Positions 1 to 64,000 of a stretch of DNA of 64,000 nt are shown one piece after another. The position numbers and the translations under genes were made by a program. The first letter of the stretch is position 1, and every line of letters begins with the position of its first letter. A model generated the notes under the pieces. It made no database searches. It saw nothing but the letters and a program-made list of their open reading frames with translations, and was not told the DNA's origin. Source of the stretch: Podarcis pityusensis (lineage: Eukaryota); assembly GCA_964106645.2 (NCBI GenBank), contig OZ067043.1; one strand, written 5' to 3'.

Positions 1-279
1 CTTTCAGTGAGCCTACAGCTGCAGAAATTTCAAAGTTGTGGGCTGCTGGATTCTTTGTTCTCATAAAGAGCTTTTCAATCCCTTCTTAAAATGTGTTTTC
101 CTTAACAGCAAAATCAAGGAGCACCCCCCACCCAGCATTTTCTAGAAGGTAAAGAGAGGGAGAAATATTATTTGAAGTACATGTGAGAAATAGAAATACT
201 ACAAGTCATTGTTTCAAAATTTTGAGGTTGGTCTCTACCATCATCATTTGGCACATTAGTCTTGCTGAAATTTACTTAC

Positions 280-35675
<35,396 letters not shown>

Positions 35676-35739
35676 GGCCGCCGCGAGGCTTGAAGGCTCT
35701 CCCGTCGCCGTCTATCCCAAGCGGGGCGGGAAGCGGCGC

Positions 35740-35844
35740 TCACGGGGCTCGGCCGCAGCTGGGCTCCACGATCCGGAAGAGACGCGGCTCCCTCAGAGGT
35801 AACGCTGGCGGTGGTGGTGATGGACAGCGGCACGGCGCCGCCAT
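35740..35844 (-). other. Candidate 34-codon upstream ORF starting in a YY1-type motif (AATATGGCG)
   Basis: aatATGG strong Kozak; MAAPCRCPSPPPPALPLREPRLFRIVEPSCGRAP*; stops 64 nt before the main ATG. Confidence 0.4.
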
Positions 35845-35853
35845 ATTGGAACC

Positions 35854-35863
35854 GTCACGTGAC
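35854..35863. promoter_or_regulatory. Palindromic E-box / CLEAR element GTCACGTGAC (USF/TFEB/TFE3 type)
   Basis: Exact 10-bp palindrome about 180 nt upstream of the ATG. Confidence 0.6.
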
Positions 35864-37203
35864 CTAGCCCCCCCTTCTCTCTCACGGCCACCTTGTGGAA
35901 CGGCTCTCGCTGCCCTGTCAGAGGCGGTGACGCGAGAGGGCGGGGCTTAACTTCGAGGAGGTGATGGGCGGAGCCAGGGATCCCAGCCGATGATGTGTCG
36001 CACTTCGCGTTGCCTTTTAACTCTCAGCTCGCGAGATTACAGGGTGAAGGCTTGTTAAATAAACACCTTGGACGTGTTTTGAAATGTTCGTTTTTTAAAA
36101 ACATTTCCGTACGAGTTCCATTCAGTTCCAAGATTTCCAGGATTCCGAAAAAGCGATTAAATTAATAAAACGCAATAAAGGAAGAAAGATTTAAAATGGC
36201 ATCAAAAGTTCCCAGAGAGGTTTTGCTGAGGACTAGTGGCATGAAACGCCCGAAGATGTGGGTTCGGATTCTGAACCAGAGAGATACAGACCTATGAAAC
36301 TGCCTGGCGCTGCTGGTACATTATATCTCATAAGGAAAGCTCAATGCACACCTTTTTAATAAACAAAAATTTAAATAATGCCGGGAGACTATGAGAGAGC
36401 AGCAGTTAGCCATAAGCATTGGGCCCTTCACATATTTCTGTACTACAATTCCCATCATCCATAACCATTGGCCTTTCTGGCTGGAGTTCTAAAAACATCT
36501 GGAGGTCACCAGTTTTGCTACTGCTGTGCTAAGAGGTTTATAAAATGTACAGCGTGGAAAAGGTGTAAGGTTGTGCCAAAGCATTTTGCTGCCTGAGGAA
36601 GACAACATGGCGCGGCCCCCACCTCCCGCCCCTGGAAAATACAGGTGCTCATCATCCTGGCAGTTGAATCATATTTCAACATCAATGATGGGGCCATAAG
36701 TTCCTGAGGGCAGCAGTCTAGCTTAGGGGGTGCAAGGCCTGCATGGCCTACATTGCTCTATCCTCCAACATCACACCAACTTCTCCCCCCTTTTCTCATC
36801 TGGCATCTCTGCCTAATAGTAAGGCTTGCCTGGAGCAATCAAAATAGAAAGAGCTCTTATTCCGCTGCTCACATAATGTTAGAATTAAAGAGTCTTCTGG
36901 TGAAACTGATTGGCATGGGAAGAATTACAGCAAAGCACTTCTTTACACAATTTATTTATGGAATTCAATTCACTGCCACAGGATGTGAATGATAGCCGCT
37001 GGTTTAGGTGGCTTTTAAAGTAGAATGTAGGCCAATGGGTCATGTGGCTAAATTGAAAGTTTATGGTCAGAACCACTATAGTCAGAAGACTACTGAGTAC
37101 CTGTTGCTGCAGGGCAATAATTGCCTTCCACCCCTGTTTGAGGACTTCCTAGAATCTGTCTTAGCACTGGGGAAAACAGGATGCTTGACTAGCAGTGTGA
37201 TCT

Positions 37204-37475
37204 GTTGTTGTTGTTGTTTAGTCATTTAGTCGTGTCCGACTCTTCGTGACCCCATGGACCAGAGCACGCCAGGCACTCCTGTCTTCCACTACCTCCCGCA
37301 GTTTGGTCAAACTCATGCTGGTAGCTTCAAGAACGCTGTCCAACCATCTCGTCCTCTGTCGTCCCCTTCTCCTTGTGCCCTCCATCTTTCCCGACATCAG
37401 GGTCTTTTCCAGGGAGTCTTCTCTTCTCATGAGGTGGCCAAAGTATTGGAGCCTCAGCTTCACGATCTGTCCTTC
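37204..37475 (-). mobile_element. BovB (RTE) LINE 3' fragment
   Basis: KLRLQYFGHLMRREDSLEKTLM...HGVTKSRTRLND, (CAA)n tail, 11-bp TSD CAGTGTGATCT. Confidence 0.9.
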
Positions 37476-40400
37476 CAGTGTGATCTACTCAGAAGTAATT
37501 CCACAAGATTGACTCCCAAGTGTTTATAACTGCAGTCTAAGGGGACTTTAGCTCTGATCCAGCAGGGCTCTCCTTATGTTTTCTCCTGACTCTGGTACCT
37601 GATGATATCCTTTAGTTAAAGATGATGATTAAAAGCATTTTTAACCCAAAACAGGGCCCTAGAGCAGCTTACAAATAGTAATGATTTGTAACACAAACCC
37701 TGCCCTCTGGCTCACAATCTGAGAGACACAACACAAAAGAAAAAGAAACAAAAGAAAAAAAAAAGAGGGAGAAGGGGAAAAAGTAAGCTCAGATATTAGT
37801 CCTTGTAGGGACTGGCTAGGATGAAGAGATTTGGAGATGAAGGGCCAAATGTTCCTGCTGGTCTCTCAGCAGAGCTGATGAGAAGATTCTGCAGTCCCCA
37901 AATAATAAGAGGACATTCCCAAACCTCAATATTTTTTTTCATGCCTGATGTAGACATGCAACCCAACACATCTGAAGAGATTACCATCATGCATGGAAAT
38001 TACATGTTGGTCACATGTTAATTACTATATGGAACAAACTTTTGTAATGTGAGTTTCTGTGTTGCGAAAAGGGAATACTGGTGATCATCCCAAGTGTTGG
38101 TCTAAAGAACATAACAAGGAATGTAATGCATGCTATATGCTAAACATGTTTTGACAATAACAACTTCTTAATAAGACTAGGGTCAGGTGTGTATGTGACC
38201 AAATTAAGCAAACCCTTTCTTTTTTTGCCTGATAGATTAGCATGTTATAATGTACAAAATGTCTACTATAGGTTGCAAGTTCATTGAAACTGTTCTTGAA
38301 CTTGTAGAGCAGGATTTGATCTTTCTTTACAAGTAGTGGAAAGAGATTAGAATAGAGATTTTGGGGGCAGCAGCATTTTAGGGATGCTCTTGTGATGCCA
38401 AAACCCAATGAAATGTTAACAACTTGGACATAAATTGTCCTGACAGTCACAGCTTTGTATAATTAACCTTTATTGGCTTGCCAGAATCATGCCTGTCAGT
38501 TTAATGCCAATCAAATGCCGAGGACCAACATCCCTGACCTGTCATCTTGCTGTGAAATCTGATGTACTGGAAGACACCCAACTTTTCCCTCTTGGTGACA
38601 CACAAAAGCCAAATCTGCGCAAACCTTTTCTTGCAGCTTTGCCTCAAAGAGGGGACCAACCAGTAGATGTTTTCATGTGGAACCCCATGAGAGGCAGAAT
38701 AGGAGCCCAAAGGGAAGCAAGGATGCAACCCAGTGTGACAGTAGGAGTAGGAAACCTCTACAATGTGGGCCAAATGAAGCTCTCCAGTTCCTCATACCAT
38801 TTTCCTAAACAGACTTATTCCACACACTTCTGAGGTACTTTTGTCTGTTTTCCGTGAACTGCGATGGTGCTTCTTGCTTAACTGGGTTGAGAGAGATGGG
38901 TGGGAGCATAGAAAACTATGGCTTCTGCACAGCCATATGGAGCCCACGGTACGAAGATAAGAGTCACACTTGCTGTTCCACTTCCCTATGCCTCTGACCC
39001 TGCTCTACACTAGCATGCAACTCCTGGAAGGTTCCCTACAAGAGAATGCAGATCTTGTGCTGGAGAACACCCTCTACAACTGTTTGTGATGTTTCCCCAC
39101 CCATTGTATAGAGGGCTATTTTTCAAACAACAACAACACTCATTTAAATCACTGCTGTGGTCCACTTACCATTATGAGGTCTGAATAGATAACTATGATG
39201 TCTCTGCAGCTGTTGCCATTGGCTGCAAACTGCTTGTGATGTCACAAGGAGAGGAAGAGATGAAGACAAAGAGGGGGGCTGGGATCTATAGTTTGTTAAG
39301 AGTCCTTAGAGTTGTTAGGAGACCCTTATTCCCCTCACAGATTGATTGTCAAACCACTCTAAGAATTGTAGCTCTGTGCAGGGAATAAGGGTCCCCTAAC
39401 AACTCTCAACACCATTAAAGTGTCTAAGATTCTTTGTGGGAAGCCATGACTGTTAAAATGGTATAACGGTGCTTAAAAATGTATGATGTGGATTTGGTGT
39501 CTGAATTTTTGGAGAGATTCTAGCTGTGCTTGAAATGGCTTTTCTCCACTTGAGGGCACCATTGATCTAGTTAAATATGTTAAAGTGAGGCATGTCGCTG
39601 CTTCTGCTTTATGCAACTGAGCTTTAAGTGCTTTAACCCATAAATTTCCACTGACCTCAGTAGTTTGTAAAGAGTGATCACCCATTCAAGAATAAATAGT
39701 GCAATAAAAACCCACTAACAGCAGCAGGATTACATTCTTAAGTAAAATGCGCTTAAGATTTCAACATGCATTCTTGTGTCTGCGCAAATACCAAGCCTAC
39801 TATGATCTGAGCAATAAACAAATAACAATAATTTGCAATTGCAGATAACAAGAAGTATCTCCTGTGAAATTGTGTATCTTCTTAGAAAACAAAGGAGCAC
39901 ATTCTGCTTTAGAAGTTATACAGGTACAATATGTACTGCAAATTCTTCCATAATGCTATATGCACCCAGTGCCATCTATCGTGTGTGAACAGCAGGAAGT
40001 CAAGGAGCAGCACTGGATGAAGTTGTAGATGCATAGGGTGGGTGGGGAGGTAAACAGGATGTATATCAGATTTACCCTTCAAAATTTCAGTCTGCAAATG
40101 CACCCTAAGACTTGATGGTGCAAGAGGCTTTTGTTTTTGCAGCTGCAAATTAAAATGGCTTGTCTGGAATTTGTCTTTAGCCTTCGTTTCCGCAGGTATT
40201 TCCACAAAGGTCTTTGAACAGAGGCATGATTTAGCAGCCTTTTGTAAGTATTGGACAACCACTTCTTTCATCTCTCTTCACAGCTGCATGGAAGACACAT
40301 AGCTAAATCCAATTCACGGACACGACAGGCAACTGAGTGTTCGTTTGATGTCATATACAAGGGAATTTTACACAAATCTAATCTGTTTTGCCATGTTGCT

Positions 40401-40535
40401 TTAATGCAGTGGTTTTGTTTTCCCACAGCATGTTTGAAACGCATGATGGGTTCGAATGCCCATTTGTTAAGAACATAGGGATCTACATTATAGTGAGTCA
40501 GAACATCCTTCCATTTAGCTTAGTAGTGTCTACAC

Positions 40536-40722
40536 CAGCCATGCCCAAAGTCCGTCTTGGGGGCCTAATCCGGCCTGCAGGTCATTTTAATCTGGCCCCT
40601 GTGAAAGTTTATTTCCCGGGGTAAAATTCTAAAAAAACCCCAAAGGTTGGCCTTTGGTCGGCCCTCACGGCCCTTCACTTCATCACATCTGGCCCTCCTT
40701 GAAAAAAGTTTGGACACCACTG
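40536..40722. mobile_element. hAT (Charlie-like) MITE
   Basis: Imperfect TIRs CAG...CTG and perfect 8-bp TSD GTCTACAC. Confidence 0.85.
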
Positions 40723-43049
40723 GTCTACACAATAACTGGCTGTGGCTTTCCAGGGTTTCAGGCAGAGAGTCTTTTCCCAACCCTACCAGGAGATGCTGGA
40801 GTTTGAGCATGGGATGTTCTGCATGCAAAGCTGATGTCCTGTCACTAGGGATGGTGAGGAAATTCAATTTTGTCTGGATTTTGGTGAGAAACTACCCAAT
40901 TTTCACTTACTGAACTAAGCGAACTGAAACAGCGATCTTTTGAAATTCACACTTCTCTGAATTTTGCAATGCAGTTCTTCAACCAGTATGTATAAAAATG
41001 CATTATAATAGGGAAATGTAAAAATGCATATATTGATGGAAATAACATACAAGAATGCATTATATTTGAGAAAATTCCTTGCAAAAATATGTTTATTAGG
41101 ACATATGAGGACATTAGCGCAAAATGCTGATGAATTTTCAGGAGGATTTAAAAAAAATAAATCACAAATTGCTACAGAGAATTAAATTTAATACTTGAAA
41201 AATGAGAAACTAAGGGAGACTGAAATTGACAGACAGATTTGCCCATTCTTATCTATTGCCCTTTTTACTGGACACGATAGTCTGCCACACCTACATTATG
41301 TTTGAAACATACATTAACAAACAATTCCTTGTTGATTCCATAAAATTTATATACCACTTGATTGTTAAAAAAAATAAGAAGTTCAAAGCCGTTGTTCTTC
41401 CTCTCTCTTAAATCTTGCAGAACAAAGCCACTTAAATAACAATATAACCAGATATTTACGAACAAGAAAATCATATCAAAGCTGATAACTGGGGGGTGGG
41501 GGGAGGGGAGTCCAACCTTTTTTGTGCCAAAAGCGAAGTCCATAAGTAGAAGGCAGTGTCACTCTGTTCCACATGCAGCTTCCCTCCCCCCCCCCCGATG
41601 TGCTGCCATGGACTTCTGTCAGGTCTATAAGATGGGCATCAGGCATCAGTTGAGCACCACAGAGCCTGACATTGTGCCTAAATCAGGTCCAGGGATCTTC
41701 CTTCTTGTCCTGGTGTGCCTGAAACCACGGATAGCCATGCTGCATTTTCTGTCAACTTAGTAGGGGCCAAAGCTGTAATTCACCACCTTCATGACCGCCC
41801 TGAGCCCGGTCTCAGCTGGGGAGGGCGGGGTATAAATAAAAATGTATTATTATTATTATTATTTTAATGCTTCCGGACGTTCTTTTCTCTCTGATAACTT
41901 TTTGTAGCTCATTCATGCAGCTTAGCAGACTTTGCCTTTCCTTCTCCCCAAAAGACTCTCAGTTTTATTCTGCAAAGTTGACATTAGTTGCCAGAAGCCT
42001 CTCACCGCTTTGTCAGTATGGCCTGGATTGTGAGGAAGTGATCTTTTTATTTCGAGTTTGCAGAGATGAGCCCATTTCTGCTTTTTTACTTCCTCTGGGT
42101 GCTTATGTCTTAATCCAAGACATTACTTGAATGGCGAATTCTCTTTCGCATATATGCCAGAATCTTTACACTGGCCCCAATTGCATAACCAGCTCTGCAT
42201 GCCCAGTGGTGCTTTTAAACTTGTATTTTTCCTTCAGACATCAGCACACTTGATGCTGCATGGAAAGCTGGTTATGAAATTTGGGGAAGTTTCAAATCCG
42301 TTTTTTGTTGTTGATGTATGGGAAGCTACTGCTGAATTAAAAAAAAAAATGGTTTTCAGACATGATAAGGGTTTTGTTTTTTTAAAACAGTGCTGAAACA
42401 AAAGTGCTGTATTTTATTTTTTTAAGGAAGCACGAACGCTACTGGTACCAGATTTATTTTTAAAAAGGAAAAGAAATTGTAGAAAGAAAAATGAAAGTAT
42501 GCATTCCTTTCTACAGCTGACACCCAACAAGATGAAGGCATGCTGGCTATCCTAGCCAGGAAAGAGGTTTTAATATGAGGGGTTTGATTTGTTTTTCTGT
42601 AGTTGAGTTTGTGGCATCACACCCCATGCTGGTTGCTAAAGCTGCCCTGAATTACTTCCAGTATTGCAAGACAAAATGTGCTGGGCAGTTTCACAAAAAA
42701 GTAGAACCCTCCTACATCACACAGGAAAGTGTTTTCTTGCCCCACAACTTTTACAGCACAGCATGCTCCCTTTTCCCCAACAGCTGATCTAAGAAGGCCT
42801 TGTAATTTGCATTCTCCGCGTTTCGCTTCAGCTCAAGTAAATCTCCCTGCTTATGTGCTTCCTGTGAAGAAATCAGCTGTAGGCTGAAACGTAAGGCATT
42901 GAACAGGAGGGATTCTGGCATATGACGCTCCTCACATTTGTCAAGTGTGCTTGGGTTGTCTCTCCCCTCCTCTCCATTCTGTTTAATCTGGAAGAACCAT
43001 CATATTGTGCTTTTTCTGCTATTTGAAAACAGACAGAACTATTAGGACA

Positions 43050-43170
43050 GATAAGAATGTAAGAAGACCCTGGTTGGATCAGGCTAAAGGCCCATCATAG
43101 TCCAACATCTCATTCTCACAATCAACAGCAGTCTCCCCACTTGTAATGCCAGCAACTGGTTTTCAGAGGC
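43050..43170 (-). mobile_element. CR1 3' UTR relic (host of the RTE insertion)
   Basis: Similar to 63116-63270 (aagaa...ggatcaggc...agtccaacatc...gcaactggt.ttcagaggc); resumes at about 44724-44760. Confidence 0.6.
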
Positions 43171-43959
43171 TTCTTCTTCTTCTTCTTCTTCTTCTTCTTT
43201 GATCACTCATAGCCAAGTAAGATTGTCTTCCATGAACATGGTTTTAACAGGGAGTCCGTAAGTGACTGTGGAGGCCAATTCTGGATCCACGTCCTTCCAC
43301 ATTGGGGACATAGGTTTCTGTGTGGGAGCTGATCACTGTGAGGGTTTGCCAAGCGTTCCTTCCTCTTAGCACGTTTCTCCCTTTGGTCCTGAGTTCGAGT
43401 GCCTTCAAAACCCATGACACCTTTGGTAAAGGCTGTTCTCCAACTGGAGCACTCACAGGCCAGTGTTTCCCAGTTGTTGGTGTTTACACTACATTTTTAA
43501 ATATTTGCCTTGAGAGAGTCTTTAAACCTTTAAACCTTTTTTAAAGGCCGGGACCACATAACACCGGTTCTGAGAGATCTGCATTGGCTCCCAGTACGTT
43601 TCCGAGCACGATTCAAAGTGTTGGTGCTGACCTTTAAAGCCCTAAACGGCCTCGGTCCTGTATACCTGAAGGAGCGTCTCCACCCCCATCGTTCAGCCCG
43701 GACACTGAGATCCAGCGCCGAGGGCCTTCTGGCGGTTCCCTCATTGCGAGAGGTGAGGCTACAGGGAACCAGACAGAGGGCCTTCTCGGTAGTGGTGCCT
43801 GCCCTGTGGAACGCCCTCCCATCAGATGTCAAAGAGATAAACAATTACCTGACATTCAGAAGACGTCTTAAGGCAGCCCTGTTCAGGGAAGTTTTTTATA
43901 TGTAACACTGTATTGTTTTTAACACTTGATTGGGAGCCGCCCAGAGTGGCTGGGGAAAC

Positions 43960-43996
<37 letters not shown>

Positions 43997-44720
43997 TGTT
44001 GACCACCAGTATTATGCTTTCCATTTTAAAGTTCAGAATAGAGTAGTTGCTTTGGAAGACGATCATCAGGCATCTGCACAACATGACCAGTCCAATGAAG
44101 TTGATGTTGAAGAATCATTGCTTTGACACTGGTGACCTTTGCTTCTTTCAGTACACTGGCATTAGTTCGCCTGCCTTCCCAAGTGATATGTAAAATTTTT
44201 CGGAGACACCGTTGATGGAATCTTTTATGAGGTGTTGGAGATGGCATTTATAAGTGGTCCATGTTTCACAAGCAATATAGTAAGGTTGGTAGTACAGTAG
44301 CTTTGTAAACAAGCATTTTGGTTTCCCTGTGAATGTCCTGGTCCTCAAACACTCTGCACTTCATTTGGGAGAAAGCTGCACTTGTGGAGCTCAGTCAATG
44401 GTGGATTTCGGCTTCAATATTGGCCCTTGTGGAAAGATAACTGCCCAGGTTGGAGAAGCGATCAACACTTTCCAACGTTACCCCATTGAGTTTGATTTGT
44501 GGCACTGCAGAGGGGTTGTTTTGTGCTTGTTGGTGCAGCACTTTGTTTTTTTTTTGGATGTTGAGTGATAGGCCAAGCTTTTTGCAAGCTTCTGCAAAGA
44601 TATTTAGGAGATCATCCTCTGAGTGTGCACACACTACATTGTCATCAGCATATTGAAGCTCTATGATGGAAGTTACAGTAACCTTATTCTTTACTTTCAG
44701 ACTACTCAGATTGAAGAGCT
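43171..44720 (-). mobile_element. RTE-clade LINE (non-BovB) 3' fragment, interrupted by an L2-like insertion
   Basis: YADD-region relic, PDDRLPKQLLYSEL, CPQCGRT...IGLHSHLRT zinc-finger end, (GAA)n tail, TSD TTCAGAGGC. Confidence 0.85.
43546..43996 (+). mobile_element. L2-like LINE 3' fragment nested in the RTE
   Basis: DHITPVLRDLHWLPVRFR...KALNGLGP...WNALP relic, (TTA)n tail. Confidence 0.85.
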
Positions 44721-44778
44721 TTATTCAGAGGCATAATGGATCCAACAGTGACTAGTAGCCATGTTTAGCCTTATCCTC

Positions 44779-44781
<3 letters not shown>

Positions 44782-44818
<37 letters not shown>

Positions 44819-44834
44819 GTGTGTGTATAAACAA

Positions 44835-44874
<40 letters not shown>
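44782..44874. repeat. Compound microsatellite (CT)n...(GCAA)n
   Basis: Direct read. Confidence 0.9.
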
Positions 44875-45940
44875 TGTGGTGGCCACCACTGCCTGTTGTG
44901 GAAGTGAATTCCATAGTTTACTATGTTCTATGTGATGAAGTACTTGCCTGTCCTAAATTCTTCAGTTTTATTGGATGTCCCTGTTGGTGGCCACACAAAC
45001 TGCAGGGTGTCAACAGCCTCACATTCTTATGTATATAGGAAGATATGTGTAAATTAGTATTGGGAGAGTATTTGTATTGTTGATGTGAGTTGGCAGTGTT
45101 TATTCTTTTTTTCATTTTTGTTACATTTGTAACAAAATACATATTTTTAAAAAGTAATTTTTCTTCATGCGCTCATATAGAGAAGCCAGGTGAAAGCACA
45201 GTGGATCCCTACCTTCACTCATTTAATACCTTTGCTCTTAGATAAGAAAACAGGAAACACCTTTAATCTGAAGTGTTCGGGAAGTCAATATGATGTCAGG
45301 ACTGCCCAACGAGAGAAGAACATCCCTATTATAATTCCCCATGTATGGCATACTTAGCAAAAGCTTTTTTTATCATCCTATCAAAAAGGAAATGTATTCT
45401 ATTTTAGCCATAGGCAACCACCAGGTGCAAAATCTTCTTCTTCTTTTTGTAGCTATTGTTTTCCAAAGGAAAACTAATTAAGTAAACGACAGCAACCATT
45501 AATAAAAAAAAATGCAGAGGAAGCATCCTGTCATCAAAAACTCCCCCTCCATGCAACAGCTTTTACAGGAAGGATGGAGAAACCCTTTCTTCTGCATGAG
45601 TGCTTGGAAGGGGAAACGTCAGCGTCATGTGATCAGAGGTAATTGTATTAAGACACCGGCCTTCAGCTAGTTGTTGAGATCCTAGAAAGAGGAACAGAAG
45701 AAGGTGTCCATCTAGCTTAGTATCATCCACACTTACTGGTGTGAGGTTTCTAATGGGACCTCTACCAGCTCTGCCTTGAGACACTGGCCTTGAACCAGAG
45801 ACCTCCTGCATGAAAAACAGGTGCTCTGCCACTGATCTGGGTTGGCATATGTGAGTGGTGCCACCAGGATTTGAGAAATAATATTGTAAGACAGAGAGAG
45901 AGAGAGCAATAAAATGCAGAGGAGGACAGAACTCATTTCC

Positions 45941-46175
45941 AGTGCAAGTAGATAAATAGGTACCATTGTGGCGGGAAGGTAAACAACATTTCTGTGCACT
46001 CTGGTTTCCATCACAGTGTTTGGTTGTGCCAGAAGTGGTTTTGTCATGCTGGCCACATGACCCGGAGAGCTGTCTGCAGACAAACACCAGCTTCCTCGGC
46101 CTGAAAAGCGAGATGAGCGCCCCAACCCCATAGTCACCTTTGACTGGACTTAACCATCCAGGGGTCCTTTACCTT
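45941..46175 (+). mobile_element. 5'-truncated Sauria-type SINE (variant subfamily)
   Basis: agtgcaagtagataaataggtacc... to ggggtcctttacctt tail, with extra internal sequence. Confidence 0.8.
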
Positions 46176-46892
46176 ACTTCACTTAGTAATAGTTGTAAAG
46201 AACAGAGAAATTATTGGTGGTAAGATCGATTTGACAATAAAGCCAAGCACCTAGAGGCAGAGGCTTGCAGGAAGGACTTTGCTTTTTATTAGAACACCAA
46301 GATCCACCAACCAGAGCCTAGTGTGAAAGGGAAACAATTTGAATCGAAGAATTCTGAGCCAAGGAACTTGTTTTGAGCACCAGGAGTGAACTGAGTCCAC
46401 CATCCTTCCACAAAGAATGAAACCAAGGTGACCTAAAAGTCCCCGTCCAAGTCTTATGAGTTGGAGGCACAATCTTCTACACCAGCCTGACAGACTGCAC
46501 CTGCCTAAATTCCCAGTACGGAAGATGGCAATCCTGCCTCCATGGTAATATAAAGTGTGCTGCAAATAAATAAATATTTGCACAATATACTTTTTTTAAA
46601 TGGAAAAGCTCACTATGCGCACGAAAGCAAGTTGTTTCATACATATTCAGTACCTGGAGTGAAACTTGCTCAATTGGTAGGCAGAGCCCTTGCTCAGCAT
46701 GTGAGCTGTGTTGCGTGTGTTCACTAAACGTATTTTTTTGGTCATTTTCGGTGTCTGTGTGGTCACCCTAAAATGCTGAGTCGTAGCTTGAAATGGGACT
46801 GATGGAACTTCCAAGTTGGCAGTTAAATAAGTGTACTAATAGTATGTTGTTCTGGAAGAATAGATACCTGTTTCTAAAGGTAGCCTTATGAG

Positions 46893-47140
46893 TAAAAGGT
46901 AAAGGGACCTCTGACCGTTAGGTCCAGTTGCGGACGACTCTGGGGTTGCGGCGCTCATCTCGCTTTATTGGCCGAGGGAGGCGGTGTACAGCTTCCGGGT
47001 TATGTGGCCAGCATGACTAAGCCGCTTCTGGCGAACCAGAGCAGCGCACGGAAACGCCGTTTACCTTTCTGCTTGAGCAGTACCTTCTGATCGGCAAGCC
47101 CTAGGCTCTGTGGTTTAACCCACAGCGCCACCCGCGTCCC
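46893..47140 (-). mobile_element. Sauria-type SINE with a 105-nt internal deletion
   Basis: Intact head and tail; junction at 47082-47085. Confidence 0.88.
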
Positions 47141-48032
47141 TCATGGGAGAGAGGCACAAAATGCAGAACACAGGAGACCAAGGAAAACAGGTAGCTCCAG
47201 ATATGAGAGACCAACAAGAGGAGCATCAACTTACTTTGCATTCCTTCCTGCTTCCGAAGAGGGTGATAATGAGATTTTCTGGCAAATACTTGACAGACCC
47301 TCATGCCTTTGATTATCAACCACCCACTTGTCTTAACATGTGCATTTTAGAAAAGATTGGTTTTGTTTCATCTTTTCTTTTCTCCTCTCATACACATATT
47401 TTACATGTCAGAATATTTATATACAGCATTCCCCCCCCTTAATTTTTTACATTAAATTTTCATAATTCAAAATGGTGATAATGATGTCGGTGATGTTTAC
47501 TTAATTAATCCAGCCCCATCCAGAGGGCCAGAATTGCAGGAAGGTGTAAATTCCTAATGGATGTGTATTCTCTTTTCATTTGCAGACTTCTGGACCAGGG
47601 TAGCCATTAATATTCATGTGTCCCAGGGCTTGTTTCTTATGTTATGCTTCTGTCTCCACAGAAAAGGCACTTATGTGTAAGTGTGATAATTGAATGTGGA
47701 CAGTCTCAACTTGAAAAGCTATGGCCAGTTGCTTTCTCTGTGCTCGGAAAGGGTCGGTTGTGAAGGGACTTTAAAGGTACAAAAGTGATGGAGATTTTCT
47801 GGATGAGAGGATGACATGCAGTTCTGCAAGTTAGGCGAGCGGCAAAGTCAGAAGCAAGCAAAGCTAGACGACTATCAACATATGGAAGGGAGTCTTTAGG
47901 TAAAGAAACCCCCCCACAAAACAATCATGAGGTTGAGAGGGAGGGGAAAGTTTCATTGGAAACAATGATGTCCCTTGCAGTGCCCATTTAGATCCTTCAG
48001 ACACATCTTACCAGAGGTATAATGGCTTATAA

Positions 48033-48640
48033 ACCACTTATAAACGCTATCTCCAACTCCTCGAAAGATTCCATCAATGGTGTCTCTGAAAAATTTTATA
48101 CATCACTTGGGAAGACAGGCAAACTAATATCAGTGTACTGGAAGAAGCAAAGATCACCAGTGTCAAAGCAATGATTCTTCAACATCAACATCATTGGACT
48201 GGTCATGTTGTGTGGATGCCTGACGATCGTCTTCCAAAGCAACTACTCTATTCCAAACTTTAAACTGGAAGGCGTAATGCTGGTGGTCAACAGAAGAGGT
48301 TTAAAGACTGTCTCAAGGCAAATCTAAAAAAATGTAGTATAAACACTGACAACTGGGAAACACTGGCCTGTGAGCACTCCAGTTGGAGAACAGCCTTTAC
48401 CAAAGGTGTCATGGGCTTTGAAGACACTTGAACTCAGGACGCTAGGGAGAAACATGCTAAGAGGAAGGCACGCTTGGCAAATCCACACTGTGATCAACTC
48501 CCACCCAGAAACCAATGTCCCCACTGTGGAAGAACGTGTGGACCCAGAATGGCCTCCACAGTCACTTACGGACTCATTGTTAAAACCGTGTTTATGGAAG
48601 ACAATCTTACTTGGCTACAAGTGATTGCCAAAGAAAGACG
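48033..48640 (+). mobile_element. RTE-clade LINE 3' fragment (same family as 43171-44720)
   Basis: RLPKQLLYSKL..., CPHCGRTCG relic; inverted relative to the 43-44 kb copy. Confidence 0.85.
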
Positions 48641-49382
48641 ATGGCTGTGCGTTTACACCATATATTTGAAATCTGAAGCACATTTCTCCCCCCCCCCCAA
48701 GATTCTTGAAAACTGTAGTTTGCTAAGGGTGCTGGGAAATGCAGCTCTGCAAGTACATTTCCCAGAAATTGAGCTTTAACTGTATGGTGCTTATGTAGCC
48801 AATGTGTGTAGCCATAGGGAAGCGGCTGCCATAGCACTGCCAGGAAGTGTGAATCAGCTCTGAAATCTAAAGAGTCCCAGGAAGTTGATTTAATGTTTCA
48901 GTGCACTAACACAGGTTGGCTGAAAGGCAGGCACAGCCTCAGGATGCTGTTGCCACATGAGGGCAAGGAAGGAAGGAAAGTGGTCGGTTCAAGAGTCTCC
49001 TTGACTTTCTGCTGTGGCTCAATTGCAATTCAGTGACGTAATGGAGAGCGGAGTGAAGTGCAGCACAGTGCTGGGACTTTTTTCAGAGCGTGAATGATGA
49101 CATCATCTGCCAGAGAGCCAAGGCAATTTGTGGTTGCTCCTTGCTGGGGCAAGTGAACAAGGTGATAAGGAGGCTTTCAGGTTTGTGACATATTAGAGTA
49201 GAAGATTTCAGAGAATGAGAAAACAATAAACCAGGGTCTGGATACGTCTTTCCTTTGATGAGGTTCCTATTTCATGCTAGCAGTTTAAATGGCAACACTT
49301 CTTTGCAATATTGTTTGCATTATTATCTTTTATTTATTTATTTATTTATTTATATGCTGCCTCTTCCTAAAGAGATTGATAG

Positions 49383-49645
49383 TGTTAAGTTGTGGGTGAA
49401 CATTTCAGACGACACAGCGATTCTTCAAACAGCTCTTGTTTATTCACAGGCCAGAACAGAACTGAACTGAAGGGTTCAGCCAGCCTGCTTAAATAGAGCT
49501 CCACTACAACGCAACAGCAACCACTTTCTGTAACTATCCAATCACTGAACGTCACTTTCAACCCCTTATTTGCATATGTGGACCTGAGTGAAAACTATCT
49601 ACAGTATCCCCTGCTGGCCCAGAGTGAGAACTTCAGTACATAACA
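49383..49645 (-). mobile_element. Solo LTR (263 bp)
   Basis: TGTTA...TAACA termini, perfect 5-bp TSD GATAG; on the minus strand ATGCAAAT, ATTGG, TATTTAA, AATAAA in U3-R order. Confidence 0.85.
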
Positions 49646-50031
49646 GATAGGATGTTTTTAGGATGTTTTTACTGCTTATTATTTGCTGCCCTGGGCCTTT
49701 GGGAGGAAGGACAATATATGTATTTTAATAATAATAATGAAGAAGAAACTAACTAAAGGTTGCATTTCAGCTGGTTAAAGATCCTTTTATTAAAGCTCAG
49801 TGTGTTTTACAAGTCAAACTAATGCCTTCAGAAGTAAGAACTACTGAATTGTGCTTACTCCCAAGAAACTATGCATCCTAATAAACTAGGTATTTACACT
49901 ATGCATTGCTCTGGTCTTTCTGTGCGTATAACAACTGTAGATCACCAGAACTGACTCTCTTGGGGACATGGCAATCTGGGTTGTCCTGATCATATATTAG
50001 ACTGGAATTCGGTGTAGTGCTAAGTGGGGTA

Positions 50032-50273
50032 CAGTGGTACCTCGGGTTAAGTACTTAATTCGTTCCGGAGGTCCGTTCTCAACCTGAAACTATTCTTAAC
50101 CTGAAGCACCACTTTAGCTAATGGGGCTTCCTGCTGCTGCCGCGCCGCCGGAGCATGATTTCTGTTCTCATCCTGAAGCAAAGTTCTTAACCTGAAGCAA
50201 TATTTCTGGGTTAGCGGAGTCTGTAACCTGAAGCGTATGTAACCTGAAGCGTATGTAACCCGAGGTACCACTG
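50032..50273. mobile_element. Tc1/mariner MITE, family A (left unit of composite)
   Basis: TIRs, TA on both sides, 242 bp. Confidence 0.9.
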
Positions 50274-50295
50274 TACTTTAATAGATTTTCCATAG

Positions 50296-50474
50296 ATTTT
50301 TTAACATGTGATTGAATCCAACCCAGAAATAATGACAGTCTGGAAGTGCCTGGACAGTCTAATACACGGAGTATGAACTTGCATGAAACACTCAATTATT
50401 TGAGGGCAGCAGCCTTCTTTGAACTATGCTGGAGAAGCATCTAGCACAGATGAAGGTAGGGCCTTTATGCAGTA
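50296..50474. repeat. 179-bp inverted duplicate of 57765-57943
   Basis: Reverse-complement match with 5 mismatches by manual alignment. Confidence 0.92.
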
Positions 50475-50699
50475 CAGTGGTACCTCGGGTTAAGAACTTA
50501 ATTCGTTCCAGAGGTCTGTTCTTAACCTGAAGCACCACTTTAGCTAATGGAGCCTCCTGCTGCTGCCATGCCGCCGAAGCACGATTTCTGTTCTCATCCT
50601 GAAGCAAAGTTCTTAACCCGAGGTACTATTTCTGGGTTAGTGGAGTCTGTAACCTGAAGCGTCTGTAACCTGAAGCGTATGTAACCCAAGGCACCACTG
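50475..50699. mobile_element. Tc1/mariner MITE, family A (right unit of composite; 17-nt internal deletion)
   Basis: TIRs, TA on both sides. Confidence 0.9.
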
Positions 50700-51209
50700 T
50701 ATCTGGAAGCAGAATGAGTTCTGCCCGTGCAGCAGGACTTTTCCTCCCACTCCCCGCTCCTCCTTCCAACCCTCCGGAACAGATTTAGGGGGCAACTGGG
50801 GAAAGAAGGGAGGAAAGTCCCATTGCACAAGCGGATCTTAGTTGAATCCCAGCCCCTAAACTTGATCACTTATCACTTGCACTACTTGGTCCATTTCTAG
50901 CCTCATAGGTAGCAGCACGAGACACTTGGTTCGCATAGGCTTTGGGATAATTTTTTAAAATTAGGGCTTACACCTAAACAAAGAGCTGCAAAATGACGGC
51001 ACATGTGTTATGCTTGCTTTGGGAAGGCTGCTGTAAATAGCATTTTTCTGGGAGTGCTGAAGTCCGTGGCTATAATATATATGGCACTATTCACCACATG
51101 TGAAGTCCCCGCATACTGGTAGACACCAGAAATGCTCAGAGAATGTGGAGGCTGACTGTTGGGGGTAGCCAGTGTGTGGTGCCCTCCAGATTTGTTGAAC
51201 TCTAACCCC

Positions 51210-51478
51210 AGCTCCCATTGCTTGGTCCCTGCTCCTGCCAGCCTAGCAGTTCGAAAGCACGTCAAAGTGCAAGTAGATAAATAGGTACCACTCTGTGGGG
51301 GAAGGTAAACGGGGTTTCCGTGCGCGGCTCTGGTTCGCCAGAAGCGGTTTAGTCATGCTTGCCACATGACCCGGAAGCTGTACGCTGGCTCCCTCGGCCA
51401 ATAAACCGAGATGAGCGCCGCAACCCTAGAGTCGGTCACGACTGGACCTAATGGTCAGGGGTCCCTTTACCTTACCTT
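51210..51478 (+). mobile_element. 5'-truncated Sauria-type SINE nested in a palindromic hAT-type MITE
   Basis: TSD TAACCCC; host halves ...ccctccagatttgttgaactc and ccatcagccc... Confidence 0.85.
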
Positions 51479-52588
51479 TAACCCCCATCAGCCCTAGGCA
51501 GCATAGTACCATGCTGGCTGGGAATGAATGGAGGGCATCCCGTTGGTTATTCCTGCTCTACATAATGGTGTTTTTCCATGACCACATAGCTTTTAGCAGT
51601 ACCACGATGCAAGAGAAAGAGTTCTGCTTTCCTTATTTGCTTAAGAAACCTGAATGAACTCGAAGAGAAAATCTCTTCCGTGCTGCTGGGATCAAAACCC
51701 TACTCTCAGAGGGTGGGTCTGCTTATCTGATGTATCTGCTTATCAGTAGTACAGAGCAGTATCTACAGCTGAGTTTGAATGCAGCTATTACACCTTGGGC
51801 TGACTCCTGTAGTAGGGCAAGGGTTGCGCAAACCTCTTATGCAAGTGTCACTATCACGCATGTGAGCAGCGGTTGTGCAATCCGACGAAAATAAACATCC
51901 TGAAAATGGCGCCAACTCATCTTCAGCTTCTTATGTGATCATGTTCACCTAACACCACGTTCAGCTATTGGAGTGAGATTATGCCTGATCAAGATGGGAC
52001 AGATTTAAGTTTTAAGATTAGGGACAACAGAAAGAGACAGACAGGTGGTCCAGTTTTGACACAGCAAAGTGGGTTTGGTGTCAGATTCTCTCCAGGAGAG
52101 TCCTGATTAGCGTGAATAAGGTGATAGCTCACACTGATTTCGGCCGATGAGAGGAAATGCTTACATCCTGAATGCCACCAGTGAAAACATCCTGCTTTAT
52201 TTTCACCTTCAGAAAACCATACAAAAATATTATATTTTTGGTTTGAATATCTCTTGAATTTGCCAGAAAGCAGGAAACTTTCGCCCTAAGAAAACCTTAT
52301 GAAAATGAATGTTTTCATTTATAAAAGGAAGACCTATTACATTTATTTTTTACTTATTTTGTTAACAAATTTTATAACAGTAAAATCAAGAAAGAGTTGT
52401 CACAACCATACTTTGAAACATAGAAAAGTTAAAATAGATTTAAATTATTTCAACTTTTTTAGCAAATGATCAATCTGATTGTTGGGGAGTGAGTGGTTCG
52501 CATTGCCATCAGGATTATTTTTGCTGCTGATAAAACCAGTGGGGAGTTGGGGGAAGGCAGGAAAATTTGCTAGGTGGGGAATGAATTG

Positions 52589-52660
52589 GCCCCTCTGAGG
52601 ACTAGGCACCCCTTCATTATAGATATGCATTATGCAGGGGTGCCTAGTCCTCAGGGGGAC
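52589..52660. repeat. Hairpin with 19-bp perfect inverted repeat
   Basis: CTGAGGACTAGGCACCCCT (52595-52613) / AGGGGTGCCTAGTCCTCAG (52636-52654). Confidence 0.85.
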
Positions 52661-53462
52661 TTGCAAAAAGCTTTAAGAATGACAGATCTGCTATGCTTTA
52701 TTCCTTATACTGTTTAACAATATCTAATAACCTGTTTTGCTCGGTATGTGTTTATATGCTTCCTTCTGTGGAAGATTTTCCAAGCCTCCTGTACACGATT
52801 TAATTTATTATCTGTGACTTATCTTGTTAAGGCTTGTGTGACATTTAAGAGCACGACAGGTTTGATAAAGCTTTGTCGTGTTCTGAGTGATATCGTAAAT
52901 TTAACAGCATTGCTTTCATTTTTCCGAAGGGCAATATCTGCAGAAGGAAAGTTGGAAATCAGTTAATTAGGCAGAATGCCTTATTAGACTGCCTCTTGTG
53001 AGGTTGGCAAATGGTTCAAGTAAATGTTTTTCATAGGGAAAATGTGCCGAGTTCAAAGCAACAGATTTCAGGATTAAATCAAATACATTCACGCAGCTAG
53101 ATTAAAATGTATGGATTTACTTTCCAATATCAAGGTCTCCGTTAAAAGGGTGTGGCTACGGAAGAGGACAATGAAGCTGTATGTGGAAGAGCCCAAGAAA
53201 AATAGTATGCTCCCTTCATGCATTGAAAGTAGCTCGCCTTGGCTGGTGCAGCAGATAGTCAGTGTAAATGGCAAATGTCTGGTACATACAGTTCTGATAT
53301 AATGGCTGTCCACAGCAAGCAACCTATAGCAAGTTCACACAGTATGCTTGAATATAAATCTCTGTAAAAAGTTCTCACACTGGGTTGTATATCTGGAGTT
53401 AGCCATACTTAGAGCAGAACATCTGAAATGAATATCTTTTTGTCCAAAACTCATACCAAGTA

Positions 53463-53668
53463 CAGTGGTACCTCGGGTTAAGAACTTAATTCGTTCTAGA
53501 GGTCCGTTCTTAACCTGAAACTGTTCTTAACCTGAGGTACCACTTTAGCTAATGGGGCCTCCCACTGCCGCCACACGATTCTTGTTCTCACCCTGAAGCA
53601 AAGTTCTTAACCTGTCTGCAACCTGAAGCGTTTGTAACCTGAAGCGTCTGTAACCCAAAGTACCACTG
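53463..53668. mobile_element. Tc1/mariner MITE, family A (internally deleted)
   Basis: TIRs, TA TSD. Confidence 0.85.
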
Positions 53669-55387
53669 TAACAGATTTATCCTCTAATTTTTCAGATGTG
53701 CTGAGTTATTGAATGGAATCTCCATGGCCTTGGAAATATTTTTCTTCAGTGTGGTACATCTGAAATGGATGTAGTTTCTGTAAACTGTAAACTGATTGAT
53801 TTTCATCACTAAATGTAGATGGGCCACTGACACAACTCTTCTGTGGATTGGTTGGGATGACTGGCATGGCTTTTCTGTAGTATGGTTGGTCGAGCTGCTT
53901 TAAGTTCTACAACCACTTCATCTGCCGGTTTCTCATACTTCTTTACTAGTGTGCTAAAAAGGTCTCTTCACTAGCTTCTAGTACTCCCAACAATAAGTTA
54001 TCCGGACAAGGCTATGATGGTTGTTCAACCTTGGCAGGAAAAGAAGGTGGTGTCCAACTTTCTGTTTCCCAATAAAAGTATCGTTGTTACTCAAATCCTT
54101 TTGGTTTCTATTCTGCCAGGTTACTTTTGGTTTCTGTTTTTGACCACTGCATTCCTCCCTCCATCCTCTCGGAAAACACGGCCAGTCCCAGCAGCACCCC
54201 CAACATCCTCACCTCATCACAGAGGGCATCCAAGCTCCATTGTGTATATATTGTGTATATATTGTGTATACGGTTTCCAGATCTCATAACATTTGCAGAA
54301 GTGAGATCATTAGGTCAGAGCAAGCAGCATTTGTCTGAGCTGCCTGCTGGCCCAGGAAGTCTTCCCTCCAGAAGACTCTGCAGAGCAGAGGTATAAGTCC
54401 GGCAGCTGCATCCAATAGGAGCAATCTCAGAGATCTTTTTTCCAAACCTTGTTGGCTAGCTGTGTTTGTGTGCCTGTATACATTAAAATAAACAAATACA
54501 TTTAGGATTCCTAGGGTGGGGGGCAAGCTCCCCTGCAGACCCCCATGCTATCAAGGCAGAATTAACATTTTTCTTGCTCAGCCCTCCTCAGTTTCAAGCT
54601 AAGGGAAAATGAAAGATAAAAGCCAGGAGAAAGCTTTAGAATATTTTAATGTTCCACAGGTCCTTTTTGTTATTATTATTTTTACTTCTTTTCAAGTTTA
54701 TCTGGGTTTGGGCATCCCATGTGACTTCGGGCAGGATGCATATGCTGCCAAACTTCTGCTTCAGCCAAAGAGGCATCCTTCCTGTGAGGAACTGCTTTGG
54801 TTTCGCTACATGTTACTGATCTAGCAGGACTTCCATTTATGAAACCTGTTCTTTCTGTTTTATCAACCAGGTCCTCACTTTCCTTCAGATTTGCTCCAGA
54901 GAGAGCGAAAGAGAAAAGAGGTTTTAAATAAACATTCAAATTAATGAGCACACTTGCAATTATGCTCTTTCCACTTCATTATACGCCAGACTCTGCACTG
55001 ATCTGCAGATCACTAGCATTCTCAAGAATACCATGAGGCACCCAAGAAAAAAACCTATAGTCAAAAAGAAACCACATGAGGCAGCAGCCATGTAATGCAT
55101 CCACTCAGTGGAAGGATTTACACTCGTGCAGTGGGAAATTCCTCCTCCTCATCCCTGTGTGTTCCTTGAACCCTCCCCAAATCTGATCCGCAGTGTTGGC
55201 AGAACCCCTAAAACAGATTTAGGGGATGCACAGTAGGAGGAGATGGGAGTTCCACTGTGTAAGCAGAAATCCTTGCAATCAAGGCATGCATTAGTTGGAT
55301 GCCACTCATACATACAAACCTACACATACACCATTTTGCCTTGAATAATGGTTAGTGAAAATCAATGCATGACTTAACTCCCACTGA

Positions 55388-55503
55388 GTTGTATTAAGTC
55401 ATACTCACGGGAGTAGACCTATTGAAATTAATGGATGTGGCTAACTTAAGTCCATTAATTTCAATGGGTTTACCTCAAGTAGAAGTTATTAGTTGAATAC
55501 AAC
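55388..55503. mobile_element. Short palindromic MITE-like repeat
   Basis: GTTGTATT...AATACAAC ends; internal arms gtagacctattgaaattaatgga / tccattaatttcaatgggtttac. Confidence 0.6.
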
Positions 55504-55844
55504 CCATTGATTTAAATGGAAATTAAGTGCAGCTTAGGCTGCAATATTAACCACAATGAACAACTACTGAAAAGTAGGTCCTAGTGATTCCCTATTCCCA
55601 TACTAGTCTGATTCCTACCCAAAGTTCAGTTCTACATTTCAAAATGGAAGGAAACAAGAGGAACTGCACTGCTTGAGCTGTTTATGTACGGTAACCCTGC
55701 AACTTACACACATTTAACTTGTCCACATTCAGCTTTAAGAGTGTTGCAAAAAATATGTTTAAAAGGGCAGAAAGGAGGCAGGGTTCTGGGGAAAATGACC
55801 TTGGCAATCCCACCCACCACTGAACCCAGTGGGTTTTGACTATA

Positions 55845-56095
55845 CAGTGGTACCTTGGTTTAAGAACAGCTTAGTTTATGAACAACTTGGATTAAAAACG
55901 CTGCAAACCAGGAAGTAGGTGTTTTGGTTTGTGAACTTTGCCTTGGAAGCAGAACATGTTTCGCTTCCTGCCAAGTGTGTTCCATTTGTAAATTGAGTCC
56001 CCCGCTGCTATGGGAAAGCACGCCTTGGTTTAAGAAGGTGTGGTTTAAGAACAGACTTCTGGAACAAATTAAGTTTGTAAACCAAGGTACCACTG
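55845..56095. mobile_element. Tc1/mariner MITE, family B-like
   Basis: CAGTGGTACCTTGGTTT...AAACCAAGGTACCACTG, TA TSD. Confidence 0.85.
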
Positions 56096-56640
56096 TACAC
56101 AGTTTTGCCTTTTGGGACAATGATGATCCCCAAAACACAAACCCATGTAAGTTGTGTGCTTACTGCACTCCAAATTCAAGATCCAGGAACTCTAGAGGAA
56201 GCCAGTACACAGAAGTATTTACATTCAGTGGACGAAAGCTTAAAATCATGACATAAATCTAAGACAGTGTACAGTATACATACAGCAATATCTCTGTAAA
56301 TCTCTCTTGCCAGTATGACATGCCAGTTTGGTCATGTGAATTGGCTACATATCTGCCTCTTTCATAAGGTTATATATATCTCTCTGCAGTCCTGCCCTAT
56401 TATGCAACCGTAGGTCAAGCTGAAATGGACTGGCTTCTAACTGGTCCTGTAGCTCAGCTTGTCTTCACTTTGCACAATAAATTCTCAAGGCTTCTAACTT
56501 AATGTTTATTCATTAATGTTTATTGAATAACACTCTATAACAATGACACTTTCCCCAAGGGGCATGATGTGAGTCACTCATATAAACATGCAAGTAATTA
56601 GGTTATTGTTGGTGTTTTAATTGTTCCTTATTTGGTTTTA

Positions 56641-57666
56641 CAGTGGTACCTTGGGTTACAGACGCTTCAGGTTACAGACACTTCAGGTTACAGACTCCAC
56701 TAACCCAGAAGTAGTACCTCGGGTTAAGAACTTTGCTTCAGGATGAGAACACAAATCGCGCAGTGGCGGCGCAGCGGCAGCAGGAGGCCCCATTAGCTAA
56801 AGTGGTACCTCAGGTTAAGAGTGTCTGGAGGCGGTTGGAGGATGGATGGCGGCTAACAGATTGAGGTTGAATCCTGACAAGACAGAAGTACTGTTTTTGG
56901 GGGACAGGAGGCGGGCAGGTGTGGAGGATTCCCTGGTCCTGAATGGGGTAACTGTGCCCCTGAAGGACCAGGTGCGCAGCCTGGGAGTCATTTTGGACTC
57001 ACAGCTGTCTATGGAGGCGCAGGTCAAATCTGTGTCCAGGGCAGCTGTTTACCAGCTCCATCTGGTACGTAGGCTGAGACCCTATCTGCCTGCGGACTGC
57101 CTCGCCAGAGTGGTGCATGCTCTGGTTATCTCCCACATGGACTATGCGCTCTACGTGGGACTACCTTTGAAGGTGACCCGGAAACTACAACTAATCCAGA
57201 ATGCGGCAGCTAGACTGGTGACTGGGAGCAGCTGCCGAGACCATATAACACCAGTCTTGAAAGACCTACATTGGCTCCCAGTACGTTTCCGAGTACCATT
57301 CAAAGTGTGGTGACCTTTAAAGCCCTAAACGGCCTCGGTCCAGTATATCTGAAGGAGCGTCTCCACCCCCATCATTCTACCCGGACACTGAGCTCCAGCA
57401 CCGAGGGCCTTCTGGAAGTTCCCTCACTGCGAGAAGCTAAGTGAACCAGGCAGAGGGCCTTCTCGGTAGTGGCGCCCTCCCTGTGGAATGCCCTCCCACC
57501 AGATGTCAAAGAGAACAACTACCAGACTTTTAGAAGACATCTGAAGGTGGCCCTGTTTAGGGAGGTTTTTAATGTTTGATGTAGTACAGTATTTTAATAT
57601 TTTTTTTGGGAAGCCGCCCAGAGTGGCTGGGGAAGCCCAGCCAGATGGGAGGGGTATAAATAATAA

Positions 57667-57704
<38 letters not shown>

Positions 57705-57764
57705 AGTTTCAGGTTAAGAACGGACCTCCAGAATGAATTAAGTTCTTAACCTGAGGTACCACTG
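56641..57764. mobile_element. Tc1/mariner MITE, family A, split by an L2-like LINE (MITE parts 56641-56820 and 57703-57764)
   Basis: TIRs and TA at both outer ends; consensus caggttaaga|acagtttcagg rejoined across the insert. Confidence 0.88.
56821..57702 (+). mobile_element. L2-like LINE 3' fragment (RT C-terminal region)
   Basis: WMAANRLRLNPDKTEVL...SLGVILDSQLSM...LQLIQNAAARLV...HITPVLKDLHWLP; (TTA)n tail. Confidence 0.88.
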
Positions 57765-57943
57765 TACTGCATAAAGGTCCTAACTTAGTCTGTGCTAGAT
57801 GCTTCTCCAGCATAGTTCAAAGAAGGCTGCTGCCCTCAAATAATTGAGTGTTTCATGCAAGTTCATACTCAGTGTATTAGACTGTCCAGGCACTTCCAGA
57901 CTGTCATTATTTCTGGGTTGGATTCAATCACATGTTAAAAAAT
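57765..57943. repeat. 179-bp inverted duplicate of 50296-50474
   Basis: Reverse-complement match. Confidence 0.92.
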
Positions 57944-58372
57944 TCATGTTGTACAATTATGGTTGATTGGGAGCTTTTGCACAACAGACCTGCTTCCCCC
58001 AAAAGGGGCTCCTTTCTGATAAGGAAAGTGATGGGTCAACATTTGCTTTGATGCGATTTTGCCTAACCTCTTCGAAAACAGATCGGGGTGAATGCTCATT
58101 ATACAGCCAGTTGTCTAATCTCCCTGCAAACAAGTCGGGATGAATGCTCAATAAGCTGGTCACTCTGGAAGTGCCCTCAGTTCACCCTCTCCTCCAGAAC
58201 TGCTTTGCCGGCATGGGTGGAAAAGAGAAAGCTGAGAAGGAAGTGAAGCTAATAAGCTGCTTGGGGGAACCTGCAGCCTTTCCTGAAAAAAACATGTCCC
58301 ATTCCCTATGACCTTTTTACCTGGGAGCTGCATGTAAGAATACATACCACTGCTGTTTCTTGCTTCTAGGAG

Positions 58373-58508
58373 CAGTGATGGCCAAACTTGGCCCTCCAGC
58401 TGTTTTGGGACTACAACTCCCATCATCCCTAGCTAACAGGGCCAGTGGTCAGGGATGATGGGAATTGAAGTCCCAAAACAGCTGGAGGGCCAAGTTTGGC
58501 CATCACTG
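58373..58508. mobile_element. Near-perfect 136-bp palindromic MITE (hAT-like family)
   Basis: CAGTGATGGCCAAACTTGGCCCTCCAGCTGTTTTGGGACT arm and its exact reverse complement; 8-bp TSD not convincing. Confidence 0.8.
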
Positions 58509-59988
58509 TTGAGGTATTGCAGTCTCTGTGACATTAGCCACCAGCAAATCCCCACCTCCCACAGTTCTATTTGCATGTCTAGCAAGTAGTAAACTAGGGG
58601 TGAGGACCCTGCGCCACTCCAGATGTTGCTAGGCTACAGCTCCCATCACCCCTGACCATTGGCCATTGTGGCTAGGGCTTATGGGTGTTGGAGTCCAACA
58701 AAACCTGGAGGAACACAGGTTTCCAATGCTTACAAAAACCTTACACTAAGGAAAGGGGCTATGACACCAGGAGGCAAAGGGCCAAGAGCTAATGGCATAC
58801 AGAGAAGAGCAGCAATTGGCACAGCAATTCAAATTCCATATATTTGGGGGATCATTTTTCTAGTGTTTTTATAAAACACAGTGTGCTGGTTCGTTATGTT
58901 CAAAAATGTACACTTCCAATCTGATAACTTGGTCCAATGAAATTTACAGTTTTCCTAATTCAGAGTTGTAACAGACAGGACGGCCACTTTGTAGAATGGC
59001 TCTCAAACAACTGCTCTTTCAAAAGCAATATTTTCAGTGGAATAAGTTATTTGGCAACCACTTTCCCCCCTATAAGAACGAAGAGCAATTCTGGAAAACT
59101 GAAACGAGAGCTGCATGGCAAGATGACAATATTTTCATTGGATACGTCTTGAAATTCTTCATAGTCTCGTCAAAAGACATTGGTCCTATAAAAGACTTTG
59201 CTTTATCACTCTCACTTTCTGGCAGCACTGCGGCAACAGCAACCCATACCTAAAAATGTACAAAACGTCGGTTTTAACACAGCAAACAGAAGTGAAAACA
59301 AGCTGACTTGCCAGTTGCAATGAACTGTGCACTTCAACAGCAGAGCATGATGCTGGCCACAGACACTTTCACAGCTGAAAACCTCATGCTGGCAAATTAA
59401 ACATTTTCCCTTTTAAAGCGAAATACCTTTTGCACAAGCTATAAAATTTCCAGACTAAAGAAAGGATTAAGTGGGTCCTTAAGTTAAATTTATTGTATTT
59501 AAGGGGAGGGGGGAATCATTCTTACACCTTTGAGGAATGTAGATTAACTAGGGGAACTATGGGGAGCATTCACCAAGTTAATAATGGCCATCTGAAAACA
59601 TTGACGATGCTTACAATTTATTTTTTTTAAATGCAGACCATAAATAAATGTACAGACAGAAACCTGCCTCTGTGTGTGCTTCTTCCTCAGGTTCAAATTC
59701 GGCAAGTTCCTATGCTGTTGCTACCCTAAGAACCCTTCCTCATAAACAAGTGCAATATGCAAGTTCTTTGCTCCCACATTTTATGTAGATCAAAGACGTA
59801 ACAGGATGCAGGAGGAAGGTACTTGCTACTTAGTAGTCACATTGAAGCAGCAATTTCGTCAAGTGTCCAGCTTGTTATCCCTGCATGTGAAGAAGCAGTA
59901 GCCAACACGTACTCTTCTTCACAGCTCTCAAAAGGTGCAAGAGAGCCCTGTTCCGCTTTGCATCTGGTCACCCTGCAAGTGTAAAGTA

Positions 59989-60338
59989 AAGGTAGAGGGG
60001 CCCCTGACTGTTAGGTCCAGTCGTGGACGACTCTGGGGTTGTGGTGCTCATCTCACTTTACTGGCCGAGGGAGCCGGCGTACAGCTTCCGGGTCATGTGG
60101 CCAGCATGACTAAGCTGCTTCTGGCGAACCAGAGCAGCGCACGGAAACGCCGTTTACCTTCCCGCCAGAGCGGTACCTATTTATCTACTTGCACTTTGAC
60201 GTGCTTTCGAACTGCTAGATTGGCAGGAGCAGGGACTGAGCAACGGGAGCTCACCCCGTTGCAGGGATTCGAACTGTGGACCTTCTGATCGGCAAGCCCT
60301 AGGCTCTGTGGTTTAGACCACAGCGCCACCCGTGTCCC
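59989..60338 (-). mobile_element. Sauria-type SINE, full length
   Basis: TSD AGTGTAAAGTA (59978-59988, 60341-60351). Confidence 0.9.
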
Positions 60339-60628
60339 TCAGTGTAAAGTAGGCACTAAGAAAAGGATCCCCAAACTTCTTGGGATCTGCCCATCTCTGC
60401 TGTAACTACTGTCCTTTTTCAATTGCTTTCAGTTGCTCAGTTTCCCACTTCTCAGCATAAACAGAGTGTGGAGGGGTTGCAGGAGGGGGTGCTGCATTGA
60501 TACCCCTCCTAGTTCCATGCTCTTATGTAAGGTGAGCAACCCAAGGAGGCCTATTTTGCATCCCCACAGTGAGCATGAAGTTTACTGACCGTGGCCCAAT
60601 CAATATCTCTCAGTTTAACCCACCTCAT

Positions 60629-60843
60629 AGGGCCTTCTCGGCAGTGGCACCCGCCCTGTGGAACGCCCTCCCATCAGATGTCAAGGAAACTATCCGACTT
60701 TTAGAAGACATCTGAAGGCAGCCCTGTTTAGTGAAGTTTTTAATGTTTGAAGTTTTATTCTGTTTTTAAAGTTCTGTTGAAAACCGCCTAGAGTGGCTGG
60801 GGAAACCCAGCCAGATGGATGGGGTAGAAATAAATAATAATAA
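60629..60843 (+). mobile_element. L2-like LINE 3' end nested in an older SINE
   Basis: Homologous to 57455-57665; host ...cccacctcatagg | aggataaaa... Confidence 0.75.
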
Positions 60844-61778
60844 GGATAAAAGGGGGGGGCACAATGTATGTCACCCTCAGGTCTTTGGAGAAAGGATTAG
60901 AAAGAGAACAAGGACAGCGCAAGTACTTTTCCACAGAAACTTACACTTAAGGACTTTTTTTGTTATAAGTTAATATAAATTCCAGAATGAAAGCATACTT
61001 TTGCTGACACTTGACACTTCCAGACACCGATGACAGCACTTCAGCAATATTAATGGATTCCCAAGACGAAACCACCATAGTGCCAGGACACTGCTCCTAA
61101 TTCTGGAACTGAAAATCATAAAAGGCCTTTTTTTGGGAGCTACTCAGCAGCAACGTTAACAGAAAAGGTATCCACATGAAATGGTAATGTACAGGTTGCT
61201 CAAGAAGCATTGACTGAGTGGCTTTATTCCTGCATCATCATTTCCTAAGTTGCATCTCTCCCCCTACCCTACTTTCATCCAGGCAAAGCTGATAAAGTAA
61301 GCTACATCTGCTTTAGAAGACACAGGTTTCTGGTTCAGTAACAGGGTGGAGGTATACTCTGGGGTGGATGGATCTAAGAAACAGAAGCCAAATCTGCAAA
61401 GGCTCTGTCTGAAATTATGCCAGAATCTCACAGCAGCTGATACCTGGCACTTGGCCCAAATAGGGGAGAAAAACAAATCTGGGTGCCTGCTTTGTTTTTT
61501 AACCCGAGGCAAAGATGAAATGAATTAATTTTGAATGCTGCAGCGTCACTGAGAATGCAACAAAAAGTTAAATGAAATCAAACGCAAAGGAAATGAACAA
61601 TTACATCGAGAGCCCAATTAGACCTGTTCTTCAGGGTTTACTCATAGCCTTCTCCTACTTGCTTGGGCCTGCCGCCAAAACGCTCTCCCAAGTACCTGAA
61701 AGGTGTTTATAGTGCAGTAGTAAAGGCAAAATTAAGTGTGGAGAATGAAAAAAACAGGCCCCATCTTTGCTATATGTA

Positions 61779-61976
61779 TAGTCATACCTCATGTTACGTC
61801 CGCTTCAAGTTACGTTCTTTCAGATTACGTCCTGTGGTGGCCCGGAGGTACCGGAAAGGGTTACTTCCGGGTTTCGCCGCTTGTGCTTGCGCAGAAGCGC
61901 TGCTGCAGGTTGCGCTCTTTTCATGTTGCAAATGGGCCTCCGGAATGGATCCCGTTTGCAACCAGAGGTACCACTG
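61779..61976. mobile_element. Tc1/mariner MITE, family D
   Basis: TAGTCATACCTC...GAGGTACCACTG imperfect TIR, TA on both sides. Confidence 0.7.
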
Positions 61977-62107
61977 TACATTTAAAGCAGTATCATACCA
62001 CTCTGAACAGCCATGGCATCCCGCAAAGCATCCTGGGAAAGGTAGGAGTCGAGAGGAAAGCCCTGGAAAGCTACTATTCCCAATGGAAAGAGGGATTGAC
62101 TTGTTTA

Positions 62108-62887
62108 TGTTGTTGTTGTTTAGTTGTTTAGTCGTGTCCGACTCTTCATGACCCCATGGACCAGAGCACTCCAGGCACTTCTGTCTTCCACTGCCTCCCG
62201 CAGTTTGGTCAAACTCATGCTGGTAGCTTCAAGAACAATGTCCAACCATCTCGTCCTCTGTCGTCCCCTTCTCCTTGTGCCCTCCATCTTTCCCAACATC
62301 AGGGTCTTTTCCAGGGAGTCTTCTCTTCTCATGAGGTGGCCAAAGTACTGGAGCCTCAGCTTCAGGATCTGTCCTTTCAGTGAGCACTCAGGGCTGATTT
62401 CCTTAAGAATGGATAGGTTTGATCTTCTTGCAGTCCATGGGATTCTCAAGAGTCTCCTCCAGCACCATAATTCAAAAGCATCAATTCTTCGGCGATCAGC
62501 CTTCTTTATGGTCCAGCTCTTACTTCCATACATCACCACTGGGAAAACCATAGCTTTAACTATACGGACCTTTGTTGGCAAGGTGATGTCTCTGCTTTTT
62601 AAGATGCTGTCTAGGTTTGTCATTGCTTTTCTCCCAAGAAGCAGGCGTCTTTTAATTTCGTGGCTGCTGTCACCAAGTGCAGCGATCATGGAGCCCAAGA
62701 AGGTAAAATCTCTCACTGCCTCCATTTCTTCCCCTTCTATTTGCCAGGAGGTGATGGGCCTAGTGGCCATGATCTTAGTTTTTTTTGATGCTGAGCTTCA
62801 GCCCATATTTTGCGCTCTCCTCTTTCACCCTCATTAAAAGGTTCTTTAATTCCTCCTTGCTTTCTGCCATCAAGGTTGTGTCATCTA
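62108..62887 (-). mobile_element. BovB (RTE) LINE 3' fragment with 216-aa RT C-terminal ORF
   Basis: DDTTLMAESKEELKNLL, frameshift at the poly-T near 62780, then EIKRRLLLGRKAM...IDAFELWCWRRLL...; (CAA)n tail. Confidence 0.92.
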
Positions 62888-63115
62888 CCACTCTGTCAGC
62901 TACCACTTGTAGCTCTGAGAAGGGAACATGATCTGGGTAGGGGAATGGAGGCATCACCATCCAAGGATGCTCTGGAGCTCTGTCTGTTGGTGGAGAGACT
63001 GGGTAGCTTGATAATGAGTGTGTGCTGCCTCTAACGTGTCTGGACCAGATACAGAGCAAGAAGCTGGCTCATGCTTGATGGGGCCCTTAATGGGGAACCT
63101 GTGGCCTTCCAGTTG

Positions 63116-63410
63116 TTAAGAACCTAGGAAGAGCCTGCTGGATCCGGGCAATGGCCTACCTAGTCCAGCATCAGGTTCTCACAGTGGCCACCCAGATGCC
63201 CTACCTGCATAGGACCGGAGCACAAGAGCACTGCCCTCCTGTGGCTCCCAGCAACTGGTATTCAGAAGTGAGGCAGAGCCTCACTGTCATGGCCAGTAGC
63301 CATTGACAGCCGTATCCTTCATGAGTTTGCCCAATCCTCTTTAAAGCCATCGAAGTTGGTGGACATCACTGCCCCCAGTGAAAGCAAGCTCCGTAGTTCA
63401 ACTATGCTTG
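63116..63410 (-). mobile_element. CR1 LINE 3' fragment
   Basis: Degenerate ORF2 C-terminus (VMSTNFDGFK) plus 3' UTR ending ...ggctcttcctaggttctta. Confidence 0.65.
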
Positions 63411-63559
63411 AAAGTACTTGCCGTTTGGACTCCAACTCCCATCAGCCCCAACCAGCACCGCCAAGAGCCAGGGGGGTGATGGGATTTTTTGTAGTCCTGC
63501 ACCGTCCTATGACAATAGTGCTGGAGACTCCATCTCCAACCCCTTTTGCCAGCCATAAT

Positions 63560-64000
63560 AAAAGATCTCTCTGGGTTGCAGGTGTGCCGAATCGCTACGC
63601 CTGACTTCGTAAAGCAACAACAAACTCCACCTGGGAGCACCTCCAGGAATATTCCTTCTGCGTAGCGAGTTCTTGGCACACACCATGGCTGGCTGGCGTA
63701 CAATTCCGCGGCTTGCGCACACCCACCCGTGGGAACACCCCTGTCGGGAAGGGCTCCCCCCCCCCACCACGTGCAGCAGGCCAGGTTGTGCTTTTCGCAG
63801 CGGAAAATGGGATTCTGCCGCAGGAGCAAGCGCCGGCTGCTGGCCGCTGCTTCTCACGATGCGTGGGCAGAACCAAACAAAACCCAACCAAACAAGCGCG
63901 CACGGGCTCAATCGGGGGTGGGGTGGATGTGGGACTCTCTCCCCGACGGGTTGCATCCAGCAGCCGTTTCCCCGAGGTGGCGGAGCAGCAACAGGGCGCT
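63560..64000. promoter_or_regulatory. Edge of a second CpG island
   Basis: GC and CpG content rise sharply to the window end; not a recognisable repeat. Confidence 0.55.

What the first reader, a model, noticed from the sequence alone, without database searches (positions are those of the whole stretch)
50032..50699. MITE-filler-MITE composite built from two other MITE loci: a templated-repair scar
Seen: two same-orientation family-A MITEs enclose 201 nt (50274-50474) made entirely of copied DNA. This is 23 nt from the flank of the 17406 MITE joined, through one shared A at 50296, to 179 nt from the flank of the 57764 MITE end. Each piece stays attached to the same MITE end as at its source. 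The left MITE is identical to the 17.4-kb copy only in the half next to the filler. The right MITE lacks one 17-nt internal repeat unit at about the point where the 57-kb copy is interrupted by a LINE, as mis-registered pairing would predict. The outer flanks look like halves of one older element (GACTGGAATTC at 50000 versus GAATCCCAGCC at 50844). Inference: broken ends at a MITE invaded two different nearby copies, copied past their termini and were end-joined, so MITEs acted as a local template network that shuffles unique flanking DNA. The unequal divergence (0 of about 138 versus 5 of 179) may indicate two separate events.
Basis: partly seen in the sequence, partly recalled or inferred. 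Interest (0 to 1): 0.7.

Follow-up and report, generated by a model that had tools for sequence, protein, structure and literature searches.

The report
Two-donor repair scar doubling a MITE
Two same-direction copies of a small transposon enclose 201 bases copied from beside two neighbouring copies, likely the scar of one broken copy whose two ends each repaired themselves on a different neighbour, which is a known kind of DNA repair in a slightly unusual form.

Summary
The 201-nt spacer is 23 nt from the 17.4-kb MITE flank joined at one shared A to 179 nt from the 57.8-kb flank. Public runs argue against misassembly. Organisms A and B carry the 179-nt piece at about double depth, starting exactly at 50296. 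Organism D has MITE ends at both borders and a single-copy spacer. Against 76 family copies, both MITEs are mosaics rather than whole copies of their donors. This favours a resident Tigger-type MITE that broke, primed on two inverted neighbours, over-ran their ends and was end-joined. The junction carries a 9-nt templated-join repeat (69 of 18,900 simulated joins). Closest known: two-donor repair-mediated duplications (PMC2671141). Here the donors were found by family homology, so two near-complete elements result. A 'network' is not supported: among 229 termini in 1.66 Mb only this locus shares flanks, and 0 of 6 other close pairs have copied spacers. Two separate events are not needed (p=0.07). 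The scan noted a related inverted repair scar in another genome, not this structure.

The parts
50030..50031 (+). TA target site, left copy
   Evidence: Organism C contigs of 212 nt = 96 nt ending here + 116 nt from 50702, read as the empty site (inferred).
50032..50273 (+). Left MITE, mosaic: outer part likely from the resident element, inner part copied from the 17.4-kb MITE; switch lies between 50078 and 50192
   Evidence: Inner part 0/117 differences from the donor, 0 of 76 family copies as close. Outer part 8/129, 11 of 76 as close. It lacks the donor's subfamily base at 50077 (7 of 76 copies) and shares the donor's rare base at 50200 (5 of 76).
50274..50296 (+). Filler piece 1: 23 nt (with TA), reverse complement of 17383-17405
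   Evidence: Identical.
50281..50300 (+). End-joining junction at 50296: one shared base, and a 9-nt direct repeat (50281-50289 and 50292-50300) whose second copy spans the join
   Evidence: 69 of 18,900 simulated joins of the same two flanks give a repeat of 9 nt or more.
50296..50474 (+). Filler piece 2: 179 nt (with TA), reverse complement of 57765-57943
   Evidence: 5 differences; two full copies in the genome; about double depth in organisms A and B, single in C and D.
50475..50699 (+). Right MITE, mosaic: start attached to the 57.8-kb flank, remainder not a copy of that donor; lacks one 17-nt unit near 50515-50531
   Evidence: Middle part 11/69 differences from the donor, 60 of 76 copies as close; lacks the donor's subfamily bases from 50531 on.
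50700..50701 (+). TA target site, right copy
17383..17649 (-). Donor 1: inverted MITE (17406-17647) and its outer flank, 32.6 kb to the left
57703..57943 (-). Donor 2: terminal piece of an inverted MITE and its outer flank, 7.3 kb to the right
56639..56820 (-). Remainder of the donor 2 MITE, on the other side of the insertion
56821..57702 (+). High-copy insertion with an (ATT)n tail that splits donor 2 at the second internal repeat unit; the LINE (L2-like) label is recalled, Pfam gave no match

Best explanation
The locus is two mosaic MITEs around 201 nt copied from the flanks of two inverted neighbours, and it likely arose when one resident Tigger-type MITE broke internally and each end was extended on a different neighbour before the ends were joined. 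One element became two with no second transposition. No function is implied.
For: Shown: both filler pieces stay attached to the same MITE end as at the source. Both elements are mosaics with donor-derived parts on the filler side. The composite sits between one pair of TA. Organisms A and B show the 179-nt piece as a 198-nt contig starting at 50296, depth 40.2 vs flanks 21-22 and 14.2 vs 7.5-9.8. In C and D the piece lies in 660- and 659-nt contigs that run on past 50296 at about single depth (53.5 vs 38-49; 8.5 vs 13-14). D has MITE sequence at both borders (contigs to 50055 and from 50679). The junction repeat meets the SD-MMEJ criterion of PMC2943611 (passages) and is rare in simulation. 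The 17-nt loss falls in the interval where the two switch zones overlap and is seen in 2 of 76 other copies. Two-template repair inside transposons is described in PMC2671141.
Against: The left switch point is loose (50078-50192). A single break before 50105 needs 5 later changes in 50128-50157 (4 at CpG) but none in the next 139 nt. The total of 8/267 also fits a whole copy of donor 1 by count alone. The outer third of the right MITE is closer to donor 2 than 75 of 76 copies (4/84, with two shared CpG decays), though 19 of 76 are as close once CpG columns are dropped. The first 43 columns of the right MITE differ from donor 2 at 4 CpG sites, so the copied tract inside the MITE is not delimited. 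Contigs cannot span a MITE, so D's single MITE is inferred, and it could be a later collapse of the composite. No listed contig spans 50296 itself. The junction-repeat test was chosen after seeing the repeat. Presence of donor 1 in relatives was not tested.
Confidence: 0.65

Rival explanations
1. One-ended serial template switching (FoSTeS/MMBIR type): one nascent strand left the resident MITE, copied donor 1 and 23 nt, jumped to a point 179 nt outside donor 2, copied back into it and re-entered the resident MITE at the repeat unit.
For: Gives the same product and allows the left switch to lie after 50157, which explains the sharp 8/129 vs 0/140 split (Fisher p=0.0025, cut chosen after the fact).
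Against: Needs a homology-free jump that happens to land beside a family copy in the right orientation. Left and right MITEs would then share a duplicated middle, yet they differ there at 7 sites and share no private variant.
Confidence: 0.18
2. Two successive one-sided repair events at the same MITE.
For: 0/139 vs 5/179 divergence.
Against: Fisher p=0.07. Organism C, with one copy, has the 50-kb state at two or more of the three clustered sites 50451, 50456 and 50461, so these are later changes in the donor. It needs two rare events at one place.
Confidence: 0.07
3. Composite insertion by reversed-ends transposition with re-replication, as for maize Ac/fAc: the inward-facing ends of the two donors were cut together and inserted at the TA between them.
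For: The geometry matches: the outer ends of the composite are the inward-facing end types of the two donors, the filler is their outer flanks, and there is one TA duplication (model in PMC4270019 section 6). Intact Tigger-like transposase frames with related ends exist in the genome. The outer third of the right MITE is close to donor 2.
Against: It predicts whole copies of each donor. The right MITE lacks donor 2's subfamily bases at 50531, 50533, 50577, 50578, 50581, 50629 and 50679, and the left MITE lacks donor 1's at 50077. D has MITE ends at this site without the duplicated filler.
Confidence: 0.05
4. Misassembly, or two independent MITE insertions around native DNA of which the 17.4- and 57.8-kb flanks are the copies.
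For: No listed contig spans the whole composite.
Against: Double depth and a branch at 50296 in two other organisms (both runs from one study). C has contiguous flanks without the insert and holds the 179-nt piece inside a longer single-copy contig.
Confidence: 0.03

Closest known systems
Chimeric repair-mediated duplications (Pace et al. 2009, PMC2671141; abstract, passages, sections 6 and 12 read; supplements not read)
   Same: Short germline capture of nearby DNA inside a transposon; two donors joined at a very short overlap (20 of 1,136 human cases); piece size near their mean of 162 bp.
   Different: Here the donors are flanks of same-family copies found by element homology, so two near-complete elements result. 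Their screen required two fragments under 95% of consensus with continuous coordinates and would likely miss this. Donors are 7 and 33 kb away; each of their chimeric cases had one donor within 5 kb. Their Table S1 may hold similar cases. No squamate was among their genomes.
Single-copy Pack-TIRs by gap filling (Tan et al. 2021, PMC8277862; passages)
   Same: TIR element, cis donors, internal break after insertion, element without the capture in an outgroup, single copy.
   Different: Pack-TIR filler splits one element into two halves; here each side is rebuilt to nearly full length with its own inner TIR and TA.
Ac/fAc composite insertions (Zhang et al. 2014, PMC4270019; abstract and section 6)
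   Same: Element - copied flank - join - copied flank - element, inside one target-site duplication.
   Different: Needs transposase, an empty target and whole donor copies; here the elements are mosaics and a relative has a MITE at the site.
SD-MMEJ junctions (Yu and McVey 2010, PMC2943611; passages)
   Same: Junction contained in one half of a direct repeat within 20 bp.
   Different: Describes only the final join; their 4-bp criterion is often met by chance (43-54%), whereas the 9-nt repeat here is not (0.37%).
TE-mediated rearrangements (PMC9675761; passages) and inverted-repeat fold-back repair (PMC6103520; abstract)
   Same: Homologous repeats at junctions; inverted repeats near a break steer repair.
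   Different: Those passages describe deletions, duplications, inversions and fold-backs, not a two-donor insertion that doubles the element.

Membership tests
Repair-mediated duplication, two-donor type | Insert of 50 bp or more with one parental copy elsewhere | tested here: met
   179-nt piece has two full places; the 23-nt piece has its parent at 17383-17405.
Repair-mediated duplication, two-donor type | Two donors joined at short complementarity, no target-site duplication or poly-A of its own | tested here: met
   One shared base plus templated repeat.
Repair-mediated duplication, two-donor type | Uninterrupted element at the orthologous site in a relative | tested here: inconclusive
   D has both MITE ends and single-copy filler, but contigs cannot span the element.
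Repair-mediated duplication, two-donor type | Host element split into two fragments with continuous consensus coordinates (screen definition) | tested here: not met
   Both sides are near-complete elements, 242 and 225 nt: works like it, outside the operational definition.
Pack-TIR (gap filling) | Non-TE DNA between the two halves of one TIR element with one TSD | tested here: inconclusive
   One outer TA pair is present, but there are four TIRs and two inner TA.
Pack-TIR (multicopy) | Composite has moved as a unit | tested here: not met
   No third copy of the filler.
Reversed-ends composite insertion | Outer ends are the inward-facing ends of two nearby elements; filler is their outer flanks | tested here: met
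Reversed-ends composite insertion | Each element is a whole copy of its donor | tested here: not met
Reversed-ends composite insertion | Target empty immediately before the event | tested here: inconclusive
   C empty, D with MITE ends; no rooted tree.
pogo/Tigger-type MITE | TIRs, TA duplication, high copy number, ends related to a DDE_1 transposase element | tested here: met
   TIR stem; TA; 79 copies of 200 nt or more in 1.664 Mb. Eleven DDE_1 loci inspected have an end matching 14 of the first 15 bases (TA included) and further subterminal bases; one frame has DDE_1, HTH_Tnp_Tc5 and CENP-B_N. That this family mobilised the MITE is untested.
SD-MMEJ junction | Polymerase theta dependence | not testable with these tools
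   Sequence signature only.

The most novel reading that the evidence does not exclude
Break repair primed on inverted family neighbours is a recurrent, transposase-free way for MITEs to double in place and wrap host DNA. It builds ready-made composite Tigger elements (outer TIRs, one TA site) that published interrupted-element screens cannot see and that the genome's intact Tigger-like transposases could later move.
Probability: 0.15. Interest if true: 0.6.

Novelty: new variant of a known kind. Interest (0 to 1): 0.3.

Why it matters
It is a clean germline record of two-donor homology-primed repair, with an apparent series of states in living relatives (empty site, single MITE, composite). 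It shows that a close MITE pair need not be two insertions, and it points to a blind spot in screens for repair-mediated duplications and Pack-TIRs. The present evidence makes it a rare single event with no sign of function, so the wider importance is modest unless a genome-wide scan finds many more.

Tried and rejected
Network generality: 293 terminal-motif hits in 1.664 Mb, 64 dropped as internal repeats or short flanks, 229 kept; only this locus shares flanks. The first unfiltered run was swamped by internal repeats and discarded. That test sees only donors inside the sample. A genome-wide exact pattern gave 58 MITE-end pairs with 170-230-nt spacers; 15 loci were returned, 10 in the same orientation, and 6 of these were searched: five single-copy spacers and one old repeat with 75% or less identity elsewhere. 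Pieces as short as 23 nt would be missed. 'Halves of one older element' for the outer flanks: not shown. Gene conversion between the filler copies in A and B, suggested by the single collapsed contig: not claimed, since contigs drop variants. A transposase cut at the internal TIR-like repeat near 50092-50116: considered and set aside, because a cut at its tip would lie beyond the right switch zone; the fold is dominated by the terminal stem. LINE age: nearest genome copies are 96-97% identical, somewhat more diverged than each filler copy (2-3 of 179) but with overlapping error. Pfam gave nothing for the LINE-like frame. A direct look at the 50296 join and at donor 1 in further runs was not obtained, so these stay open. 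Literature searches listed no paper on a two-complete-MITE repair composite; the library is open-access only and I saw most hits only as listings. PMC10499017 was seen as outline and abstract only and is not relied on.

Full report
Observation. A self-comparison of the window and exact alignments confirm the anatomy. Two same-orientation MITEs at 50032-50273 and 50475-50699 enclose 50274-50474. The first 23 nt continue an inverted match to the MITE at 17406-17647 (8 differences in 267 nt, none in the last 139). The last 179 nt are an inverted match to 57765-57943 (5 differences) and continue into the terminal piece of the MITE there. The pieces share only the A at 50296. The 179-nt piece has two full places in the genome and the 17.4-kb flank is single-copy. 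Among 26,106 pairs of 229 termini in 1.664 Mb around the window, only these two pairs share outer flanks.

The element. It has terminal inverted repeats and TA duplications, with 79 copies of 200 nt or more in the sample. The genome holds many open 575-576 aa frames with DDE_1; the one scanned also has HTH_Tnp_Tc5 and CENP-B_N. The ends of eleven such loci resemble the MITE end, so I call it pogo/Tigger-type (label partly recalled).

Relatives. One search listed 19 runs holding part of the stretch; four were laid (A and B and D from one study, C from another). In A and B the 179-nt piece is a 198-nt contig that begins at 50296 at about twice flank depth, as a duplication branching there predicts. 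In C it lies in a 660-nt contig that runs on. Two 212-nt contigs in C have 116 nt on 50702-50817; the other 96 nt fit 49936-50031 by length, and their summed depth (48.9) appears at 49964. In D the piece lies in a 659-nt low-depth contig, while contigs enter MITE sequence at both borders, which suggests one MITE without the duplicated filler. Left-flank differences from the window are 3/354 (A, B), 11/344 (D) and 10/204 (C), so the event likely postdates the split from D and predates that of A and B. The tree is unrooted and contigs cannot span a MITE.

Mosaicism. I aligned 79 of 109 family segments (those of 200 nt or more) plus the two pieces of donor 2 and ranked donors against the 76 other copies. 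The inner part of the left MITE is 0/117 from donor 1 with no other copy as close, and shares its rare base at 50200. The outer part is 8/129, with 11 of 76 as close, and lacks donor 1's subfamily base at 50077. The middle of the right MITE is 11/69 from donor 2, with 60 of 76 as close, and lacks seven of its subfamily bases. Against this reading, the outer third of the right MITE is 4/84 from donor 2 with only 1 of 76 as close (19 of 76 without CpG columns), and the total count for the left MITE would fit a whole copy. On balance neither element is a whole donor copy. This is the main argument against a reversed-ends composite insertion (PMC4270019, section 6), whose geometry otherwise matches.

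Mechanism. The switch zones (left after 50077; right before the base equivalent to 50105) overlap at the internal repeat where the right MITE lost 17 nt, a loss seen in 2 of 76 other copies. Donor 2 is split by an insertion at the start of the second repeat unit, so a right end could reach the terminal piece only through the first unit. This needs the insertion to be older, which is weakly supported. Both donors are inverted and each lies on the side of the end that used it, as intrachromosomal fold-back priming would give (inference; compare PMC6103520, abstract). The join lies inside the second copy of a 9-nt direct repeat whose first copy is 11 nt upstream, the loop-out signature of PMC2943611 (passages). 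69 of 18,900 simulated joins reach that length, though the test was chosen after seeing it. Two-ended repair (0.65) and serial template switching (0.18) give the same product and are not separable here. Two events are not required: p=0.07, and C shows that at least two of the clustered differences are later changes in the donor.

Generality. Besides the 229-terminus test, 58 close MITE-end pairs were found genome-wide. Of 15 loci returned, 10 were same-orientation, and 0 of the 6 searched had a near-identical second copy of the spacer. The 'template network' is therefore one event on present evidence. One of the 15 loci shows a different MITE-linked duplication (172 nt direct).

Comparison. 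PMC2671141 (abstract, passages, sections 6 and 12) describes both ends of a break using different templates and reports 20 two-donor cases among 1,136 human captures inside transposons. PMC8277862 (passages) describes single-copy Pack-TIRs by gap filling with a cis bias. PMC9675761 (passages) covers repeat-mediated rearrangements. PMC3014272 (passages) reports inter-element recombination and captured DNA in anole transposons. The present case works like a two-donor repair-mediated duplication but fails that screen's definition, because homology to family copies rebuilt two near-complete elements. Six searches listed no description of this exact form; supplements, such as Table S1 of PMC2671141, were not read and may hold one. 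Verdict: real, well explained, a new variant of a known kind, interest 0.3.

Noticed in passing
L229:1116-1689 (G000:C2, near 11.197 Mb): A family MITE is flanked by a 172-nt direct duplication at 94.8% identity, like a very long target-site duplication.
   Followed up: partly
G000:C12:52532043-52532288: The same 25-nt spacer appears on both sides of a MITE in what looks like a chain of three elements.
   Followed up: no
window 17374-17381 and 50306-50313: An 8-nt match exists between donor 1's flank 2 nt beyond the copied tract and the filler 10 nt past the join; it was not used in the final junction.
   Followed up: no
window 50023-50029 and 17649-17655: The same 7-mer (AGTGGGG) abuts the TA at the left border of the composite and at the inner border of donor 1; probably chance.
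   Followed up: no
window 57729-57788: Donor 2 and its flank carry a cluster of apparently private changes within 60 nt.
   Followed up: partly
L198-L222: Many open 575-576 aa Tigger-like transposase frames with identical ends in the loci inspected suggest a very young family in this genome.
   Followed up: partly
L223-L237: Among 13 same-family close pairs, 10 are direct and 3 inverted; small sample.
   Followed up: no
window 37206-37480 and 62108-62382: A 275-nt direct match at 95.6% identity, not examined.
   Followed up: no
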